Source: Terriglobia bacterium (GTDB taxonomy: Bacteria; Acidobacteriota; Terriglobia; Bryobacterales; Bryobacteraceae). From it: a stretch of DNA of 64,000 nt. The stretch covers positions 250,065-314,064 of the forward strand of contig CAWJUG010000004.1 of the NCBI GenBank assembly GCA_963846025.1, in the 5' to 3' direction. The notes under the pieces were generated by a model that saw nothing but the letters and a program-made list of their open reading frames with translations, was not told where the DNA came from and did no database searches. Of this stretch, positions 1 to 64,000 are shown piece by piece. Positions within the stretch are counted from its first letter, which is position 1. The number at the start of each line of letters is the position of its first letter. The position numbers and the translations under genes are program-made.

Positions 1-523
1 GGATATCCGGATCGAACGCGTTGTAGATGGGGACGCAATCGCGCGCGCCTAGTTCGCGATATCGGTTCGTGACATTATCGCCGCCGCCGTACGTAAAGAC
101 AAGATGGAACTCAGGGAGGGCTGCGAGAAATGGATCGGCCGCATGTGCCGAAAGCCGGTCGAGAGTTGCCGGCGCGTCGACATCCCAAAAGATTTTGCAA
201 ACTGGCGGAAGCAATGAGGAAATGCGGGCTTCGAGAAACTCGTCCAGCACACCGACGCCGCTCGCTTTGACAACTACATCGGCGCGGGCGGAAGCCGCCA
301 GGTGACGATTCACCTCGCCCGTGTCTCCAGCGTCGTAGACGACGATACGAGCCCACTCCGGATCGGGAATGTCGCGATGCTGCTGACGGTCATAAGCATC
401 AGGCTCGTAGAAGGTAATCTGATGTCCTCGGTTGGCGAGTGCGCGAAGAATGCCGCGATAGTATGTGGCCGCGCCATTCCAGTAAGCGGAAACGAGACTG
501 GAGCCCCAGAAGGCGATCTTCAT
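1..523 (-). CDS. CgeB-type glycosyltransferase-like protein (N-terminal part only; gene runs off the left edge)
   Basis: Open minus-strand frame from ATG at 523-521 to the window edge (MKIAFWGSSLVSAYWNGAATYYRGILRALANRGHQITFYEPD...). It is paralogous to the N-terminus of the next gene. ATGA stop/start overlap with 520..1662. Absent from the ORF track because there is no stop in the window. Confidence 0.6.
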   Translation of the reverse strand, partial: MKIAFWGSSLVSAYWNGAATYYRGILRALANRGHQITFYEPDAYDRQQHRDIPDPEWARIVVYDAGDTGEVNRHLAASARADVVVKASGVGVLDEFLEARISSLLPPVCKIFWDVDAPATLDRLSAHAADPFLAALPEFHLVFTYGGGDNVTNRYRELGARDCVPIYNAFDPDI

Positions 524-1662
524 ATCTGGATTCCCTGCTGCAACGTCTCGAAAGCGCTCAAGGCCGGCGTGCTAAGGGTCGTGTAGATGCCGAGCAATTC
601 CTCTACCCGGTGCGCGCAGGTGTGACGTGCGCGAATGGTCTCAAGACCACTGGCAGCCAGACTCCTGGCAAGCGCGCCGTCATTCAACACATCGCGAATG
701 TGCCTCTCCATCTCTTCGCTATCTCGCGCCATCAGGAAGTCTTTACCAACGCGAAACAGACCCTCTTCGTCGCACCATGGCGCAGAAACAAGGGGAATCG
801 CACAGGCGAGCGCTTCGAAAGGTCGAATGGTCGGAATGCCGGGAAGCTCACGCGTATAGGGATGACGCGGCACGTGTACGGTGACTCGGAACTGCGCAAA
901 AACTTCAGGCACCTCAAAGTTAGGAAGCCAGCCGCCGTAGCGAATTCCGCATCGGCCTAATTCGTCGAGAGCGGCAGGGGGGTAACGCACACCGTATACC
1001 TGCGCATGCAACTTAAGATTCCGCACCGGCGTAAGGAAATATTCGCGCAACTCTTCGGTCCGCTCGTCATCACCCCAGTTGCCGATCCAAATAACGTCAC
1101 CTGCTCTTTGTGCCGGCTCTCGTGGATGAAAGACCCTAATGTCAGCGGCTTCATGCCATACGTGCACCTGACGCCCCCAACCGCGGCGTTCATAGGCGCG
1201 CTTCAAGGATGCGCCGTAGGCAAGCACGCCATCATATTCCGACAGATCGAAACGCGAGAGTTCCTGCTCAGCGGTTAAAGCCCGATGATGTGTGTCGTGA
1301 AAAAGCGCGGCGATGCCGTGGTGACAGCGGCGGTATCGGCCAATGGCCGCCACTACAGATGGCTCATTCCATTCATGGACAATAACAAGATCGACCCCGT
1401 CGAGAAACTGATCGAGATCCAGATGCTGCGGCGAATAACGGGTGCTAGCGAGACTCGGAAACGCGTGCTGGAACGCGGCAAGGGCCGCCGGTCCGCGATC
1501 TTCGAGCAGGTTCTGACGGCTCCACGAATTTTCAGGTTCAAAGATGCGAACCTCATGACCGCGAGCTTTCAGCTCAGACGCGATGCCACGAAGAAAATGC
1601 GCGTTGCCATGGTTCCAATCGGAAACCAGGGAATGGTAGAACATGGCGATCCGAAGCTTCAT
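520..1662 (-). CDS. CgeB-family glycosyltransferase-like protein
   Basis: 380-aa ORF (MKLRIAMFYHSLVSDWNHGNAHFLRGIASELKARGHEVRIFEPE...). ATGA overlaps at both ends (1659-1662 and 520-523). The family call is from recollection of CgeB/DUF3880-type proteins. Confidence 0.65.
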   Translation of the reverse strand: MKLRIAMFYHSLVSDWNHGNAHFLRGIASELKARGHEVRIFEPENSWSRQNLLEDRGPAALAAFQHAFPSLASTRYSPQHLDLDQFLDGVDLVIVHEWNEPSVVAAIGRYRRCHHGIAALFHDTHHRALTAEQELSRFDLSEYDGVLAYGASLKRAYERRGWGRQVHVWHEAADIRVFHPREPAQRAGDVIWIGNWGDDERTEELREYFLTPVRNLKLHAQVYGVRYPPAALDELGRCGIRYGGWLPNFEVPEVFAQFRVTVHVPRHPYTRELPGIPTIRPFEALACAIPLVSAPWCDEEGLFRVGKDFLMARDSEEMERHIRDVLNDGALARSLAASGLETIRARHTCAHRVEELLGIYTTLSTPALSAFETLQQGIQI

Positions 1663-2741
1663 GCTGCCGCGCCTTTCTGCGTTACGCGCTTGCCTGATTG
1701 GGAGAGAGATTCGTACAGGTCGTAGTACTGGTCAACAGTACTTCCGGACCAATAGCGAGTCGATTGAAGGCGGGCGAGATCGCCACGCGACCGGCGGGCT
1801 GTTTCGTTCTTCGCAAGCCAAGCAAGAGTGTGACTCCACCGATCGGGGTCACGCGGATCAACAAAGATAGCGGCGCCATCCCACAGTTCACGAAGGGAAG
1901 GAATATCGGAGAGAACCAGACAGCATTGGGCGCGAGCCGCCTCGAGAACCGCAAGGCCGAATGGCTCGTAGAGCGCGGGATGAACAAAAACGGATGCGCG
2001 CTGCATCTGCTGGAGCAAACTTTCGTGCGAGAGAGATCCTGCGATTTCAACGGGCCACGGCAAACCCGAAGTCGCGTCATCCAGCAGCTTTAAGTTCTTG
2101 CCCGTGTCCCAGACCCGCCCCGCGGCAAGGTAGAAAGGCTCCTTTTCGACGCCGTTGTATACAGGCGAGTCGCTAAAATTGTGAATCACGGTGACGCGCC
2201 CGGAAGGCAGACCATAATGATGTGTCAGAACGGCGGCCATAAACGCAGAGGGGGCGACGACGGCATCTGCAGCGCAAAGACCAGCGGTAACACGACGGTG
2301 ATATTCAGCCCATTCCGGCGGAGGCGTTGAATTGTGCACCGCTTGCCACCAGGAGTAAACACAGGAATGGGCAACGACCAGGACAGGGACTTCCCAAGGC
2401 AATGCGGCATGGGCGTAGCCGTTGAGATGAATAACGTCCGGCTGGAACTGCATGGCTAAATCGAGTAACCACGCACCCGCAGCTTCGACCTCAAGCCAAG
2501 GCTGCTGCATCCATTCGAGCTTGTAATCGCACTCGCGAAAAGTGACGCCCGCGAGAGCAGCGAGGCCCATTTTCTGCGCATCGCTGGGACGAGGACCCAT
2601 GGTTGCGAGTAAGACTTGCGCCCCACGGCTAGTCATGTGAGAGACGAGGTCGAGCGAATACTGCCATACACCACCTACGGCATCGGCAGTCATCAGGATT
2701 TTGAGGGGCGGGACGGCGCTATGCGCACCGCTATCGCACAT
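1659..2741 (-). CDS. glycosyltransferase family 4 (GT-B fold)
   Basis: 360-aa ORF. N-terminal KILMTADAVGGVWQY and C-terminal FVHPALYEPFGLAVLEAARAQCCLV (EX7E-like region) are typical of GT4. Overlaps the upstream radical SAM gene by 11 nt. Confidence 0.75.
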   Translation of the reverse strand: MCDSGAHSAVPPLKILMTADAVGGVWQYSLDLVSHMTSRGAQVLLATMGPRPSDAQKMGLAALAGVTFRECDYKLEWMQQPWLEVEAAGAWLLDLAMQFQPDVIHLNGYAHAALPWEVPVLVVAHSCVYSWWQAVHNSTPPPEWAEYHRRVTAGLCAADAVVAPSAFMAAVLTHHYGLPSGRVTVIHNFSDSPVYNGVEKEPFYLAAGRVWDTGKNLKLLDDATSGLPWPVEIAGSLSHESLLQQMQRASVFVHPALYEPFGLAVLEAARAQCCLVLSDIPSLRELWDGAAIFVDPRDPDRWSHTLAWLAKNETARRSRGDLARLQSTRYWSGSTVDQYYDLYESLSQSGKRVTQKGAAA

Positions 2742-4017
2742 GCGCGCTCACTTCCAACTCAACTAACCCTTGTGGACGCTGTTCCTGGATGTCGCTAAAT
2801 GAATCAAAACCTTTGAGGTATGCTTCGTGTGCGCGCTCCCAGGCGAAGTCGTCAGGCGGGCCCCACATGCGCGTATACTCGGGCGAGCCTGGATACGGAA
2901 ACAACGGAACAGGTTTATTGGCCCACACGCCATGCGATTCGAGCTTGACGCGCCAGGACTCCACTTCATCAGCATCGTCTTCCGTCATTGCGAGCAGATT
3001 TGCCTGGACGAAAGGAACAAGCTTTTTGGCGAAGACAAGCCGACCGGTGAGCTCCTCAGTCGACATTTTGCACTTTTTGTCAAGGTAAGCGCGGCCCGCT
3101 TCGGTTATGCTCTCGACACCGGCTTCAATCGACACGCAGCCGGCTCGTGCCAGCGCCGTTATAGCGTCTTCACTCCACAGGTCAAGGCGCGTTTGCACGC
3201 CGAGTTTTATCTCACGTTCTGCCAGCGCGGCAAGAAGCGCTAAATCGGGCAAGAAAATTTCGTCAATGAAGTAAACGTATTCGATCCCCTGCCGGATAAG
3301 TCCGTCCAGTTCTTGCAGGATTACTGGCAAAGGGCGCTTGCGATAGTTGTTGCGAAAATTGTCCTTGGCGCAAAACGTACAGTGGTAGGGACACCCGCGA
3401 GAGGCTTCCATTTCCGCGCCGGGCCCAAGCGGTTCGGCATCAAAGCGGTGATGATGATGCCGATGCTTTGCGATCAGCTTATCCGGCCACGCCAGCGCGG
3501 GAAGGCGCTTCATATCGGCAGCGCGATTGGGGCCCCGAATGATGATCTCATCTCCGCGCCTAAATGCAATCGATTGAACAGAGCCGATGTCACCGGCTAA
3601 TTGGGGCAAAACCTCTTCACACTCGCCAAGGACCACAAAATCGGCGTTTAGCTTGCGCAATGTCGCGCGGGGCGTTGTGGAGCCATGTGGACCAACGATG
3701 ATCTGCTTTGCAGGCACAGCGCGCAGCGCAGCCGAAAGCTCCTGCGGAACTCGCAACTCTGGAGGCGCACAGCGCCAGAAGAGATAGGTAGGCGCAGTAG
3801 TAATGACGATGAAATCGGGCGCATAGGCGGAAACCCGCTGTACGATATCGGGGTAGCCAAGATTATCGAGATGGCCGTCGATCAAGATCACATCATGCCC
3901 GTTCTGTTCGAGCAGCGCTTTCGAATATCCCAGTTCCAGAGCTAAATGAGGCTCGCGGCACCCAAAATAGATGCTGCCTTCAAACGTCCAAGGCGGGTTG
4001 ATCAACGCGTAGCGCAT
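2731..4017 (-). CDS. B12-binding domain / radical SAM protein (class B)
   Basis: CxxxCxxC cluster motif RGCPYHCTFCAK. N-terminal Rossmann-like cobalamin-binding region (MRYALINPPW...GHDVILIDGH...PDFIVITT). I chose the ATG at 4017, which shares one nt with the upstream stop (TGATG), rather than the ORF-track maximum at 4071. Confidence 0.85.
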   Translation of the reverse strand: MRYALINPPWTFEGSIYFGCREPHLALELGYSKALLEQNGHDVILIDGHLDNLGYPDIVQRVSAYAPDFIVITTAPTYLFWRCAPPELRVPQELSAALRAVPAKQIIVGPHGSTTPRATLRKLNADFVVLGECEEVLPQLAGDIGSVQSIAFRRGDEIIIRGPNRAADMKRLPALAWPDKLIAKHRHHHHRFDAEPLGPGAEMEASRGCPYHCTFCAKDNFRNNYRKRPLPVILQELDGLIRQGIEYVYFIDEIFLPDLALLAALAEREIKLGVQTRLDLWSEDAITALARAGCVSIEAGVESITEAGRAYLDKKCKMSTEELTGRLVFAKKLVPFVQANLLAMTEDDADEVESWRVKLESHGVWANKPVPLFPYPGSPEYTRMWGPPDDFAWERAHEAYLKGFDSFSDIQEQRPQGLVELEVSAHVR

Positions 4018-5072
4018 CAGGCGACCATCACTTTCGAGTGCTCGACCAGCGAAGGGCGTTCCAGATACCACTCATAAAGGGTCCGGATTCCTTCGCGAAC
4101 GCCGATTGCGGGAGACCAACGGAGCGTTCGACGGATTTTCGATGTATCCGAGACGTACCATTTCTGATCGCCCAAACGCTCGGGCCCCCAATCGATATCA
4201 ACCGGATTTCCGGTCAAGCTGCGGATCTCCCGAAGTAGTTCGATCAGACTTGTACTATTCGCCGGGCCACCTCCAACGTTGAACGGCTGTCCAGCAACAA
4301 TATCGATGCTTTGCTGTGCAAGGTGCATCGCGCGAACTAGATCGTCGACGAAGAGCAGGTCACGCACCTGCTTTCCGTCACCATAAATGGTGATTGGTTC
4401 GCCCTTCATGGCCTGACGGACAAAATGCGCCACCCATCCCTGATCCTCGGAACCAAGTTGATAACGGCCATAGATGCAACTCATCCGAAATACGGTGGCT
4501 TTGATGCCGTAAGAGCGCGCGTAATCGAGTACGTACTGATCCGCCGCTCCCTTTGAACAGCCATACGGCGAAAGAAAATCCAGAGATTGCTGCTCGCTTA
4601 TGCCCGAAGAAGCGAGGCTCGGCGCTTCCGGTTCCCAACGATTTCCCGTCTTCCGGAATGGAATTTCTGCGAGTTTGCCGTAGACCTTATTGGTTGATGT
4701 GAAGAGTAGGGATGGTCGCGAAGGAGAGCGTCTGATTGCCTCAAGCAGATTCAATGTCCCTGCAAGATTTGTTCGGAAGTCGTGAATCGGATCATCCAGG
4801 CTGGTGGTCACGGCCACCTGAGCGGCAAAATGATAGACCGCCTTGGCCGTATGAACAGCTTTGCGCAGTTCTTCGGCATCACTTACATCTGCCTGCGTAA
4901 AGGAGATGCGCCGAGCATATTGATCCTGCAACTCCGCCAGATTTTGGTCTACTCCAGGACGGCTCAGATTATCGAAGATATGGACGGCCTGATCTTTTTG
5001 TAAGTAGAAACGAGCAATGTTGGTGCCGATAAAACCAGCACCGCCGGTGATCAGTATGTAATCCCTCTGCAC
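4017..5072 (-). CDS. NAD-dependent epimerase/dehydratase (extended SDR; CDP-paratose 2-epimerase-like)
   Basis: ILITGGAGFIGTNIARFY Rossmann motif followed by FDNLSRPGVDQNL; YxxxK in PYGCSKGAAD. Start taken as GTG 5072-5070, preceded by GGGAG and lying after the upstream stop at 5083. The ORF-track start at 5168 would overlap the upstream gene by 86 nt. Confidence 0.8.
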   Translation of the reverse strand: MQRDYILITGGAGFIGTNIARFYLQKDQAVHIFDNLSRPGVDQNLAELQDQYARRISFTQADVSDAEELRKAVHTAKAVYHFAAQVAVTTSLDDPIHDFRTNLAGTLNLLEAIRRSPSRPSLLFTSTNKVYGKLAEIPFRKTGNRWEPEAPSLASSGISEQQSLDFLSPYGCSKGAADQYVLDYARSYGIKATVFRMSCIYGRYQLGSEDQGWVAHFVRQAMKGEPITIYGDGKQVRDLLFVDDLVRAMHLAQQSIDIVAGQPFNVGGGPANSTSLIELLREIRSLTGNPVDIDWGPERLGDQKWYVSDTSKIRRTLRWSPAIGVREGIRTLYEWYLERPSLVEHSKVMVA

Positions 5073-5082
5073 CCCTAGCTCC

Positions 5083-6201
5083 CTAGACCACGAGCCCGCG
5101 CGACGACAGTTCTTCGCGCATCTCGTTGAAGCGATCGTGAGCAGTCTGTTGATCGAGCCAGCCAGCAAGATCGCGCATGCCGCTATCTAGATTGATTTTC
5201 GGATTGTACCCGAGCACTTCCCTGGCGCGCGAAATGTCAGGGAAGCAATGGCGGATGTCCCCAACGCGATATTTGCCAGTGATTTCGGGTTCGATATCCT
5301 TCCCGAGAACGCGAGCTAATTTGCGAGCAACATCGCTAACTCTGATTTCTTGACCGCTGCCGACGTTGAATACCGCGTCACGCGCAGCATCGACTTCAAG
5401 AGCGAGCCGGCAGGCCTGCGCGACATCATAGACACTGACAAAATCGCGCAATTGCTCGCCATCTTCAAAAATCATCGGCCGTTTGCGATTGAGCAATCGC
5501 GACGCGAAGATGGCCAGCACGCCAGTATATGGATTGGACAAGGATTGAAACGGGCCATACGCATTGAAGAACCGCAACGCTATGGTGGGAATGCCGTAAG
5601 CGCGACCCACCACCAGACACATCTGCTCCTGATCGTATTTTGAAAGCGCGTAGACGGAAGCCAGCGAAGGCTGCTTGGATTCGGGCGTTGCGACAGGACG
5701 AAGCGGAGCGCCATCTGGCGTGACCATCTCCCACTCGCGCGCCTTGAGCTGCGCGGCGGTCCGGCTAGCGAATGGATACGCCTCGCCACGGGGGCCAACG
5801 TAGAGACCTTCGCCGTAGATGCTCATGCTCGAGGCCACGATCAATTTGCGCACGGAACTCTTGACGATCCGCTCGAGCAAGGCCGCAGTGCCCAGGTTAT
5901 TGACGCTGGTATACTCGGCGATCTGATACATGCTTTGGCCGACGCCGACCAAGGCGACGAAATGGTAGACCGCTTCGACACCTTTTAGCGCTTGGTCCAG
6001 GATCTCCGGATTTCGAACATCTCCCAAAACGAATTCAACGTGTCTGTTCAAATACCCGGGACGCTCCGGATTATCGCCGTGTACCTGCGTCACCAGGCTA
6101 TCGAGAACTCTTACGTGATATCCAGCTTGCAATAACTCCGTTGCTACATGAGAACCGATGAAGCCAGCACCGCCTGTGATAAGAACGGTTCTTCTTTTCA
6201 T
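5083..6201 (-). CDS. NAD-dependent epimerase/dehydratase (extended SDR, UDP-sugar 4-epimerase-like)
   Basis: MKRRTVLITGGAGFIGSHVA Rossmann motif; YALSKYDQE catalytic YxxxK. Start set at the ATG giving MKRRTV (6201) rather than the ORF maximum 6252. Confidence 0.8.
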   Translation of the reverse strand: MKRRTVLITGGAGFIGSHVATELLQAGYHVRVLDSLVTQVHGDNPERPGYLNRHVEFVLGDVRNPEILDQALKGVEAVYHFVALVGVGQSMYQIAEYTSVNNLGTAALLERIVKSSVRKLIVASSMSIYGEGLYVGPRGEAYPFASRTAAQLKAREWEMVTPDGAPLRPVATPESKQPSLASVYALSKYDQEQMCLVVGRAYGIPTIALRFFNAYGPFQSLSNPYTGVLAIFASRLLNRKRPMIFEDGEQLRDFVSVYDVAQACRLALEVDAARDAVFNVGSGQEIRVSDVARKLARVLGKDIEPEITGKYRVGDIRHCFPDISRAREVLGYNPKINLDSGMRDLAGWLDQQTAHDRFNEMREELSSRGLVV

Positions 6202-6389
6202 TCGTGTCTGTGTGTCCTTTGAAGAGAATGCATAAGGCTCGTGGACCCGCAAAATCTACGAGTCCTTCACTCGATAGGCGGAAAGCCAGTCGCCTCATCA
6301 ACATAGAAAGCTTTGTAGCTCGGTTTGTTACTACTTACCTTTGTTGATGATGAACTTCACGCGTATAACTACGCGGAAACCAGGGGGTT

Positions 6390-7298
6390 TTACTTAGAGT
6401 ACCGGCGCGTCATCTCGGAGCAGAAGTCCGCATACTCGGCGGGATTTACGGGGGGACTTGTGTGATGCGCGCGAACGCCGCAATGCTCAGGAGTGAAACA
6501 GAAAGTAACCGTCAAATCGAACGCGTCGAGCAGACGCATCTGATGGTCAAACCACGACTCGGCGTTGGGCCGGAAGTGATCGGCCCAACTCAATCCAGTG
6601 CGAAGTTTACGCACTCCAAGCTCGTGCAGGTTTTGCACTGCGGCTTCGAGGCGAGGATCTTCGAAATGGAACCATTGACAAATGCCCAGGCCAGGAGCGA
6701 ACTGCGAAAATTGCCGTGCCGCCAATTTCGCGGTCCCGTCTTCGCGAAAGAGCCCCATGTAAAAGTGGCGGTAATAAGAAGATCCTTCGCTCTCCCGGTG
6801 GCGTGTGGTTGCCGGCCAAGCGCGGGGCAAATCAAAAAGACTGTACCAGTAGACGTGATCGGCACGAGGAAGTAATAGTTCGGCAGTGCGCTTGAGCCCG
6901 AACTCTTGCACTTCCTCGGCTCCGAAGGAAGAAGCGCCTACTTCCGATATCCAGATGGGCTTGTCGGTGGCGGCTTGCGCTTCCGCTAACTTGTCGGGCC
7001 ATTCGTTGATGGTCCAATGGTTCCAGTCGAGCGGAAACCCGTGAACAGCGACTACATCAACGTGATCCAAAGCGCCGAGATCACGCATGCGCGTAATGAA
7101 TGACGGATCAATCGGCGAGATGCCGCCCAGAACGCGTTTCAGCCTTGGATTTTCCGCGTGCACTGCCTGTCCCGCAAGCTTGACCATTTCGGCATAAACG
7201 GACCAGTCTCTATCTATCTCGAAATCCCAATGCGAGAGATTGTTCGGCTCATTCCAGAGCATGACGGCTTCAATCATAGGTGGATACGATGGCGGCAA
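6390..7298 (-). CDS. clan GH-A (beta/alpha)8 glycoside hydrolase-like protein with apparently permuted segment order
   Basis: WNEPNN (acid/base region) at residues 15-20 and WISEVG (nucleophile region) at 116-121. The C-terminal 100 aa resemble strands beta1-beta3 of the same fold. Start is TTG 7298 or ATG 7277. Confidence 0.65.
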   Translation of the reverse strand: MPPSYPPMIEAVMLWNEPNNLSHWDFEIDRDWSVYAEMVKLAGQAVHAENPRLKRVLGGISPIDPSFITRMRDLGALDHVDVVAVHGFPLDWNHWTINEWPDKLAEAQAATDKPIWISEVGASSFGAEEVQEFGLKRTAELLLPRADHVYWYSLFDLPRAWPATTRHRESEGSSYYRHFYMGLFREDGTAKLAARQFSQFAPGLGICQWFHFEDPRLEAAVQNLHELGVRKLRTGLSWADHFRPNAESWFDHQMRLLDAFDLTVTFCFTPEHCGVRAHHTSPPVNPAEYADFCSEMTRRYSK

Positions 7299-7313
7299 TA
7301 GTGATGAACTGAT

Positions 7314-8066
7314 TCAAGCCAGCGCCACAGGGATTGGATGCAGGTAAGCGCCTTCGTCGCACCTGCAAATGAATACTTCGGGTTCAGGAATGCTGTCTAC
7401 TCGAAAACCCGCGCTGCGCAGCACTGCTTCGGCGCAGGCGCGATTCGGAATCCACCAGTTGGTCGGATCCTGCGAATAGCTGTGTTCAACGAAGTGCATT
7501 CTCGGAAAACCCGGCTTGTCAAAAACGGCCTGCTCCCAGAACGGATAATCCTGCTCGACAGCAGGGCGAGTACGACTTCCGCGCAGCATCGATTGAAAAA
7601 CGAACCAATCCTTTGCTACATGCTGGCGAAGGAGATCGAGCGCGAGCAACGGATATCGCAGGTGGTAAAACACTCCCATGAACAAAACCAGATCGAAACG
7701 CTCACGAAGTCTCGGAACATCATAGACGGACATCTGCCGGAATTCGATGTCCATGCCTAGCACCCCGGCCGCGAAACGGGCTTGCGCGAGGTATGCCTCA
7801 TCATGATCGATGCCGAGAACGCGCTTCGCGCCCCGGCGTTTCATCTCGATGGAGTAGAACCCGCCATTACACCCGACGTCCAGAACAGTCAATCCAGTGA
7901 GATCAGTGGGAAGCGCGGCACGAAAGTTTTGCCATTTGGTGGCTGGATAATCACCTAAGAAGTGTTCTGGCGCGGTTTGGACACCTTGTAAGTTGAGGTT
8001 GTGAAACCATGGACCTAGTTCTGAAACTTTCTGCTCAATTTCCGGGACGGTCAGGCTGTTTGCCAA
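7314..8066 (-). CDS. class I SAM-dependent methyltransferase (DUF1698/CmoB-like)
   Basis: GPWFHNLNLQG...FLGDYPATKW...VLDVGCNGGFYSIEMKRRGAKRVLGIDHD (motif I). First gene of the minus-strand cassette. Confidence 0.8.
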   Translation of the reverse strand: MANSLTVPEIEQKVSELGPWFHNLNLQGVQTAPEHFLGDYPATKWQNFRAALPTDLTGLTVLDVGCNGGFYSIEMKRRGAKRVLGIDHDEAYLAQARFAAGVLGMDIEFRQMSVYDVPRLRERFDLVLFMGVFYHLRYPLLALDLLRQHVAKDWFVFQSMLRGSRTRPAVEQDYPFWEQAVFDKPGFPRMHFVEHSYSQDPTNWWIPNRACAEAVLRSAGFRVDSIPEPEVFICRCDEGAYLHPIPVALA

Positions 8067-8124
8067 TGATCTCTTCTCCCACTATTTGTATTGACTAGCC
8101 GCGAATAGACACCGCAGCACTTTT

Positions 8125-8727
8125 ATGATTCGTATTCTACTGATCCGCCATGGGCATACCGAATTGTTGGGCAAAGTGTTGTATGGAAGGATGGCGGGAG
8201 TTCATCTCAGCGAGCGCGGGAAACAGGAAACAATCAGACTTGCTAGTCAATTGCGGGAGCGATATCGAATAGACGAGATTGTTTCGAGCCCGATGGACCG
8301 GGCCAAGGAGACTGCCGAGGCGATATCGGGCGCCGAAGGGCAACACATTGTATTCGACGAGGGACTGCAGGAGTTGGATTTCGGTGAGTGGTTGGGCAAG
8401 CCCTTTGCGGAACTTACGTCAGACGAACGTTGGAAGGTCTACAACCGCCATCGCTCGCTGAATAGTGCTCCCGGCGGCGAATTCATGCTGCAGGTACAAC
8501 TTCGGGCGTGGGCTGCTCTGGAACGCGCAATCGCTCGGCACAGCGGTAAACGGGAAGCAACAATCGCCGTAGTGAGCCATGGAGACGTAGTACGGGGATT
8601 ACTCATGCTGTTCCTAGGTATTCCGTTGGATTACATACATAGGCTCGAGGCGGGTACGGCATCAGTAAGCGAAGTCATCCTGGGTGGCGCATACCCGCAA
8701 GTGATCACAATGAATCAGACCTTTTGA
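8125..8727 (+). CDS. histidine phosphatase family protein (phosphoglycerate mutase-like)
   Basis: LIRHGHTE (RHG motif) at the N-terminus and a second catalytic His in VVSHGDVVRG. Confidence 0.8.
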   Translation: MIRILLIRHGHTELLGKVLYGRMAGVHLSERGKQETIRLASQLRERYRIDEIVSSPMDRAKETAEAISGAEGQHIVFDEGLQELDFGEWLGKPFAELTSDERWKVYNRHRSLNSAPGGEFMLQVQLRAWAALERAIARHSGKREATIAVVSHGDVVRGLLMLFLGIPLDYIHRLEAGTASVSEVILGGAYPQVITMNQTF

Positions 8728-8734
8728 GCTGCAC

Positions 8735-10228
8735 ATGTTAAGCGAAAATACCGACGCACGCCGGAAATACCTTCTAGATCTGCTGGTTTCTCAGCTCAGG
8801 GAATTTGTGGTAGTGGTCGCCGATATAGACGGAAGCTTTTTATCCTGGCACCCTGGAGTGCTGCAGCAATTCGGCTACGAGGCAGGCGAATTTATCGGTA
8901 AGCCGGTAGCGATGCTGTTTCCTGAGCCGGATCGAACGGCCGGCGACCCTGAACGCGAACTGGATACCGCGGCTGGTATCGGGAAGGCTTCCGATACGCG
9001 ATGGCTGGTAAACAAAGAGGGCCAGCGGTTGCTAGTTGAAGGCGTAAGCCTGGGACTCCGAGACGAAGCCGGCAATCTCGCCGGTTTTGGCAAAGTAATG
9101 CACGACGTGACGCAGCGCCGCGCCACGGAAGAGCGCTTGAAGGCGCTGACAAGGGCTCTGGAACATTCAACCGTGTTCATCCGGCAGCTCGACGGAACCA
9201 TTACGCACTGGACCGTAGGTTGCGAACGTCTCTACGGATGGACAGCGAGCGAGGCAATAGGAGTGACTTCCTGGAACCTCTTGAAGACGTTTTTCCCGCA
9301 GCCGCTTGACGGAATCGAAGAGCAACTTCTACGGAGCGGGTTTTGGCAGGGGGAACTGGGACAAGTGCGGCGAGATGGCACTTCTGTCTACGTATCGGCG
9401 GACTGGGTGTTGTTATCAGACGCCGGAGGAGAGCCGTCCAGCATCATCTGCACGCATACCGACATCACCTCACGACTGCAGGTCCAGGGGGAATTGGAGG
9501 TTGCCAACGCTCAACTGGAGAGAATGACGCTGGAGTTGGAGCGATCAAACAAAGAACTCGAAGAGTTTGCACGGATCGCTTCGCATGATCTGAGTGCTCC
9601 CATTACCAGCACGCGGTGGCTTGTGGATCTGCTACGGACAAAATACGGCAACAACCTCAACGATGACGGCCAGAAGGTTTTGAGCCAAATTACTGCTGGG
9701 CTGCAGCGGATGAGCGAACTTGTAGATGCCGTATTGGAGCACGCCCAGGTGGGAACCACTCCAATCGGATCTTTGGAGGGTTCAGATGCAGGCGCCGCGC
9801 TCAAAGCCGCGATCGAGGACCTGCGAAAAGACGTAGAAACATCGGGCGCGAGAATTTCTTATGGGCCGCTACCGGCAGTAAAAGTGACCACACAAGCGTT
9901 AACTCAGTTGTTCCAAAACCTGCTTTCAAACGCTATTAAGTACGGGAAGCCGGATACACCGCCCGAAGTGACCGTGAGCGCGAAACGTACAAAAGACGAT
10001 TGGACAATCAGTGTCACTGATAACGGCGTTGGTATTGAAGCCGATTGGCTTGAGCGCATTTTTCAGCCGATGCAAAGGCGGCACGGACTCGAAATCGCGG
10101 GCAGTGGTATCGGCTTAGCAACATGCAGAAAGATCGTCACTCGGGCTGGTGGAAAGATCTGGGCCGAATCCGTGGTTAGCAAGGGATCGACTTTTCATTT
10201 CACTGCTCCTGCAGCGAAGGCAGAATAG
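8735..10228 (+). CDS. PAS-domain sensor histidine kinase
   Basis: Two PAS-like segments, an H-box (FARIASHDLSAPI), an N-box (LLSNAIKYG) and G-boxes (DNGVGI, GSGIGLATC). Confidence 0.85.
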   Translation: MLSENTDARRKYLLDLLVSQLREFVVVVADIDGSFLSWHPGVLQQFGYEAGEFIGKPVAMLFPEPDRTAGDPERELDTAAGIGKASDTRWLVNKEGQRLLVEGVSLGLRDEAGNLAGFGKVMHDVTQRRATEERLKALTRALEHSTVFIRQLDGTITHWTVGCERLYGWTASEAIGVTSWNLLKTFFPQPLDGIEEQLLRSGFWQGELGQVRRDGTSVYVSADWVLLSDAGGEPSSIICTHTDITSRLQVQGELEVANAQLERMTLELERSNKELEEFARIASHDLSAPITSTRWLVDLLRTKYGNNLNDDGQKVLSQITAGLQRMSELVDAVLEHAQVGTTPIGSLEGSDAGAALKAAIEDLRKDVETSGARISYGPLPAVKVTTQALTQLFQNLLSNAIKYGKPDTPPEVTVSAKRTKDDWTISVTDNGVGIEADWLERIFQPMQRRHGLEIAGSGIGLATCRKIVTRAGGKIWAESVVSKGSTFHFTAPAAKAE

Positions 10229-11268
10229 CCACCCGAGACGTCAGCGCCGAACTGTTTCTGGTTACCAGAAGAATTTACAACCGCAGTCAAATGGGCGACC
10301 AGTTGATCAACAACGGCGCTCCAATTGCCGGGCTCCGGTTGGCGAAACAGCCGCATTGTGGGATACCACGGGGAATCGCTACGATGCAGCATCCAGCGCC
10401 AGTCGCACTCGTAAGGTAATAAAACCCAAACGGGAACTCCTAGCGCCCCGGCGAGATGTGCCGCCATTGTATCCACCGAGATAACCAAATGCAATTGTTT
10501 GAGAACGCGTGCAGTGTCGTGAATGGTGGACACCGAATTGTGGAGATCGCAAATTTCCAGCGACCAAGGCGACAGCTCACAGTGCTCCGGACCTGACTGC
10601 AGTCCATAAAACGAAATGCCTGGAATGGTGAATAAAGAAGCGACATGTTCGATTGGAATCGAACGGGAAGGATTGAAGGCGCTCGACGTCCAGACCACGC
10701 CGACCTGCAACGAGTTTGAACCAGCCCCTAACGGAGACTGAAGGATATTCGTGGCACGGAGATACGGAACGCTGCAGGGAATTGTTTCAAGAGTCGTGCG
10801 AAAAATCCGAGGCAGCTCCATGACTTCAATTTGCTGATCCCAGGGCGGCTCAGTCTCTGACCAGGTGATGACGTTATCGGCAAGACCGGACTGCTCTATA
10901 AGGGTTCGCAATTTTGGTTGAGCTTCGATAGTGACCGAACGGGCAATGGCACGTATGAGAGGAGCGTAGCGGATGAACTGGAGGGTATCGCCCAAGCCGT
11001 GAAGACAGCGGATAAGAATACGGTTATTGTGGAGTGAGCGGCCATCCCAGAATCGATTTGAATCCGGTTTCCCGCGGGTTGCAATCCGATCACTTTCACG
11101 CCAAGCATCTTCGAAGTTTCCCAGCAACATGTGGCACTGCCAGCGTCCCGCAGCACACAGATCCGTGTCAGATTCAGCACGTTGCGCTGCATCGAACAGC
11201 ATCAAGGCCTGGTGTATCCGCATGGCGCTTAGTTCGCCCTCGGCTTGCGCTAAAAGAAAATCGCTCAT
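10195..11268 (-). CDS. TPR-like N-terminus fused to a glycosyltransferase family 9 (heptosyltransferase-like) domain
   Basis: LHGLGDTLQFIRYAPLI and VDTMAAHLAGALGVPVWVLLP are typical GT9 segments. The 3' end overlaps the convergent kinase gene by 34 nt. Confidence 0.65.
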   Translation of the reverse strand: MSDFLLAQAEGELSAMRIHQALMLFDAAQRAESDTDLCAAGRWQCHMLLGNFEDAWRESDRIATRGKPDSNRFWDGRSLHNNRILIRCLHGLGDTLQFIRYAPLIRAIARSVTIEAQPKLRTLIEQSGLADNVITWSETEPPWDQQIEVMELPRIFRTTLETIPCSVPYLRATNILQSPLGAGSNSLQVGVVWTSSAFNPSRSIPIEHVASLFTIPGISFYGLQSGPEHCELSPWSLEICDLHNSVSTIHDTARVLKQLHLVISVDTMAAHLAGALGVPVWVLLPYECDWRWMLHRSDSPWYPTMRLFRQPEPGNWSAVVDQLVAHLTAVVNSSGNQKQFGADVSGGYSAFAAGAVK

Positions 11269-11417
11269 GCTCTAACGGTTCATTTGCAGCAGAAAAATTT
11301 GTGGCAGAAAACTGGTAATAGTTACGGTCTGAACTGTGTCCAAAGATCGAATTGCTGACCGGTAATTGTGCGGGGCGTGCAGTGTTGAATGGCCCCGGGT
11401 TGCGCGAGGCCGAATTT

Positions 11418-12054
11418 ATGACATCAAGCAAACCATTTGAAAGCCCGAAGCGTAAGGTGTTGTTTTCAGACGATCACCATATCGTATTAGATGCGCTCTC
11501 TTTTGTGGCACAGGACGAATTTGAGGTTCATGCGGTGGATACCTTAGCCGCGCTCAGGCAGGCAGTCGATGAGTTTGAGTCCTGATCTAATCGTACTCGA
11601 CATCCGTATGCCGGATGGGGACGGCATCGAGGCTGCAAGCCAGATTCTCGCTCGCCATCCCGACGTGAAAATTCTGTTTCTTTCGACTCACAGCGAGCCA
11701 TCGATCGTCAAGCGAGCGCTGGAAACGGGCGCCCTGGGGTACGTCTCTAAGCGAGCCGCGGCGGACGAGTTGATGCTCGCGATACGCACCGTGCTGAATG
11801 GGGGCAAATACGTCGGCGAGCGAATTGACGTTAACACAGAGAATGGGGCAGACGATACGGATCGTGTTTTGACCGAACGGCAGAAGGAGGTTTTGCGGCT
11901 GATTGCGCAGGGTTGCTCCGCAAAGGAAATCGCAAACCGGCTGAATATTTCCGTGCGAACCGCCGAGTTCCACAGAGCTGCCATCATGGACCGGCTGAAA
12001 CTACACTCCACTGCCATGATGACGCGGTATGCAGTAGAAAATGGCCTAGACTAG
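11418..12054 (+). pseudogene. LuxR/NarL-family response regulator with the receiver domain split by a 1-nt frame disruption near 11574-11582
   Basis: Frame A reads KVLFSDDHHIVLDAL...AVDEFES*. Frame A+1 continues PDLIVLDIRMPDGDG...KILFLSTH... and ends in an HTH (TERQKEVLRLIAQGCSAKEIANRLNISVRTAEFH). Removing one T of the TTT run restores ...AVDELSPDLIVLDIRMP. Confidence 0.8.
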
Positions 12055-12101
12055 ACGATCTCGCATCGTGCGCTGGCGTTCGGTTTGTAAACCTGAAAAC
12101 T

Positions 12102-12521
12102 ATGGGATGGCTGGCGTGGGCGTTGCTTTCCGCTTTATTTGCAGCGGCGACTGCAATTTTGGCAAAGCTGGGCGTGGCCGGCACAGACGCTAACTTTGCT
12201 ACGGCCGTGCGTACGTCCGTCGTCGTGGTCTTCACCTGGCTGCTCGCGTTCTTGGCGCGACAGCCGGGCAGCTTCCATGTACCTTCCAGGAATACCTGGC
12301 TTTTTCTCGCGCTGTCCGGGCTAGCCACGGGACTGTCTTGGATTTGCTACTTCCACGCGCTTCAAGTTGGACCCGCATCACGTGTCGCGCCGATCGACAA
12401 ATTAAGCGTTGTTTTCGTCATTCTCTTCGCCGCGTTTTTCCTTGATGAGAGATTGACGCCGGGAAAGGTTATTGGCGGCGCCTTGATCGTCGCCGGGGCC
12501 ATTGCAATTGCTTTCGATTGA
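12102..12521 (+). CDS. EamA/DMT-family small membrane transporter
   Basis: 139 aa from ATG 12102 (MGWLAWALLSALFAAATAILAKLG...) with four to five hydrophobic helices. The longer ORF-track N-terminus overlaps the regulator gene and is not hydrophobic. Confidence 0.7.
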   Translation: MGWLAWALLSALFAAATAILAKLGVAGTDANFATAVRTSVVVVFTWLLAFLARQPGSFHVPSRNTWLFLALSGLATGLSWICYFHALQVGPASRVAPIDKLSVVFVILFAAFFLDERLTPGKVIGGALIVAGAIAIAFD

Positions 12522-14293
12522 CTTTGTTCGCGTACCCTGCGCTGGTTTGTGTGAGGAATCAGCGGCAGCAGGATCTCGGAAGGATATCCCCTTGCATGTA
12601 AGATCGTCTGCCGCGCTTTCGTAAATCTGGTTTCATAGGCGATCGGGCGAACCGAATTCATATTACGGTCAAAACGCGGGAAGTTGCTGCTGGATACTTC
12701 GAGTCGAATGCGATGGCCGCCCGAGAAAACGTAGCTGGTCACGCCCGCATCGATGCTCACCTGATACGGCTGGTTCTTCTTGACGAAAACCGGCTTGGAC
12801 AGCGAAAGACGGTAGCGCAGCCTCTCCATCCCGTCTGCAACCAGTAACGGTCGGCCGTCGGGCTCCACGTCTACCAACTTGGCCGTGAAATCTGTGTCGT
12901 TAACAGAAGTCGATACATACAAAACGACGCGAATGGGGCCGGTGATTTCAATGTCGCTGCTGAGGGGAGCGGAGGTGTAAACCAGGACGTCCGGCCGCTT
13001 TTCGACCGCGCTTTGATCGAGCGGTCCGGGCGGCAGGAGCAGCGGATCACAACAGATTGCGCCGCCGTTAGTAGGAACCGGATTCTTAGGGTCATAGGTA
13101 AATTGATCGGAAGGCGCTTTTCGCACCGGCTGCCATTGCAGCGCACCATCTCCGGACAGAGAGTTGGCATGCCCGCTGCTGTTGAGGTACAGCGGAGTCA
13201 GACGCATCCTGGCTAGCGGCCATTCGTGTTCCTCGCGCCAGATGTTTGGGCCCATGACAAAGATGTGCAGCAGTGCGGAACCTGGTTTGATGCCGGAACC
13301 CACTGGGCTACCCTTTGTCCACCTGTCAAACCAATCCGCTTGCTTGGAGCGAATGGGCAAATTGGCCTGCATTCCGAAATCAACGCTAGGAAATTTTGTT
13401 GCAGGATTGTGGCTCCACGGGCCGATCCAGGTCTCGACCGTTTTGTGCTGTTTGGCTAAACGCGAGAATGCGTCGAGATCACTTTCTACGTATTCATCGA
13501 ACCATCCTCCGAAGGAGAGCACTGGGATTGAGATTTGGCTGAGCTTTTCCCGGATGCTGAGAGCTTTCCAGTATGCGTCGTCGGCAGGGTGAGCCAGCGC
13601 AGCGCGCCACGCCGGTAATACAACGCCTGTTGCTGCCACGTCGGCACTCACGAGAGGGATATGGCCGACATAGGTACTGAATAGCCGCCTCACTTCAGAT
13701 GCTGGAGTGAGATTCTCCGCCAACCAGGAAAGACGATGAGCTATCTGAAGCGCGCCCCCTGAGGAATAGAAGCGGTCGGTGTACTCGTCATCACCGGAAC
13801 ACATAGGTGAGATGGCGACCAGATGCGGATCCTGCTGAACGGCGGCCCACCAATCGGCGATGCCGAGATACGAGCTACCAGCCATTACCACTCGGCCGTC
13901 GGACCATGGCTGTTGCGCAATCCAGTTAATGGTGGCAACGCCATCGGGGCCCTCCTGCTGGGTAGTACCAAGAACGCCTTGTGACGCGTAACGGCCGCGC
14001 ACGTCTTCAATAACAACCGCGTAGCCGCGACGCCGAAAAAAACGGTAGCTCAGCATCGCTTGTAATTTCCGGTTGTAAGGAGTGCGAATGAGAACGGCTG
14101 GCCAGCGTCCCGTCCCGCGCGGCAGAAAAATGTCGGCGGCCAGATTAATGCCGTCGCGCATGGGGACAGAGACCCCGAGTTGTTCTGCAGGAGGAGGGCT
14201 GGCCGGAGGTTTTTTCGATGGGCTTTGAGCGAAAGCGCACGATAGAGTTAGCCAAATCAACGCCGTGATCGCAGTGCGAGCGCCCAAATTCAT
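12362..14293 (-). CDS. CocE/NonD family hydrolase (S15 X-Pro dipeptidyl-peptidase-like), secreted
   Basis: Signal peptide MNLGARTAITALIWLTLSCAFAQ. Alpha/beta-hydrolase region with GSSYLG nucleophile elbow and a C-terminal beta-sandwich. A roughly 65-aa tail extends antisense into the EamA gene. Confidence 0.8.
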   Translation of the reverse strand: MNLGARTAITALIWLTLSCAFAQSPSKKPPASPPPAEQLGVSVPMRDGINLAADIFLPRGTGRWPAVLIRTPYNRKLQAMLSYRFFRRRGYAVVIEDVRGRYASQGVLGTTQQEGPDGVATINWIAQQPWSDGRVVMAGSSYLGIADWWAAVQQDPHLVAISPMCSGDDEYTDRFYSSGGALQIAHRLSWLAENLTPASEVRRLFSTYVGHIPLVSADVAATGVVLPAWRAALAHPADDAYWKALSIREKLSQISIPVLSFGGWFDEYVESDLDAFSRLAKQHKTVETWIGPWSHNPATKFPSVDFGMQANLPIRSKQADWFDRWTKGSPVGSGIKPGSALLHIFVMGPNIWREEHEWPLARMRLTPLYLNSSGHANSLSGDGALQWQPVRKAPSDQFTYDPKNPVPTNGGAICCDPLLLPPGPLDQSAVEKRPDVLVYTSAPLSSDIEITGPIRVVLYVSTSVNDTDFTAKLVDVEPDGRPLLVADGMERLRYRLSLSKPVFVKKNQPYQVSIDAGVTSYVFSGGHRIRLEVSSSNFPRFDRNMNSVRPIAYETRFTKARQTILHARGYPSEILLPLIPHTNQRRVREQSQSKAIAMAPATIKAPPITFPGVNLSSRKNAAKRMTKTTLNLSIGATRDAGPT

Positions 14294-15024
14294 TCTGAAA
14301 GGACGGATTGGCCGGCCGGTGGTTTGGGGCGCGGGCCAAAAAGCGCCGTGCCGACGCGGATGAGAGTGGCGCCTTCTTCGATGGCAACTTCGAGATCGCC
14401 AGACATGCCCATGGAAACTTTCGGGAGCCTGTACTGGGAAGCGAGGGCGGCGAGGCGTTTGAAGTAGGGCCGGGATTGCTCAGGATCATCCGACCAAGGC
14501 GGCATCGTCATTAGACCGGAGAGCTGGATGTGCGGACAACCAGCAGCGGCTTCGAGCAGACTGGGAATTTCATTGGGGCTGACGCCCGATTTGCTGGCTT
14601 CCTCGGACAGCTTAACTTCTAGCAGCACTTCGAGTTTCGAGCCCTTAGCTGCTGCTGCGGCATCTAGGCGCTTAAGAAGCTTGGACGAATCGACGGTTTG
14701 GATGACTGTGAACAGGTCGGCCGCGAGACGTGCCTTATTTGTCTGCAGATGCCCGATGAGATGGAACCGGGCTTCGGGCATATCTACTTTGGGCAGATCT
14801 ACAAGCTGAGCGCGCTTTTCCGCGAATTCCTGAACGTAGTTTTCGCCAAATTCACGAAGTCCGGCCCGATAGGCTTCGCAAATTCGATTGGCAGAAAATT
14901 TCTTAGATACGGCCACTAAGGTTATTTCGGACCGCTGCCTGCCGGCGCGCTGAACTGCGGCTGTGATGCGCGACTCTACCGATTGCAAGCGAGTTTCGAT
15001 AGTGGACAATTCCAGTGGCAACAC
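14290..15024 (-). CDS. yggS: YggS-family pyridoxal-phosphate homeostasis protein
   Basis: LVAVSKKFS (PLP lysine), HLIGHLQTNK, MGMSGDLEVAIEEGATLIRVGTALFG. Start uncertain: GTG 15024 is preferred over the ORF maximum 15096, which would overlap the divergent gene. Confidence 0.8.
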   Translation of the reverse strand: MLPLELSTIETRLQSVESRITAAVQRAGRQRSEITLVAVSKKFSANRICEAYRAGLREFGENYVQEFAEKRAQLVDLPKVDMPEARFHLIGHLQTNKARLAADLFTVIQTVDSSKLLKRLDAAAAAKGSKLEVLLEVKLSEEASKSGVSPNEIPSLLEAAAGCPHIQLSGLMTMPPWSDDPEQSRPYFKRLAALASQYRLPKVSMGMSGDLEVAIEEGATLIRVGTALFGPRPKPPAGQSVLSE

Positions 15025-15074
15025 TTCATCATAAAAGGCCTGACGATACGGGCAGCCCACAACAAGCCGCTTCG

Positions 15075-16328
15075 ATGTGCGAGGCCATTCAGGCATTCCT
15101 TGCCGTTTGCCGCCGACCAGCGCTCTTGGACCACGGTGAGCCCGTTCAAGCGCTCATTCCAGGACAATACTCGCTCGAGGAGCGCAGCGGCCGCCTTTGG
15201 ATCGAAGTATGGAGTGAGACACGCACCGTGACGCGGCGAATTCTGTCAGTAGACAAATATTCAACTGGAGCGTTGGAGTGTTCCATCCAGCGATTCGGGG
15301 GAAGGCCCGGCGCAATCAGCTTTCTGGATCTGGATCGACCCCAAACCGCGCACAAGGCAGTCTCCGGAAGGCGGCGAAGCTTCGGCGAACAGTTCCGGCG
15401 AATGCTCGGCCGGCAGTTTCCCGCATGGGAAGTTAGCACGTTAAGTTCTTCGCTGGATCTGAGGCGATCCTTCTCGTCGGTATTCCCGCGTGCTTGTCTG
15501 ATTCGTGGGCACCAGCAGATTGCGGCACTGGCGTGTCCGAATCCGGTAGATGAACCTGTCTTTCTCACTTACGCGCTGATCTGGTTCGATTACTTGCGGT
15601 CCCACTGCCAGAGCGGCATGCACACCTCGCTCGCGGTCTTTCTGCCGGACGAGGCGGGGAACTTGACTTCGCACCGGGTTCGGTGGCTGAACGGCCACGC
15701 CGAAGTACGCATGTTCCGATTCAATGAGCATGGCTCTGCCGGAGAGGTGGATCCACGTGATTTGGGCAACTTGCAGACACGAGTGCAGAAGCCCGCGTGC
15801 AACACTGAGGACGACTATACAGACGCGACAGGGACATGCCAGCGGGCGGACTCATCCGAGCGGGCATTTGAAACGGCGGTGCGGCGGAACATACAAACGA
15901 TCGACGCCACACTTTCGCCGAAGCCGGTCCATTCGCAGGTGCTGGCGTTTGCGGCGGGAGATCGAGATCTTATCGATTTGCTCGCAGTTTCTCCGGCCGG
16001 TCGATTAACCGTTTTGGAGTTAAAAGTTTCAGAAGACATTCATCTTCCGGTACAGGCCTTAGATTACTGGATGCGGATCAAATGGCACGCACAGCAGAAC
16101 GAACTGCAACATCTGTTCCCGGGCGTGCCATTGGCCAATAGCCCGCCAAAACTTTTGCTGGTAGCGCCGGCGATGACTTTTCATTCGTCTTGTGCAACAG
16201 TCCTTCGATATTTTTCGTCCGACGTAGAGGTGGAGAGAGCCGGAACTAATTCGGAATGGCAAGATCGTTTCCGAGTCGTGTTGCGCCTGGAAGGCGCTGA
16301 CGATCCTATCTCTCACCGGAGCCCTTAG
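15075..16328 (+). CDS. hypothetical protein with a C-terminal PD-(D/E)xK nuclease-like motif
   Basis: GDRDLIDLLAVSPAGRLTVLELKVSEDIHLPVQALDYW fits the D...(D/E)xK core of restriction-endonuclease-fold proteins. The N-terminal 300 aa have no motif I recognise. Start is 15015 or 15075. Confidence 0.55.
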   Translation: MCEAIQAFLAVCRRPALLDHGEPVQALIPGQYSLEERSGRLWIEVWSETRTVTRRILSVDKYSTGALECSIQRFGGRPGAISFLDLDRPQTAHKAVSGRRRSFGEQFRRMLGRQFPAWEVSTLSSSLDLRRSFSSVFPRACLIRGHQQIAALACPNPVDEPVFLTYALIWFDYLRSHCQSGMHTSLAVFLPDEAGNLTSHRVRWLNGHAEVRMFRFNEHGSAGEVDPRDLGNLQTRVQKPACNTEDDYTDATGTCQRADSSERAFETAVRRNIQTIDATLSPKPVHSQVLAFAAGDRDLIDLLAVSPAGRLTVLELKVSEDIHLPVQALDYWMRIKWHAQQNELQHLFPGVPLANSPPKLLLVAPAMTFHSSCATVLRYFSSDVEVERAGTNSEWQDRFRVVLRLEGADDPISHRSP

Positions 16329-17246
16329 ATGGCACTCGAAGGTTTATTACACATAAAAAAAGCGCTGGGCGCGCTGAACTCAAAGCAAGTCCGCGAAATG
16401 AGCGAGCGGCCGGTACGGGTAGCGATGCATGCGGCTAGCCAGGAATCCTATCAGCGAATCGAGAATTTCTTTCTGCGCGACCTGAGCCCCGCAAGAAGAA
16501 AACAGTCGGCGGTTTTATTGACACGAGCGCCTCTTTCACCTGGAGCTCAGCCGGACCTTCAGGTTTATGACGAAGGAGTGGTTGCGCCATACGGCGCCAT
16601 TGTGTTCCGCCCGGATCACCCGCATCAATTCGTCGTGAAGACATTGGCTACGCACCCGGGTATCGGCGTGGCGCTAGCGAGATGGTTCTTGCCCTTCCGC
16701 CGGCCCTTCGTTGAGAGAACAGTATCGCGAATCGCCCGCGAAAATATGTTCTTCTCGTTGACCACCGCACTTCCGGATGTAATTCCGAACGTTATCGAAT
16801 TGCCATGGGCGGTGGCCGAGTTCGCATCGGATACGGCGTTTCTGACCATGAATCAGGTCCGGATGGCTTTTCTTATAGCCGGCGGCAGCGATCGCCCGGT
16901 GGGTTACCTGGAACAAAAGCCTGAGATCGCGATGGTTATTGGCAGCGCCTTCGGCTGGCGGGCTCTGGCGCGGCAACTGATTGGCAAAATTCCGTTCGGC
17001 GGCGGGCTGATTGCGAAAGCCGCCGTGGCATACGCAGGAACGAAGGTGCTGGGACTGTCCTTGGATCACTACTACAGTATTGGTTTCACTTACACACGCG
17101 AAGAACGGGATCGTCTATATGCCGACGCCTTCCGACAAGGCAAACAGGCAGCAACGAAAATTCTGCGCTATCTTCGTCCGGATCTGGCGGCGAAATTCGC
17201 AGCCGAAGCCGCGCAGCGCCGTCTCCCGTCGCAAATGCAACATTGA
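16329..17246 (+). CDS. hypothetical protein, possibly membrane-associated
   Basis: 305-aa ORF whose ATG directly abuts the previous stop (TAGATG). It has a Gly/Ala-rich amphipathic C-terminal half (IGSAFGWRALARQLIGKIPFGGGLIAKAAVAYAG). Confidence 0.5.
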   Translation: MALEGLLHIKKALGALNSKQVREMSERPVRVAMHAASQESYQRIENFFLRDLSPARRKQSAVLLTRAPLSPGAQPDLQVYDEGVVAPYGAIVFRPDHPHQFVVKTLATHPGIGVALARWFLPFRRPFVERTVSRIARENMFFSLTTALPDVIPNVIELPWAVAEFASDTAFLTMNQVRMAFLIAGGSDRPVGYLEQKPEIAMVIGSAFGWRALARQLIGKIPFGGGLIAKAAVAYAGTKVLGLSLDHYYSIGFTYTREERDRLYADAFRQGKQAATKILRYLRPDLAAKFAAEAAQRRLPSQMQH

Positions 17247-17303
17247 GCGAAGGAAACCGGCAGAGGCGCCGGGAACGTCTTTCAAAGTAAAATAGACGCA
17301 CGA

Positions 17304-18265
17304 ATGATGGCACGGATAATCTGTTTCCTGTTGTTAACGGCTGGCCTGCTCAGCGCGGACACCTTGTTTATGCGCAACGGCAGCCGCGTAGAAGGCAGCT
17401 TCTTAGGCGGAGACGGCAAGTCAGTCCGCTTTCTGGTGGGCAGCCAGGTCAGCACGTATTACGTCTCCGATATCGAATCGATACGATTCGCAAACGGTCA
17501 GCAGGGGACCGCTATGACGGGTTATCCTCAAGAGCCGTCGAATTATCCTTCGCAGCCGAACTATCCTCAAACGCCAAGCAGTCCGCCGGCCGTGAATTAT
17601 CCAGCAACGCCAAATTATCCGCCAGCCGCCGCTGCACCAGCCGCCCCGACGCCCGCCAACGCCGGAAGTTATCCGGCGCCATCTTATCCATCGCCAGCCA
17701 AGGCGGGTCGATGAAGGATATGGTGGTCCTCCAAATTCACCGCAAGCGCCAAGCAATACAGGTCTCGAGGTGCCCTCGGGTACTCAGATTGTTGTGCGCT
17801 TGATCGACCCTGTGAATTCGGAGCGAGACAGCCTGGGCCAAACGTATCGGGCGAGCGTAGACCAGCCGGTAGTGGTCAGCGGTCAAGCTCGTGATTCCGC
17901 GAGGCGCGGACGTAGTGGCGACGCTGATTGATGCGCAGAAATCCGGAAAGATTGAAGGGCGAACGGTTCTCACGCTAGATCTGAAGGCTATTACCGTCAA
18001 TGGACGGACGTACGATATCGTTACCACCGGGGTGCCGGAAGCGAGCGGGTCGCGCGGCGAGCGCTCTGCAAAAGTAATCGGCGGGGCGACGGCGTTGGGC
18101 GCGATTATTGGAGCAGCGGCTGGGGGCGGCAGAGGCGCAGCGATAGGCGCAGGCGCCGGCGCGGGGGCAGGAACAGCCGCTGAAGTAGCTACTTCAGGGC
18201 AGAAGGTCAAAGTGCCTGCGGAAACACGGCTGACATTCACGCTTCAAAACCCGATCGCTCTTTGA
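17304..18265 (+). pseudogene. secreted protein with an NYP/Pro-rich linker and a C-terminal glycine-zipper domain, interrupted by two 1-nt frame disruptions (about 17704-17712 and about 17888-17891)
   Basis: Three consecutive frames read as one protein. First: signal peptide plus SH3-like beta region plus NYP repeats. Second: ...PSGTQIVVRLIDPVNSERDSLGQTYRASVDQPVVVSGQA. Third: VIPRGADVVATLIDAQKSGKIEGR...GAIIGAAAGGGRGAAIGAGAGAGAG. Confidence 0.6.
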
Positions 18266-18340
18266 TAAGCTGACGTCCACAGCTGGCTGTAACCTGGAGG
18301 GGCCCGCTTCTGGTACTCCGAGCCGGAACGACCCCTCTGC

Positions 18341-19093
18341 ATGTCTGCGAAAAAAGCTTCCAAACCAGTTGCTCTTGTTACAGGCGGGAGCCGAGGCATC
18401 GGGCGCGCCATTGTGGAGGATCTTTCCCGCACACACCAGGTTATTGCCACTTACAACACCAATCGCGCGGCGGCACAAGAGGTGGCAGATGCGACGGGCG
18501 CGGTGATGCTGCCGTGTCAACTAGGCGATGCGAATTCGCGGCAAGAACTAGCAAACACAATCAGGCGCGATTTCCACGACGTCGATTTACTTGTAAACAA
18601 TGCGGGCGTCGCTCCGCGGGAAAGGCGCGACATTCTTGAAGCGACCCCCGAAAGTTTCGATGAGTTGTTTGCCACAAACCTAAAAGGTCCCTATTTCCTA
18701 ACGCAGGATATAGCCCACTGGATGCTGGAGCGGCAATCGGGGCGAATTGTTTTTGTCAGCTCAATCTCGAGTTTTACTGCGTCCACCAACCGCGGGGATT
18801 ATTGCATGACTAAAGCAGCTATTAGCATGGCGGTAAAACTGTTTGCTGCACGCTTGGCGCCGCACAACGTTCAGGTATTCGAAATTCAGCCGGGAATTAT
18901 ACGCACGGACATGATTGCCTCCGTTGCCGCAGCCTACGACAAGCGCATCCAGGAAGGTCTGCTGCCGCAGCGTCGAATGGGCGAGCCGGCCGACGTAGCC
19001 CGCGCAGTAAGAGCAATTGCCGACGGACTATTGGACTATTGCACCGGGCAGGCGCTGCACGTGGATGGTGGGTTTCACCTTCGGACGCTGTGA
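18341..19093 (+). CDS. short-chain dehydrogenase/reductase (3-oxoacyl-ACP reductase-like)
   Basis: TGGSRGIGRAI cofactor motif, NNAG, catalytic YCMTKAA. Confidence 0.85.
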   Translation: MSAKKASKPVALVTGGSRGIGRAIVEDLSRTHQVIATYNTNRAAAQEVADATGAVMLPCQLGDANSRQELANTIRRDFHDVDLLVNNAGVAPRERRDILEATPESFDELFATNLKGPYFLTQDIAHWMLERQSGRIVFVSSISSFTASTNRGDYCMTKAAISMAVKLFAARLAPHNVQVFEIQPGIIRTDMIASVAAAYDKRIQEGLLPQRRMGEPADVARAVRAIADGLLDYCTGQALHVDGGFHLRTL

Positions 19094-19095
19094 CT

Positions 19096-19734
19096 ATGGA
19101 AATCTTGGATGCGGCTGAAGTGCGCGTACTTGGATCGCTAATTGAAAAGGAAGCTACAACGCCAGAGTATTATCCGCTTTCGCTAAACGCGCTGATTAAT
19201 GCATGCAATCAGAAGTCGAATCGCGAGCCGGTTGTCGAGTACGACGAGGACACAGTTTACGATGCTGCAACTCGACTTCGTGAAAAGAAGCTGGTCTTAT
19301 TGAACACCGGGAGCGGCCGCGTCAACAAGTACAGCCAGCGCATTTCCGAGACGCTTAACCTGGGACGTAGAGAACTCGCTGTCCTTTGCACGTTGTTACT
19401 CAGAGGTCCGCAGACATTGGGCGAAATCAAAGACCGAAGCGAGCGAATGTTCGATTTTGCCGACCTCTTAGAGACGGAGTCGGTTCTGGAAAAGCTGTCG
19501 GATTTGCCGACAGCCGCCCTGGTGAGAAAACTGCCCCGGCAGCCCGGACAAAAGGAGGCGCGTTATGCGCATTTGTTATCTGGTGAGCCTGCGGCGGAGC
19601 TGGCCGCTTCCGGGGTGCAGACAACTCCGCCCACGACCAAAGTAGCTCAGCTCGAAATGGAATTGCAGCGCTTGCGATCAGAGTTCGAAGACCTGAAGAC
19701 ACGCTTCGAAACGCTGGAACGGCAACTCCAGTAA
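19096..19734 (+). CDS. YceH-family protein (DUF480/UPF0502)
   Basis: MEILDAAEVRVLGSLIEKEATTPEYYPLSLNALINACNQKSNREPVV matches the conserved YceH N-terminus. Coiled-coil C-terminus. Confidence 0.8.
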   Translation: MEILDAAEVRVLGSLIEKEATTPEYYPLSLNALINACNQKSNREPVVEYDEDTVYDAATRLREKKLVLLNTGSGRVNKYSQRISETLNLGRRELAVLCTLLLRGPQTLGEIKDRSERMFDFADLLETESVLEKLSDLPTAALVRKLPRQPGQKEARYAHLLSGEPAAELAASGVQTTPPTTKVAQLEMELQRLRSEFEDLKTRFETLERQLQ

Positions 19735-19739
19735 GGAAG

Positions 19740-20156
19740 CTAGTGCATTATAGCCCCGCTGATGAGGCTGTACAGAAGGACTGCCAGAACAATCGCGGTG
19801 ATGGCGATATATTTCTTATCGCGCTCTAGCGTGAAGCCACCCAAAGCAAGTGCGACGCGCGCAATGGGCGTTGCAATCAGCAGAAGGATTCCAAGTTGAA
19901 CGATGGATCGAGCGCGCCCGGAAAGCGCGCCCTTGACGATTTCGCCCGCGTGCCGGTCGATGCTGGGCTGTCCTACAAAACTTCGATAGTTCACCGGCTC
20001 ATTGCCGTGGCGCAAGAGAAAATAAATACCGCCTGCGAGCACGACAGCGCCCGCGATAAAGACCCCCACACGGAGCAGAAGGCTGACCATACGTTCAATG
20101 TCTAGGTCCGTGAGTTTTGTTTTGGTCTTCTTTGAACCATTCACCAGTTCACTCAT
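19740..20156 (-). CDS. DUF1634 membrane protein
   Basis: 138 aa with three to four TM helices. Its start overlaps the stop of the upstream TauE/SafE gene, the usual partner of DUF1634. Confidence 0.7.
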   Translation of the reverse strand: MSELVNGSKKTKTKLTDLDIERMVSLLLRVGVFIAGAVVLAGGIYFLLRHGNEPVNYRSFVGQPSIDRHAGEIVKGALSGRARSIVQLGILLLIATPIARVALALGGFTLERDKKYIAITAIVLAVLLYSLISGAIMH

Positions 20157-21007
20157 TACAATTTGGTTTTGATGCCGCTATAGATCATCTGCACAGCAAT
20201 AACGCCAACTATGAGGGCAAACCCCCTTCGAAGTAAGGGTACGGGAAGGCGGGGTAGAAATTTTGCGCCGATCAAGGATCCTGACAGCACGCCGAGCATC
20301 ACAGGGAAAACGATGGCCGGGTCGACGTACCCGCGGCTGAGATATAGGCTTGCGCTGGCGGCGGCTGTAACCCCAATCATGAAGTTGCTGGTGGCGGTAG
20401 AAACCTTGAACGGAATTCTCATGGCTTGGTCCATAGCGATCACTTTCAGCGAACCCGAGCCGATTCCGAGCAAGCCAGAGATTGTGCCCGCACCGAACAT
20501 GAGCCCGAAGCCGGTCTTCACGCGATGGACTTGATAAGGCTCGACACGGCTCAACGTGCGATATCCGCCGTTCAGTTGCAACCGGTCTGCAAGAGCATCG
20601 GGAGGCAGCGGTGCTGCTCCCTCTTTGTGTTCGCGGCTAGCCTGCCAAGCCGATTGCAAAAGAATGACGCCAAAAATAACGCTAAGCGCTCCCGTGGGAA
20701 TGTGCGCGCCTAGGAAAGCACCAAAAACAGCGCCTATCGTAGTGGCTATTTCGAGGAACATCCCAATGCGGATACTGGAATAACCATCACGCACATAGGC
20801 AGCGGCGGCGCCAGACGAAGTCGCAATCACCGATACAAGACTGGCGCCAATTGCATAATGCAGATCGACCCCGAGAAACAATGTCAATACGGGCGTAACA
20901 ATGACACCACCGCCCAGCCCAGTCAGCGATCCGACAAAGCCGGCCAACAAAGATGCGGCAAAAACTATGGGGGTGAATTCGGCGCTAGTCATAACAGGGT
21001 CAGACAA
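20156..21007 (-). CDS. TauE/SafE-family sulfite/anion exporter (DUF81)
   Basis: 283-aa polytopic membrane protein with a duplicated Gly-rich helix pattern (GSLTGLGGGVIVTP; GLLGIGSGSLKV). Confidence 0.8.
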   Translation of the reverse strand: MSDPVMTSAEFTPIVFAASLLAGFVGSLTGLGGGVIVTPVLTLFLGVDLHYAIGASLVSVIATSSGAAAAYVRDGYSSIRIGMFLEIATTIGAVFGAFLGAHIPTGALSVIFGVILLQSAWQASREHKEGAAPLPPDALADRLQLNGGYRTLSRVEPYQVHRVKTGFGLMFGAGTISGLLGIGSGSLKVIAMDQAMRIPFKVSTATSNFMIGVTAAASASLYLSRGYVDPAIVFPVMLGVLSGSLIGAKFLPRLPVPLLRRGFALIVGVIAVQMIYSGIKTKL

Positions 21008-21031
21008 GATCCCGATACGGCTTGTACATAA

Positions 21032-22190
21032 TTGATAGCCAGGGTACTCATGAAGGCTCTATTATTCTGCTTTGTCCTGCCACTGATCCAAGTTTCCGCT
21101 CAGCAGCTACCAGGTATACAGTCTCCCGAAGTGGGAAACGACGGGCGAGTTACTTTTCGCTTTCGGGACATAAACGGTCAGAAGGTAGTGGTGAATATTG
21201 CCGGAGCGGCGCACCCTCTCGCCATGGAGAAGGACGCCGATGGAGTCTGGTCCGCTACCAGCGAACCGATGGGACCGGATCTCTACAGCTACACATTCGA
21301 TGCGGATGGCGTAACGTTGCTGGACCCTTCGAACTCGTCCATTGTGCCCAATTTACTGGACCCTAGCAGCGTGCTGCATGTTTCTGGCAGCTCGCCGGAA
21401 CCATGGGAACAAACTGACATTCCTCACGGCGAGGTACATCACCATTTCTACAAGTCCGCCATTGTGGGAGACAACCGTGACTTTTACGTCTATACGCCGC
21501 CCGGCTACAAACCGCGCGCCAGCACGCGCTATCCGGTTTTGTATCTTCTGCACGGCTACAGCGATGATGCGAGCGCGTGGACAGCAGTAGGGCACGCAAA
21601 CTGGATTCTCGATATCGCTGATTTCATCAGGACAGGCCCGCCCGATGATTATCGTCATGCCATTGGGTTACGGTGATCCCGCGATAGTGCAGCGCAATGC
21701 GTCGGGGAGCAGCCCCTTTTCAAACGCCACATTACGCGAGAGAAACTTCAATAATTTCCGGGATGCGTTGATCGACGAAGTCATTCCGATGGTTGAGAAA
21801 GATTACAACGTAATTGCAACTCGGGAGTCGCGCGCAATCGCCGGACTTTCCATGGGAGGATCGGAATCGTTGCTAACCGGGTTGAATCGGCTGGATAAAT
21901 TCGCCTGGGTGGCTTCGTTCAGCGCCGGGGGCCTAAGCGATAATTTCGCCACTGATTTCCCTCGATTGAACGCGGCCGCAAATCAAAAGCTGAAGCTGCT
22001 TTGGATTGCGTGCGGCACGGAAGACCGCCTGATCACGCTGAACCGAGGGCTAGTTCAGTGGCTCAAGAGTCAAAACGTCAGTGTCGAGTCGATTGAAACT
22101 CCAGGAATGCACACCTGGATGGTGTGGAGGAGAAATCTGATCAAGCTCGCGCCGCTATTATTTCAGGCGTTGCACGGTCCTGATGAATAA
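21032..22190 (+). pseudogene. esterase (esterase D / enterochelin-esterase-like, with N-terminal E-set domain), 1-nt frame disruption near 21611-21616
   Basis: Frame 1 reads signal peptide ...YPVLYLLHGYSDDASAWTAVGHANWILD. Frame +1 reads SLISSGQARPMIIVMPLGYG...RAIAGLSMGGSESL (GxSxG). Skipping nt 21614 gives ILDSLISSGQARPMIIVMP. Confidence 0.75.
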
Positions 22191-22193
22191 ACA

Positions 22194-22226
22194 AAAGGCC
22201 GAATGGGAGGCGCCCATCCGGCCTTT
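22194..22226. terminator. bidirectional intrinsic-terminator-like hairpin between convergent genes
   Basis: AAAGGCCGAATGGG-aggcg-CCCATCCGGCCTTT forms a 14-bp stem with one mismatch. A-run upstream and T-run downstream. It lies between the esterase stop (22190) and the OmpA-like stop (22262). Confidence 0.55.
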
Positions 22227-22261
22227 CTTCCCGGAGCGGTGGTGTGGTCCGAGAAAACCAG

Positions 22262-23302
22262 CTATTTGATCTGATCGCCGGGCGCGCGCGGGCCGGTACC
22301 ATTGACCTGCCCTGATGCAACGACACCCTGATTAACGTAGATGGTTACGTCCACCCTACGGTTCTGTTCGCGATCCTGCGAGGTGCGATTGTCATTGACC
22401 TGATGCGTGGTCCCCAGACCGGCAGGCGTCAGGATACGGCGAATCGGGATGTTCCCTTCCTCTTCCAGATACGTCATGACCGCCTGAGCCCGATGTTCGC
22501 TAAGCACCTGATTGCGAGCCGCCTTTCCGGTGGGGTCAGCGAATCCCGCAACCTCGATAACATAGGCCTTGTCGGTCTGGGCCTCCTGAGCGATCTGATC
22601 CAAGGTCTGCTTGTCCTCGGGCGATAAAGCTGAACTGCCGTATTTGAAGTAGACCGTCTTCTTGTCACTTGGCGTGTAGTTATCCAAGTTGGAGACACGC
22701 TCGTTAACAGTGGATACGCCTTGGTTTGCCTGGTCAGCCTCGGTCTTAACCTGACCGACCTGCTGTTGCGTTTGCTTCTGCTGATCTTCCAGCTGACCCT
22801 CCCGATTTTCTATTTGGCCAGCACGGTTCTCGAGATTCCCGGCTCGGCCTTCGAGACTTCCGGCCCGAGCTTCTAAGGGTGACACTCGGGTATCAATCTG
22901 ACGGGATGCACGCATCGAGTTCGGATCGAAGACCACGCGGTCGGCAACGAGTTCACCTTTTTCGTTTCCTTTCCCTTGCGCTTCTACTTGGAGGCCGGGA
23001 AGCAAAGCTGTCGCATCCATGGGGGACTTGTGCCCAAAGATGCCTTTTCTTAGCTGAATCTTGGTCGTTTGCGTCAGATCGACAGTACCGATGGAGTCAT
23101 CGGGCGTGCGGACCTTGAGCATATCGCCGTCACGTGAAACAATCACGCCTTGTACTTTTACCTGTTGCCCTGCCGTAAAGGTGTGGGTGGCCGGTTCAAC
23201 CCTGGCCATGACCAACCCTGCCGACATCATTGATAGGCAAATCAGGATTCGAGCCGGTCTAAATGGATTTAGCGGTGTCATAGTTCGTAACATTTCTCCC
23301 AA
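22262..23302 (-). CDS. OmpA-family peptidoglycan-associated protein with a heptad-repeat coiled coil
   Basis: C-terminal OmpA-like domain (VAGFADPTGKAARNQVLSEHRAQAV...NRRVDVTIY). Central repeats LEARAGS/LEGRAGN/LENRAGQ/IENREGQ. N-terminal signal/anchor. Confidence 0.8.
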   Translation of the reverse strand: MGEMLRTMTPLNPFRPARILICLSMMSAGLVMARVEPATHTFTAGQQVKVQGVIVSRDGDMLKVRTPDDSIGTVDLTQTTKIQLRKGIFGHKSPMDATALLPGLQVEAQGKGNEKGELVADRVVFDPNSMRASRQIDTRVSPLEARAGSLEGRAGNLENRAGQIENREGQLEDQQKQTQQQVGQVKTEADQANQGVSTVNERVSNLDNYTPSDKKTVYFKYGSSALSPEDKQTLDQIAQEAQTDKAYVIEVAGFADPTGKAARNQVLSEHRAQAVMTYLEEEGNIPIRRILTPAGLGTTHQVNDNRTSQDREQNRRVDVTIYVNQGVVASGQVNGTGPRAPGDQIK

Positions 23303-23456
23303 TTGGAAAAGCTCTGGAGTCTAGCAGCCCATTCTCGTATTCTTTCGTAGACTTGCCCGTTAGACGCAGGCTACTTGAGCTTGTAACTGGAATTTTAAAA
23401 TACGCGCGAAATTGCGTCGAAGAGCACCCCGGGGACTTGCGGTGTTATAAGGAAAC

Positions 23457-24732
23457 GTGCCCCGAAACAGCCGCTTTAACGGGTGGTGGGTGGTCGCAAC
23501 CGCTTTCGTCACCTTCGGCATCGCCGTTGGTATTCCATATTACAATCAATCCTTTTTCTACGACTATTTTCAGAAGACTTTTCATTGGGAGCTCAGCAAG
23601 ATAACACTTGGTTTCCCTTTGGCAGCCATTCTGACAATCTGGGTCGGACCACTACTGATTCCGCACTTCAGTCCACGCAAGCTCATCATTGTCGGCACTG
23701 GACTGACCGCCATCTCGTTTTTCGGCTTCAGCGTGATGAAAGGATCTCTGGTCCTTTACTATTTGCTGTATTTCATCTACACGGTTGGGTACATTTTCAG
23801 TGGCCCAATTCCGCACCAGATACTCGTTTCGTATTGGTTTCGTAGGAAACGGGGCACGGCCATGGGAATCGTTTACGTGGGAGTGGGGTTGTTTGGCGGG
23901 CTGGCGCCATTCTTCATTCGCACCATTACAGCCAGGCATGGCTTTCAAGCGGCGTTGGTGGCAATCGGCGGGGTGATGTTCCTGGCGTGGCCTCTGGCAA
24001 TTTTTTTTCTGAAGGATAAGCCGAGCGATATGGGCCAGTATCCAGACGGTTTGGCAACGCCTCCTGCCGACATCAATGCGGCTCCGCTTGGCTTTCGCTC
24101 ACTTGCTGCGTAGTGGGCCGTTTTGGCTGCTCCTGTTGGGAAGCATCTGTTCCATCGGCTCAATCGGCTCCATCAATTTCCACATGAAATTTGTCTTTCG
24201 CGACGCCGGATATACAAACCAAAGAGTGCTGGACGCCACGTGGGCAGTCGCAACAACATTGATTCTCTGGTCGAGTATCGTGGGACGGTTGAGCATCGGG
24301 TACCTCGCCGATTTCTTTTCGAAAAAGCTGGTGATGACTGCGACGTATTTTGCAGTGGCCGGCACGATTTTGCTGTTGCTATGGGTGAGTCCGTCACACA
24401 AATATTCTTTGTACGTCTTCTCGTTGGTATTCGGATTTTCAATGGGCGCCGATTATTTCCTGATACCGCTCATGGCGGCCGAACAGTTCGGCATCAATAC
24501 TTTGGCCCGGGCCATGGCGATTATTCTGCCGGTGAATACGATAGGACAGACTTGGTGCCCGGAGTTGGTGTCGATTCTACGCGAGCACTTTGCAAGTTAC
24601 GTTGTGCCAATGGAAGTTGTCTTGGCGATTAGCTTGGCGGGAGCCGTTGCAATAGCATTCATGCCGAAACATACTGAGGTACCCGGCACGGCCGAAGGCG
24701 CAGTGCCCATACCGAGTGGGGCGAAAATGTAG
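23457..24732 (+). pseudogene. MFS transporter, 1-nt frame disruption in the central loop near 24090
   Basis: Six TM helices in frame 1 (...PPADINAAPL) and six more in frame +1 (AFAHLLRSGPFWLLLLGS...). Removing one G of GG at 24090-24091 joins them. GTG start at 23457. Confidence 0.8.
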
Positions 24733-25209
24733 ATGATGAGCGAGAAAGCGACATTTGGGGCTGGGTGCTTCTGGGGAGTGGAAGCAACCTTTCGTGAGAT
24801 CGATGGGGTGATTGACGCGGCAGCCGGATACGAAGGCGGCCAGACCGCCGATCCGACGTATAAGGACGTCTGCACCGATCGCACTGGGCACGCCGAGGTA
24901 GTGGAGGTTGAGTACGATCCTGCAAGAGTGAGCTATGACAAGCTGCTCGATGTGTTCTGGAGCGCGCACGATCCGACACAGGTAAACCGCCAAGGGCCGG
25001 ACGTGGGCACGCAATACCGAAGCGTCATCTTCTTTCACACGCCCGAACAGCAGCAGATTGCGCGCGCCTCAAAGAACAAGCAGGAAGCATCCGGACGATA
25101 CCGCCGTCCTATCGCAACCCAGATTGTTCCTGCGCAGAGCTTCTATCGGGCGGAAGAATATCATCAGCAGTACCTTGCTAAACGCGGCTTAAGACACTGC
25201 CATATTTAG
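24733..25209 (+). CDS. msrA: peptide-methionine (S)-S-oxide reductase
   Basis: [15 protein letters not shown] active-site motif. Typical length of 158 aa. Confidence 0.9.
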
Positions 25210-26150
25210 GCAGCCACTTCGCTCGTACGTTGCTTGAAGTACTCGATGGTGAGCCGCATGCCATCGTCAAAGGAGACTTTCGGCTCCCAGTCAAGTAACT
25301 GCTTGGCCTTCCTTATGTCGGGTCGACGCACCTTGGGATCATCAGGAGGCAGCGGCTTGTACTCAATGCCGATCCCGGAATCGAACCGCCCCCGAATGCG
25401 ATTCGCGAATTCGAGAATAGACATTTCTGCGGGGTTGCCCAGGTTGACCGGATACGGCTCTTCGGACTCGCTCAACAGCAGAAGTCCTTCGACCAGGTCC
25501 GATACGTAGCAGAAGCTGCGTGTCTGGGAACCGTCACCGTAGACCGTCAGATTGACGCCGCGCAACGCCTGATCTATAAACGCGGGAACAACGCGGCCGT
25601 CGTTCAGTGACATGCGAGGGCCGTATGTGTTGAAGATGCGGGCAATGTTCGTGCGCAAACCAAATACGCGATGGTATGCCATTGTCAGAGCCTCGGCATA
25701 GCGCTTGCTCTCGTCATAACAGGAACGCAGGCCGACGGGATTGACGTTCCCCCAATAGGTTTCCGATTGTGGATGCTCTAACGGATCGCCATAGCATTCG
25801 GAGGTTGAGGTTAGCAAGAACCGCGCCCGGTGATGGCGTGCGATTTCGAGCATGTTTTTGGTACCAGCGGACCCGGATTCAAGCGTCTCCAGCGGATGCT
25901 CTAAGTAATCAACCGGACTCGCCAGCGAGGCCAAATGAAACACGCGATCGACAGCGCCATCTACGCTGAAGGGTTCACAAACATTCTGTTGCAAAAACTG
26001 GAAGTCAGGATGACCTACCAAGTGCGCCAAGTTCTCGCAATGACCGGTGATCAGATTGTCGAGCGCAAGAATTTGATGGCCGCGCTCCATAATACGATCA
26101 CACAGGTGTGATCCAATGAAGCCAGCGGCGCCGGAAATCAGATATCTCAC
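25206..26150 (-). CDS. UDP-glucuronate decarboxylase (UDP-xylose synthase)-like SDR
   Basis: [12 protein letters not shown] Rossmann motif, YDESKRYAE catalytic YxxxK, and a conserved C-terminal [14 protein letters not shown]. Confidence 0.85.
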
Positions 26151-26225
26151 GTTTTTTCATGGTATCCAACAGAGTCGAGTCTCGCCTGCGGCGGATCGAT
26201 CGGAACTCGCCGCCCACACCACGGC

Positions 26226-28076
26226 ATGATCGCTAGCGTCATTGGGCTGAGAGTTCTTCTTTTTGCTCTCATCGCTGTTTCCATTTGGCTGTTCTGGCTG
26301 CGCTTCGGGAAAGTGGTCAACCGCATTCTGAAGGCTCGCAAAGATTCCGATTTCCACTTGCAGCCGGTGAGCCGGCGAGTTTGGGACTTCTTCTGGGAAG
26401 TGCTTTGTCAGGCGAAAGTAATTCGTGAGCGGCCGCTGCCCGGTCTTGCGCACGCCTTTGTGTTTTGGGGATTCTGCGCCTTCGCCCTGGTGACTCTGAA
26501 CCACATTGCGCTTGGCTTCGGCGCGCCGTTCATGGAGAGGCATTCCTGGTTCGGGGGATTTTACTACTGGCTCGCATTCGTGTTTGCGGTTTTCTGCGCT
26601 GTATCCATCGCGGGACTGGCGTTTCGCCGATTTGTGATCAGGCCCATGTGGCTGGGACCTTTGTCGCCGGAGTCTGGGTTGATCGCCCTTTTAATCTTCA
26701 TCCTGATGCTGACCTACATACCAATGTGGTGGATCTCCGATGGATCCGTTGCGGGCAACTTCCTTTGGTGGATACATACGCTGACGATACTCGCTTTTCT
26801 TCCGCTCATTCCACATACAAAGCATCTCCACCTGATCTTGAGTCCCGCGACCATTTTTCTGGAACGCGACGGTTTCAGCCACATTCCTCCGCTCGTGGGG
26901 GACGAAGATTTCGGACTCGTTTCGGGCAAAGACATCACGCAGATCACGGCTCTACAGGCGTATTCGTGCGTGGAATGCGGAAGGTGCACAGAACATTGCC
27001 CCGCCAATAATACAGGCAAAGAACTCAATCCGAAGCTAATTGCACTTGGAGTCAGAAACTATCTCAATGAATTCGGGAACACCAGCGAGACCCAAATTCT
27101 AAGTGCAACGGTGCCACAGGAAATGATTTGGCAGTGCACTACGTGCGGGGCCTGCGAGTATCAGTGCCCGGTGGGTATTCAGCATCTGCCCATCATTATC
27201 GGTTTAAGGCGCGGTGCCGTGAACACGGGCGCATGGGAAGACGAACACGGCACCAAACTCTTCCTGAACCTGGAGCGAAATGGAAACGCTATGGGGTTCT
27301 CACAGGCGGAACGGGACAAATTCATAACAAAACAGGAGTTCCCGGTATTCGATGGATCCCAAGAGTACTGCCTCTGGCTGGGGTGTATGGGCGCCTATGA
27401 TCCGCAAGGCCGCGAGATCATTACCGCTTTCGCGACGGTTATGAAATACCTGGGCACATCATTCGGAGTTCTCAAGAAAGAACGCTGCACAGGGGACCCG
27501 GTACGACGATTAGGAAACGATCTGGCCTTCGCGCAACTTGTGGAAACGAATCTGTCGAACTTGCAGACTGCTGGGGTGAAGAAGATTGTTTCCATTTGCC
27601 CGCATTGCGTCAGAACGATTGCGGACGATTGGCGCGAATATGGCGCAGAGGTCAGTATTGAGCACCATAGCGAGTTTCTCGCGCGACATCAGAGTCAACT
27701 ACCTTCGCAAGAGAATGGCGAACGCGTGGTGTATCACGACCCCTGTTATTTGGGGCGCTACCGTGGTGTTTACGATCAGCCACGAGAAGTCATTGGGCGA
27801 ACCGCAACAGTGCTGGAGCCTGCGCGCACGCGGGAAAGAAGTTTTTGTTGTGGCGCCGGCGGAGGATTGGTTTTTCTCGGTGAAGAGACCGGGCAGCGCG
27901 TGAATGAGACGCGAGTGAAGGAGCTGACTGCGACAGGCGCAACAACCATCGGTGCGGCATGCCCGTTCTGCAACAGTATGTTCCGCGACGCGCTGGCTTC
28001 AACTGCTCCGCAGAACGCCCCACGACTGCTGGATATAGCACAGATTGCGGCAGAGTCACTGAACCGGAACTCGTAG
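26226..28076 (+). CDS. membrane-anchored (Fe-S)-binding oxidoreductase, HdrD/GlpC-like with two CCG domains
   Basis: N-terminal five to six TM helices. Two 4Fe-4S motifs (CVECGRCTEHCP, CTTCGACEYQCP). Two CCG-type cysteine clusters (CPHC...; FCCGAGGG...CPFC). Confidence 0.8.
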   Translation: MIASVIGLRVLLFALIAVSIWLFWLRFGKVVNRILKARKDSDFHLQPVSRRVWDFFWEVLCQAKVIRERPLPGLAHAFVFWGFCAFALVTLNHIALGFGAPFMERHSWFGGFYYWLAFVFAVFCAVSIAGLAFRRFVIRPMWLGPLSPESGLIALLIFILMLTYIPMWWISDGSVAGNFLWWIHTLTILAFLPLIPHTKHLHLILSPATIFLERDGFSHIPPLVGDEDFGLVSGKDITQITALQAYSCVECGRCTEHCPANNTGKELNPKLIALGVRNYLNEFGNTSETQILSATVPQEMIWQCTTCGACEYQCPVGIQHLPIIIGLRRGAVNTGAWEDEHGTKLFLNLERNGNAMGFSQAERDKFITKQEFPVFDGSQEYCLWLGCMGAYDPQGREIITAFATVMKYLGTSFGVLKKERCTGDPVRRLGNDLAFAQLVETNLSNLQTAGVKKIVSICPHCVRTIADDWREYGAEVSIEHHSEFLARHQSQLPSQENGERVVYHDPCYLGRYRGVYDQPREVIGRTATVLEPARTRERSFCCGAGGGLVFLGEETGQRVNETRVKELTATGATTIGAACPFCNSMFRDALASTAPQNAPRLLDIAQIAAESLNRNS

Positions 28077-28202
28077 CGACGTTGGTGAAAATGCACCACG
28101 AGCGGTGGAGCTTGGCCGGAGGAGCTCGCGCGCATTCTCGTATTTTCTATTACTTAGGGCTGGCAAGCGAGTTGCATGTGGAGTCTGCGTGGAGGAGAGA
28201 AC

Positions 28203-28511
28203 ATGAAAGCAAAATTATTGACCCTTTTACTTTTGGCGAGTAGCTCGACTTTTGCCGCAGGCCGCGTGTTCTTTGGAGTGAATGTAGGCGTGCCCGTGGG
28301 TTATGCGCCGCCTCCGCCGCCCGCGTACGTCGCCTATGCGCCCCCATACCCGGGCTACGGGTACAATTGGGTCGCGGGCTACTATTATCCGGTCGGGCCG
28401 CGTTGGCAATGGCGTGCGGGTTACTGGGCGAGACCGCCGTATGTTGGGGCTCGCTGGTATGCGCCACGTTATTACGGTGGCCGCTATTACGCCGGACACT
28501 GGCGACGATAA
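28203..28511 (+). CDS. small secreted Tyr/Trp/Gly/Pro-rich repeat protein (YXWGXW-repeat-like)
   Basis: SD GGAGGAG upstream of ATG 28203. Signal peptide MKAKLLTLLLLASSSTFAAG. Repeats WVAGYYYP / WRAGYWARP / RWYAPRYYGGRYYAGHW. Confidence 0.55.
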   Translation: MKAKLLTLLLLASSSTFAAGRVFFGVNVGVPVGYAPPPPPAYVAYAPPYPGYGYNWVAGYYYPVGPRWQWRAGYWARPPYVGARWYAPRYYGGRYYAGHWRR

Positions 28512-28587
28512 ACCCAACAGCGTGCTGCCCGGGTAGCGGATCGTCATGGGAACGCCTGACCCGCCTCCTGAATTTGTAGACTGAGCA

Positions 28588-29058
28588 ATGGCAGCAACAC
28601 CGCCTGTCCGACGCCCAACGCGCAAAGAAATCGTCTTCTACTACAAGACCCATCGCTCACGGTTTCATGTGCCAGAGCAGATTCGCGTTTTCCATATTGT
28701 TAAGAATGTGAAGGAGGGCAGCGACCGCGACGCCATCGCCGCAACTATGCACAAAGCTCTCCAGGACCTTACAAGCCGTATTCCCTTCACGCAGGTTGCC
28801 GACCATTATTCCGACTGCTCCGGTAATGGCGGCGACCTCGGCTGGGTAGAGCGCGGAGTTATGGTTGAGGAGTTTGAGAGCGTAGTCTTCGACCTGCCGC
28901 TCGGTCAAATCAGTCCTATTTTTGAAAGCCGCTTTGGCTTTCACATCGCGCTTGTGACGGAAAAACGCGGCCCAGGCATACTTCCCGTTGCCGCTGTTTA
29001 CGACCAAATATCAGAATTCCTGTCGGCCCGCCGAACTGCCCAGGCAAGCTCCACATGA
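28588..29058 (+). CDS. parvulin-type peptidyl-prolyl cis-trans isomerase
   Basis: FHIVKNV...[43 protein letters not shown] matches the PpiC/rotamase domain. Confidence 0.75.
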
Positions 29059-30026
29059 GTAAGCCGCCCCATCCGTGCTGCGTTCCAAGCAAACAACGGG
29101 CGCTGGCGCTGGGTTTAGCGGGTGAAGCAGCATCACGCCGCGAGCAAGCGTTGACAGGTTCAGTCGAAAACATGTTGCGCATCGACGCCGGTTCCTTTCT
29201 GATGGGCTCGGAAACAACTCATAGCTTCCCGGCTGACGGAGAGGGGCCGGTTCGAAAAGTAACGCTGGATGCTTTCTACATCGATCGTTTCCCCGTTACC
29301 AACGAAGCCTTTGCCGAATTCGTGAATGCAACGGGTTATGTCACCGAGGCCGAGCGCTTCGGATGGTCGTTCGTTTTCGAAGGACACCTTTCACCGGAGC
29401 GGCGAGCTTCGCTGGTGCAGGATACAGTAGCGGCTGCGCCCTGGTGGTGCAAAGTGCGAAGTGCGAATTGGCGCGTTCCCGAAGGACCCGGCTCTACAAT
29501 CTCGAATCGGCCAAATCATCCCGTTGTCCATGTTTCCTGGAACGATGCCGTTCATTTTGCGAAATGGGCAGGCAAACGTTTGCCAACTGAGGCCGAGTGG
29601 GAATGCGCCGCACGCGGCGGACTCGAGCAAAAATTGTATCCCTGGGGCGACGAACTGACGCCCGGCGGCCAGCACCTTTGCAACATCTGGCAAGGAACCT
29701 TTCCGGTGCTGGATACGGCGGACGACGGATATTCTGCGCCCGCTCCGGTGGACGCATTCCCACCGAATGGCTTCGGACTGTACACAATCACCGGCAATGC
29801 ATGGGAGTGGTGCGCCGACTGGTTCAGCCCTACATTCCACATTTCGAGCACTCGCCTGAACCCGGCCGGCCCGATGAGCGGATCGGGAAAGGTCATGAAG
29901 GGTGGCTCATACTTGTGTCACGAATCGTACTGCAATCGTTATCGGGTCGCGGCCCGCACATCGAACACGCCCGATAGCTCAACTACGAACATCAGCTTCC
30001 GCTGCGCGCGCGACGTCGCCTCGTAA
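29055..30026 (+). CDS. formylglycine-generating enzyme family protein (SUMF1/FGE)
   Basis: [68 protein letters not shown] overlap with the parvulin gene. Confidence 0.85.
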
Positions 30027-30035
30027 TTCGGTGCT

Positions 30036-30902
30036 ATGGTGAGAACGAGGCACTCGCCCGTGGGCATTCGGAAGGCTGGGTGGATAGCAGTTTCGACGCT
30101 TGTTTTTTTCGGAACTGCGTTTGCAGTGGACCACAACCTGCCGCGCCCGTTTCGGGAATACCCAGGGATTGAATACCGGCTGGGATCGATTCCTTTGCCT
30201 CCCGATTATCAGGAGAAAACGGAGTGGGCCTTTGCACGCCTCATGTTTCCCCCGGGCTGGAACAACGGTTATGCGGGACGTGACGATCCGGATTGGACCG
30301 AAGGCCGATCACTATGGAGCCAGGACTTCCCGCGCGCAGACCGGCACTTTTCCGAAGCAGTCAGACGGCTGACGCGCATTCACGTGCGGTCCGTCGAGCA
30401 GACAGTGAATCTGGATGACGGCGCTGAAGTTTACAACTGGCCCTGGGTTTACGCGGTTCAGGTAGGCGAGTGGGGCATCACGAATGCGGAAGCAGCCAAG
30501 CTTCGAGAGTATCTGCTCCGTGGCGGATTCTTTATGGCCGATGATTTTCACGGCACGGTCGAGTGGCAGGTTTTTCAGGAAAGCATGAAGCGCGTGTTCC
30601 CGGACAGGCAAATTGTAGACATTCCCGATAGCGATGCCGCTTTCCACACAGTTTACGATCTGGATGACCGCTATCAGATCGTCGGACACGATCACTTATG
30701 GGAGGGCCATAAGGCAGACGGATTTGTACCCCGTTGGCGCGGTATCTACGATGACAAGGGCCGACTGATGGTTGCCATATCGTTCAACTCCGATATTGGC
30801 GATTCCTGGGAGTGGGCCGATTCGCCCGATTACCCGGAGAAGTACTCAGCGCTCGGCGTGCGAATCGGGGTCAACTACATCGTCTACGCGATGACGCACT
30901 AA
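30036..30902 (+). CDS. DUF4159 domain protein
   Basis: WSQDFPRADRHFSEAVRRLTRIHV...NWPWVYAVQVGEWGITNAEAAKLREYLLRGGFFMADDFHG, recognised from memory of DUF4159. Confidence 0.7.
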   Translation: MVRTRHSPVGIRKAGWIAVSTLVFFGTAFAVDHNLPRPFREYPGIEYRLGSIPLPPDYQEKTEWAFARLMFPPGWNNGYAGRDDPDWTEGRSLWSQDFPRADRHFSEAVRRLTRIHVRSVEQTVNLDDGAEVYNWPWVYAVQVGEWGITNAEAAKLREYLLRGGFFMADDFHGTVEWQVFQESMKRVFPDRQIVDIPDSDAAFHTVYDLDDRYQIVGHDHLWEGHKADGFVPRWRGIYDDKGRLMVAISFNSDIGDSWEWADSPDYPEKYSALGVRIGVNYIVYAMTH

Positions 30903-30906
30903 ATTC

Positions 30907-31836
30907 TTACTGCGGCGGATGCGGCGGCGGAGTGTTTCCGGGCTGGCCAGGTGCTCCGGCCGGGCGGTTCTGATTTGCCTGCATAGCAGCTACCTGATCC
31001 GGGAACAACGGATAGGCCAATGGCCTATTATGCATCTCGTGACACGTGAAGCACCGCACCTCCGGCCGATCGTGGAAGTTATCACCATCGATGTGGGCGA
31101 CCATGTCAACCATCTCACGCGCAGTTTTCTTTTCCTTTTTATCGTCTGACGGGAAGTCATTCCGCACATGGCAAAACTCGCAATCCTTGCCAAGCGCCCA
31201 CGAAATATAACGCATCTGATCAATGAACTGAGACGCGGGAAGTGTCTTGAGTAATTGCGTCTTTACGTTCTTGAAATGAGTTTCCGCCAATTCTTCGGGC
31301 TGTCGAAGCTTCTCACCTGCAGCATCCGGTTGCTTCGTCAGGACGACCGTGCTTTGCTGTTCCCGGCCCATTGCCGTTACGGTCGTGTTGACCGTCAGCG
31401 TTTGCCCGTCTTGCGAAAGCGCGTAAGTCCGTTTCATGGTCTGCGGCCGCCCGGCGGTTTCGCCCGTGAGGGTCAATATATTGCCCTCCCAGGATGCCGT
31501 TAGCTCAGTGGGAACGCCCTGGACCGGCCGAACTGAAGGTTTACCGTTCACCAGGAAACTCAGGGCCGTGCGCTCATCGCCGTGTGGGCCGCCCCATGTA
31601 CCTGTCGTCTCGTCCATCTCAGGCCCTTTTTCCTGGGTCCTGCGATTCACCACGACCGTTTTTTCTTCGAACATCGACAAATATTCGGTGACGGGTGGAC
31701 CCGGTATCTTGCTCTTCTGAAGATCCGCTTTCCAAACTCCCGCGATACTAGGCGACGGCGCTTGTGAAAACAACAGAGGCGCGACAAACACGCTGAGGAA
31801 AAGTAGTTTTCGCATCAGTTCCGATGAGTATAACAT
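30907..31836 (-). CDS. c-type cytochrome with two CxxCH motifs (reaction-centre cytochrome c subunit-like C-terminal domain)
   Basis: Signal peptide. Heme motifs CEFCH and CFTCH in ...LGKDCEFCHVRNDF...KTAREMVDMV...VRCFTCHEMHNRP. Confidence 0.75.
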   Translation of the reverse strand: MLYSSELMRKLLFLSVFVAPLLFSQAPSPSIAGVWKADLQKSKIPGPPVTEYLSMFEEKTVVVNRRTQEKGPEMDETTGTWGGPHGDERTALSFLVNGKPSVRPVQGVPTELTASWEGNILTLTGETAGRPQTMKRTYALSQDGQTLTVNTTVTAMGREQQSTVVLTKQPDAAGEKLRQPEELAETHFKNVKTQLLKTLPASQFIDQMRYISWALGKDCEFCHVRNDFPSDDKKEKKTAREMVDMVAHIDGDNFHDRPEVRCFTCHEMHNRPLAYPLFPDQVAAMQANQNRPAGAPGQPGNTPPPHPPQ

Positions 31837-31849
31837 CTCCGTTTCGAAG

Positions 31850-33476
31850 CTATTTCTTGGCGGGCGAGATCCTGGAGGTCACTTTTCCCCAGTAAATACT
31901 GCAGTCCTTGATGTCTGCCTTTTGGGCAAAGACTTGGTCGAGATGCATCTCGTCGATACGATCGTCGTTGCAGCTTTCGACCGTATCGAACTTGCCGGCT
32001 TTGACTTCCGCATCGAGTTCTTTCTGGGACACGATGTGATAGAGCTTTTCTTCTGGCGCAGGCAGTTCGAGATTATGAGAATACGAAAATTCCATGCCGA
32101 ATGGAGGCGTGCGTTTGGTCAGGAAGTACACCAGCTCATCAGCGTAGACAATGCCATTCCTCGGGGTTACGGCATCCACCTTTCTTGCGATCTTTTCGTA
32201 ATCCTGCCACGTAGTCGAGTCACGCTCGTTGAACAGAGCGCGACCGTAGCCCAGAAGTAGCAGCGAAACCACGATTGCCGTGGGCCACAGCGGGCGCTGA
32301 TGCTCGCTGAGGCTGGAACCGGCTCCGTATAGCCCGACCGCCGCCAGGACGCTTACCAGGGGAATCGCAACAATAAAATAGCGGGCGAACGTGGGGTGCG
32401 CAGTTGCAATATAGACGATGAGAGCGGCGGCCGCTACTGCAGCCAAATAGAACTGCGCTCGGTTTGGCAGCGGCCAATGACTTTTTCTTGCCAAGAAGTA
32501 GACACCGAAACCCGCTAACAACCCGAGCAGCAGGGTCTGGCCATCGGCCAGCCATGCACTCAGGACATCTATATCGTGAGTTGTAGCGCCCGGCCAGTTT
32601 ACGCGGCGAAAAATAGTCTGATATTGCACCACGTTGAAGAAGACTTGGCGCGGCGCTTTTGCAAAAAGGCAGAAAACAGGAATAGAAGGGATGAGAGAAC
32701 CGAGAACGAAACGCCGCGGCATTCTTCACCCGGCCGGCCCGCTGCGCCCGCAAGCAAAACCAAAGGAAAAGGACGGGTGCGGCGGGAGCCGTCAGCAGGG
32801 TGCATTCAGCCGCGCCACCCGCCAAAAGCCCCGATGCAACCGCCAACCACGGCCGGCGTGGCTGAGCAGGCCAAGCTACGGCCACGCGGAATGCTGCGAA
32901 GACGAGCAGCATGCCGGCGGCATACGCTTGTGCAATAGGACCAAACTGCACGACTTCGCTGTGCAATCCGATAAAACAGACGGCGATTATCGCCGCGGGG
33001 CCACGCCAACGCGGAACGGGGAAACGGCTCAATAGGAACTGTGCCGCCAAGAACATCGTACCGGCAATCTCGAGTGCCGCCGGAATGTGCAGCACGCGCC
33101 AATGTTGCCCGAAGAAACGCATCCACGCAGCGTTCCAGTAGGCGTTCAGCGGAGTTTGCGGAAAACAGAAATCGATATAGGGAGTTTTGCCGCGATTGAT
33201 GAGCTGTGCCGCCAAAACATGGAAGCCTTCATCCCACACGAAGCCCATGGTCAAGGCGTACGCCAGCAGGCCCAGACTGAGGAGAGCGGTAATCCCGTAG
33301 ACCCAAAGGCAGGTCTTGGATGAGGACGTCACATACGGCTCTTCGGGAAGAGGGGGAGGCGTTGCGGATGTCGTAAGATCCACTCCGCGCGATGATACGA
33401 TGCGCGCTGGTCGATTTTCAACCGTGCTCTTGGCCAGGCCGTCCGGAGTGGACACCTGCGGAGGCACTCCGTGCAT
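31850..33476 (-). pseudogene. ArnT/PMT-like (GT-C fold) membrane glycosyltransferase, 1-nt frame disruption at the AAA/TTT run 32709-32711
   Basis: N-terminal frame reads ...FVWDEGFHVLAAQLINRGKTPYIDFCFPQTPL...RAGRVKNAAAF. The +1 frame continues VLGSLIPSIPVFCLF... with further TM helices and a soluble C-terminal domain. Confidence 0.65.
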
Positions 33477-33575
33477 GCTGGCAAGTCGCTGGCCAAAGCG
33501 TGGGAAAAATCCGACCTTACGACCAACCCTAGCAAAAGTAGGAAAAATCCTACCCGCCTATTCTGAGAAAACGGT

Positions 33576-33603
33576 TTGAATACGGCGCGATTTCCGTTAT
33601 AAA
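33576..33603 (+). promoter_or_regulatory. candidate sigma70-type promoter
   Basis: TTGAAT (33576-33581), a 16-nt spacer, then TATAAA (33598-33603), located in the divergent intergenic region upstream of the micro-ORF. No experimental support. Confidence 0.25.
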
Positions 33604-33769
33604 AAAGTACAGGACGCGCTCAACAAACAAGCTTAGATAACAAAGAACAGCCGACGCGAACAGGATTAAGTTCTGGAAAAGCGGAACGGCCGTAACGGGA
33701 CGGGTGTGTCTGGACGCAGCAACGTTTATGTCGGGCTATTTGAACGATTTAATTCAATTGAACCAAATC

Positions 33770-33797
33770 TGAGTTCTTGCCTGCCAGCAAGAACTCA
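33770..33797. promoter_or_regulatory. perfect 11-bp inverted repeat (operator or 5'-UTR hairpin)
   Basis: TGAGTTCTTGC-ctgcca-GCAAGAACTCA, bracketed by the direct repeat CAAATCTGAG. It ends 11 nt before the Shine-Dalgarno of the micro-ORF. Confidence 0.6.
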
Positions 33798-33820
33798 AAT
33801 CTGAGGAAAGGAGGATCGCC

Positions 33821-33871
33821 ATGAAAGTTAAGAGCAATGTGAAAGCTGGTCAATCCATTTGGCCGGCGTAA
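33821..33871 (+). CDS. 16-codon ORF MKVKSNVKAGQSIWPA (candidate exported peptide or regulatory leader peptide)
   Basis: AGGAGG at 33809-33814, 6 nt before the ATG. TAA stop. Followed by a terminator-like hairpin and the HlyD/PCAT genes. Too short for the ORF track. No homology evidence is available to me. Confidence 0.45.
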   Translation: MKVKSNVKAGQSIWPA

Positions 33872-33912
33872 TTACTGTATCGACGCCTTTTACAAAATCC
33901 TTTAGTGAATCA

Positions 33913-33948
33913 GGCCGCTCGCTTTTCTCTGGGCGGCCACTTCTTTTT
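33913..33948 (+). terminator. intrinsic-terminator/attenuator-like hairpin
   Basis: GGCCGCUCG-cuuuucuc-UGGGCGGCC (9 bp including 2 G-U pairs) followed by ACUUCUUUUU. It lies between the micro-ORF stop and the HlyD ATG (34004). Confidence 0.4.
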
Positions 33949-34003
33949 GGGGCGTTTTCTTAAAGCCTCGTCCTCTGCACTGAATGTATCGCCGGTTCGT
34001 GCC

Positions 34004-35159
34004 ATGTCCAATAGCTTCCGTCGAACAAATTTAACTCTAAAGAGTGATCACGGGAAAATTTCCGTCATTTTCTTAGCCACTGGGCTAATTCTGATTGGGG
34101 CCTGGATCGCGTGGGCTTTTCGCGCGCACGTCACCCGCTACGAGGTCTCCGATTCGGCGCGCCTGGAAGTCGCCGCTGCCACTTATCCCGTCCAAGCCGG
34201 GGTCTCAGGTAGGTTGACCGCCAACAAGTTGACATTAGGCCGCGAAGTGCAAGCAGGGGAGGTATTGGCGCAACTGGACAGCCGCGCCGAACAACTGAGC
34301 CTGGATGAGGAGCGCACCCGCACCGCCGCCTTTGAGCCGCAGTTAGCAGCTTTGCGTTCAGAGATGGAATCTGAAGGCGCGGGACGCCAGGACGAGCAAA
34401 ATGTTTTGAGTCTGTCCGTAGCCGCAGCGCAGGCGCAGCTTCGGGAAGCGGAAGCGCAAGCAGCGCTATCGAGCAGGGAAGCGCAACGCGCCGAAAGCCT
34501 GCGCAAAGGAAGGCATCATCGCTGAAGCCGAAGTTCAGCGTGCAGAGGCAGACGCGCAAAGCAAGCGCGCAGCGGCGGAAAACCTTCGTGCTGCACTGGC
34601 CCGTCTGACACCGGAACAGGCGGTGCGAGACACGGATCGCGATCTCAAAGTGCGCGAGCTTTCCGAGCAGATCGCTAAGTTGGATGCCGATTGGATGGCT
34701 TCGACGGCGACCGTGCGACGGCTGGAATACGAGATGGAGCGCCGTAAGATTCGCGCGCCGGTGGCAGGCCGTCTGGGCGAGTGCGCGGTTCTGCGGCCGG
34801 GCTCCCATATCACCGAGGGACAACAACTCGGCGTCATTCTGCCCTCTGGACGATTGCAAATTACGGCTGAATTTCAGCCTGCCGCGGCGCTAGGCAAGCT
34901 AAAACCAGGCCAAACAGCTACGATGCGGCTGCAGGGATTTCCCTGGGCGCAGTACGGAACTGTGCCCGCCAAAGTCGTGCAGGTGGCGAGCGAGATTCGC
35001 GATGGGAAAGTGCGCGTTGAACTGGCGGTAAACGGCTTTTCGTCTGCACGAATTCCTTTACAGCATGGACTGCCCGGTTCAGTCGAAGTAGAGATTGAGC
35101 GGGTGTCGCCGTTGGCCTTGATCATGCGGTCGGCAGGCGATCTGGTGGGTACTCATTGA
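34004..35159 (+). pseudogene. HlyD-family membrane fusion/secretion adaptor (NHLP-bacteriocin-system type), 1-nt frame disruption near 34508-34510
   Basis: N-terminal TM (ISVIFLATGLILIGAWIAWAF), a coiled coil, then frame +1 continues EGIIAEAEVQRAEADAQSKRAAAENL...RKIRAPVAGRLGE...GLPGSVEVEIE. Removing one G of AAAGGA restores LRKEGIIAEAE. Confidence 0.8.
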
Positions 35160-37846
35160 CACGCCCGCTGCCCAAATTTTTTCGAAAGTTTGCAAAGCGA
35201 ACCTTCTTTGCTCCCGAAGTGGTCCAGACTTCGAATCTGGACTGCGGACCAGCCTCCCTAAAGTGCCTGCTTGAAGGATTTGGAATTCCGGTCAGCTACG
35301 GCCGTTTGCGCGAGGAGTGCCAGACATCGCTCGACGGCACCTCAATCGACACGATGGAATTTGTCGCGCAACAGCTTGGGTTGGACGCCGAGCAAATCAT
35401 GCTGCCGTTGGACCATGTGCCGCTCCCGCAATCGCAGGCATTGCCGTCCATCGTAGTGGTGAAACTGGCAAGCGGCCTGACACACTTCGTAGTCCTTTGG
35501 AGAAAGCACGGAAAGCTTTTGCAGTTAATGGATCCGGCAACCGGACGCCGTTGGACGAGCATAGGCCAATTTGCGAGCGAGCTTTTCGAGCACACAATTG
35601 AGGTACCAGCGGCTGATTGGCGCGAGTTCGCGATATCGGCGGAATTTCAAGCCGCTTTACACGCACGGCTCCTGGCCCTTGGCATATCGGCACAGACGAG
35701 CGAGGAATTGCGAAGACACGCCTGCGATCAGAGCGGCTGGTATGGGCTGGCTTCGTTCGACGCAGCGGTTCGTGTTACTCGCGCGCTGCTAAGCAGCGGA
35801 GCAATACGGAGTGGGCCCGAGGCTAAACGATTTATCGGACAGCTCGTCGAATCCCCGGATTTGATTCCGGCGCGCTATTGGACGGCGCGTGAATCCGCAC
35901 AGCACGATGGCACGCAGCACGTGCTGATGTCGGGCGCAGTGCTGGTACGAGCAAAAGGGAAACGCGCTGTGGAGGCTGGTGGTTCAGCGGCAAACGGCGT
36001 CGCGGCGGCGCTCAAACAAACGCCAGTTTCTCCCGCCCGTGAACTGCTGCGCTTGTTATGGCAGAGCGGAGCGGCATCGCTCGGCACGGTAGGGTTTGCC
36101 GTAGCAGCAGCGGCAGCCGGCACAGTGATAGAGGCGCTGCTGTTTCGAAGTTTGTTCGATATTAGCGGTGAGCTTGCCTTGGCCGGGCAACGTATGGTAG
36201 CGATCGGCGCAATAGTGCTATTCGGCCTGGCTTTGCTCTTTCTTGAGCTCCCAGTATTCGTCCAAGTAGCTCGCGCCGGCCGGCAGCTCGAAAATCGGCT
36301 CCGCGTGGCCTTTCTCACAAAAATACCTCGGCTGGCGGACCGCTACTTCCAAAGCCGCTTAACGTCCGATATGGCCGAGCGCAGCCACGCAACCCACCGC
36401 TTGCGCCACTTGCCCGATCTGCTGAGGCAACTGCTAGGAGGCGTCTTCGAACTATTGGCCACCGCAACGGGAATCATTTGGCTGGATGCATCGGCGGCTC
36501 CGTTTGTCGTGATCGCAGTCGCGGCTGCCTTGGTACCGGCCTTCAGCACGCAGCCGCTACTTGCCGAACGCGATCTGCGAGTGCGCAGTCACGCCGCCGG
36601 CCTGACCCGTTTCTATTTGGACGCGATGTTGGGACTGGTCGCCATCCGCGCGCACGGAGGCGAGCAGAACGTGAGACGTGAGCACGAAACGCTTCTGCGC
36701 CACTGGGCCGATGCCGCGTTGCGTCTGCAGCGCGCCGTGGTTTGCATCGAGGGGATTCAGCTTACAGCCATGTTCGGGCTGGTTGCGATGCTGCTTCTCA
36801 CACGGCCACTCGCCGGCACAGATATCGGGCGCGCGTTACTGCTGGTCTACTGGGCCCTGAACCTGCCATCGCTCGGACAAGATGTCGCGGCGCTAACCCG
36901 GCAATATCCGTACTACCGGACCTTGACGTTGCGATTGTTAGAGCCGCTGGGCGCTCCCGAGGAGGAGAGCGCTGAGGACAAAAGCGCCGAGTCCGTCGGC
37001 CTAGGGGCCGCGCCTTCCATCGAATTTCAAGACGTTAACGCTGAGGCCTCAGGCCACACGATCCTACAACAAATCAGCGTACTCATCGAAGCCGGCACAC
37101 ATGTTGCTGTGGTGGGGCCATCGGGTGCGGGCAAATCCAGCTTTATCGGCATTCTACTTGGTTGGTTAAAGCCGAGCGGAGGACGAGTGCTGATGAACGG
37201 CGTTCCGCTGAATCATGCAAGCTTGCGACGCTCTGCGGCATGGGTCGATCCGGCAGTGCAGTTATGGAACCGTTCGCTGCTATCGAACTTGACTTACGGG
37301 TGCGAGTCTGCGGCCGGCGAAGTGGGCCATGCGGTTGACACGGCATTGCTGCGGCAGGTACTCGAGAATCTGCCTGATGGTTTGCAGACAAAGTTAGGCG
37401 AGGGCGGCGCACTGGTTTCAGGCGGCGAAGGCCAGCGAGTCAGGCTGGCCCGAGCGCTGCTGCGAAAAGACGCCCAACTTATTCTGCTGGACGAGCCGTT
37501 CCGCGGGCTGGACCGCGAAAAGCGCCGCGAGCTTCTGGAAAGAGCCCGGAGTCGCTGGCGTGGGCGCACAATGATCTGCATCACTCACGACATTGCGGAG
37601 ACGCAAGCGTTTCACCGGGTGCTGGTGATGGAAAACGGGCGCATAGTCGAAGACGGCGATCCGCGGGAACTTGCCGGCAACGAAGAGTCGCGCTACGCAC
37701 AGTTTCTTGCGGCGGAACGGCAGATACGCAACGGAATGTGGGGCGCGGACCTGTGGCGAAGAATCCGCATTCATTCCGGACAGGCGCTCGAAGAAGTGCC
37801 CGCGCCCGGAAAGAAACAAGAGGTTCGCGAGAGCGAAGTGGCCTGA
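35156..37846 (+). CDS. peptidase-containing ABC exporter (C39 peptidase + permease + ATPase; NHLP-type export ABC1-like)
   Basis: C39 triad context NLDCGPASLKCLL / LTHFVVLW / LMDPATG. Six-TM exporter domain. Walker A GPSGAGKS, signature VSGGEGQR, Walker B LILLDEPF. TTG start overlaps the HlyD stop (TTGA). Confidence 0.9.
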   Translation: MTRPLPKFFRKFAKRTFFAPEVVQTSNLDCGPASLKCLLEGFGIPVSYGRLREECQTSLDGTSIDTMEFVAQQLGLDAEQIMLPLDHVPLPQSQALPSIVVVKLASGLTHFVVLWRKHGKLLQLMDPATGRRWTSIGQFASELFEHTIEVPAADWREFAISAEFQAALHARLLALGISAQTSEELRRHACDQSGWYGLASFDAAVRVTRALLSSGAIRSGPEAKRFIGQLVESPDLIPARYWTARESAQHDGTQHVLMSGAVLVRAKGKRAVEAGGSAANGVAAALKQTPVSPARELLRLLWQSGAASLGTVGFAVAAAAAGTVIEALLFRSLFDISGELALAGQRMVAIGAIVLFGLALLFLELPVFVQVARAGRQLENRLRVAFLTKIPRLADRYFQSRLTSDMAERSHATHRLRHLPDLLRQLLGGVFELLATATGIIWLDASAAPFVVIAVAAALVPAFSTQPLLAERDLRVRSHAAGLTRFYLDAMLGLVAIRAHGGEQNVRREHETLLRHWADAALRLQRAVVCIEGIQLTAMFGLVAMLLLTRPLAGTDIGRALLLVYWALNLPSLGQDVAALTRQYPYYRTLTLRLLEPLGAPEEESAEDKSAESVGLGAAPSIEFQDVNAEASGHTILQQISVLIEAGTHVAVVGPSGAGKSSFIGILLGWLKPSGGRVLMNGVPLNHASLRRSAAWVDPAVQLWNRSLLSNLTYGCESAAGEVGHAVDTALLRQVLENLPDGLQTKLGEGGALVSGGEGQRVRLARALLRKDAQLILLDEPFRGLDREKRRELLERARSRWRGRTMICITHDIAETQAFHRVLVMENGRIVEDGDPRELAGNEESRYAQFLAAERQIRNGMWGADLWRRIRIHSGQALEEVPAPGKKQEVRESEVA

Positions 37847-39933
37847 TGCGAGTTGGCGCACTGCAGGCGATCGGCTGGCCCGCAAACCGTCTGCCCGATG
37901 CAATTCGAGAGTTATGCGAAAAGGGCGGCTTGCGAGTGCACGAGATTCTGCAGCACGCGGCGGATGCAGGTTCCAGCGGCAACCCCCGGGCGCGGATTGA
38001 GTGGCACGCCAAGGCGCTGGGGTGCGAAGCCGAGACATTGCACACTAATTTGCGTGATCTGGATGAGGAACTACGGTTCGCACATCCGGCGATTCTGCAG
38101 TTGAACGAAGACAGCTTCATCGCGATTCTGCGTAGCGGAAAGCGCGAAGCTCGCGTCCTGACGCCCGAGTTGAAAACTCAAAATATTTCGCTCGACGAAT
38201 TAGTGCGCGCCATTCGCGAGCCGCAGATGCAAGCGCTTCAAGAGCCCCTGCAGGAGTTGCTGGGCCGCACGGGGATCAAGCGCGCGCGGCAGAGCCAGGC
38301 GCTAGACAAGCTGCTGTCTGAGCAACTGGCGGTGAAGAGGTTTGAAGCTTGCTGGCTGCTACGGCCATACGCTGGTTCCCGTACATCTGAATGGCTACGG
38401 CAGACAAATGCATACGGGTTGGGCGTGAGCTTGGCAGCAACGCATACGATGCAATACATTTTTTGGCTGGCCTCGTGGTTCATCCTTGGAACGCTTTCAC
38501 TACAAGGGAGAATGGACCGCGGCTGGCTGCTCGCCTGGGCATTATTGTTGATGACATTAGTCCCCCTCCGCGTTTTCACGACCTGGTTACAGGGCGCACT
38601 GGCGATTGGAGTTGGCAGCGCGCTGAAAAGACGCCTGCTTCTGGGTGCTTTACGGCTTGCGCCAGACGAAATGCGGCATCAGGGTATTGGGTCTTTTCTG
38701 GCGCAAGTGCTGGAAACCGAAGCAGTGGAGAGTCTAGCATTAAGCGGCGGAATTGCAGGGCTCCTGGCAATTATTGAGATCGGGGTCTCTGGTTTCGTGC
38801 TGGGCCGATTCGCTTTGCTGCTGCTTGCCTGGTGCGCGATCACGATTTTTGCAGGCTGGCGTTTTCTGGCGCGTTACCAAAACTGGACCGGTGTGCGCAT
38901 GGAGATGACGCAAGATTTGGTCGAGCGCATGGTAGGTCATCGGACGCGCTTAGCGCAGGAGTCACAGGAGTCCTGGCACGAATCCGAAGATCAAAAGCTA
39001 GCAGACTATGTTCGCGCTTCTGGCAGAGTGGATAAGACCGGGGCCTGGCTGGTCGCGGCCATTCCGCGTGGATGGCTGCTGGCCGGAGTGGCGTGTCTGG
39101 CGCCCACGATTATCGTGAACAAGAGCTCAGCCTCTAGTCTTGTCGTGCTATTAGGTGGCATTCTGCTGGCCCAAACCGGTTTCAAGCGGCTGCAGGGCTC
39201 TTTTCTGGATATAGCTGGCGCTTGGGTTTCGTGGAAGCGAATTTTTCCCTTGTTCAGGGCCGCTGCCCGAAAAGAAGTTTTGGGCGCCGCCCCCGTGGCC
39301 AGCGAATCGCCGGAAAGATACGCACGGGTTGTGGAAGCCGACCGGCTGGTGTTTCGTTATCGCAAAGAAGGGCGGCCTGCCTTGCAAGGATTGACGATGG
39401 CAATTCATTGCGGCGACCGAATCCTTCTGGAAGGACCTTCAGGCGGGGGAAAAACAACGTTTGCATCATTGCTTTCTGGAGTACGCGAGCCCAGCGCGGG
39501 CCTGCTCCTGGTAAACGGATTGGATCGGCAAACACTAGGTAACGTGCAGTGGCGGAAGGCAGTGGCCGCCGCTCCGCAGTTCCACGAGAATCATATCCTC
39601 ACAGAGACGCTGGCATTCAATCTGTTGATGGGCCGCCGCTGGCCACCTACGCAACCCGATCTGGAGGAAGCCGAATGTCTGTGCCGCGAGTTGGGGTTAG
39701 GCACTCTTTTAGATCGTATGCCGGGAGGAATTCTCCAGATGGTCGGAGAAGGCGGCTGGCAACTATCGCACGGTGAGCGCAGCCGCATTTATATCGCCCG
39801 GGCGTTATTACAACAACCGGATTTGGTCATTCTGGACGAAAGCTTCGCTGCGCTGGACCCTGAGAGCCTGCAAACGGCGCTCGATTGCACCCTGAAGCGT
39901 GCTAAAACACTGATGGTAATCGCACATCCTTGA
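37846..39933 (+). CDS. ABC exporter permease/ATPase with a Cys-less C39-like N-terminal domain (NHLP-type export ABC2-like)
   Basis: ATG shares one nt with the upstream stop (TGATG). Walker A GPSGGGKT, signature LSHGERSR, Walker B LVILDESF. The N-terminal 130 aa lack the CG...H motifs. Confidence 0.85.
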   Translation: MRVGALQAIGWPANRLPDAIRELCEKGGLRVHEILQHAADAGSSGNPRARIEWHAKALGCEAETLHTNLRDLDEELRFAHPAILQLNEDSFIAILRSGKREARVLTPELKTQNISLDELVRAIREPQMQALQEPLQELLGRTGIKRARQSQALDKLLSEQLAVKRFEACWLLRPYAGSRTSEWLRQTNAYGLGVSLAATHTMQYIFWLASWFILGTLSLQGRMDRGWLLAWALLLMTLVPLRVFTTWLQGALAIGVGSALKRRLLLGALRLAPDEMRHQGIGSFLAQVLETEAVESLALSGGIAGLLAIIEIGVSGFVLGRFALLLLAWCAITIFAGWRFLARYQNWTGVRMEMTQDLVERMVGHRTRLAQESQESWHESEDQKLADYVRASGRVDKTGAWLVAAIPRGWLLAGVACLAPTIIVNKSSASSLVVLLGGILLAQTGFKRLQGSFLDIAGAWVSWKRIFPLFRAAARKEVLGAAPVASESPERYARVVEADRLVFRYRKEGRPALQGLTMAIHCGDRILLEGPSGGGKTTFASLLSGVREPSAGLLLVNGLDRQTLGNVQWRKAVAAAPQFHENHILTETLAFNLLMGRRWPPTQPDLEEAECLCRELGLGTLLDRMPGGILQMVGEGGWQLSHGERSRIYIARALLQQPDLVILDESFAALDPESLQTALDCTLKRAKTLMVIAHP

Positions 39934-39962
39934 TAAACTTGGAATTTACATTCAGGAGTTTC

Positions 39963-40154
39963 ATGGCAGAAGAGAAGCAGACTAGTTCGAAAATAGCGCC
40001 GCACGCGACCTCGCTTAACATAAAGCAAAAAGATAACGTTTACCAGGCTGAATATCTCGGCAGCGGCACGTTTAAGATCGTCAAGCCGAAGCGGCGATCC
40101 CGGAAGCGTAGGCAGTCGCAGTTGAAAGGCACCACGCGCGGCGCTCGCAAGTAG
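39963..40154 (+). CDS. 63-aa protein with an extremely basic C-terminal tail
   Basis: AGGAG 4 nt before ATG 39963. Sequence MAEEKQTSSKIAPHATSLNIKQKDNVYQAEYLGSGTFKIVKPKRRSRKRRQSQLKGTTRGARK. It sits 30 nt after the ABC2 stop on the same strand. Confidence 0.45.
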   Translation: MAEEKQTSSKIAPHATSLNIKQKDNVYQAEYLGSGTFKIVKPKRRSRKRRQSQLKGTTRGARK

Positions 40155-40172
40155 GCCGTCAGTTATCCCTCC

Positions 40173-41255
40173 TTACAATGTCTGCGTCACTTTATTCAGT
40201 GTCCGCGGGCGATCCGGATCTAGACGCTTCACCTCAGCCAAGCTGACTGCGAACAACTGCGCCGGAATGATGTACGGGATAGGTGTGTACAGATCAACCG
40301 GCATTTGATCGGCTGCCGCTAGCACTTCTGGTATCACCAGAGCGCTCTGCACGTGAGTTCTCGTTTCAAGAGCGGCAGAGTTGCTGGTATCCGTGATGAT
40401 TAGTGTTTCGGCTTTGATGGATTGCAGCTTCTCGATCAGTTCGCACATCGGCTTCCAAGTTACACCGGGCGGACAGAGAAGAAACGCCGGGAAAGATGCT
40501 TCGAGCATGGCAATAGGCCCGTGCAGAAGGTCGGCCGAGGAGAAGCGTTCAGCGACAACGTAGCAGGTCTCCATCAGCTTCAAAGCAAACTCGAACGAGT
40601 TTGCGTAATTTAGGCCGCGCCCCACACACACGGCGTGCTGCATGAAGCAATAGCGTTCAGCACAGCGGCGAATCTCCGGTTCAAGTGCAAGAGCCTTTTC
40701 GCACCAGCCCGGCACCCGCTGAAGATGCGCCGCACCGATCGCGCCGCCCAGAGCGTAGGCAGTCAGATACAGGCACAGCAACTGTCCGGTATACGTTTTC
40801 GTCGCAGCGACGCTCTTCTCTTTCCCGGCACGCACCAGGAATGTATGCTCAGCCAGTCTCGCCAGGGTGCTCGCGGGCTCATTTGTAATGCCGACCGTGA
40901 ATGCTCCGGCTTTCTTTGCGCGCTCGAGAACAAGATTCGTATCGGTCGATTCGCCGGATTGCGAGATGGCAATAACGACCGCATCGGTCAGGTTCGGGTG
41001 CGATTCGTAGAGCGTATATACCGACGGCGCGGCCAGGGAAACCGGAATGCCGGTGGTGATTTCGAGAAGATAGCGGCCGAATTGGGCGGCATTGTCAGAA
41101 GTGCCTCGGGCAACCAAAACGATGAGGCGAACCTGGCGCTTTGCAAAGTAGCTGCGCAAGTTTTCGGCTTGCGGCCACTCTTCCGCGAGAGTTCGCTCCA
41201 AAGCGGCGGGCTGCTGTCTGATTTCGTCTCGCATGAGCGACATGCAAGCGAACAT
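40173..41255 (-). CDS. SIS-domain sugar-phosphate isomerase/deaminase (GlmS C-terminal/AgaS-like, two SIS domains)
   Basis: MRDEIRQQPAAL...LIVLVARGTSDNAAQFGRYL...AISQSGESTD. The likely real start is the second ATG (MSLMRDE, 41243). Confidence 0.8.
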   Translation of the reverse strand: MFACMSLMRDEIRQQPAALERTLAEEWPQAENLRSYFAKRQVRLIVLVARGTSDNAAQFGRYLLEITTGIPVSLAAPSVYTLYESHPNLTDAVVIAISQSGESTDTNLVLERAKKAGAFTVGITNEPASTLARLAEHTFLVRAGKEKSVAATKTYTGQLLCLYLTAYALGGAIGAAHLQRVPGWCEKALALEPEIRRCAERYCFMQHAVCVGRGLNYANSFEFALKLMETCYVVAERFSSADLLHGPIAMLEASFPAFLLCPPGVTWKPMCELIEKLQSIKAETLIITDTSNSAALETRTHVQSALVIPEVLAAADQMPVDLYTPIPYIIPAQLFAVSLAEVKRLDPDRPRTLNKVTQTL

Positions 41256-41284
41256 AGCAGAGTGAAAACAGTAATGGCGGCGGC

Positions 41285-42904
41285 CTACAAGAGGACGCGC
41301 TCTCCGCGCGCAGGGCCGACGAAGTATTCAGGACTGATTTCTGCAGACATCGGCAAACGCGTGATAGTTGGCTTAACCAGCAGCAGAGTATCACTTATCG
41401 CGGTGTCACGCGTGTTTTCACTGAAAATTTGGTTCACACCGGAGATATTTGAAAGCCCCGGCAAGCCGGTTCGGGTGCGCGATTGTGTCTTTGAATTCAG
41501 ACCGGCTATTACCGCCCACTCCCCTTCGCGCATGTTGATACTTCCCTTGAACTCTCGCTGATCGATGGCCGGAATTCCATCAAGAGTTTGACTTCCGAGT
41601 GATTTGTAGTTGGCCTCAAGGTCAAGCGATATATTGCCTTCGCCATTGATGCGAGGTGTCAGTTTCAAAAGAATGCCCAAATCTTCCAAGGTGACTTGTC
41701 CAATCGGGTTGTAGATGGAAGAGGCATTCGTTGCCCCGGTAAATGTGGTTTGCGGAATTGGGTATTTGTCCCCAATGTGGAAATTCGCCGTTTGTCCATC
41801 ACCTACTACAACAGTGGCGTCATACAGAGCCTGAGCATGTGAGTCTGAATAGGTCGCAAATAGCGACGCGCTGTTCGTCAGCCCAAGTCCGACGGCAGTA
41901 GCGCCGCCGCCAAAAAGCAGAAACGACGCGCCGCTGGAGATGTTTGTTGGAAGCACATTCTGAAAATGAGCGATATGTCCGAAATCAACGAGGTTGAAGG
42001 ATGTTGGCAAGGACAAGCCGTAATGGAAGCTGCGATCGGAACTGAAGGTCAGAAATTCTACTTCAAACGAGACTTGCGCCTTAGGCAATAGCAATGCCTC
42101 GAGTAGCGCTCGTGCGGTATTGGCCCGCGTGTAGCGGTCACGAACCATAACCATGCGATTGGCTGAATCATAGCCGATGGTGCGTACATTCAGCGTGATT
42201 CGAACCACGTTCGCCGCCTCGATGAGATCCTTCTGATCCAGTGCGTTTGCCAGGGGAAACGTGAGCAATACCTGCGGCTCCAGTTCATTACGTTTCAGTT
42301 CGGTATCGCGGGCAACATAGAAATCGTGCTGCGAAACTGGAAACATAAACGTGCCGGTGGCCGCGGTGAGCCCTTCCATGACCGTGCGAAAGTCCGCTTG
42401 GGCGATATTGAAACGAAGACCAGGATGCAGGTCGAGTTGCGGGTCGAAAATAGGCCGAATCCCAAAGACTTTCGAAATATTTTCGAACAGGGACTTTTCG
42501 TCGCCGCGTATGTCGAATGTGGCAGAGGTCTGTATTGCCTGCAGCTTTGGCATGGGCTGCAGATTGTCGGCACGTTCCCAATCGGCTCGCCTGGCGAGTT
42601 CAAGCGGCGGCTTTGGAGACGAAGCCAGCCCTTCAATTTGGTTTAATTCTTTCGAAACATCGGCACTCTGAATCTCGGCCTTGCTAAGCAGTTTGGCGGC
42701 CGGGGCCAGAGCGTCGCGATTGGCGCGATATGTGCCGTTATGCGGATCGCGAGCGGCAGCGGCAGAGTAAAGCAGATACGCCCGGACGATCTGATTGGAA
42801 TCCTCAGCTTGCTTCGCCTCGGCCGCGATGCGCTCGGCCGTGCGGTCGGCGGCCGCACAGCACAATCCGGCGGCCAGAATGCAGGATATGAGACGAAGCG
42901 TCAA
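41285..42904 (-). CDS. secretin-family outer-membrane channel (type II/III secretion system protein family)
   Basis: Signal peptide MTLRLISCILAAGLCCAAA. C-terminal secretin domain (...GEWAVIAGLNSKTQSRTRTGLPGLSNISGVNQIFSENTRDTAISDTLLLVKPTI). TPR-like helical N-terminus. Confidence 0.8.
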   Translation of the reverse strand: MTLRLISCILAAGLCCAAADRTAERIAAEAKQAEDSNQIVRAYLLYSAAAARDPHNGTYRANRDALAPAAKLLSKAEIQSADVSKELNQIEGLASSPKPPLELARRADWERADNLQPMPKLQAIQTSATFDIRGDEKSLFENISKVFGIRPIFDPQLDLHPGLRFNIAQADFRTVMEGLTAATGTFMFPVSQHDFYVARDTELKRNELEPQVLLTFPLANALDQKDLIEAANVVRITLNVRTIGYDSANRMVMVRDRYTRANTARALLEALLLPKAQVSFEVEFLTFSSDRSFHYGLSLPTSFNLVDFGHIAHFQNVLPTNISSGASFLLFGGGATAVGLGLTNSASLFATYSDSHAQALYDATVVVGDGQTANFHIGDKYPIPQTTFTGATNASSIYNPIGQVTLEDLGILLKLTPRINGEGNISLDLEANYKSLGSQTLDGIPAIDQREFKGSINMREGEWAVIAGLNSKTQSRTRTGLPGLSNISGVNQIFSENTRDTAISDTLLLVKPTITRLPMSAEISPEYFVGPARGERVLL

Positions 42905-42951
42905 AACTTTAGGACGAAAGCCGGTTCGAGATCGTGGAAGTGAAACGGGCT

Positions 42952-43218
42952 CTAATGACCGGGAGCAACATAGCCAGGCGGATGCGCTGCCCCCTCGCCG
43001 AAGAAATACTCTTCCATTTGCTTTAACAGGAATTCCTGCGCCTCTGGCGTTCCCAAATTCAAGCGGTATTCATTCATGATCATCTTCATCTGTTCCACCC
43101 ACATGCCCCACGCCTGCTTGGACACTTGGTCGTAGATGCGCTGTCCAAGCGGATGGCCGTCGAAAGGGACCTCATCCAAACCGGGTAGCTCTTTGTGTAA
43201 TTTCACGCAAAAAACCAT
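42952..43218 (-). CDS. yggX: Fe(II)-trafficking / oxidative-damage protection protein YggX
   Basis: MVFCVKLHKELPGLDEVPFDGHPLGQRIYDQVSKQAWGMWVEQMKMIMNEYRLNL aligns with the E. coli YggX pattern (recalled). Start taken at MVFCV rather than the ORF maximum. Confidence 0.85.
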   Translation of the reverse strand: MVFCVKLHKELPGLDEVPFDGHPLGQRIYDQVSKQAWGMWVEQMKMIMNEYRLNLGTPEAQEFLLKQMEEYFFGEGAAHPPGYVAPGH

Positions 43219-43310
43219 TCGCTCTTGTTTTGTCGCGGGGCCGCCGCTACTCGCCATGACCGATTCTCCTGTTGACTACTTGAGGATAGCCCAGACAACA
43301 GCCAAAGAGA

Positions 43311-43622
43311 CTAAACAGGAGTCGCCGTTCGCGCGCGCAGTAAGGTTCGGACTGGCTCTGGCTCCTCAGCCCCATCCTTGCGGTTCTCCACTTCCCAAAA
43401 ACGGGCAAACCGTAATGGAGCCGATCCGTCGCTTGCAAATTGCTGTTGAACGGCGCGCAGATAACGTTTGAGGGCTTCGTTTTTCGCCGGTTTTCGGATG
43501 TGCACTGCCTGCAAATCGAGTAAGAGGTCCAGTTCCATTGGGGTAAAGGTGTGGCGTCGCACCGTTCCCCCGATGACGTCCTGGATCAACTGTAGATACG
43601 AGTTCACGTCTGAGAGATCCAT
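43311..43622 (-). CDS. hypothetical protein
   Basis: ORF with an internal ATG (MDLSDVNSYLQLIQDV...) that avoids overlap with the divergent NfrB-like gene. No recognisable motif. Confidence 0.4.
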   Translation of the reverse strand: MDLSDVNSYLQLIQDVIGGTVRRHTFTPMELDLLLDLQAVHIRKPAKNEALKRYLRAVQQQFASDGSAPLRFARFWEVENRKDGAEEPEPVRTLLRARTATPV

Positions 43623-43720
43623 AGGGGTTCCGATATCAACGAAGTGCGGTGCAAGGAAGAAAAATCTAAGAGTTTTCTGCGATTCGGGCCTCGTGCCTGC
43701 CACTTTGAATTCGAGAAGTA

Positions 43721-45544
43721 ATGCTTCTGGAATCCAGCGCACAAATTTTCTTCGGAGTATTCGCCGTATCTGCGCTCTCATCAAGTTGGCCCTTGATGCT
43801 TGCGGCATTGGCCTGCCTGCTCCTTTTGAGCGGCATCGACGATCTGGTGCCAGTGCTTATCTGTTTTATCGGGTGGCTCTCTAGTGAGTCTAGGGACAAG
43901 CGTTCGGGTGCCGAGACCACCGAGACCCCTGAGCGCCGCATCGCTATCTTTGTTCCTTGCTGGAAGGAGTCGGAGGTTATCGAGCGAATGGTCCGGCAAA
44001 ACCTCTCGCGCATTCGCTACCGGAACTTCGACATTTTCCTGGGCGTGTACCCAAACGACCAAGTTACCTGCGATGCAGCGCTAGACGTCGCCAGCGATTT
44101 CTCGAACGTCCATGTCGCCGTTGGTCCTCGCGCGGGGCCAACCTCGAAAGCCGACTGCCTGAACTCCATCTATTGCAGCATGACAAACTTCGAGGATGGG
44201 CACGGCATTCACTTTGACACCATCGTTCTGCATGATGCCGAAGATGTTATCCATGCGGACGCGCTCTGCATCATCAATCGAGAGCGGACCCAGTACGAAA
44301 TGGTACAGGTCCCTGTTTTGCCGCTGCCGACGCCTCCAGGCGCTTTCACACACGGCGTCTACTGCGACGAGTTTGCGGAATTTCAACTCGTCGACATGCG
44401 GGCGCGACAGTACACCCGGTCTTTTGTTCCATCGAGTGGAGTAGGAACAGGCTTCGCACGCGACGTTCTGGAGCGTTTGGCGTCGGAACGTGGCGGCCAA
44501 CTCTTCGATCCATCGAGTTTAACGGAAGACTACGATATCGGAGTTCAGATCCACTACGCAGGTTTTCGACAACTGTTTTATCCCCTCAAGCGAAGCGTGA
44601 GAGGAATCGTCGCAACTCGCGAATATTTTCCAGGCAGGGTGCGCAGTGCAATACGGCAACGTACGCGCTGGATAACGGGAATTGCATTGCAATCCTGGGA
44701 ACGGCACGGATGGCGGGGTTCCTGGCGGACACGGTATTGGTTCTGGCGCGATCGCAAGGGCTTGTTCACCAATCCGCTCAGCTTACTGACGAATATCGTT
44801 TTCGTGGCGGGCGTCACGGACTGGTTCTTGAGCGTCATTTCGCACCGGCCGTGGGCGTTTGCAACATCAAATCCTGCAGTAGTTAACCTCTGCTTAGCAA
44901 CGACGTGCCTGCAGGCGTTCCGTTTGACGCTGCGTTCCTTGTGCGTAGCCAGATTGTTCGGGGCAGGCATGGGCGTAACGGTGGCGCTGAGGTGCTTCCA
45001 TGCCAATTTCGTGAATTGCGCCGCTTCGATTTTCGCCGTTAGAAACTATGTACATTCCAGACTCGGGCGGAAGGCGCTCTGCTGGGACAAAACGGAACAC
45101 GCATATCCAGTTCGAGCGGCTGACGATCCGCACCGGGCAGCTTTGGAAGAAGTATTGGTGAAACAGGGCTACGTCTCCGAAGCTAGACTGCAGGTGGCGC
45201 GAACGCACTTGCCGCAGGGCGAAAATATGGCCGACTTTCTTCTGGCTAACCGGCTGGTCTCTGACAAAGATCTATGCCGGGCGATCAGTTTGCAATCGGG
45301 ACTGCCCTGGTCTGATATCGACATCGCGCAAGTCGACCGGAACGTCTTGCGTAGCTTGCCCGCCCGAGTTGAGAAAGATCACAAAGTGCTTCCATTTCGG
45401 GTCTCCGCAGGACGTCTACATATCGCGGCTACTCGGCTACCCGAGGCTCAAGTATTCGATGAGGTCAGCAAGTTCACGCGATTGCAGGTTGAGTTCGTAT
45501 TGGTAACGCGAGTCAATTATGCGCAGCTTCGCAAGCTGCTGTAA
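43721..45544 (+). CDS. NfrB-like membrane glycosyltransferase (GT2) with a C-terminal MshEN/T2SSE_N-like domain
   Basis: Shares blocks I recall from E. coli NfrB: SGIDDLV, GVYPND, GPTSKADCLN, LHDAEDV, PSSGVGTG, SLTEDYDIG, REYFP, RQRTRWITGI, WRDRKG. The C-terminal 135 aa resemble the MshEN fold. Confidence 0.85.
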   Translation: MLLESSAQIFFGVFAVSALSSSWPLMLAALACLLLLSGIDDLVPVLICFIGWLSSESRDKRSGAETTETPERRIAIFVPCWKESEVIERMVRQNLSRIRYRNFDIFLGVYPNDQVTCDAALDVASDFSNVHVAVGPRAGPTSKADCLNSIYCSMTNFEDGHGIHFDTIVLHDAEDVIHADALCIINRERTQYEMVQVPVLPLPTPPGAFTHGVYCDEFAEFQLVDMRARQYTRSFVPSSGVGTGFARDVLERLASERGGQLFDPSSLTEDYDIGVQIHYAGFRQLFYPLKRSVRGIVATREYFPGRVRSAIRQRTRWITGIALQSWERHGWRGSWRTRYWFWRDRKGLFTNPLSLLTNIVFVAGVTDWFLSVISHRPWAFATSNPAVVNLCLATTCLQAFRLTLRSLCVARLFGAGMGVTVALRCFHANFVNCAASIFAVRNYVHSRLGRKALCWDKTEHAYPVRAADDPHRAALEEVLVKQGYVSEARLQVARTHLPQGENMADFLLANRLVSDKDLCRAISLQSGLPWSDIDIAQVDRNVLRSLPARVEKDHKVLPFRVSAGRLHIAATRLPEAQVFDEVSKFTRLQVEFVLVTRVNYAQLRKLL

Positions 45545-45546
45545 GT

Positions 45547-45990
45547 TCAGTGAAGCTGTGGATTGAAGATATCCAAAGGCGCGAACTCTACGATTCGCCA
45601 TTTGGAAGCAACTGGAGCGAGCTTCACGTGAAGCTCACCGCTGCGGCGTCTGGATTTGCCGGTTCCCAGATCGGTAAGCGTCATGTCCCAGGTAACGGTG
45701 AGCACAACAAAGTTTTCGGAGTCTTCTTCGTCCGTAATATCCAATTGATTCTCAACCTGAAATGCGGAAAGCCCTTCGAAATAGCGCCTTAATGTGTCGT
45801 ATTCCGGGTATGACTTGGAAAAGTGAGCTATAGCTTCGGCTGCATTGCCAGAGCTGAGAGCCTCGGCAACTGCGGCAATCTGGGCACGAGCATCCAACGA
45901 CTGATCCGCGGCTGGCGCCCGTTGGGGCTGAACAACCAGCACAAACAAAGCAGTTAGACAAACGACCAGGTTCGTCGCGTTGGCCCTCAT
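45547..45990 (-). CDS. secreted hypothetical protein (possible NTF2-like fold)
   Basis: ATG 45990 overlaps the argJ stop (ATGA). Signal peptide MRANATNLVVCLTALFVLVV. About 120-aa mature domain. Confidence 0.5.
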   Translation of the reverse strand: MRANATNLVVCLTALFVLVVQPQRAPAADQSLDARAQIAAVAEALSSGNAAEAIAHFSKSYPEYDTLRRYFEGLSAFQVENQLDITDEEDSENFVVLTVTWDMTLTDLGTGKSRRRSGELHVKLAPVASKWRIVEFAPLDIFNPQLH

Positions 45991-47166
45991 GTCCGATAAC
46001 TGCCATTGATCTGAATGTATCCTTCGGTGAAATCGCACGTGAAAAAGCGGCTCTCTCCTTTGCCATTCGCTCGCGACGAAATCCCGATGCGCACGTCGGC
46101 GGCATCCAGCTTCTGCTTCAAATCGGCTTCGTTGAAATCGGCTGCTAAGCCGCTGCGGCACACGGGAACACCCTGCAGATCGATATCGATATCGGACGGG
46201 TTAAAGGGCACGCCGGAGTACCCTGCGGCGGCAAGGATGCGTCCCCAATTAGGATCGTTCCCGGCAATGGCGGTCTTGACAAGCGGTGAGTTCGCAACAG
46301 ATCGAGCGACTCGGCGCGCCTGGTCATTTGTTCTGAAGCCATTCGTGCGGATAACGATGAGCTTTCGCGCCCCTTCCCCGTCAGCCGCAATCTGCTCTGC
46401 CAGAGATTCCATGACGCGAGTGATGGCTTGCGCCAGCGCCAGGCGCTCTTTAGACGCCTGGCTTCACACCGGACGCTCCATTGGCTAGCAGCAGCACCAT
46501 ATCATTGGTGGACATATCGCCATCGACGGACAAGGAGTTATAGCTCCGCTCTGTTGCCGCAAGCAGGATCTTGTGAAGGTCATCCGCACCAACCGCTCCG
46601 TCGGTCATCACAAAGCCGAGCGTCGTCGCCATGTTCGGGTGAATCATGCCGGAGCCTTTTGTCATACCGGCGACACGTACTATTCCGCCTTTCAACTTCA
46701 ATTCTTCGAAAGCAGTTTTCGCGCGTGTGTCGGTGGTCATGATGGCCTCTGCTACCGACTGGAACGCATCGGCAGAAAGCCTTGCGATGAGCCCTGGAAG
46801 AGCATCCGTAATAAGCCTGGGATCTAACTCCACGCCGATTACGCCTGTAGAAGACGGAATGACATAGTTGGTTTTCGAACGGAGTTCCCGAGCGAGCGCT
46901 TTACAAGTAACAGTCGCAACGCGGTCCCCATTAGGCGTCGCGCAGTTCGCGTTACCTGCATTCACTATCGCCGCGGCTACTTTGCCGTTGGACCCACGTA
47001 AGTGTTTGCGCGCCAGCCGCACCGGCGATGCTTGCACTGCATTTTGCGTGAATACGGCGGCCGCCTGAGCAGGCTTATCCGGCACAATCAGAGCCAGATC
47101 ATCTTTTGCCTGCTTTCGAATGCCGGCGTATATCGATGCGTAGCGATAGCCCAACGGAAGGTTCAC
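45987..47166 (-). pseudogene. argJ: bifunctional ornithine acetyltransferase/N-acetylglutamate synthase ArgJ, 1-nt frame disruption near 46449
   Basis: Autoprocessing site GMIHPNMATTLGFVMTD. N-terminal frame ends ...ANGASGVKPGV*. The +1 frame continues KERLALAQAITRVMESLAEQIAADGEGARKLIVI... GTG start. Confidence 0.85.
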
Positions 47167-47169
47167 AAT

Positions 47170-48105
47170 TCAAGCCCCCAACAGTTCACCTGGTTCCAGT
47201 TTGTAGCCGTTCACGAACGCGTCAGCCGGCATTTTCTTTTTATCCGCCGGCTGTACTTCCAAAAGCTCGAAGACCGTTCCTTCTCCACATCCCGCAAATA
47301 GGCGTCGATTTCGGACCTGAAGAGTGGCCACGGGAAGATTTTCCTGCTGCGCTGGCTTCCCCCGGGCAATCAGCAACGGCCGTCCTCGAAAGGTAGTGTA
47401 TGCGCCGGGCCAGGGGTTAAATCCTCGCAGTCGATTGTAAATTTCCTGTGCCGTTCGCGACCATTCGACGCGGCCATCCTCTTTCTTCAAAATCGGAGCA
47501 TAAGTCGCTGCCCCGCTATTCTGCTTTTCCGGGACCACAGTTCCCGATTCAATCCTCGCGATCGCTTCAATCAGTAACTTAGCCCCAAGCGGCGCCAGCC
47601 GAGAACTCAGTTCAGGAGCCGTTTCATCTGCTGCAATAGGTACTGCGGATTTCAGCAACATATCACCGGTATCGAGGCCAGCGTCTATTTGCATGATAGT
47701 GACGCCGGTCTCTGACTCGCCATTGGCAATCGCCCATTGAATCGGAGCCGCGCCCCGGTACTTTGGCAGCAGAGAGCCGTGGACGTTCAGAATGCCGAAT
47801 CGCGGAATCTCGATGATGCTCTGCGGGATGATCTGTCCATAACCGACCACGACCATCAGCTCGGGATTAATCCCACGCAACTGCTCGACGGATTCCGGAC
47901 GGCGAATTCGTTCCGGCTGATGCACCTCAAACCCAAGGTTCTTCGCTGCCAGTTTGACGGGCGATTCCGTAAGCTGATTGCCGCGCCCTTTTGGCCGGTC
48001 AGGCTGAGTAAAAACTGCAACTACCTCATGACCGGCCTGCGACACAGCCTCCAGCGAAGGGACAGCAAATTCGGGCGTGCCAAGAAAGACAGTTCTCATG
48101 CGCAA
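47170..48105 (-). CDS. fmt: methionyl-tRNA formyltransferase
   Basis: VFLGTPEFAVPSL, ILNVHGSLLPKYRGAAPIQWAI (HxSLLPxxRG motif). Located downstream of def. Confidence 0.9.
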   Translation of the reverse strand: MRMRTVFLGTPEFAVPSLEAVSQAGHEVVAVFTQPDRPKGRGNQLTESPVKLAAKNLGFEVHQPERIRRPESVEQLRGINPELMVVVGYGQIIPQSIIEIPRFGILNVHGSLLPKYRGAAPIQWAIANGESETGVTIMQIDAGLDTGDMLLKSAVPIAADETAPELSSRLAPLGAKLLIEAIARIESGTVVPEKQNSGAATYAPILKKEDGRVEWSRTAQEIYNRLRGFNPWPGAYTTFRGRPLLIARGKPAQQENLPVATLQVRNRRLFAGCGEGTVFELLEVQPADKKKMPADAFVNGYKLEPGELLGA

Positions 48106-48121
48106 AAGGCCCGAGAAGCTG

Positions 48122-48637
48122 CTAATCCCACTCGCCGGCTTTTTGCATTTTCTTGATTTTGCGGCGTATGATATCGCGCTTGAGCGCGCTGAGGTGATTT
48201 ATAAAGAGGACGCCGTTCAGGTGATCGATCTCATGCTGGAAGGCGCGCGCCAGCAGTTCTTCGCCGTCCAGTTTGATCGTCTCTCCTTTCTCGTTTTGTG
48301 CCCGCACGGCCACTTTGTGTGCACGCGACACCGGTTCCCGGAATCCAGGGATGCTGAGGCATCCTTCTTCGCCGCTCTGCTTGCCCTCGCTGAACACTAT
48401 TTCGGGATTGATGATTACAATCTTTTGATTTTCGTCCTCACCAACGCTGATATCAATTACCGAAATCCGCTTGCTTGTCCCAATCTGTGGAGCCGCCAGG
48501 CCGACGCCTTTCGCGGCGTACATGGTTTCCCACATATCGGAGATCAATTCCCGCAACTCGTGTGTATCAAACTCGGTAACCAGCCCGGCTTTCGTTTCAA
48601 GCACGGGCTCACCATATTTAAGAATCTTTCGAACCAT
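48122..48637 (-). CDS. def: peptide deformylase
   Basis: The three PDF motifs: GVGLAAPQIG, EGCLSIPG, QHEIDHLNG. Confidence 0.9.
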   Translation of the reverse strand: MVRKILKYGEPVLETKAGLVTEFDTHELRELISDMWETMYAAKGVGLAAPQIGTSKRISVIDISVGEDENQKIVIINPEIVFSEGKQSGEEGCLSIPGFREPVSRAHKVAVRAQNEKGETIKLDGEELLARAFQHEIDHLNGVLFINHLSALKRDIIRRKIKKMQKAGEWD

Positions 48638-48640
48638 CGA

Positions 48641-49813
48641 TCAATAACTTCTAACTTGCGCGAGATAACCTTCGTAATTGCGTCGCGTCTCGCCGAGCGA
48701 ATCTCCTCCAAATTTTTCTAAAAAGGCGTGTGCGAGTATCAGAGCGCTCATCGCTTCCCCAATTACTCCCGCTGCGGGCACGACGGCTACATCGCTGCGT
48801 TCATAGGACGCCAGCGCCGGATCGCGACTCGGCAGGTCTACCGACTCCAGCGGCCGCCGTAACGTCGAGATCGGCTTCAAAAATCCTCGAATGACGATGT
48901 CTTCACCGTTCGTGATGCCGCCTTCCAAGCCTCCGGCCCGATTCGACCCGCGAAAGAATTTTCGCTCCTGTTTGTCGTAGTGAATCGTATCCTGGACCGT
49001 TGCTCCGTAGGCGCGCGCCGACTGCTCCGCAGAACCGATTTCACAGCCTTTTACGGCCTGAATCGAAACAATGGCTTGTGCCAGCCGTCCGTCAAGCCGG
49101 GTATCCCATGCGATATGAGACCCCAAACCGGGAGGCACGCCGTGCGCCACTATTTCAAAGATGCCGCCCACGGTGTCTCCGGTGCGATAAGCGTGATCGA
49201 CTGCTTCTTTCATGCGAGTCTCAGTCTCAACGTCAACACAACCGAGTAGCACGTCATCACGTTCGCTCAAGGAGATGAGTTCCTCCCATTCTGCAGGTCT
49301 TTGCAGTTCTACCGGCCCTACCGCCACGACATGACTTAGAATCTCGACACCGAACTCCTTCAAAAATGTTTTTGCTAACGCCCCCAGCGCTACTCGCGCG
49401 GCTGTCTCTCTCGCGCTGGCACGCTCTAAAATATGGCGCGCTTCGCTGAAATTGTATTTGAGGACGCCAGCCAGGTCTGCGTGACCGGGCCGCGGGCGCT
49501 CCAACGGTTTTCCCTTGCCCGTTTCGCCGTCTTCGGCAAAAACCGGCAATGTTCCCGTCCAGTTCTTCCAGTCCTTGTTTTCGATCAATACTGCAATCGG
49601 AGAACCAACCGTCACTGAATTCCGAATACCGGACACGATGTGGACTTGGTCCGTTTCGATCTTCATGCGGCCACCACGGCCATACCCCTGCTGACGTCGC
49701 CATAGCTGCCGGTTGATGTATTCCAGACGGACGGGAACTCCCGCAGGGAGGCCTGTAAGAGTCGCCACCAGGCATTCGCCATGCGACTCCCCCGCGGTCT
49801 CAAAACGCAACAT
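48641..49813 (-). CDS. aroC: chorismate synthase
   Basis: MLRFETAGESHGECLV...GRMKIETDQV...RPGHADL...SARETAARVA are typical AroC signatures. Confidence 0.9.
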   Translation of the reverse strand: MLRFETAGESHGECLVATLTGLPAGVPVRLEYINRQLWRRQQGYGRGGRMKIETDQVHIVSGIRNSVTVGSPIAVLIENKDWKNWTGTLPVFAEDGETGKGKPLERPRPGHADLAGVLKYNFSEARHILERASARETAARVALGALAKTFLKEFGVEILSHVVAVGPVELQRPAEWEELISLSERDDVLLGCVDVETETRMKEAVDHAYRTGDTVGGIFEIVAHGVPPGLGSHIAWDTRLDGRLAQAIVSIQAVKGCEIGSAEQSARAYGATVQDTIHYDKQERKFFRGSNRAGGLEGGITNGEDIVIRGFLKPISTLRRPLESVDLPSRDPALASYERSDVAVVPAAGVIGEAMSALILAHAFLEKFGGDSLGETRRNYEGYLAQVRSY

Positions 49814-49870
49814 TAAGTAACTACATGGTAACGAACAGGTTCACGCCGAAAACTGCAATTTGGCAGGCGT

Positions 49871-51395
49871 TTGCGGCCCGGTATGCATGGGATAATCCAA
49901 TTGAGCGGAAGAGATTTGACCGATTTGGGAACGTTGGCCGCAAACCGGGTAAAGATGGTGGTGCGGCAGGCGGTACGGCGTAGATTTGCGGTTGTTGCCA
50001 TTGAACAACTGGCGTTCGCGCTTGCGCCCGTACTCGGCGGCTTAGTAATCCTGTTATTGGCTGGCACTCAAATTCTTCATTGGTATTGGTTGGCTCTGCT
50101 GGCCGTAGCTGGCATAATCATCGCGGCCATTCGCATTCGCGCCCGCAGCCTTTCGCATTACCAAACCGCCCAGCTTCTAGACAAGCGCCTGCGTTTAGAC
50201 GATTCGCTTTCGACTGCCTGGTTCCTGCTCGAAAAAGGTGGTAGTAGACGAAACGGACTTGCAGCTTTGCAATTACGACAGGCGGAAGACGTTGCCGCCG
50301 GCACTGAACCGGCGCTGGCCTTTCCGCTGGTCTGGAATCGGGCCTGGGCACTCACAGGCGCATTGGTGGCAATCGCGTTCGGGCTCTTTGTAGTCCGTTA
50401 TCTGGTTACCAGAAGCCTCAGCCTGGAGCAGTCCCTCATTCCTGTTCAGATTGCGCCGGTTTTCGAACGGCTCGAGAATCACTTATTCGCGGCCAATCGA
50501 TTGCCTGGTGATGCGTCGGCTAGCGGCCGCGCCCAGCAGAATGCCGCCCAAGCTGCCCAGTTGCCGGATCAGAAGACGGTGGACGTTTCCCAGAGCGAGG
50601 GCGAAGAAGCAGGACAGTCAACTGATCCGAACGGGAAAGCTGGATCAAGAAGTCAGGCCGCGACAGACAAAAATGGCAAACAGCAAGACGGTGACAATCA
50701 GAACCGCGATGTAGATTCCGCTAATGCGCAGGCGGGCGGGAAAACCTCCGATCAGCCAGCGGGAAACCAAACGAGCGCCCAAAAAGGCGAGCCTAAACCA
50801 CAAGCGTCCGGCGGACAACAAGGCGGTCAGAGTGCCATGGACAAGATGAAGGACGCCTTGTCCAGCTCTAATGGCCAAAATGCGCCAGAATTCAACCCCG
50901 CAAGCGCAGCAGGACGGACGGCCGTCCGACGAAGATAAAGCCGCGAGTCAGAACTCGGGAAAAGCTCAACCTGGCCAGCAACAGGATGCGCGCAATCAGC
51001 AGTCCAGCCAGGATCAGAGTTCGGAAGGCCAGCCGCAAGGGCAAACCGCTGAGCGCACGCAAGCTTCGCAAGGCCACAGTTCCGACTCCATGCCCGAAAA
51101 AGGCGCCGACGCGCACTCTGGTATCGGCCGTCAAGATGGCGATAAGGACGTCAAAGAAGCTGAACAACTGCAGGCCATGGGTAAGCTGGCCGAGATCATC
51201 GGCAAGCGCTCTGCCAACCTGACTGGCGACATGATGATCGAAACGCCATCCGGCAAGCAGCAGTTGAAAACGGCTTACACGCAGAAACTCGGCCACCATT
51301 CTGATTCAGGCGGAGAGATCAATCGCGATGAGATTCCGCTCGCCGACCAGCAGTACGTGCGCGAATACATGGAACTGGTTCGCAAGCAGGCGTAA
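49871..51395 (+). pseudogene. membrane protein with a long Gln/Gly/Ser/Asp-rich low-complexity region, 1-nt frame disruption near 50868-50871
   Basis: Frame 1 reads TM helices plus a low-complexity region ending ...MDKMKDALSS. Frame +1 continues MAKMRQNSTPQAQQDG... to a conserved-looking end (IPLADQQYVREYMELVRKQA). Start uncertain (49871 TTG or 49955 ATG). Confidence 0.5.
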
Positions 51396-51411
51396 GCCGG
51401 AACGATAAGTT

Positions 51412-52455
51412 TCACTTCTTATCCCGTGTCTCCAGAACCGATTGCGCGTAGTAGTTGATCACTTTCGCCTCGCTACGCGCGACTTCATAAAAGGCGGCAC
51501 GCAGCACCTGCTCTTTACCCTGGAACAGTCCCTGCCGAATCTCTTCCTGCACTCTAGGGTCACTCAGTTCGCGTTGGCCCGCCGGCTCTTTTGCAATCAG
51601 TTTGATGATGCGATAGCCTTCCGGCGTGTGAATCACCGGCGATACCTGTCCTGGAGTCATCCCTAAAATCAACTTGCGTAATTCTGGATTCGCTTGGCCC
51701 AGTGCGGATTCCGGCACAAAGCCGATATCGCCGCCGTTAGCCGCGAATTGGTCTTCAGAGTAGTTCTGCGCCAACGTACCGAAGTCCTCGCCCTGTCGTA
51801 TACGCAGCTCAAGCATATTGATCTTGTTTTGCGCCTGCGCATCGTTCTGTGCCTTGTCGTTCTTGAGATTGCTCACCGTCGCCTCCGGCGCGGGAGTCAC
51901 TAGAATTTGCGCCAGACGAACTTTATTCTCCGGAAGGTTGAAGCTAGCTTTATTCGCGTTATAAAAATCGGCCACTTCTTTGTCAGTGATGGTGATATGG
52001 GAGCCAATCTCCTTATTGAAGAGCTTTTGCACGCTCAACTCGCGCCGGATCTGCGCTTTCAGGTCGGCAACTGACATTTTTCGCTGCTGCAGCAGCTTTT
52101 GAAACTCTTCCTGGGTATAGGGCGCCTTCAGCTCATTGAACTTCGCGTCCACGTCGGCATCAGAGGCAAGCAGTCCTTCTTTTTCTGCACGCTGTAGAAA
52201 GATCTCGTTATCGATCAACGTTCTTAGCGCCTCAAGCCGCACGCCCGTGGTCTGGTCGGAACCCGTCTTCAATGGCGAATTTGGAAACTGCGCGGCCATA
52301 GCGCGATCTAAAGCCGCATACGCGATGGGCCGGCCATTGACGGTAGCGGCAACATCCGGCGAGACCGGTTTGTGACAGCCGGCCAGCAACGCGGCCAGCG
52401 CGCCGGATAAGACGAGCGGAATTCGCAAACCGCCGCTCTTCCTGGAATTACCCAT
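51412..52455 (-). CDS. SurA/PrsA-like lipoprotein with a parvulin PPIase domain
   Basis: Lipobox LLAGC. Chaperone-like N-terminal domain. Parvulin segment RLAQILV...GGDIGFVPESALGQANPELRKLILGMTPGQVSPVIHTPEGYRIIKL. Confidence 0.75.
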   Translation of the reverse strand: MGNSRKSGGLRIPLVLSGALAALLAGCHKPVSPDVAATVNGRPIAYAALDRAMAAQFPNSPLKTGSDQTTGVRLEALRTLIDNEIFLQRAEKEGLLASDADVDAKFNELKAPYTQEEFQKLLQQRKMSVADLKAQIRRELSVQKLFNKEIGSHITITDKEVADFYNANKASFNLPENKVRLAQILVTPAPEATVSNLKNDKAQNDAQAQNKINMLELRIRQGEDFGTLAQNYSEDQFAANGGDIGFVPESALGQANPELRKLILGMTPGQVSPVIHTPEGYRIIKLIAKEPAGQRELSDPRVQEEIRQGLFQGKEQVLRAAFYEVARSEAKVINYYAQSVLETRDKK

Positions 52456-53433
52456 CTAACTAGCTTTGACTTTCTTTATTTCTTCAACCAGCGCAGGCAC
52501 GACGTCAAAAAGGTCGCCCACTATGCCGTAATCGGCGGTCTCGAAAATAGGGGCGTTCTCGTCCTTGTTGATCGCTACTACTGTCTTTGATCCCTTCATT
52601 CCCACCAGATGCTGAATGGCGCCAGAGATCCCAACCGCGAAGTACACTTTTGGAGCCACAGTCTGCCCAGAACTTCCCACCTGGCGCTCCATCGGTAGCC
52701 AACCGTTATCGCATATCGGGCGTGAGGCAGCTAATTCAGCCCCTAGCGCTTCAGCGAGAGCTTCGACGATCGGCAAGTTATCTTTTTCCTTGATCCCGCG
52801 GCCCACCGATACAATCATGTCCGCAGCACTCAGGTCAACCGAGCGTTGCGCCTCCCGGAACGGTGGCTCCGGCTTGCTACGAATCTGTGATGCGTCCAGA
52901 TTAACGCTAAACTGCTCAACAGGGGCCTCGGATGCCTGCGGCTCCTGCGCGCGAAATGCGCCGGCCTGAACGGAAGCGAACTGCGGATAACCGCTTACGC
53001 CGATATCGGCGTTCAGCTTGCCTTGAAACAACTGGCGGACAAACTCAACGGACGTCCCATCCACTTTAAGATCTATGACATCACTGACGAGTGGCCGCCC
53101 AAAACGCGTCGCCAGCTTCGGAGCAAAGTCGCGCACTTGATACGTGTGCGGGAAAAGAACATATTTTGGCTGCTTCGATCGAATGAGTTGCTCCAGCGCA
53201 GCCGTATAGCCATCGGGTGTGTAGTCGGCGAGTAATGGATGGTTGATTGAGTAGGCCTTGGCTACACCGAATTGGGCGGCTTCAGAAGCTAACGCATCGA
53301 TTTCTGCGCCAGTAACAACGGTTTCCAACGGTACGCCGGCTGCTTCAGCGATCTTCTTGCCTGCCGAAAGCACTTCGAACGAGATGCGGTTCCACTTGCC
53401 GCCACGTTGCTCCAGAACCACAAGAACGCTCAT
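52456..53433 (-). CDS. etfA: electron transfer flavoprotein alpha subunit
   Basis: C-terminal FAD-binding segment QVGSSGQTVAPKVYFAVGISGAIQHLVGMKGSKTVVAINKDENAPIF. Confidence 0.9.
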   Translation of the reverse strand: MSVLVVLEQRGGKWNRISFEVLSAGKKIAEAAGVPLETVVTGAEIDALASEAAQFGVAKAYSINHPLLADYTPDGYTAALEQLIRSKQPKYVLFPHTYQVRDFAPKLATRFGRPLVSDVIDLKVDGTSVEFVRQLFQGKLNADIGVSGYPQFASVQAGAFRAQEPQASEAPVEQFSVNLDASQIRSKPEPPFREAQRSVDLSAADMIVSVGRGIKEKDNLPIVEALAEALGAELAASRPICDNGWLPMERQVGSSGQTVAPKVYFAVGISGAIQHLVGMKGSKTVVAINKDENAPIFETADYGIVGDLFDVVPALVEEIKKVKAS

Positions 53434-54200
53434 ATCACTCTCGCTTCGAATTTCAGCTTTTCAACGAGCTGTTTGGCCACCTGCTTGGCATCTCCAGTCA
53501 AGATCTGCGATTGCTTGCTTCGCTGCGGTAAATAAACGTGGTCCACACTGGCGGGTGAAATTGCATCAACGCCCAACTGCGCAGCAGGAATCGTTTTGAC
53601 TTCTTTTGTTTTCGCTTTCTTGATGCCCATCAAGGTCGCGTAGCGAAGCTTCTTGATGCCGGATTGAATTGTCAGCAGAACAGGAAGCGGCAGCACGATG
53701 TTCTGAAACCATCCGTCCTCGAGTTCGCGCTTCACGAGCACCGCATTCCCCTGCGGTTCCACTTGCATAACGATGGTCGCGTGCGCGAAGCCGAGCAGTT
53801 CCGCCATTACAACCCCAGTTTGCCCGTATCCGAGATCGTCAGATTGCAGGCCGGTGAGAACGTAATCCGGCGCTTCGGGCGCAATCGCCTGGGCTAACAG
53901 GCGAGCCGTCGCGAGAGCGTCGAGCACCACTCTCTGATCCATTTCAACGTGAATGGCGCGGTCGGCGCCTTTCGCCAGCGCTTCACGGATGGTTTGCGCC
54001 GCCCGCTGCGGGCCCAAGCATAAGACGACGACTTCTCCGCCAAGTTTTTCCTTCAACTGCAGCGCCTCTTCGAGTGCGTAGGCGTCCGGCTCGTTCATCT
54101 CGTAGGCAAGGTCGGATTCGTCCAGCCATTTCCCTTGGGCGTCGACTCGCAGCACCGAGTCGCGGGCAGGCACCTGCTTCACAGATACGATGATTTTCAT
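53430..54200 (-). CDS. etfB: electron transfer flavoprotein beta subunit
   Basis: MKIIVSVKQVPARDS...NEPDAYALEEALQLKE... 4-nt overlap with etfA. Confidence 0.9.
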   Translation of the reverse strand: MKIIVSVKQVPARDSVLRVDAQGKWLDESDLAYEMNEPDAYALEEALQLKEKLGGEVVVLCLGPQRAAQTIREALAKGADRAIHVEMDQRVVLDALATARLLAQAIAPEAPDYVLTGLQSDDLGYGQTGVVMAELLGFAHATIVMQVEPQGNAVLVKRELEDGWFQNIVLPLPVLLTIQSGIKKLRYATLMGIKKAKTKEVKTIPAAQLGVDAISPASVDHVYLPQRSKQSQILTGDAKQVAKQLVEKLKFEARVI

Positions 54201-54303
54201 TGATTAACGGCGCCGCTCGCGTGTGGCACGGGCATGCGCATCTCTTCCAGTATGCAGGACGCCTGTTCTTCCCAAAGCGAGTTGTAAATTGCCGATTAAT
54301 TCG

Positions 54304-54376
54304 TGGGCCCTGAAGGATTTGAACCTTCGACCAAAGGATTATGAGTCCTCTGCTCTAACCGCTGAGCTAAGGGCCC
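54304..54376 (-). tRNA. tRNA with anticodon CAT (likely tRNA-Ile2, lysidine-modified; alternatively elongator Met)
   Basis: Manual cloverleaf: acceptor GGGCCCT/AGGGCCC, D-arm GCTC-AGCGGTTA-GAGC, anticodon arm GAGGA-CTCATAA-TCCTT, T-arm GAAGG-TTCAAAT-CCTTC, discriminator A. CCA is not encoded. Confidence 0.85.
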
Positions 54377-54454
54377 GCAACGTCTAAGAAACTGCCTAGA
54401 AACGCCTACTTCGGCGGCTTGGCTGCCAGGCTCTGAAGCGATAGTAACAAAGCT

Positions 54455-55664
54455 TCAGCCGAAAAGCCGCTTCTGCATTTTCTCGAACGCGCCGACGATT
54501 TCGCTCTGTTTCGAGTGGCGGCCATTCGCGATCACCTGCACGCCGCCAACAAAGACGTCACGAATCGCTGCCCGTTGGGCAGAAAAAATAAGTTGCGTAG
54601 CTAAACTACTGCCCTCACATCCCGCAAGCGAAGGATCTTTCAAATCAACTGTAAAATAGTCGCGTTGATCGGGAACAACACCTAGCGCGCGAGATCCGGC
54701 CTCGGTGGCGCCTCGATATAACTCGGCTGCTGGCAAAATCGCGCGGGAGAGCTTCTTCATGCGCAGGTGATATTCCAGACAGCGCGCATCTTCCAATAGA
54801 TCGATCTGCACGTTGCTGTCGGTTCCGAAGCAAATGTACGCACCGGCTTCCAGCAACACGTCCGCAGGGACGGTACCATCGCCCAAATTGCGCTCAGTAG
54901 TCGGACAGGCGCATACCGTACAGTGAGTCGAGCCCAAGTAGCCTACTTCGCGTTGAGTGATATGTATGGCATGAACGGCTGTGAACTCTTCGCCGAGAAT
55001 TCCATGCTCATCGAGTAATTCGACAGGCCGGCGGCCGTGTTCCGCGACGCATGCTTCAATCTCAGCCGGTTGCTCGGCCACGTGCATGTGAACCGGCAAC
55101 CTGTTCAACCGCGCGAATTTCGTGATCGCCAGCAGAGAGTCCAGCGTGAGGGCGCGCACGCTGTGAGGTGCAATTCCAATCGGTGCCTCCGCCTCTCTCA
55201 AAAGCTCGTCCGTGTCCTCCAGGAACGTATCGACATTCCGAAAGGTGAATCTGTTCTGCAATGGATCGCCGGGTTTACGCCAGCCCGCGCGTTCGTAAGC
55301 CGCTTGCAGTACGACAATTCGAATGCCCACGTCCTGTGCCGCCCGAATCACCTGGTTCGCGAGCAGGTTCGGGTCTTCATAATGAGCTGCCATCCGGGGC
55401 ATGGTGTAGATAATGAAACTCGCCGACAGTGGTAATGCCCGCCATCAGCATCTCCATGTACGCCATGCGCGCTACATCATAGATGTCCTCTGGCGACAAC
55501 TGGCTTGCAGCGCGATACATGGCTTCCCGCCAACTCCAGAAGTCGTCGGTACTTGCCGCGCTGCGGTGCTCCGTCCGCCCCCGAATCACACGCTGAAAGG
55601 CGTGTGAGTGCGCATTCACCAAGCCCGGAACTGATGCGTAGTTACCGTTTATGACAGGAAGCAT
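54455..55664 (-). pseudogene. hutF: formimidoylglutamate deiminase (HutF)-like amidohydrolase, 1-nt frame disruption near 55388-55398
   Basis: N-terminal frame reads GLVNAHSHAFQRVIRGRTE...GEFHYLHHAPDG. The +1 frame continues AAHYEDPNLLANQVIRAAQDVGIR...HMHVAEQPAEIEAC... Located at the end of the hut operon. Confidence 0.8.
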
Positions 55665-56933
55665 TAAAGCGGGCTAGCTCCGCCGCCATCATCGCGAGCG
55701 TATGCGACGTCTCCGCCGATGTACACACTCGTCGCAAGTTCCACACCCACAAAATATGGAATCTCGCGGTAATCTTCGCAATCGTAAATGGCGAAATCGG
55801 CGCGCTTGCCTGGTTCCAATGAGCCTATTTGATCGCCTCGGCATAGGCTATATGCCGGGTTGATGGTCGCTGCTGTAATCGCTTCAGCGGGCGTCATGCG
55901 CATATGGGTACAAGCAAGTGACAGCACAAACGGCATGGACGGCGTCGGCGAAGAACCGGGATTGAAATCCGTCGCGAGCGCCACTGCCAAACCAGCTTCG
56001 ATCATCTGCCTCGCCGGCGCGAAGCCGCTCAGCCCCAAGCTGTAGACGGATGCCGGGCAACAATACCGGTTGTACGCCGGCTGCTGCAAGCGCTTCGATT
56101 CCATGATCGTCTATCTGTTCCAAATGATCCGCCGTCACAGTTCGTAACTGCGCCGCAAGCTCTGCACCGCCATTCCTGGAGAGTTGATCGGCGTGGATGC
56201 GCAGGCGAAGCCCCAACTCGCGAGCCTGCGTTAAGATCGCTCGCGATTGCTCTATGCTGAATGCGCCTCTTTCGCAAAACACATCGCAGTATTCTGCGAG
56301 CTCATGATGCGCAACCGCAGGCAACATCTCATTGATGATCAGATCCACATAATCGTCCGGGCGCTCCCGGTACTCATCGGGTATGTCATGCGCCCCGAGA
56401 AATGTCGGAACATATTGGAGCTCCCGTATGACACGAAGCATCTTCAGTTCCGCTTGAGTTGTTAATCCATAACCCGATTTCGCCTCGACGGTTGTGGTGC
56501 CACAACGGGTAAACCAACTTGCATAACGGCGCGAAGTTTCTAATAGGGCGTCTTCGATCGCCTTGCGGGTTTTTGCGACTGTAGAAAGAATGCCCCCGCC
56601 CGCCGCTGCGATCTCCTCGTAGCTCTCGCCCTGGGCGCGCCTTTCATACTCGTCAACGCGAGTGCCTGCAAATACGGCATGCGTGTGCGCGTCAACAAAG
56701 CCCGGCAGCAGCACCCCGCCGGCGGCATCGATCACCGGGATCTGATCGTCAATCTGCTGCTCAATCTCGCTCTGCGGCCCGATCACCTCAATGGTGCCGT
56801 CGCGCACCAGCATCGCTCCGCGCTCGATGATCGAGAGTTCTTGCATCTCGTCTCGCCTGCGCGGCCGATCCGGCCCGGCTAGCGTTACAACCTGTGCGCA
56901 ATTGATGATCGCAAGAAAAGTGGATTCTTCCAT
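55664..56933 (-). pseudogene. hutI: imidazolonepropionase, 1-nt frame disruption at the CCC/GGG run about 56053-56057
   Basis: LPGFVDAHTHAVFAG...EAKSGYGL...RIHADQLS...GVQPVLLP, then frame +1 continues [39 protein letters not shown] 56933 shares one nt with the hutU stop. Confidence 0.85.
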
Positions 56934-58592
56934 CAGCGAGACATCGGAATGCGAAGTCCTTTTTCGCGGGCTACCTGCTCGGCGCGCGGGTAGCCTGCGT
57001 CCACATGCCGCATGATACCCGAGCCAGGATCGGTGGTCAGCACTCGCTGCAGACGCCGGTCGGCATCTGCGGAGCCATCCGCCACCACAACCATTCCGGC
57101 ATGCAGAGAATAGCCGATCCCGACACCGCCGCCATTGTGAATAGAGACCCAAGACGCGCCTGCTGCGGTATTGAGCAGGGCGTTCAACAATGGCCAGTCC
57201 GCAATCGCATCGGACCCATCTTGCATGCCCTCTGTTTCCCGATACGGCGAAGCTACCGATCCGGCATCTAAGTGGTCGCGACCAATCACAATCGGTGCGC
57301 TAATTTCTCCGGAGCGCACCAAGGCATTCATGGCCAGGCCGAACTCCGCCCGTTCGCCGTACCCTAACCAGCAGATGCGCGCGGGTAAACCCTGGAAGTG
57401 GATCTTCTCGCTCGCCAGCCGAATCCATTGCGCAAGATCTTTGTTGTTACCGAACATGTCGAGAACAAGCCGGTCCGTCCTGCGAATGTCTTGGGGGTCT
57501 CCCGACAACGCCACCCATCGGAAGGGACCTCGCCCTTCGCAGAACATCGGCCGTATGTATTCGGGAACAAACCCGGGAATCTGAAATGCGTCCTTTGCTC
57601 CGGCGTTTTGCGCATGCGCGCGAATGTTATTGCCGTAATCGAAAGCAATTGCTCCTGCGCGTTGAAGCGCCAGCATACCTTCCACATGCTTCGCCATGGC
57701 TTCAGTCGATCTTGCAACGTATTCTTCGGGATTGCGTTTTCGCAAAGCAAGCGCTCGTTCCAGGCTCATTCCGTTTGGCACATAGCCGTTCAAAGGATCG
57801 TGTGCACTGGTTTGATCGGTCACAATGTCGGGGACCAGGCCGCGGCGCGCCAACTCGGGGATCACGTCGGCGCAATTCGCAACCAGGCCGACGGAAAGTG
57901 CGTCGCCGAGAGACTTTGCGTCATCGAGCGCGGATAGAGCCTCATCCAAGTCACGCACCAATCGGTCGCAATAGCCGGTTCGCACGCGCTTCTCAATTCG
58001 TGCCGAGTCCACATCGATACCCAGAAACAACGCGCCGTTCAGGGTCGCTGCCAAGTGGTTGAGCGCCGCCCATGCCGCCCATTCCGCCGCTGACGATGAG
58101 CTTCCGCTTGAGATCGCCGCCGAAATGCTTTCGCCCCGCTGCGGCAAATGTCTCATACGTCCCCTGAACAATGCCCTGACTGCCGATGTAGATCCAAGAG
58201 CCCGCGGTCATTTGACCGTACATGGTCAGCCCGAGCTTTTCGAGACGATGAAACTCATTCCAGTTCGACCATTTGCCCACCAGGTTGGAGTTCGCAATCA
58301 AAACACGAGGCGCGTCCGCATGTGTTCGAAAGATTCCGACCGGCTTCCCCGATTGCACAAGCAGCGTCTCGTCGTTTTCGAGTTCCTGTAGCGACCTGAC
58401 CAGCGCATCGAAGCATTCCCAGTTGCGCGCGGCCTTGCCCGTCCCGCCGTAGACAATCAATTCATCCGGTTTTTCGGCCACATCAGGATCAAGATTGTTC
58501 ATCAGCATCCGCATGGCGGCTTCCTGATGCCAGCCTTTGCAAGTCAGATTCGTTCCCCGCGGCGCTTTCACTTTCAAGGCAATCTCGTTCAT
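56933..58592 (-). pseudogene. hutU: urocanate hydratase, 1-nt frame disruption at about 58051-58052
   Basis: N-terminal frame reads ...[24 protein letters not shown]...[13 protein letters not shown]. The +1 frame continues [22 protein letters not shown]...[13 protein letters not shown]. Confidence 0.9.
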
Positions 58593-58606
58593 TTGAGCTT
58601 CCTCTG

Positions 58607-60114
58607 CTACGCCGTAAACTCGTCGAAGCCGCCGCCTTGAATTGCCATTGCTATCGTTTCAATGTCACGCGATAGGGGCCGATCAGCCGTCAGTCGCGGA
58701 ACCGTGCTACGTATCAGCTCGTGTGCCTTCTCGACCGGCGGCGACGAGCGCAACGGCGCGCGATATTCCAATCCTTCCGCTGCTGCCAGTAACTCAATGG
58801 CGAGTACGTGCTCCGCATTAGAAACAATTTCGCGCAACTTGACGGCTGCTGTCATGCCCATAGAAACATGATCTTCCTTATCGCCCGACGTTGGCACGTT
58901 GTCAATACTCGCCGGATGCGCCAGCACCTTCGCCTCATTCAGCAACGACACAGCGCAGACCTGCGCAATCATGAAACCCGATGACAGGCCGGGATGCGAC
59001 GACAGAAATGGCGGCAATCCTTCGTTGACATCGGGATTCACCAACCGGTCAATACGCCGCTCTCCGATACTCATTAGATCGGTCATGGCGATGCATGCAT
59101 AATCGAAAGCCATCGCCAGCGGCGCGCCATGAAAATTGCCGCCGCTCAACATGTCGCCATTTTCGAAAACCAGCGGATTGTCGGTTGCTGAGCCGCTCTC
59201 GATCTCAACCACTGTTCGCGCATGCTCCAAGGCATTACGAACCGCCCCGTGCACTTGTGGCATGCAGCGCAAACTATAGGCGTCTTGCACGCGCGGATCG
59301 TTCACCAGATGAGAACGCCGGATCTCGCTGTTTTCGAGCAGCCGCTCTCAAATGCGCGGCCGATGCAACCTGTCCAGGATGTGGCCGAACCGCATGAATG
59401 CGTTCGTCAAAGGCCACCGGGGTACCGCGCAGCGCCTCCAGCGTCATTGCGCCGGCCAGATCGGCCAACGCCAGCCACGCGCAACCCGCGATAGAGCGCA
59501 AGCGCGCCCACCGCACCCATGGCCTGTGTTCCGTTGAGAAGCGCCAGTCCCTCTTTAGCGCCGAGACGTACAGGTTCAAGGCCCGCCGATCGCAACGCAG
59601 CCGCACTGGTAATGCGCTCTCCCCGATACCAGCATTCGCCTTCGCCTATCATCGAAAGCGCCAGATGGGCAAGTGGGGCCAGATCGCCGCTCGCGCCCAC
59701 CGAACCTTTTTCCGGTATAACGGGGTGCACGCCGCGCTCCAGCATTTCAAGAAGCGTTTCGATTATGCGGGTGCGGCAGCCGCTATAACCCAAAGTCAGG
59801 ACATTCGCGCGTAACAGCATCATCGCGCGGGTCTCCGGCTCCGAAAGAGGCCGGCCTAGTCCGCACGAATGACTGCGAACCAGATTCAGTTGCAGCGCTT
59901 CCAGATCCGCCGGCGCGATGCGCACTTCCGAAAGTTTCCCGAACCCTGTATTGATGCCGTAGACGACACGGCCTTCTTCGATGACGCGATCGACCAGCGC
60001 GCGTGAAGCGGCAACCCGCTCGCGAGCGGCCGAACTCAAACGGACATTCAACCGGCCCGCGGCAACGGCCGCGATCTGCTCTAGAGAAAGTAGCTGTCCG
60101 GAAAGCTCCAACAT
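58607..60114 (-). pseudogene. hutH: histidine ammonia-lyase, two 1-nt frame disruptions (about 59485-59487 and about 59342)
   Basis: MIO-forming [14 protein letters not shown]. Three successive frames read ...[18 protein letters not shown] / [46 protein letters not shown] / [33 protein letters not shown]... Confidence 0.9.
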
Positions 60115-60132
60115 GGGAACCGAAGCGCCAGT

Positions 60133-60750
60133 CTAGAAGAGGTGTCCCAGCTTCTCCCGCTTGGTCTTCAGATACTCCGCGGTGGTTTCGAGTGGCGGCA
60201 CAATGATGGGGGCGCGTTCCACTACTCGGATGCCTGCCTTTTCAAGAGCTGCCACTTTCTCGGGATTATTCGAAAGCAGGCGCAAAGCGGTCACTCCAAA
60301 ATACTGGAGTATCGCCGCAGGCAGCGCGTAATCCCGCAAATCCGCCTCGAACCCCAGTTGTTCGTTGGCTTGCACTGTGTCCAGCCCTTCATCCTGCAGC
60401 TCATAGGCCCGTAGCTTATTGAGTAATCCGATCCCACGGCCTTCCTGATGTTCATAGATCAGGAGCCCGCGTTGCTCGGCTACGATCTGATCCAAAGCCA
60501 GTTCCAGCTGAGACCTGCAATCGCAGCGCAAACTGTGAAAAACATCTCCCGTCAGGCACTGCGAATGAATCCGCACCAGCGGAGGCCCAAAGCTCTGGTC
60601 CAGATCACCCAGCTTCAGCGCGACGGCTTCCTCCATATCCGCAGGCCGCAGGGCCTCGAATCCGTAGATGCGAAAACGGCCGAAACGAGTGGGAAAATCC
60701 GCCTCGGCGATCTTCTGCAGCGCTAGAGTAGTGGAATTGGAAGTCTCCAA
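60133..60750 (-). CDS. ribA: GTP cyclohydrolase II
   Basis: IHSQCLTGDVFHSLRCDCRSQL (zinc Cys triad) and YEHQEGRGIGLLNKLRAYELQDEGLDTV. Confidence 0.85.
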   Translation of the reverse strand: METSNSTTLALQKIAEADFPTRFGRFRIYGFEALRPADMEEAVALKLGDLDQSFGPPLVRIHSQCLTGDVFHSLRCDCRSQLELALDQIVAEQRGLLIYEHQEGRGIGLLNKLRAYELQDEGLDTVQANEQLGFEADLRDYALPAAILQYFGVTALRLLSNNPEKVAALEKAGIRVVERAPIIVPPLETTAEYLKTKREKLGHLF

Positions 60751-60813
60751 CCTTCTATTATCAGGGAAACAGCCAGTAAGAATCTCAAGCGAGCCTAGAG
60801 TCCTCCTTGAGCT

Positions 60814-62208
60814 ATGGTTCCCCGACGCATGCCTGACAAGCCGGAGCTCGCGGCTCTTCTGATCAAAGTCGCCGTCTCTGCCTCTCTAGCGAGCATTCTC
60901 ATGCGCTTCGCCCGCATCGAGAAGATTCTGCTGCGGGATGAACGCACCGTAGCCGATCGCCTGCAACTAGCTCTGATCTTTTCTGTCCTCTTCGGCGCGA
61001 CGGCCGAGATTCGTATACTCAGCCACAACCAATATCCTGCCATTGACCTGGCGCTCGAAGGCGCACAAATTGCCGGCATGCTCGGCGGCTATGTCAGCGG
61101 CCTGATTACGGGCATTTGCGTTTCCATTCCAGGCATGCTCCAGCGACCGCACGGGCAGTACATGTCGATGCCGCTATTTGCAGCCGCAGGTATTCTCGGC
61201 GCGGTGATGCACGATTTGGCGCCGCAAAAGGACGATATCTGGTATTTCTCTCCTTTCGTCGATCTCAATCTGTATCGCCTCTTCAAGCAGGTCCTTCGAC
61301 TCGGCCGGGGAGCCATCCAACGGCGCCTGGTCGAGCGCGCCGCTTTCAATGTCGCTTGCAACGCCATCGTTGTGTTAACCGAGGTTCTGCGCTGGGGCGT
61401 CCGGCTGGAATTCAAAGAACATTATGCGTTCTTTCTTTTCGGCAATATCCCGGTGGGGAACCCTCTGCCTTTGTTTGCCGCGTGTGCTGCGACGACGCTG
61501 TTCGCCGTCTCGCTTCCTCTCAGGATCTGGAGCAGTTATCGAGCGGAAAAACAATTGGAGATGCAACGCGCGCGATTGACGGAAGCCCAACTGGCGGCCC
61601 TGACGAACCAAATCAATCCGCATTTTCTCTTCAACACGCTCAATTCGGTGTCCACTCTTATCCGAATTGACCCGGAACGCGCGCGTGGCATGATTTACAA
61701 GCTCTCCAGCATCCTGCGGCGGCTGCTCCGAAAAACAGAGAATCTTGCCACTCTGCGCGAAGAGATCTCCTTTATAGATGATTACCTTGCCATTGAGCTG
61801 GTTCGATTCGGTGACAAGCTGCGGTTCAACAAAGAAATCGACGAGCGAGCACTCAATCGGCTAGTGCCGACCATGATTCTGCAGCCGATTATCGAAAATT
61901 CCATCAGGCACGGTCTGGCCAACAAGGTGGAAGGCGGAACCGTGTCCTTGCGTGTCTGGCTTGAGGACACGCGCCTATGCATTTCCATCGAAGACAACGG
62001 CGTAGGGATGCCGGAATCCAAGCTCGAGACGCTGTTTGAGCAAGGCATCGGAGTAAGCAATGTCAAAGAAAGGCTGCGCGTGTTGTTTGGACCGAGCTAT
62101 CAAATGAGAGTCCATAGCGAGCTTGGCGCGGGCACGCGCACGCTCATCGTAATTCCTGAACTCGAAACAGAAACAAAGACCGAAGCCGCCGCAGGCGCGA
62201 GACCCTGA
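60814..62208 (+). CDS. LytS/YehU-type sensor histidine kinase (5TMR_LYT-like membrane domain + His_kinase + HATPase_c)
   Basis: NQINPHFLFNTLNSVSTLI (LytS-type H-box), ILQPIIENSIRHG, DNGVGM. Polytopic N-terminal half. Confidence 0.85.
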   Translation: MVPRRMPDKPELAALLIKVAVSASLASILMRFARIEKILLRDERTVADRLQLALIFSVLFGATAEIRILSHNQYPAIDLALEGAQIAGMLGGYVSGLITGICVSIPGMLQRPHGQYMSMPLFAAAGILGAVMHDLAPQKDDIWYFSPFVDLNLYRLFKQVLRLGRGAIQRRLVERAAFNVACNAIVVLTEVLRWGVRLEFKEHYAFFLFGNIPVGNPLPLFAACAATTLFAVSLPLRIWSSYRAEKQLEMQRARLTEAQLAALTNQINPHFLFNTLNSVSTLIRIDPERARGMIYKLSSILRRLLRKTENLATLREEISFIDDYLAIELVRFGDKLRFNKEIDERALNRLVPTMILQPIIENSIRHGLANKVEGGTVSLRVWLEDTRLCISIEDNGVGMPESKLETLFEQGIGVSNVKERLRVLFGPSYQMRVHSELGAGTRTLIVIPELETETKTEAAAGARP

Positions 62209-62235
62209 AGCGAAAGAAAATCGCTAAACTATCCG

Positions 62236-62415
62236 ATGGTGGATACTGGAGCGCGCTTTCAATTCGTGTGCAAGACCTGTGGCCGCAAAGGCCGTCCGCA
62301 GGAGAGCCGGGAGGAAGCCGACAAAGAACTCCTGGACCATCTGCGCGAGCGCTGCGACCATGAGTGTCGCGTTAAGAAAGTAACGCTCCTGCAGCACGAA
62401 CGCAGTTCGAGCTAG
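62236..62415 (+). CDS. 59-aa four-cysteine (CxxC...CxxxC) protein, speculative
   Basis: MVDTGARFQFVCKTCGRKGRPQESREEADKELLDHLRERCDHECRVKKVTLLQHERSSS. It fills the gap between the kinase and the convergent isomerase gene. Below the ORF-track cutoff, with no clear SD. Confidence 0.3.
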   Translation: MVDTGARFQFVCKTCGRKGRPQESREEADKELLDHLRERCDHECRVKKVTLLQHERSSS

Positions 62416-62419
62416 CCGT

Positions 62420-63289
62420 CTACGCAGCGGTCTTCTTTAACTCAGTCAACACGCCGCGCATATAGGCAAAACTCTTCTGCATACCTGGAAGCGGATTGTC
62501 CGGCTGAACCTCGTATTCCAGGTTCACGCTGCCCTTGTAATTGATCTTCATGAGCTCGGCGAAGATTTGCCGGATAGGCAGCTTGCCTTCGCCGACAGGC
62601 ACCTGGCTGTCTCGGCCTACCTTCCAGTCCGGGTTGTGAGGATCGGTTAGATCTTTGGCGTGCATATCTAACAGGCGTGGACCTGCCTGTTGGATCGACT
62701 CGACGAGATCCGCCCCGGTCCGCGCGGCGTGGCCGATATCCATGCACAGTCCGCAGCGCGGATCCATGTCTTTGACTGCTTCTAAAACACTTTGGGGTGT
62801 CGGGAAATTTTTGTCTTCCGGCCCGTGATCGTGAATTGCAATTTTGATGTTGTATTCCTTGACAAATTTCTCCAGCTTCGGCAGGGTGACGTGTGTTGGT
62901 GCGCAGACAATCAGCGGAAACCCAGCACGCTTTGCGTAGTCGAATTTGGGGCGAATGTCGGCTTCATCATCTTTGTTGAAGGTGACGTTTCCGCAGCCAA
63001 CCAAGACAATACCGGCGTCGTGAAACTCCTTGACTGCCGCATCAATCTGCTCTGGCGTGCTGTCAAGCGGCAGATGTACGTCCTTAACGTTCAGATAATG
63101 CGTCCCAAGCTGCAGCGTCATGCTGATGGCTTGCGCGCGCGAAAATTTCCGAAACGAATAAGACGCGACGCCCAGCTTGATGTTCGCTCCGCCCAAACGG
63201 TAATCCTGTGATCGCAACAAAGCATCGGCCGCCGTCGCGACTCCCAATAATGCCGGTACTCTTTTCAATAGGGTTCTTCTGGTCATCAC
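62420..63289 (-). CDS. Tat-exported sugar-phosphate isomerase/epimerase (xylose-isomerase-like TIM barrel)
   Basis: Twin-arginine signal MMTRRTLLKRVPALLGVATAADA. TIM-barrel segments IAIHDHGPED and LCMDIGHAAR. Confidence 0.8.
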   Translation of the reverse strand: MMTRRTLLKRVPALLGVATAADALLRSQDYRLGGANIKLGVASYSFRKFSRAQAISMTLQLGTHYLNVKDVHLPLDSTPEQIDAAVKEFHDAGIVLVGCGNVTFNKDDEADIRPKFDYAKRAGFPLIVCAPTHVTLPKLEKFVKEYNIKIAIHDHGPEDKNFPTPQSVLEAVKDMDPRCGLCMDIGHAARTGADLVESIQQAGPRLLDMHAKDLTDPHNPDWKVGRDSQVPVGEGKLPIRQIFAELMKINYKGSVNLEYEVQPDNPLPGMQKSFAYMRGVLTELKKTAA

Positions 63290-63302
63290 TGAACTCGAAT
63301 CT

Positions 63303-64000
63303 TTAGATCGCCTGTAGTTCTTCCTCTAACAATTGTTTCTGATAAAGCTCGGCATAGTAGCCGCCGCGGCGCTGCAAGTCTTCGTGGGTGCCCGTTTCAA
63401 CGACAGAACCGTGGCTTAACACTACAATACGGTCGGCATTCTGAACCGTAGAGACGCGGTGGGAGATGAGAATCGTTGTCCGCTCCCGCATCACTCCGGC
63501 CAGCCCCTTCAGAATCTTCTCCTCCGTAACAGTATCAACACTCGACAGCGCATCGTCCAGGATCAGGATTCGCGGATTACGCAAAATCGCCCGGGCTATG
63601 GCAGTGCGCTGCTTCTGTCCACCCGATAAAGTCAGCCCGCGTTCACCGATAACGGTTTCGAAACCATTCGGAAACGCTTCTATGTCGCTCGCCAGGCCGG
63701 CTATTTCCGCAGCCCATTCAATCTGATCCCGAGTGGCTTCCGGCGCGCCCCAGGCGATGTTCTCCGCCAGGGTTGCACTGAACAAGAACGTCTCTTGCGG
63801 CACAAACCCGATTCGCCGTCGCAGTTCCTCCGGATCAAATCGCCGGACGTCGATGCCTCCAAACTCTACCGTTCCAGCGCTGGGGTCGAAAAGCCTTGGT
63901 ATTAGGCTAACCAGCGTTGTCTTGCCGCTGCCTGTATGCCCCACAATTGCTATTGTTTCACCCGAAAAGATCGTCAGATCAAGGTCGGAAATTGTCTCCC
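63303..64000 (-). CDS. ABC exporter ATP-binding domain (C-terminal part; gene continues beyond the right edge)
   Basis: Walker A GHTGSGKTT, signature LSGGQKQR, Walker B ILILDDALS, H-loop ISHR. The frame stays open to position 64000. Confidence 0.85.
   Translation of the reverse strand, partial: ETISDLDLTIFSGETIAIVGHTGSGKTTLVSLIPRLFDPSAGTVEFGGIDVRRFDPEELRRRIGFVPQETFLFSATLAENIAWGAPEATRDQIEWAAEIAGLASDIEAFPNGFETVIGERGLTLSGGQKQRTAIARAILRNPRILILDDALSSVDTVTEEKILKGLAGVMRERTTILISHRVSTVQNADRIVVLSHGSVVETGTHEDLQRRGGYYAELYQKQLLEEELQAI

Follow-up and report, generated by a model that had tools for sequence, protein, structure and literature searches.

What does a peptidase-containing ABC exporter carry when no canonical precursor gene lies beside it? 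The question is raised by a locus on the forward strand of the window (the whole stretch of 64,000 nucleotides analysed here), which the first-pass annotation had described as an orphan export locus to which no cargo could be assigned. Our analysis points to the product of a 16-codon gene directly upstream as the likely cargo of the neighbouring peptidase-ABC transporter. The five elements of that annotation were all recovered at the same coordinates, the reading frame of the HlyD gene being the one exception; together with the predicted signals around them, they are:

33576..33603, + strand: candidate sigma70-like promoter, TTGAAT (33576-33581), 16-nt spacer, TATAAA (33598-33603)
33770..33797, + strand: 5' UTR stem-loop, TGAGTTCTTGC / loop CTGCCA / GCAAGAACTCA, 23 nt upstream of the ATG
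33806..33814, + strand: Shine-Dalgarno sequence GAAAGGAGG, before the micro-ORF
33821..33871, + strand: precursor micro-ORF of 16 aa, MKVKSNVKAGQSIWPA, a leader-bearing ORF upstream of HlyD, with leader MKVKSNVKAG (33821-33850), predicted core QSIWPA (33851-33868) and stop (33869-33871)
33913..33948, + strand: intrinsic terminator/attenuator, GGCCGCTCG...CGGGCGGCC followed by a T run, 3' of the micro-ORF
34004..35159, + strand: HlyD-family periplasmic adaptor with a 1-nt insertion at ~34506-34508; the repaired protein has 384 aa
35156..37846, + strand: ABC1, peptidase-containing ABC transporter of 896 aa (Pfam C39, ABC_tran, ABC_membrane); C39 domain ~aa 20-145, extra helical domain ~150-270, membrane domain ~300-600, nucleotide-binding domain ~620-860
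37846..39933, + strand: ABC2, partner ABC half-transporter; N-terminal domain C39-like but degenerate and non-catalytic (from hhalign and motifs)
39963..40154, + strand: 63-aa basic ORF, AGGAG upstream, start 30 nt past ABC2

Components of the export operon

The reading of these genes as a peptidase-ABC (PCAT) peptide-export operon, with an HlyD adaptor and another ABC subunit whose peptidase is dead, was upheld, and the HlyD/ABC1 and ABC1/ABC2 junctions are indeed the overlaps TTGA (at 35156) and TGATG (at 37846). ABC1 matched Pfam Peptidase_C39 (PF03412) at 74.1 bits (cut-off 22). Its C39 domain had been called catalytically complete, and the Cys, His and Asp were found in NLDCGPASLKCLL, LTHFVVLW and LMDPATG respectively; among 68 orthologues, Gln24, His110 and Asp126 are 100% conserved and Cys30 98%. 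ABC_tran was matched at 76.6 bits and ABC_membrane at 23.7 bits, under its cut-off of 28, and the nucleotide-binding motifs GPSGAGKSS, VSGGEGQR, LLDEPF and THD are conserved. ABC1 therefore has the make-up of a PCAT/AMS protein, i.e. a catalytic N-terminal C39 domain followed by a type I exporter membrane domain and a nucleotide-binding domain with Walker A/B, signature and H-loop. Its best fold matches were PCAT1 (6v9z) and HlyB (7sgr, HlyB/HlyD), with PCAT1 entries on top. In contrast to PCAT1 (~715 aa), however, ABC1 carries an extra ~120-residue helical domain between the C39 and membrane domains, where the AF2 model has a pLDDT of 84-94 across residues 140-270.

ABC2 lacks the Cys and His in its N-terminal domain, as annotated, and hhalign aligned this region to the ABC1 C39 domain with a probability of 90.6% (E 1.3e-6). 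ABC2 carries the signature motif LSHGE and terminates at the H-loop (..AHP, then stop); both the motifs and this C-terminal end are kept in 53/53 orthologues. For comparison we assembled 80 related transporter loci (numbered with the prefix L) from at least six phyla, 1.27 Mb in total, out of a clade for which the scan confirmed at least 558 relatives. ABC2 adjoins ABC1 in most of the 80 loci, and the adaptor is full-length in 39 and of a short form in 22. An HlyD adaptor encoded with an ABC component is also the arrangement of type I secretion, although the adaptor gene in the window is frameshifted. Its annotated boundaries held, but its integrity did not: the 1156 nt are not a multiple of three and the frame shifts near 34506, which had been overlooked. 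Alignment showed that the gene is intact at 1155 nt in four relatives and that the window has one extra base in CGCAAAGGAAGG; the repaired protein matched Pfam HlyD_3 at 51 bits. Two other genes within 14 kb are likewise frameshifted, and because three genes in this span, HlyD included, carry shifts, the insertion is probably a sequencing error. If it is real, the export system is disabled in the window.

The triad of HlyD, peptidase-ABC and peptidase-less ABC is shared with NHLP/Nif11 export (TIGR03794/03796/03797), and the NHLM models were the best or among the best NCBIfam matches of the window proteins. The proposed NHLM_micro assignment nevertheless failed in the NCBIfam HMM search: ABC1 scored 192.9 bits against a cut-off of 853.3, ABC2 110.2 against 709.4 and HlyD 41.6 against 156.2, i.e. 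4-8 times under the curated equivalog cut-offs, and we rejected it for all three proteins. Furthermore, NHLP/Nif11 precursors have ~80-100 aa and come with a long leader. No NHLP-/Nif11-type long-leader precursor was among the genes identified within ~7 kb on either side, and the absence of a canonical 15-30-residue double-glycine, NHLP or Nif11 precursor nearby was upheld. So was that of a maturase: one flank encodes a CCG/4Fe-4S protein, an FGE-sulfatase-like protein, DUF4159, cytochrome c and a frameshifted membrane glycosyltransferase-like gene, the other SIS, a secretin, an Fe-trafficking protein and GT2. No TolC-like outer-membrane factor was found in the locus or in these ~7-kb flanks; the secretin is part of a different machinery.

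Among the elements inside the locus, the 63-aa basic protein had been listed as a candidate cargo. The ORF exists at its annotated position, is co-directional and has its own AGGAG, and its identity of 67-76% across six relatives marks it as a real gene. As the exporter's cargo or functional partner, however, it is extremely improbable. It occurs in only 6 of the 80 loci, all from close Acidobacteriaceae, in two of which (L003 and L006) the match lies ~1.4 kb past ABC2 with an opposite-strand gene called between; it is absent from L001, L005, L007, L009 and L010, all of which have the micro-ORF. The protein matches nothing in Pfam or NCBIfam and lacks a leader of the KAG or GG type, and its place beside the transporter is local synteny only.

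The 16-codon gene and its family

The micro-ORF, by comparison, had rightly been flagged as a cis candidate. Sixteen of the 18 closest loci (those with ABC1 ≥ 55% identical) retain it immediately upstream of HlyD; its amino-acid identity in relatives is 73-93%, and related ORFs occur across phyla, so that the locus can no longer be called an orphan. L011, one of the two loci that lack it, has no upstream sequence. An unbiased listing of Shine-Dalgarno-preceded ATG ORFs upstream of HlyD revealed a common leader, MK[VIT]K[ST]N[VI]KAG, before any pattern was imposed. ORFs with this leader are present in 34/80 loci, from Acidobacteriota, Chloroflexota, Myxococcota, Gamma-/Betaproteobacteria, Thermoanaerobaculia and Syntrophobacterales; the fetched flanks of the other 46 transporter loci contained no such ORF. 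We refer to the family delimited here by the working name KAG-leader micro-precursors, defined by an N-terminal M-[KT]-x-[KRN]-[ST]-x-[VILT]-[KRQ]-A-G. The window ORF has all its elements: this N-terminal pattern, the Shine-Dalgarno sequence, a short tail of variable sequence and a place next to the triad. The leader pattern occurred 62 times in the 1.27 Mb of related loci, but not once in the reversed sequences or in any of five shuffles. Sixty of the 62 ORFs are co-oriented with the transporter, most lie 1.2-1.6 kb 5' of ABC1, and all 62 have a purine-rich AGGAG-like stretch upstream, for which the pattern search had not asked. Family members are almost always neighbours of the triad of HlyD, PCAT and second ABC.

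Conservation at the codon level showed that the peptide itself is under constraint. Ala9 and Gly10 are each encoded by four different codons and Ser5 by both AGC and TCN, and because codons vary synonymously at conserved residues, selection acts on the peptide. This constraint changes sharply past Gly10: from about 0-2 bits over positions 1-10, entropy rises to 2.7-3.6 bits from position 11 on. What follows the leader is hypervariable, 4-35 residues long with a median of 6. Tandem copies, 2-7 per array, are frequent, and the paralogues share the leader but differ in their cores (e.g. seven copies each in L036 and L058).

The leader DNA pattern alone retrieved more than 120 further contigs from metagenomes, with 113 distinct cores; among the matches were multi-cassette precursors, proteins of up to 304 aa that repeat the leader motif. 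This transporter was again encoded on 12 of the 31 contigs of ≥ 4 kb, and since the other 19 had none, the linkage of peptide and transporter is frequent but not obligate. We found no match to the family in Pfam, NCBIfam or the searched literature, and every longer relative in the protein database is named 'hypothetical protein'. KAG-leader genes are a widespread family of very small, putatively secreted-peptide precursors for which we found no published description.

The signals around the micro-ORF are conserved as well. The block TTGAtT-N16-TATAAA is kept in L001, L003 and L006, and L012 shares the TATAAA part (alignment A2); a consensus scanner did not list the candidate promoter because its -10 hexamer ends in A. 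The 5' UTR stem-loop, with 13 pairs in the window, has counterparts before the micro-ORFs of L001-L004, L006, L007, L009, L010, L012, L022 and L037, with a CCGCCA or CTGCCA loop and stems that differ in sequence yet stay paired. An Rfam search with this element gave no match; it may serve in mRNA stability, processing or regulator binding. GAAAGGAGG is invariant across the eight sequences of alignment A2. Downstream, the terminator has a 9-pair stem with seven GC pairs, and GGCCGC...GCGGCC plus a T run also follows the last peptide gene in L001, L002, L003, L006, L007, L009, L010, L012 and L022.

This layout could also be read as a cis-regulatory leader peptide (uORF/attenuator), whose translation, or stalling at W-P-A-stop, would control terminator read-through for an operon with its cargo elsewhere. 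A 16-codon ORF with a terminator 41 nt on, directly 5' of an operon, is indeed the classic arrangement, and Trp-Pro near the stop resembles arrest peptides such as TnaC. Yet the N-terminal 10 residues are constrained here while the C-terminus is hypervariable in length and sequence, the opposite of arrest peptides, and the conserved A-G end agrees with the specificity of the neighbouring C39 peptidase. Repetition of the genes in arrays and of the motif within multi-cassette proteins also speaks against attenuation. Importantly, arrays may follow the transporter at a distance of 3-10 kb, occupy the opposite strand or sit on contigs that have no transporter at all. Cis attenuation cannot explain such arrangements, and we consider this reading very improbable.

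Instead, we favour as a probable reading that the locus is a self-contained double-glycine/type I peptide-secretion unit with the 16-codon gene product as its cargo. Its parts exist, are conserved and co-localize; transcript structure, cleavage, heterodimer formation and export are what we infer from the sequences. Transcription from the promoter near 33576 would yield a short, strongly translated mRNA with the 5' hairpin, the consensus Shine-Dalgarno sequence, the micro-ORF and the terminator, and read-through of the latter would supply the translationally coupled hlyD-abc1-abc2 genes. The 16-aa prepeptide would dock on the active C39 domain of ABC1 via its 10-residue Lys-rich leader, and ABC1 would cleave after Ala9-Gly10. 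The hexapeptide QSIWPA would then pass through an ABC1/ABC2 heterodimer, in which an active peptidase domain is matched with a degenerate C39-like one, and cross the envelope by way of the HlyD adaptor and an outer-membrane channel encoded outside the locus.

Cleavage after KAG is suggested by the end of conservation at the invariant Ala9-Gly10. The site fits the double-glycine rule with Ala-Gly at -2/-1 and Val at -4 (PMC6363468). Canonical double-glycine leaders, however, are 15-30 residues long; their positions -4, -7 and -12 are hydrophobic, -8 is Glu and -1/-2 are small, and the shortest one shown to function with LahT150 had 13-14 residues (PMC6363468). The KAG leader has only 10, with Lys at -7, Val at -8 and no -12, and lacks the hydrophobic contacts that characterized C39 domains use at -7 and -12.

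Modification of the product and its possible function

Would the core be modified before export? In a RiPP reading, the hexapeptide core, e.g. its conserved Trp, would be modified by an enzyme encoded elsewhere and then cut and exported by the PCAT. The motif x-x-[IVL]-W-G-[AST], kept across loci with ABC1 51-100% identical, would suit a recognition site for such an enzyme, and maturases do lie near distant relatives: a LanM between ABC1 and ABC2 in L034 and a B12-radical SAM protein near the multi-cassette precursor of L203. Short Trp-centred pheromones such as Bacillus ComX, some variants of which likewise have a Trp-centred 6-mer core, are prenylated by an enzyme, but no ComQ-like prenyltransferase accompanies the present system. 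No maturase family recurs beside the system in the 80 loci, where, apart from the triad, only signalling proteins and lineage-specific synteny recur, and none was found within ~7 kb in the window. A separate recognition sequence for a maturase would hardly fit into a 10-residue leader, and cores outside Acidobacteriota have no motif in common. On balance, RiPP maturation seems unlikely.

The diderm host and the set of precursor, HlyD-type membrane-fusion protein and PCAT, with the outer-membrane factor encoded elsewhere, match class II microcin secretion by CvaA/CvaB/TolC-MccV (PMC12219008), and hypervariable cores with tandem paralogues could mean an arms race. A miniature microcin for competition is nevertheless improbable. 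Class II microcins have a signal of 15-18 aa, a product of ~5-10 kDa and an adjacent immunity gene (PMC12219008), whereas the present leader has 10 aa and cores of only 4-8 unmodified residues fall far short of that mass. The core is not diversifying within Acidobacteriota but conserved, and kinases and transcription activators are the recurrent neighbours. No small membrane immunity gene recurs beside the precursors in the 80 loci, or accompanies the system in the window; with its 6-aa core, membership of the class was rejected. Published microcin search motifs (M...Rx[IL]x9G[GAS], in UniProt proteins of up to 150 aa) would miss KAG-leader ORFs.

We regard a diffusible signal, unmodified or distally modified, as the most likely product, ahead of a toxin, and give a signalling role as such slightly less than an even chance. 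Beside the transporter, 14 loci encode a kinase with a PD40 propeller and seven an FHA-GAF-sigma54 activator. In all six genome loci with both activator and peptide genes, a -24/-12 sigma54 site precedes the first peptide gene of every array by 42-132 nt, against a background of 0.012 sites per 200 nt. Four of these six (L018, L024, L026 and L039) have cores of the x-x-hydrophobic-W-G-x class, as in the clade of the window. On transporter-less metagenome contigs, a Ser/Thr kinase or FHA-sigma54 activator adjoins the peptide gene in three of eight cases examined. Because sigma54-like sites are rare in the metagenome sample (3/151 peptide starts) and none precedes the activator-adjacent peptide of L172, the case for signalling is confined to a subset of relatives; neither a kinase nor an activator nor a sigma54 promoter was found near the transporter in the window or its closest relatives.

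In that subset, the combination of receptor Ser/Thr kinase, FHA-sigma54 activator and sigma54 promoters suggests signalling. A full autoinducer circuit is a tentative extension, and we hold it to be possible but doubtful: KAG-leader peptides exported by the heterodimeric PCAT would be sensed by the Ser/Thr kinase through its periplasmic propeller, and the kinase, via the FHA-sigma54 activator, would turn the peptide genes on. With the same reserve, such circuits would serve cell-cell signalling in diderm soil and marine Acidobacteriota, Myxococcota, Chloroflexota and Proteobacteria, and multi-cassette precursors might release several signals from one protein.

Relation to known systems and significance

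The system is close in outline to PCAT/AMS export (ComAB-CSP, BlpAB, LahT, PCAT1-CtA). In both, an ABC exporter bears an N-terminal C39 domain with Gln/Cys/His/Asp, two small residues close the leader, position -4 is hydrophobic, and the precursor gene adjoins the transporter. The present system differs in its Lys-rich leader without the Leu(-12)...Glu(-8)-Leu(-7) consensus (PMC6363468), in the brevity of its cores, with KAG precursors of 14-20 aa, and in its two different transporter genes, one with the active peptidase and one with the dead C39-like domain. The latter domain, without Cys/His, and the HlyD adaptor recall HlyB-type secretion. HlyB, however, is a homodimer exporting large RTX proteins with C-terminal signals, whereas the dead domain of ABC2 has an active peptidase subunit as its partner and the likely cargo is a tiny peptide with an N-terminal leader. 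As in ComC/ComAB/ComDE quorum sensing, a small exported peptide is encoded with its own exporter and, in a subset of relatives, the peptide genes also have a sensor kinase and transcription activator of their own and a promoter to match. In contrast to these peptide circuits, the hosts are diderm phyla and the candidate sensor is not a histidine kinase/response regulator pair but a Hanks-type Ser/Thr kinase with a PD40 propeller plus an FHA-sigma54 activator; near the window locus there is no sensor.

Textbooks treat ribosomal peptide signals and double-glycine export as Gram-positive biology. For diderm bacteria we know of few characterized cases, and PCATs without nearby maturases are, to our knowledge, usually left without a cargo. 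With the present locus, a large PCAT clade gains a specific candidate cargo that can be tested, encoded by genes of 14-20 codons that escape standard annotation, being under the usual gene-caller limits. A leader of 10 residues would be the shortest double-glycine-type export tag known to us and is therefore of interest both as a secretion tag of minimal length and for probing C39 substrate recognition. Acidobacteriota are among the most abundant and least understood soil phyla; if the link to the Ser/Thr kinase and the FHA-sigma54 activator is true, their peptide signalling would be opened to direct experiment with a synthetic hexapeptide.

The transporter genes of the locus

All five elements that the first-pass annotation had assigned to the export locus were found where it had placed them, and the TTGA and TGATG overlaps between the transporter genes were confirmed. 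The micro-ORF is flanked by further elements of what would be its own transcription unit.

Features of the locus in the window
33576-33603, +, TTGAAT-16-TATAAA block, conserved in several relatives
33770-33797, +, 5′ stem-loop with loop CTGCCA; counterparts have differing but still paired stems
33806-33814, +, Shine-Dalgarno sequence GAAAGGAGG upstream of the micro-ORF
33821-33871, +, micro-ORF, product MKVKSNVKAGQSIWPA
33913-33948, +, GC-rich hairpin and T run after the micro-ORF; in relatives kept 3′ of the last peptide gene
34004-35159, +, HlyD-type adaptor gene
35156-37846, +, peptidase-ABC gene (ABC1, 896 aa)
37846-39933, +, second ABC gene (ABC2)
39963-40154, +, 63-aa basic ORF with its own AGGAG upstream

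The adaptor gene is present but not intact, as it measures 1156 nt and its frame shifts near 34506. Four relatives carry it intact at 1155 nt, and the alignment places one extra base of the window within CGCAAAGGAAGG. Frame changes also split an upstream glycosyltransferase-like gene (32655-32758) and a gene at 45990-47028; altogether, three genes within 14 kb are each split by a single frame change and are intact in relatives. The closest relative, L022, is itself full of frame changes, ABC1 and ABC2 included. We therefore read these frameshifts as indel errors, which suggests a long-read assembly; genuine inactivation is a possible alternative for the HlyD insertion.

The Cys, His and Asp contexts quoted earlier for the C39 peptidase domain are present in ABC1, which scored 74.1 bits against Pfam Peptidase_C39 (cut-off 22) and also matched ABC_tran. 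By the membership tests for peptidase-containing ABC transporters (PCATs), ABC1 is one. Its orthologues, of ∼880 aa, number in the hundreds in Acidobacteriaceae and Bryobacteraceae (59-81% identity); across 68 orthologues, conservation is 100% for Gln24, His110 and Asp126 and 98% for Cys30. Scanning one genome from each species, we confirmed at least 558 relatives and compared the best 80 of them as loci. These span Acidobacteriota, Chloroflexota, Myxococcota, Gamma-, Beta- and Alphaproteobacteria, Planctomycetota, Thermoanaerobaculia, Entotheonella and others, and most of them have the gene order adaptor-ABC1-ABC2. The earlier assignment to NHLM-type exporters did not hold, since ABC1, ABC2 and HlyD reached 192.9, 110.2 and 41.6 bits against cut-offs of 853.3, 709.4 and 156.2 respectively.

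The N-terminus of ABC2 lacks Cys and His, as first described, and aligned with the ABC1 C39 profile (hhalign probability 90.6%, E 1.3e-6), which marks it as a degenerate C39-like domain. In 53/53 orthologues the ABC2 signature motif is LSHGE instead of LSGGQ, and the H-loop is the very end of the nucleotide-binding domain (..VIAHP*, 39913-39933 in the window; again 53/53); both features suggest an asymmetric ATPase pair. We infer a putative ABC1/ABC2 heterodimer, in which one peptidase domain would be active and the other dead. ABC1 also has an extra helical domain between the C39 and membrane domains (residues ∼150-270; AF2 pLDDT 84-94). Its top structural matches were PCAT1 and HlyB, from a moderate full-length model (mean pLDDT 65.7, pTM 0.38) that served only for domain boundaries and fold-match ranking; a sequence search of the PDB gave mostly generic nucleotide-binding-domain matches.

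A 'mini-HlyD' adaptor of ∼160-210 aa stands in for the full adaptor in 22 of the 80 loci, mostly from Chloroflexota and Bryobacterales, and the two examples read (L006:7366-8001 and L013:7519-8001) are missing the coiled-coil hairpin region. No adaptor match was found in L004. Downstream of the transporter genes, Acidobacteriaceae share a conserved arrangement of genes for a secretin, an Fe-trafficking protein of the YggX type and a GT2-MshEN fusion (window 41285-42904, -, and 43721-45544, +). These probably form a polysaccharide or pilus locus that has no link to the export finding.

A conserved leader and a changing core

The locus had been described as an orphan with unknown cargo; we find instead that the conserved micro-ORF upstream of the transporter genes is the likely cargo gene. 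A tblastn search with the 16-mer recovered it 5′ of HlyD in eight loci at 73-93% identity. When all ATG ORFs of 8-45 aa preceded by a Shine-Dalgarno sequence were listed upstream of HlyD, the same leader appeared in many more loci and phyla.

Examples of leader and core
MKVKSNVKAG-QAIWGA
MKTKTNTKAG-PKIRSVPS, Alteromonadaceae, several copies
MTIKSKVRAG-GRCGGTPDV, Kofleriaceae, four copies

Across 1.27 Mb of related loci, the leader pattern matched 62 ORFs, which lie in the window and in 28 loci, 60 of the 62 on the transporter strand, and it had no match in the same sequence reversed or in five shuffles. Relaxed searches and manual reading added L008 (with a GTG start), L018, L025, L039, L059 and L076, bringing leader-bearing ORFs to 34 of the best 80 of at least 558 relatives. 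Among the 18 loci with an ABC1 at least 55% identical to that of the window, 16 have the micro-ORF, and one of the other two (L011) comes without upstream sequence. Codon use varies beneath the conserved residues, with four codons each for Val7, Ala9 and Gly10 and both AGC and TCN for Ser5; selection acts on the peptide.

Variability is at most ∼2 bits at positions 1-10 and rises to ∼3 bits or above at position 11 and beyond, a comparison in which the search pattern itself constrains positions 1-10; the unbiased support for this contrast is thus the ORF listing upstream of HlyD. Cores are 4-35 residues long (median 6); among the paralogues of an array the leader stays constant and the core does not. 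This combination is the signature expected of a leader-plus-core precursor, and the invariant Ala-Gly at the leader end suits the specificity of the C39 peptidase encoded alongside. Judged from these comparisons, the micro-ORF is a real gene, and its product is the likely cargo of the exporter.

Several findings contradict a role of the micro-ORF as a cis attenuator: conservation is N-terminal rather than C-terminal, the peptide genes occur in tandem arrays, some arrays lie 3′ of the transporter genes or on contigs that lack them, and multi-cassette proteins exist. A stem-loop with loop CCGCCA or CTGCCA precedes Acidobacteriaceae micro-ORFs by 22-30 nt (window, L001-L004, L006, L007, L009, L010, L012, L022 and L037), as judged by per-sequence pairing counts without a formal covariation test, the short hairpin alignment having register slips. 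The flanks of the micro-ORF unit fail to align, so that RNAalifold run on all of it gave no usable structure, and Rfam gave nothing above threshold for 33400-34100. The arrangement would yield a short, abundant precursor transcript (predicted at ∼33610-33948), with some transcription continuing into the transporter genes, a layout typical of bacteriocin and RiPP operons.

The 63-aa protein, with its very basic tail KPKRRSRKRRQSQLKGTTRGARK, had been proposed as a second cargo candidate. Six Acidobacteriaceae loci have it at 67-76% identity, which makes it more conserved than ABC2, and it has no family match. As cargo it is less favoured than a diffusible peptide signal encoded by the micro-ORF: it occurs in only 6/80 loci, and in L003 and L006 the match does not follow ABC2 directly but lies ∼1.4 kb past it, beyond a gene called on the opposite strand. 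It appears unrelated to the exporter.

In the Pyrinomonadaceae MAG locus L017 (5918-6436), six tandem ORFs of 15-22 codons (M...DPPIV[IV][ST]GG) lie 5′ of HlyD; they end in GG without a KAG leader and resemble the terminal cores of multi-cassette precursors. Some Chloroflexota and Entotheonella transporter versions (L033, L038, L047, L049, L051, L061, L062 and L073) adjoin a Band-7-like gene and pairs of long pentapeptide-repeat proteins. The search found no KAG micro-ORF beside these, so their cargo may differ.

Multi-cassette precursors and known export systems

A metagenome scan with degenerate leader DNA alone returned at least 120 contigs. Among the matches listed are 122 ORFs no longer than 50 aa; 116 of these have a Shine-Dalgarno sequence, there are 113 distinct cores, and the adaptor/ABC set recurs on 12 of the 31 listed contigs that reach 4 kb. 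The scan also brought up multi-cassette precursors, which are 42-304 aa long and have up to ∼11 repeats (metagenome contigs L082-L200, and loci L201 and L203). Their repeat consists of a variable stretch of 3-6 aa, then [NQ]HNQTxARG, then LKVK[TS]xVKAG, and they often end in ...DPPxI[IV]R[DH]. Cutting at KAG would leave a C-terminal 'follower' on the internal cassettes.

Multi-cassette precursors
L163:62, -, 304 aa
L164:6486, -, 212 aa
L115:351, +, 160 aa
L201:10001-10417 and L203:10001-10576, relatives

All 116 database relatives of these precursors are unnamed or 'hypothetical', none with a relevant Pfam domain, and one, in an Acidobacteria MAG, lies 1.8 kb 5′ of HlyD-PCAT-ABC2. Pfam and NCBIfam gave no family for single-cassette precursors 20 aa or longer, a concatenated pair or five multi-cassette precursors, and a full-text literature search for leader strings and related keywords found no description. 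The motifs and length ranges of a microcin survey (PMC12219008) would miss genes of this type.

The system works like double-glycine/PCAT export and like the type I secretion of class II microcins, but it is not NHLM, its leader is not a canonical double-glycine leader and its product is not a microcin. At 10 residues, the leader fits canonical double-glycine leaders at -1, -2 and -4 only, whereas characterised C39 domains also use -7 and -12, and the shortest leader shown to work with LahT150 has 13-14 residues (PMC6363468). What sets the system apart is a predicted minimal Lys-rich KAG leader, cores of hexapeptide scale with multi-cassette relatives, and a putative heterodimeric transporter, one peptidase domain active and one dead, that carries a domain insertion and has a shortened ABC2. 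A recurrent kinase and FHA-sigma54 neighbourhood is also distinctive.

Neighbouring genes and the role of the peptide

No recurrent maturase stands beside the system in the 80 loci, and none was found within ∼7 kb of the locus in the window, in agreement with the first-pass annotation. Lone distant members adjoin LanM (L034) or a B12-radical SAM gene (L203); a RiPP modified by distally encoded enzymes is a minority possibility. An FGE-sulfatase-like gene 4 kb upstream was rejected as a maturase because it is not conserved beside the system elsewhere. A miniature microcin is unlikely, as the products would be unmodified 4-8-mers and no immunity gene recurs in the 80 loci.

Signalling proteins make up the recurrent extra neighbours. 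Of the 80 loci, 14 have a Hanks-type kinase with a PD40 propeller and seven an FHA-GAF-sigma54 activator; in L058, a wHTH-STAND-TPR regulator precedes a seven-gene peptide array, and BTAD/NB-ARC/TPR regulators occur as well. In 6/6 genome loci that combine activator and peptide genes, every array has a sigma54 -24/-12 site 42-132 nt 5′ of its first peptide gene, against a background of 0.012 per 200 nt. A Ser/Thr kinase or FHA-sigma54 activator directly adjoins the peptide gene on three of the eight transporter-less metagenome contigs examined. The window core QSIWPA is of the class x-x-hydrophobic-W-G/P-x, which recurs in 4/6 regulator-linked loci. Near the window locus or its close relatives we found no kinase, activator or sigma54 site, and sigma54 promoters were rejected as a general family feature (3/151 metagenome peptide starts, none in the window clade).

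From the signalling neighbours and the case against the rivals, we therefore favour a diffusible signal as the role of the peptide, at a tentative level that stops a little short of even confidence, and give less weight to a toxin, to a cis-regulatory uORF and to the 63-mer as cargo.

Follow-up and report, generated by a model that had tools for sequence, protein, structure and literature searches.

Double-glycine-type leader peptides are processed by peptidase-containing ABC transporters (PCAT/AMS), as described for ComC/ComA, class II bacteriocins, class II microcins and class II lanthipeptides. In these systems, a small ribosomal precursor is encoded next to an ABC transporter with an N-terminal C39 cysteine protease and, in diderm bacteria, an HlyD adaptor; the leader is conserved and the core variable, and copies are often tandem. 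The canonical leader forms an amphipathic helix with GG, GA or GS at positions -2/-1 and hydrophobic residues at -4, -7 and -12 (and -15 for ComA), and it has been noted that LahT150 cannot process leaders lacking the hydrophobic residues at -4, -7 and -12 (PMC10885120). Class II microcin leaders have about 15 residues, and shorter characterised leaders are not known to us. In Gram-negative bacteria, PCAT cargo is classically microcins and bacteriocins (PMC10986499; PMC10885120).

Another example is the NHLP/Nif11 three-gene export cassette, which consists of an HlyD-like adaptor (TIGR03794), an ABC protein with a peptidase (TIGR03796) and an ABC protein without one (TIGR03797), and in which it was argued that the NHLP leader, of more than 70 residues, is conserved because of handling by the transporter rather than by a modifying enzyme (Haft et al., 2010; PMC2887384). 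Microviridin/marinostatin graspetide precursors (Pfam PF12559, NCBIfam NF033738) carry a PFFARFL-type leader helix and a T-x-K-[YW]-P-S-D-type core and are encoded next to an ATP-grasp ligase; the identity of their leader protease has been listed as an open question (PMC8939145). Very short signalling-peptide precursors occur in Nostoc, where PatS is a 13-17 residue precursor that has no KAG-type leader and is not encoded next to its exporter. Nostoc also has the PCAT HetC, which is thought to export a signalling peptide but whose substrate is still unknown (PMC10986499). Lastly, arrest and attenuation leader peptides such as TnaC and SecM are short ORFs upstream of the operons they regulate, with a conserved C-terminal arrest motif ending at or near the stop codon or with coupling to alternative terminator/antiterminator structures.

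A 16-codon ORF upstream of an HlyD/PCAT/ABC cassette

The locus considered here lies in a 64,000-nucleotide stretch of a Terriglobia bacterium assembly (GCA_963846025.1, contig CAWJUG010000004.1, positions 250,065 to 314,064), hereafter the window. A preliminary description had pointed to a 16-codon ORF with a strong Shine-Dalgarno (SD) sequence, preceded by a perfect palindrome and followed by a terminator-like hairpin, directly 5' of HlyD/PCAT genes. This observation was confirmed (Table 1). The ORF encodes MKVKSNVKAGQSIWPA, which comprises a 10-residue leader and a 6-residue core, and this is, to our knowledge, among the smallest precursors of its type. AGGAGG-N6-ATG occurs 3 times in the window against 0.52 expected from shuffles, so a short ORF with an SD sequence is not decisive on its own, and what takes it beyond chance is conservation.

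Table 1. Features of the locus, in coordinates of the window.
Position	Strand	Feature
29055-30026		FGE-sulfatase-like gene
33764-33805	+	10-nt direct repeat CAAATCTGAG (33764-33773 and 33796-33805), flanking and overlapping the hairpin arms
33770-33797	+	Upstream hairpin, 11-bp perfect stem: arms 33770-33780 (TGAGTTCTTGC) and 33787-33797 (GCAAGAACTCA), loop CTGCCA (33781-33786); conserved core GCCYGCCAGC
33809-33814	+	SD sequence AGGAGG; 6-nt spacer ATCGCC before the ATG
33821-33850	+	Leader, M1-K-V-K-S-N-V-K-A-G10; predicted PCAT recognition and cleavage module, predicted cut after Ala9-Gly10
33851-33871	+	Core, Q11-S-I-W-P-A16, the predicted secreted hexapeptide, plus the stop TAA (33869-33871)
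33872-33912	+	Non-coding 3' spacer (41 nt from stop codon to terminator stem); conserved TCG just after the stop and a CTTTA-type element before the terminator
33913-33948	+	Intrinsic-terminator-like hairpin GGCCGC...GCGGCC (33913-33938; 9 pairs, 7 of them G-C), followed by the T-run ACTTCTTTTT
34004-35159	+	HlyD-family periplasmic adaptor gene, with a 1-nt insertion (frameshift) near 34500-34506
35156-37846	+	PCAT: C39 domain (residues 22-142), an insert of about 170 residues with no family match, then the TMD and NBD
37846-39933	+	Second ABC transporter subunit (ABC2) without an active peptidase; its start ATG overlaps the PCAT stop (TGATG)

Orthologous HlyD/PCAT/ABC loci from about 55 Bryobacteraceae-like MAGs carry the same 15-17-codon ORF, often in 2-3 tandem copies, and the best genome relative has 80% PCAT identity. 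There are 66 short ORFs of the family in related loci, all with an AAGGAG(G)-type SD. The preliminary description had named third-position-biased substitution and preservation of the ATG and stop in related genomes as one test of the ORF, and this test supports a protein-coding gene. In 56 unique 16-codon genes, leader codons 2-10 have entropy of 0.3 bit or less at nearly all first and second positions but 0.4-1.7 bits at third positions, while M1, G10 and the stop are invariant. Pairwise codon differences in the leader are 4924 synonymous against 2311 non-synonymous, as opposed to 1609 against 5013 in the core. In the core, positions 11-13 and 16 are hypervariable, whereas Trp14 is present in 53 of the 56 genes and Gly15 in 49; Pro15, as in the window, occurs in 2, the other being a copy in the related locus L007. 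Within a genome the core is under purifying selection, as 22 of 26 tandem pairs encode identical peptides despite up to 9 nt differences.

The same leader, MK[VI]K[ST][NK]VKAG, heads at least 271 distinct tiny peptides in genomes and soil metagenomes. Among these 271, M1 and G10 are invariant, and entropy is 0.7 bit or less at positions 7-10 but jumps to 3.7-3.9 bits at positions 11-13, straight after Gly10. Positions 9-10 are Ala-Gly in 262 and Ser-Gly in 9, so that Gly at -1 is invariant but -2 is never Gly. Position -4 is Val, Ile or Leu, position -7 is Lys or Arg with the hydrophobic residue at -8 instead, and -12 and -15 cannot exist in a 10-residue leader. Core length ranges from 3 to more than 20 residues across the family. 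The leader pattern gave only one hit in viral contigs.

The preliminary description had also warned of single-base insertions, which could make the true product a peptide of about 27 aa read in the +1 frame. This caveat is correct for the window: HlyD carries one extra base, located by comparison with the related locus L001, and the upstream membrane-protein gene is split into two overlapping ORFs whose L001 counterparts lie in one frame. It does not apply to the ORF, which has the family's modal length of 16 codons and its stop at the family position, and the +1-frame product is rejected by the family alignment.

Flanking hairpin, spacer and terminator

In 61 family copies, the upstream stem pairs in 85.5% of cells, against 28-47% when the partner is slid, with 83 double-sided changes against 13-26 in the slid controls, and 0 of 500 shuffles reach the observed value. 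Of 30 such hairpins in 1.4 Mb of related loci, 27 lie less than 80 nt upstream of a family ORF. The hairpin is specific to the W-type subfamily (x-x-hydrophobic-W-G-A), being found in 54 of 101 W-type units against 4 of 188 other short units. In the stem, G.U pairs show no excess over A.C mismatches (28 against 38), so that a DNA-level palindrome is not excluded. The direct repeat is partly conserved in two alignments (A1 and A2).

In the spacer, T145, C146 and G147 of alignment A2 are invariant, and there are indels directly after the stop and no 3-nt periodicity. A kissing interaction between the hairpin loop (CUGCC) and a post-stop GGCAG was considered but rejected, since the window and L001 have TCGAC there. 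The terminator stem ends are invariant in 32 aligned loci and the loop is variable; the terminator follows the last copy of tandem arrays only, and is present in 43 of 101 W-type units against 2 of 188 other short units. A permissive Rfam 15 scan of 33000-34600 gave only sub-threshold noise, the best hit being TD-2 at 23.8 bits against a gathering score of 48.7 (E = 0.92).

The adjacent transporter genes

The PCAT matches Pfam Peptidase_C39 (1.3e-20), ABC_membrane and ABC_tran, and Gln, Cys, His and Asp align with PCAT1 (4RY2) in the segments vrQydltDCG, aHFVV and vaDPgkg; in PCAT1 these are the oxyanion-hole and catalytic residues. The ORF ends 1.3 kb upstream of the PCAT start, with only HlyD between them. 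The N-terminal 125 residues of ABC2 align weakly with the PCAT C39 domain (E = 0.025, 20% identity), with the catalytic His and Asp positions replaced.

The three-gene architecture, which is conserved in more than 70 loci, is that of the NHLP/Nif11 cassette, and TIGR03794, TIGR03796 and TIGR03797 are the best-scoring NCBIfam models. However, scores are far below the equivalog cutoffs: 192.9 against 853.3 for TIGR03796, 110 against 709.4 for TIGR03797 and 29.8 against 156.2 for TIGR03794, the last further depressed by the HlyD frameshift. Pfam HlyD_3 is also below cutoff. HlyD co-occurs with the PCAT in 70 loci. The cargo has no NHLP (TIGR03793) or Nif11 (TIGR03798) domain. As was argued for NHLP, its leader appears to be conserved because of handling by the transporter rather than by a modifying enzyme.

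Linkage was seen in both directions of ascertainment. In a PCAT-ascertained set of 75 orthologous loci, the peptides lie about 150-450 nt upstream of HlyD in essentially every Bryobacteraceae-like locus with intact upstream sequence. In peptide-ascertained metagenome contigs, 17 of 26 W-type peptides with at least 1 kb downstream are followed within 90-630 nt by HlyD/PCAT homologues, while many family members with other core types are not adjacent to a transporter. Tandem arrays reach 12 copies in one related locus (L030).

The same module in a microviridin cluster

An example in which the leader module occurs in genuine RiPP precursors is an Isosphaeraceae microviridin cluster (L038), where an orthologous HlyD/PCAT/ABC2 cassette is accompanied by four precursors and two MvdD-type ATP-grasp ligases. 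These precursors (PF12559 at 30.1 bits; NF033738 at 45.7 and 35.1 bits) read PFFARYLEEQ..VKTNVKAG and then the core, which places the motif exactly where the leader is removed. This is the module that makes up the whole leader of the window peptide, which has no ATP-grasp recognition helix, no T-x-K-[YW]-P-S-D core and no ATP-grasp ligase nearby.

Apart from the L038 microviridins, no NCBIfam hit was obtained for any family peptide of 20 residues or more. NCBIfam and Pfam scans of extended or frameshifted versions of the ORF and of 20-40-aa relatives gave nothing, and NCBIfam has no model for the multi-unit NHN relatives. Full-text searches for strings of the leader motif (such as NVKAG) returned only unrelated papers, and keyword searches on PCAT, short leaders and Acidobacteria found no description of this family.

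Interpretation

The interpretation in the preliminary description was partly supported. Of its two readings, a tiny exported peptide cut after K-A-G by the C39 domain to release QSIWPA is well supported by comparative evidence, whereas a TnaC/SecM-like regulatory leader is not. It was also correct that the leader would be an atypical substrate, while the suggested pyroglutamate formation is not a family feature, since Gln11 occurs in only 20 of 56 genes.

We consider it likely that the ORF encodes a precursor that is the dedicated cargo of the adjacent HlyD/PCAT/ABC2 exporter. In this view, residues 1-10 form a minimal, non-canonical double-glycine-type leader, which the C39 domain would recognise and cut after Ala9-Gly10. 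The core (QSIWPA here; usually x-x-hydrophobic-W-G-A) would be pumped across the inner membrane by the PCAT/ABC2 pair and pass through the HlyD adaptor, presumably with a TolC-like channel encoded elsewhere, to the outside. The strong SD would give a high precursor yield, and we also propose that the conserved 5' hairpin stabilises the short transcript and that the strong terminator after the last peptide gene is leaky, letting fewer transcripts reach the transporter genes. The analysis establishes that the ORF is coding and under purifying selection, that it has a leader/core architecture and is linked to the exporter, that the protease catalytic residues are intact, and that the motif lies at the leader/core junction of known RiPP precursors; translation, the cleavage site, leader removal by the C39 domain, export itself, the stoichiometry role of the terminator and the function are inferred, without direct evidence of translation, cleavage or export.

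Other points speak against this view. As opposed to the canonical leaders, this one has Ala-Gly rather than GG/GA/GS and Lys rather than a hydrophobic residue at -7, and its pattern is alternating basic and hydrophobic rather than an amphipathic helix; the core is also far smaller than known cargo. Because of the HlyD frameshift, the exporter in this genome is either inactive or the sequence contains an error. Multi-unit relatives repeat the leader motif inside one ORF, and a single cut after AG does not explain how their internal units are released.

As to function, our best but tentative guess is a diffusible signal, although no receptor was identified. The core is tiny, it is identical among most paralogues within a genome but differs between genomes at 3-4 positions, which resembles pherotypes, and the locus sits among housekeeping genes at a conserved chromosomal position. 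As with PatS, this would be a very short signalling-peptide precursor in a Gram-negative bacterium that also has a PCAT, though there is no sequence similarity.

Alternatively, the peptide may be exported as proposed but serve another extracellular role, such as an antimicrobial, metal-binding or matrix function, which appears somewhat unlikely. The classical cargo of PCATs in Gram-negative bacteria and the highly diverse cores of the wider family, as is typical of competition-driven diversification, would fit this role. However, six residues is far below the size of known PCAT-exported bacteriocins, no immunity gene is conserved in the locus, and the conserved synteny is with housekeeping genes rather than in a mobile island.

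It is also possible, though rather doubtful, that the core is modified before or after export by enzymes encoded elsewhere, for example on Trp14 or by cyclisation, so that the product is not the plain hexapeptide. The leader module is used by genuine RiPP precursors, Trp14 and Gly15 are nearly invariant, as would be expected of a modification or recognition site, and the many family peptides away from transporters suggest that unlinked partners are normal for this family. A GT-C/ArnT-like membrane glycosyltransferase gene is divergently adjacent in 25 loci, but it is syntenic only within one clade and its position and orientation vary. No candidate modifying enzyme co-occurs with W-type genes across loci, where only the three transporter genes do, and the FGE-like neighbour has no counterpart in any related locus. 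A 10-residue leader also leaves little room for a separate enzyme-recognition sequence, whereas L038 has the extra PFFARYLE helix for that purpose.

A regulatory leader peptide, in which translation and possibly stalling at W-P-A-stop would control termination and so set HlyD/PCAT expression, is very unlikely. While a short ORF with a strong SD and a conserved Trp does lie directly upstream of a terminator-like hairpin and the transporter operon, W-P-A-stop is not a family trait, the C-terminal half is hypervariable and of variable length, relatives have long, unrelated cores, and the conserved part is the N-terminus, which recurs in RiPP precursors at the cleavage junction. The tandem arrays with a terminator only after the last copy, the many members without an adjacent transporter and the distance from stop to stem also speak against it, and no antiterminator pairing of the ORF 3' end or spacer with the terminator arms was found in the sequence or the MFE fold.

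A non-coding element, either a small RNA of about 180 nt (5' hairpin to terminator) or a DNA operator palindrome, with an incidental ORF, is the least likely, since, despite the covarying hairpin and terminator and a fold better than shuffled controls (z = -2.9), substitutions have 3-nt periodicity, the ATG, Gly10 codon and stop are invariant, most tandem paralogues differ only by synonymous changes, no Rfam family matches and the peptide leader is conserved in phyla that lack the hairpin and terminator, so that the RNA elements are better read as accessories of a coding gene.

Implications

The locus shows that a conserved gene family of 13-25 codons is systematically missed, since no gene caller reports ORFs this short and neither Pfam, NCBIfam nor the searchable literature has the motif, yet a single degenerate DNA pattern hit at least 120 contigs in one metagenome scan; for the locus itself, a pattern such as ATGAARRTNAARASCAANGTNAARGCNGG would serve in isolate genomes. 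A 10-residue leader ending in Ala-Gly, without the -7 or -12 hydrophobic residues, would be the shortest known and would extend the rules for C39/PCAT substrate recognition, and it could be useful as a compact secretion and cleavage tag in Gram-negative hosts. The same module at the junction of microviridin precursors points to the leader protease for those clusters.

A more far-reaching possibility, which remains doubtful but is not excluded, is that MK[VI]K[ST][NK]VKAG is a minimal, portable secretion-and-cleavage tag for a distinct clade of Gram-negative PCATs, heading a very large, unannotated family of ultrashort peptides (13-25 aa) in soil bacteria. The W-type hexapeptides of Bryobacteraceae would then be strain-specific secreted pheromones, which would make this a chromosomally conserved peptide quorum-sensing-like system in Acidobacteria, a phylum with no known peptide signalling. 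Acidobacteria are abundant in soil but poorly understood, and a conserved, predicted secreted hexapeptide with pherotype-like variation gives a directly testable handle on cell-cell signalling or competition in this phylum.

Sequence features of the locus

The short open reading frame (ORF) and its flanking signals were found exactly as the preliminary description had reported them, with a Shine-Dalgarno (SD) sequence, a 16-codon ORF encoding MKVKSNVKAGQSIWPA, a perfect inverted repeat upstream and a G+C-rich hairpin with a T-run downstream, followed on the same strand by genes for an HlyD-family adaptor, a PCAT and a second ABC protein (ABC2). The arrangement AGGAGG-N6-ATG occurs three times in the window, as opposed to 0.5 expected, and the translation signals are therefore unusual but would not on their own prove a gene.

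Features of the window and of related loci (L-numbers denote individual loci carrying related cassettes or peptides)
Feature	Position	Strand	Description
Multi-TM membrane protein gene	window 31850-33476	-	Divergent from the peptide gene; two overlapping ORFs
Direct repeat	window 33764-33773 and 33796-33805		10 nt, CAAATCTGAG; brackets the hairpin
Upstream inverted repeat	window 33770-33780 and 33787-33797		Perfect, 11 bp, around the loop CTGCCA
Shine-Dalgarno sequence	window 33809-33814		AGGAGG, 6-nt spacer to ATG
Short ORF	window 33821-33871	+	ATG at 33821, sixteen sense codons, TAA at 33869-33871
3' spacer	window 33872-33912		Non-coding, between stop codon and terminator
Terminator-like hairpin	window 33913-33938		G+C-rich, followed by a T-run
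HlyD-family adaptor gene	window 34004-35159	+	One extra base near 34500-34506 (region compared 34490-34510)
PCAT gene	window 35156-37846	+	ABC transporter with N-terminal Peptidase_C39 domain
Insert within the PCAT	window 35573-36085	+	About 170 residues between the C39 domain and the first transmembrane region
ABC2 gene	window 37846-39933	+	True start 37846; no recognisable peptidase
N-terminus of ABC2	window 37846-38295	+	Weak, colinear alignment with the PCAT C39 domain
Other AGGAGG-N6-ATG sites	window 13942-13956	-	
Other AGGAGG-N6-ATG sites	window 19553-19567	+	
Tandem array	L030 4677-6350	+	12 leader-bearing ORFs upstream of the cassette
Multi-unit precursors	L034 2694-2940 and 5786-6210		
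Multi-unit precursor	L068 7368-7750		
Multi-unit precursor	L057 about 3140-3542	-	
Microviridin-type cluster	L038 6604-16835		HlyD, PCAT, ABC2, four precursors, two ligases

The preliminary description had also raised the possibility that a single-base insertion hides a longer product in the +1 frame, and this is ruled out for the short ORF by the alignment of related genes. Frameshifts do exist elsewhere in the window, where the HlyD gene carries one extra base relative to the related locus L001 (CTGCGCAAAGGAAGG against CTGCG-AAAAGAAGG), which splits it into two frames. This is either a sequencing error or a genuine pseudogene, in which case the exporter would be disabled in this particular genome. 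The upstream membrane-protein gene is likewise split into two overlapping ORFs, whose counterparts in L001 lie in one frame. Its product has no Pfam, NCBIfam or PDB sequence match; however, some homologues are named ArnT-like glycosyltransferase and one carries PF13231 (PMT_2), which suggests a GT-C fold enzyme. It lies within 8 kb of the cassette in 25 related loci, in variable position and orientation, and any link to the Trp-containing peptide is pure speculation.

Conservation and coding character of the short ORF

A search of species-representative genomes with the PCAT protein returned 75 orthologous loci with 40-80% identity, mostly from Bryobacteraceae and other Acidobacteriota MAGs, with Pyrinomonadaceae, Thermoanaerobaculia, Myxococcota, Planctomycetota, Verrucomicrobiota and Beta/Gammaproteobacteria also represented. 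In a motif scan of these loci, the same tiny ORF was found about 150-450 nt upstream of HlyD in essentially every Bryobacteraceae-like locus whose upstream sequence is present, examples being MKVKSNVKAGQSIWGA, MKIKSNVKAGRTMWGA and MKIKSNVKAGKCMWGQ, and it often occurs in two or three tandem copies. All 66 short ORFs listed from these loci have an AAGGAG(G)-type SD.

Across 56 unique 16-codon genes, leader codons 2-10 vary almost only at third positions, and M1, G10 and the stop are invariant, while codons 11-13 and 16 vary at all three positions; Trp14 is kept in 53 of 56 genes and Gly15 in 49 of 56. The Pro15 of the window is rare but not unique, as one copy in the related locus L007 reads SAIWPV. 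Within a genome, tandem copies encode identical peptides in 22 of 26 pairs although they differ at up to 9 nucleotides, and the core is therefore also under purifying selection inside each genome while it diverges between genomes. Taken together, the ORF is a real, conserved protein-coding gene.

Distribution and diversity of the peptide family

The family is much larger than the clade of the window. A scan of metagenome contigs with a degenerate DNA pattern for the leader matched at least 120 contigs, most of them apparently from soil, and the 120 retrieved gave 232 further peptides with a modal length of 16 aa. When all sources were pooled, 271 distinct peptides of 60 aa or less were obtained, in which entropy is 0.7 bit or less at positions 7-10, with Val/Ile/Leu at -4, Lys/Arg at -3, Ala (or Ser) at -2 and an invariant Gly at -1, and jumps to 3.7-3.9 bits at positions 11-13. 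This is the signature of a leader/core boundary immediately after Gly10.

The cores fall into many subfamilies, which include x-x-hydrophobic-W-G-A (the type of the window, here W-type, with 74 peptides and about 67 different cores), GVVLGD, EGNGLDPHGDPKP, PRDCGGGG..., SPTLPLPPPGRR and NRCDTVRR, among others. In L030, a Pyrinomonadaceae MAG, the 12 ORFs of the tandem array have Pro-rich, Gly-terminated cores (..DPPIIVQGGG and similar). In some phyla, the leader motif (L)KVKTNVKAG(G) is repeated 3-5 times within one longer ORF, each time followed by a core of about 12 residues of the form x-x-L-N-H-N-x-T-L-x-R-G; such multi-unit precursors were seen in L034, L068 and L057, in L049 and L065, and in many metagenome loci. 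One such protein has 623 homologues in a collection of 5.8 billion proteins, and among the 120 best that were listed, nearly all are named only "hypothetical protein" and all but one lack a Pfam domain. A single cut after AG does not explain these multi-unit relatives, as it would not account for the release of their internal units.

Role of the conserved leader

The C39 domain of the window PCAT aligns with that of PCAT1 (4RY2), with Gln, Cys, His and Asp, which are the oxyanion-hole and catalytic residues of PCAT1, conserved in the aligned segments, and the protease is therefore predicted to be active. The insert that follows the C39 domain has no Pfam match and makes this PCAT (896 aa) much longer than PCAT1 (730 aa). 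The N-terminus of ABC2 aligns with the PCAT C39 domain only weakly (E = 0.025, 20% identity over 114 residues), the positions of the catalytic His and Asp being replaced by Phe and Thr and, by extrapolation of the alignment register, that of Cys by Arg; it may be a degenerate C39-like domain, as in HlyB-type transporters.

The most informative relative is L038, from an Isosphaeraceae MAG, which holds a complete microviridin-type graspetide cluster, where an orthologous HlyD/PCAT/ABC2 cassette is followed by four precursors and two MvdD-type ATP-grasp ligases. The precursors are genuine members of the microviridin/marinostatin family (Pfam PF12559 at 30.1 bits against a cutoff of 21; NCBIfam NF033738 at 45.7 and 35.1 bits against 26) and read ...PFFARYLEEQ-x5-VKTNVKAG-core(..KWPSDDDE..). 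The motif that makes up the entire leader of the window peptide therefore sits exactly between the ligase-recognition helix and the core of a known RiPP class, which is where the leader is cut off. This is taken as independent evidence that x-K-T-N-V-K-A-G is the recognition and cleavage module of this PCAT clade, and it points to the PCAT as the leader protease for these graspetides.

Linkage to the exporter also holds in the reverse direction. Among W-type peptides found through the peptide pattern alone and with at least 1 kb of downstream sequence, 17 of 26 are followed within 90-630 nt by HlyD/PCAT homologues. Other core types are mostly unlinked, as is also known for NHLP/Nif11 precursors (PMC2887384).

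Conserved elements flanking the ORF

W-type gene units have the same layout, in which a hairpin is followed by the SD and the ORF, with a terminator after the last copy. The hairpin and the GGCCGC...GCGGCC terminator are specific to the W-type clade, being present in 54 of 101 and 43 of 101 units, respectively, as opposed to 4 of 188 and 2 of 188 for other short peptides. The stem of the hairpin covaries, with 85.5% of cells paired against 28-47% when the partner is slid and 83 double-sided changes against 13-26, and 0 of 500 shuffles reach the observed value. The loop GCCYGCCAGC is conserved, and of 30 such hairpins in 1.4 Mb of related loci, 27 precede a family ORF. No Rfam family matches. 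G.U pairs show no excess over A.C mismatches, a comparison that does not distinguish an RNA element from a DNA palindrome; action as RNA is favoured because the stem covaries while an asymmetric loop is conserved.

The second copy of the direct repeat that brackets the hairpin ends 3 nt before the SD, and the repeat might allow an alternative pairing that affects SD access. In the alignment of related loci, the spacer after the stop codon contains an invariant TCG (usually within TTCTCTTCGG) and a conserved (A)CTTTA(G/A) just before the terminator, for which no explanation was found; a loop-kissing interaction was considered and rejected. It may be that the hairpin stabilises or delimits the tiny transcript, and that the terminator is leaky and sets a high precursor-to-transporter ratio, as in many bacteriocin and lanthipeptide operons, although both roles are inferred.

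Relationship to known systems and proposed mechanism

In the proposed model, the peptide would function like a double-glycine-type leader peptide, but it lacks two defining features of that family as stated in PMC10885120, as the cleavage dipeptide is AG rather than GG/GA/GS and the hydrophobic positions at -7 and -12 are absent. The transporter resembles the NHLP/Nif11 three-gene cassette but scores far below the equivalog cutoffs. No Pfam or NCBIfam model and, in the literature searched, no paper describing the motif was found.

The interpretation offered in the preliminary description is supported in part, as one of its two alternatives, a tiny exported peptide cut after Ala-Gly, agrees with the comparative evidence, while the other does not. 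The comparative data establish that the ORF is coding and under selection, that it has a leader/core architecture, that it is linked to the exporter, that the catalytic residues of the protease are intact and that the motif lies at the leader/core junction of a RiPP. It is inferred from these data alone, without expression, cleavage or export data, that the peptide is translated, that the C39 domain cuts after Ala9-Gly10, and that QSIWPA is exported by the PCAT/ABC2 pair through HlyD and an unlinked outer-membrane channel. This overall model is held with good confidence, although the HlyD frameshift means that the system in this genome may be broken or mis-sequenced. The core may or may not be modified, with neither alternative clearly favoured, and no modifying enzyme is conserved with W-type genes. 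The second alternative, a regulatory arrest or attenuation leader, is not supported, as the W-P-A-stop ending is not a family trait, the C-terminal half is the variable part, copies are tandem with the terminator only after the last, many members have no transporter downstream, and no antiterminator was found on reading the sequence and its predicted fold.

With regard to function, a diffusible signal is the leading but tentative guess, made without a known receptor. The predicted product has six residues, and it is identical among paralogues in most pairs but differs between genomes at three or four positions, which resembles pherotypes. The locus also sits among housekeeping genes (Fe-S/CCG oxidoreductase, PPIase, DUF4159, cytochrome c, SIS, secretin, ArgJ, Fmt) in conserved synteny.
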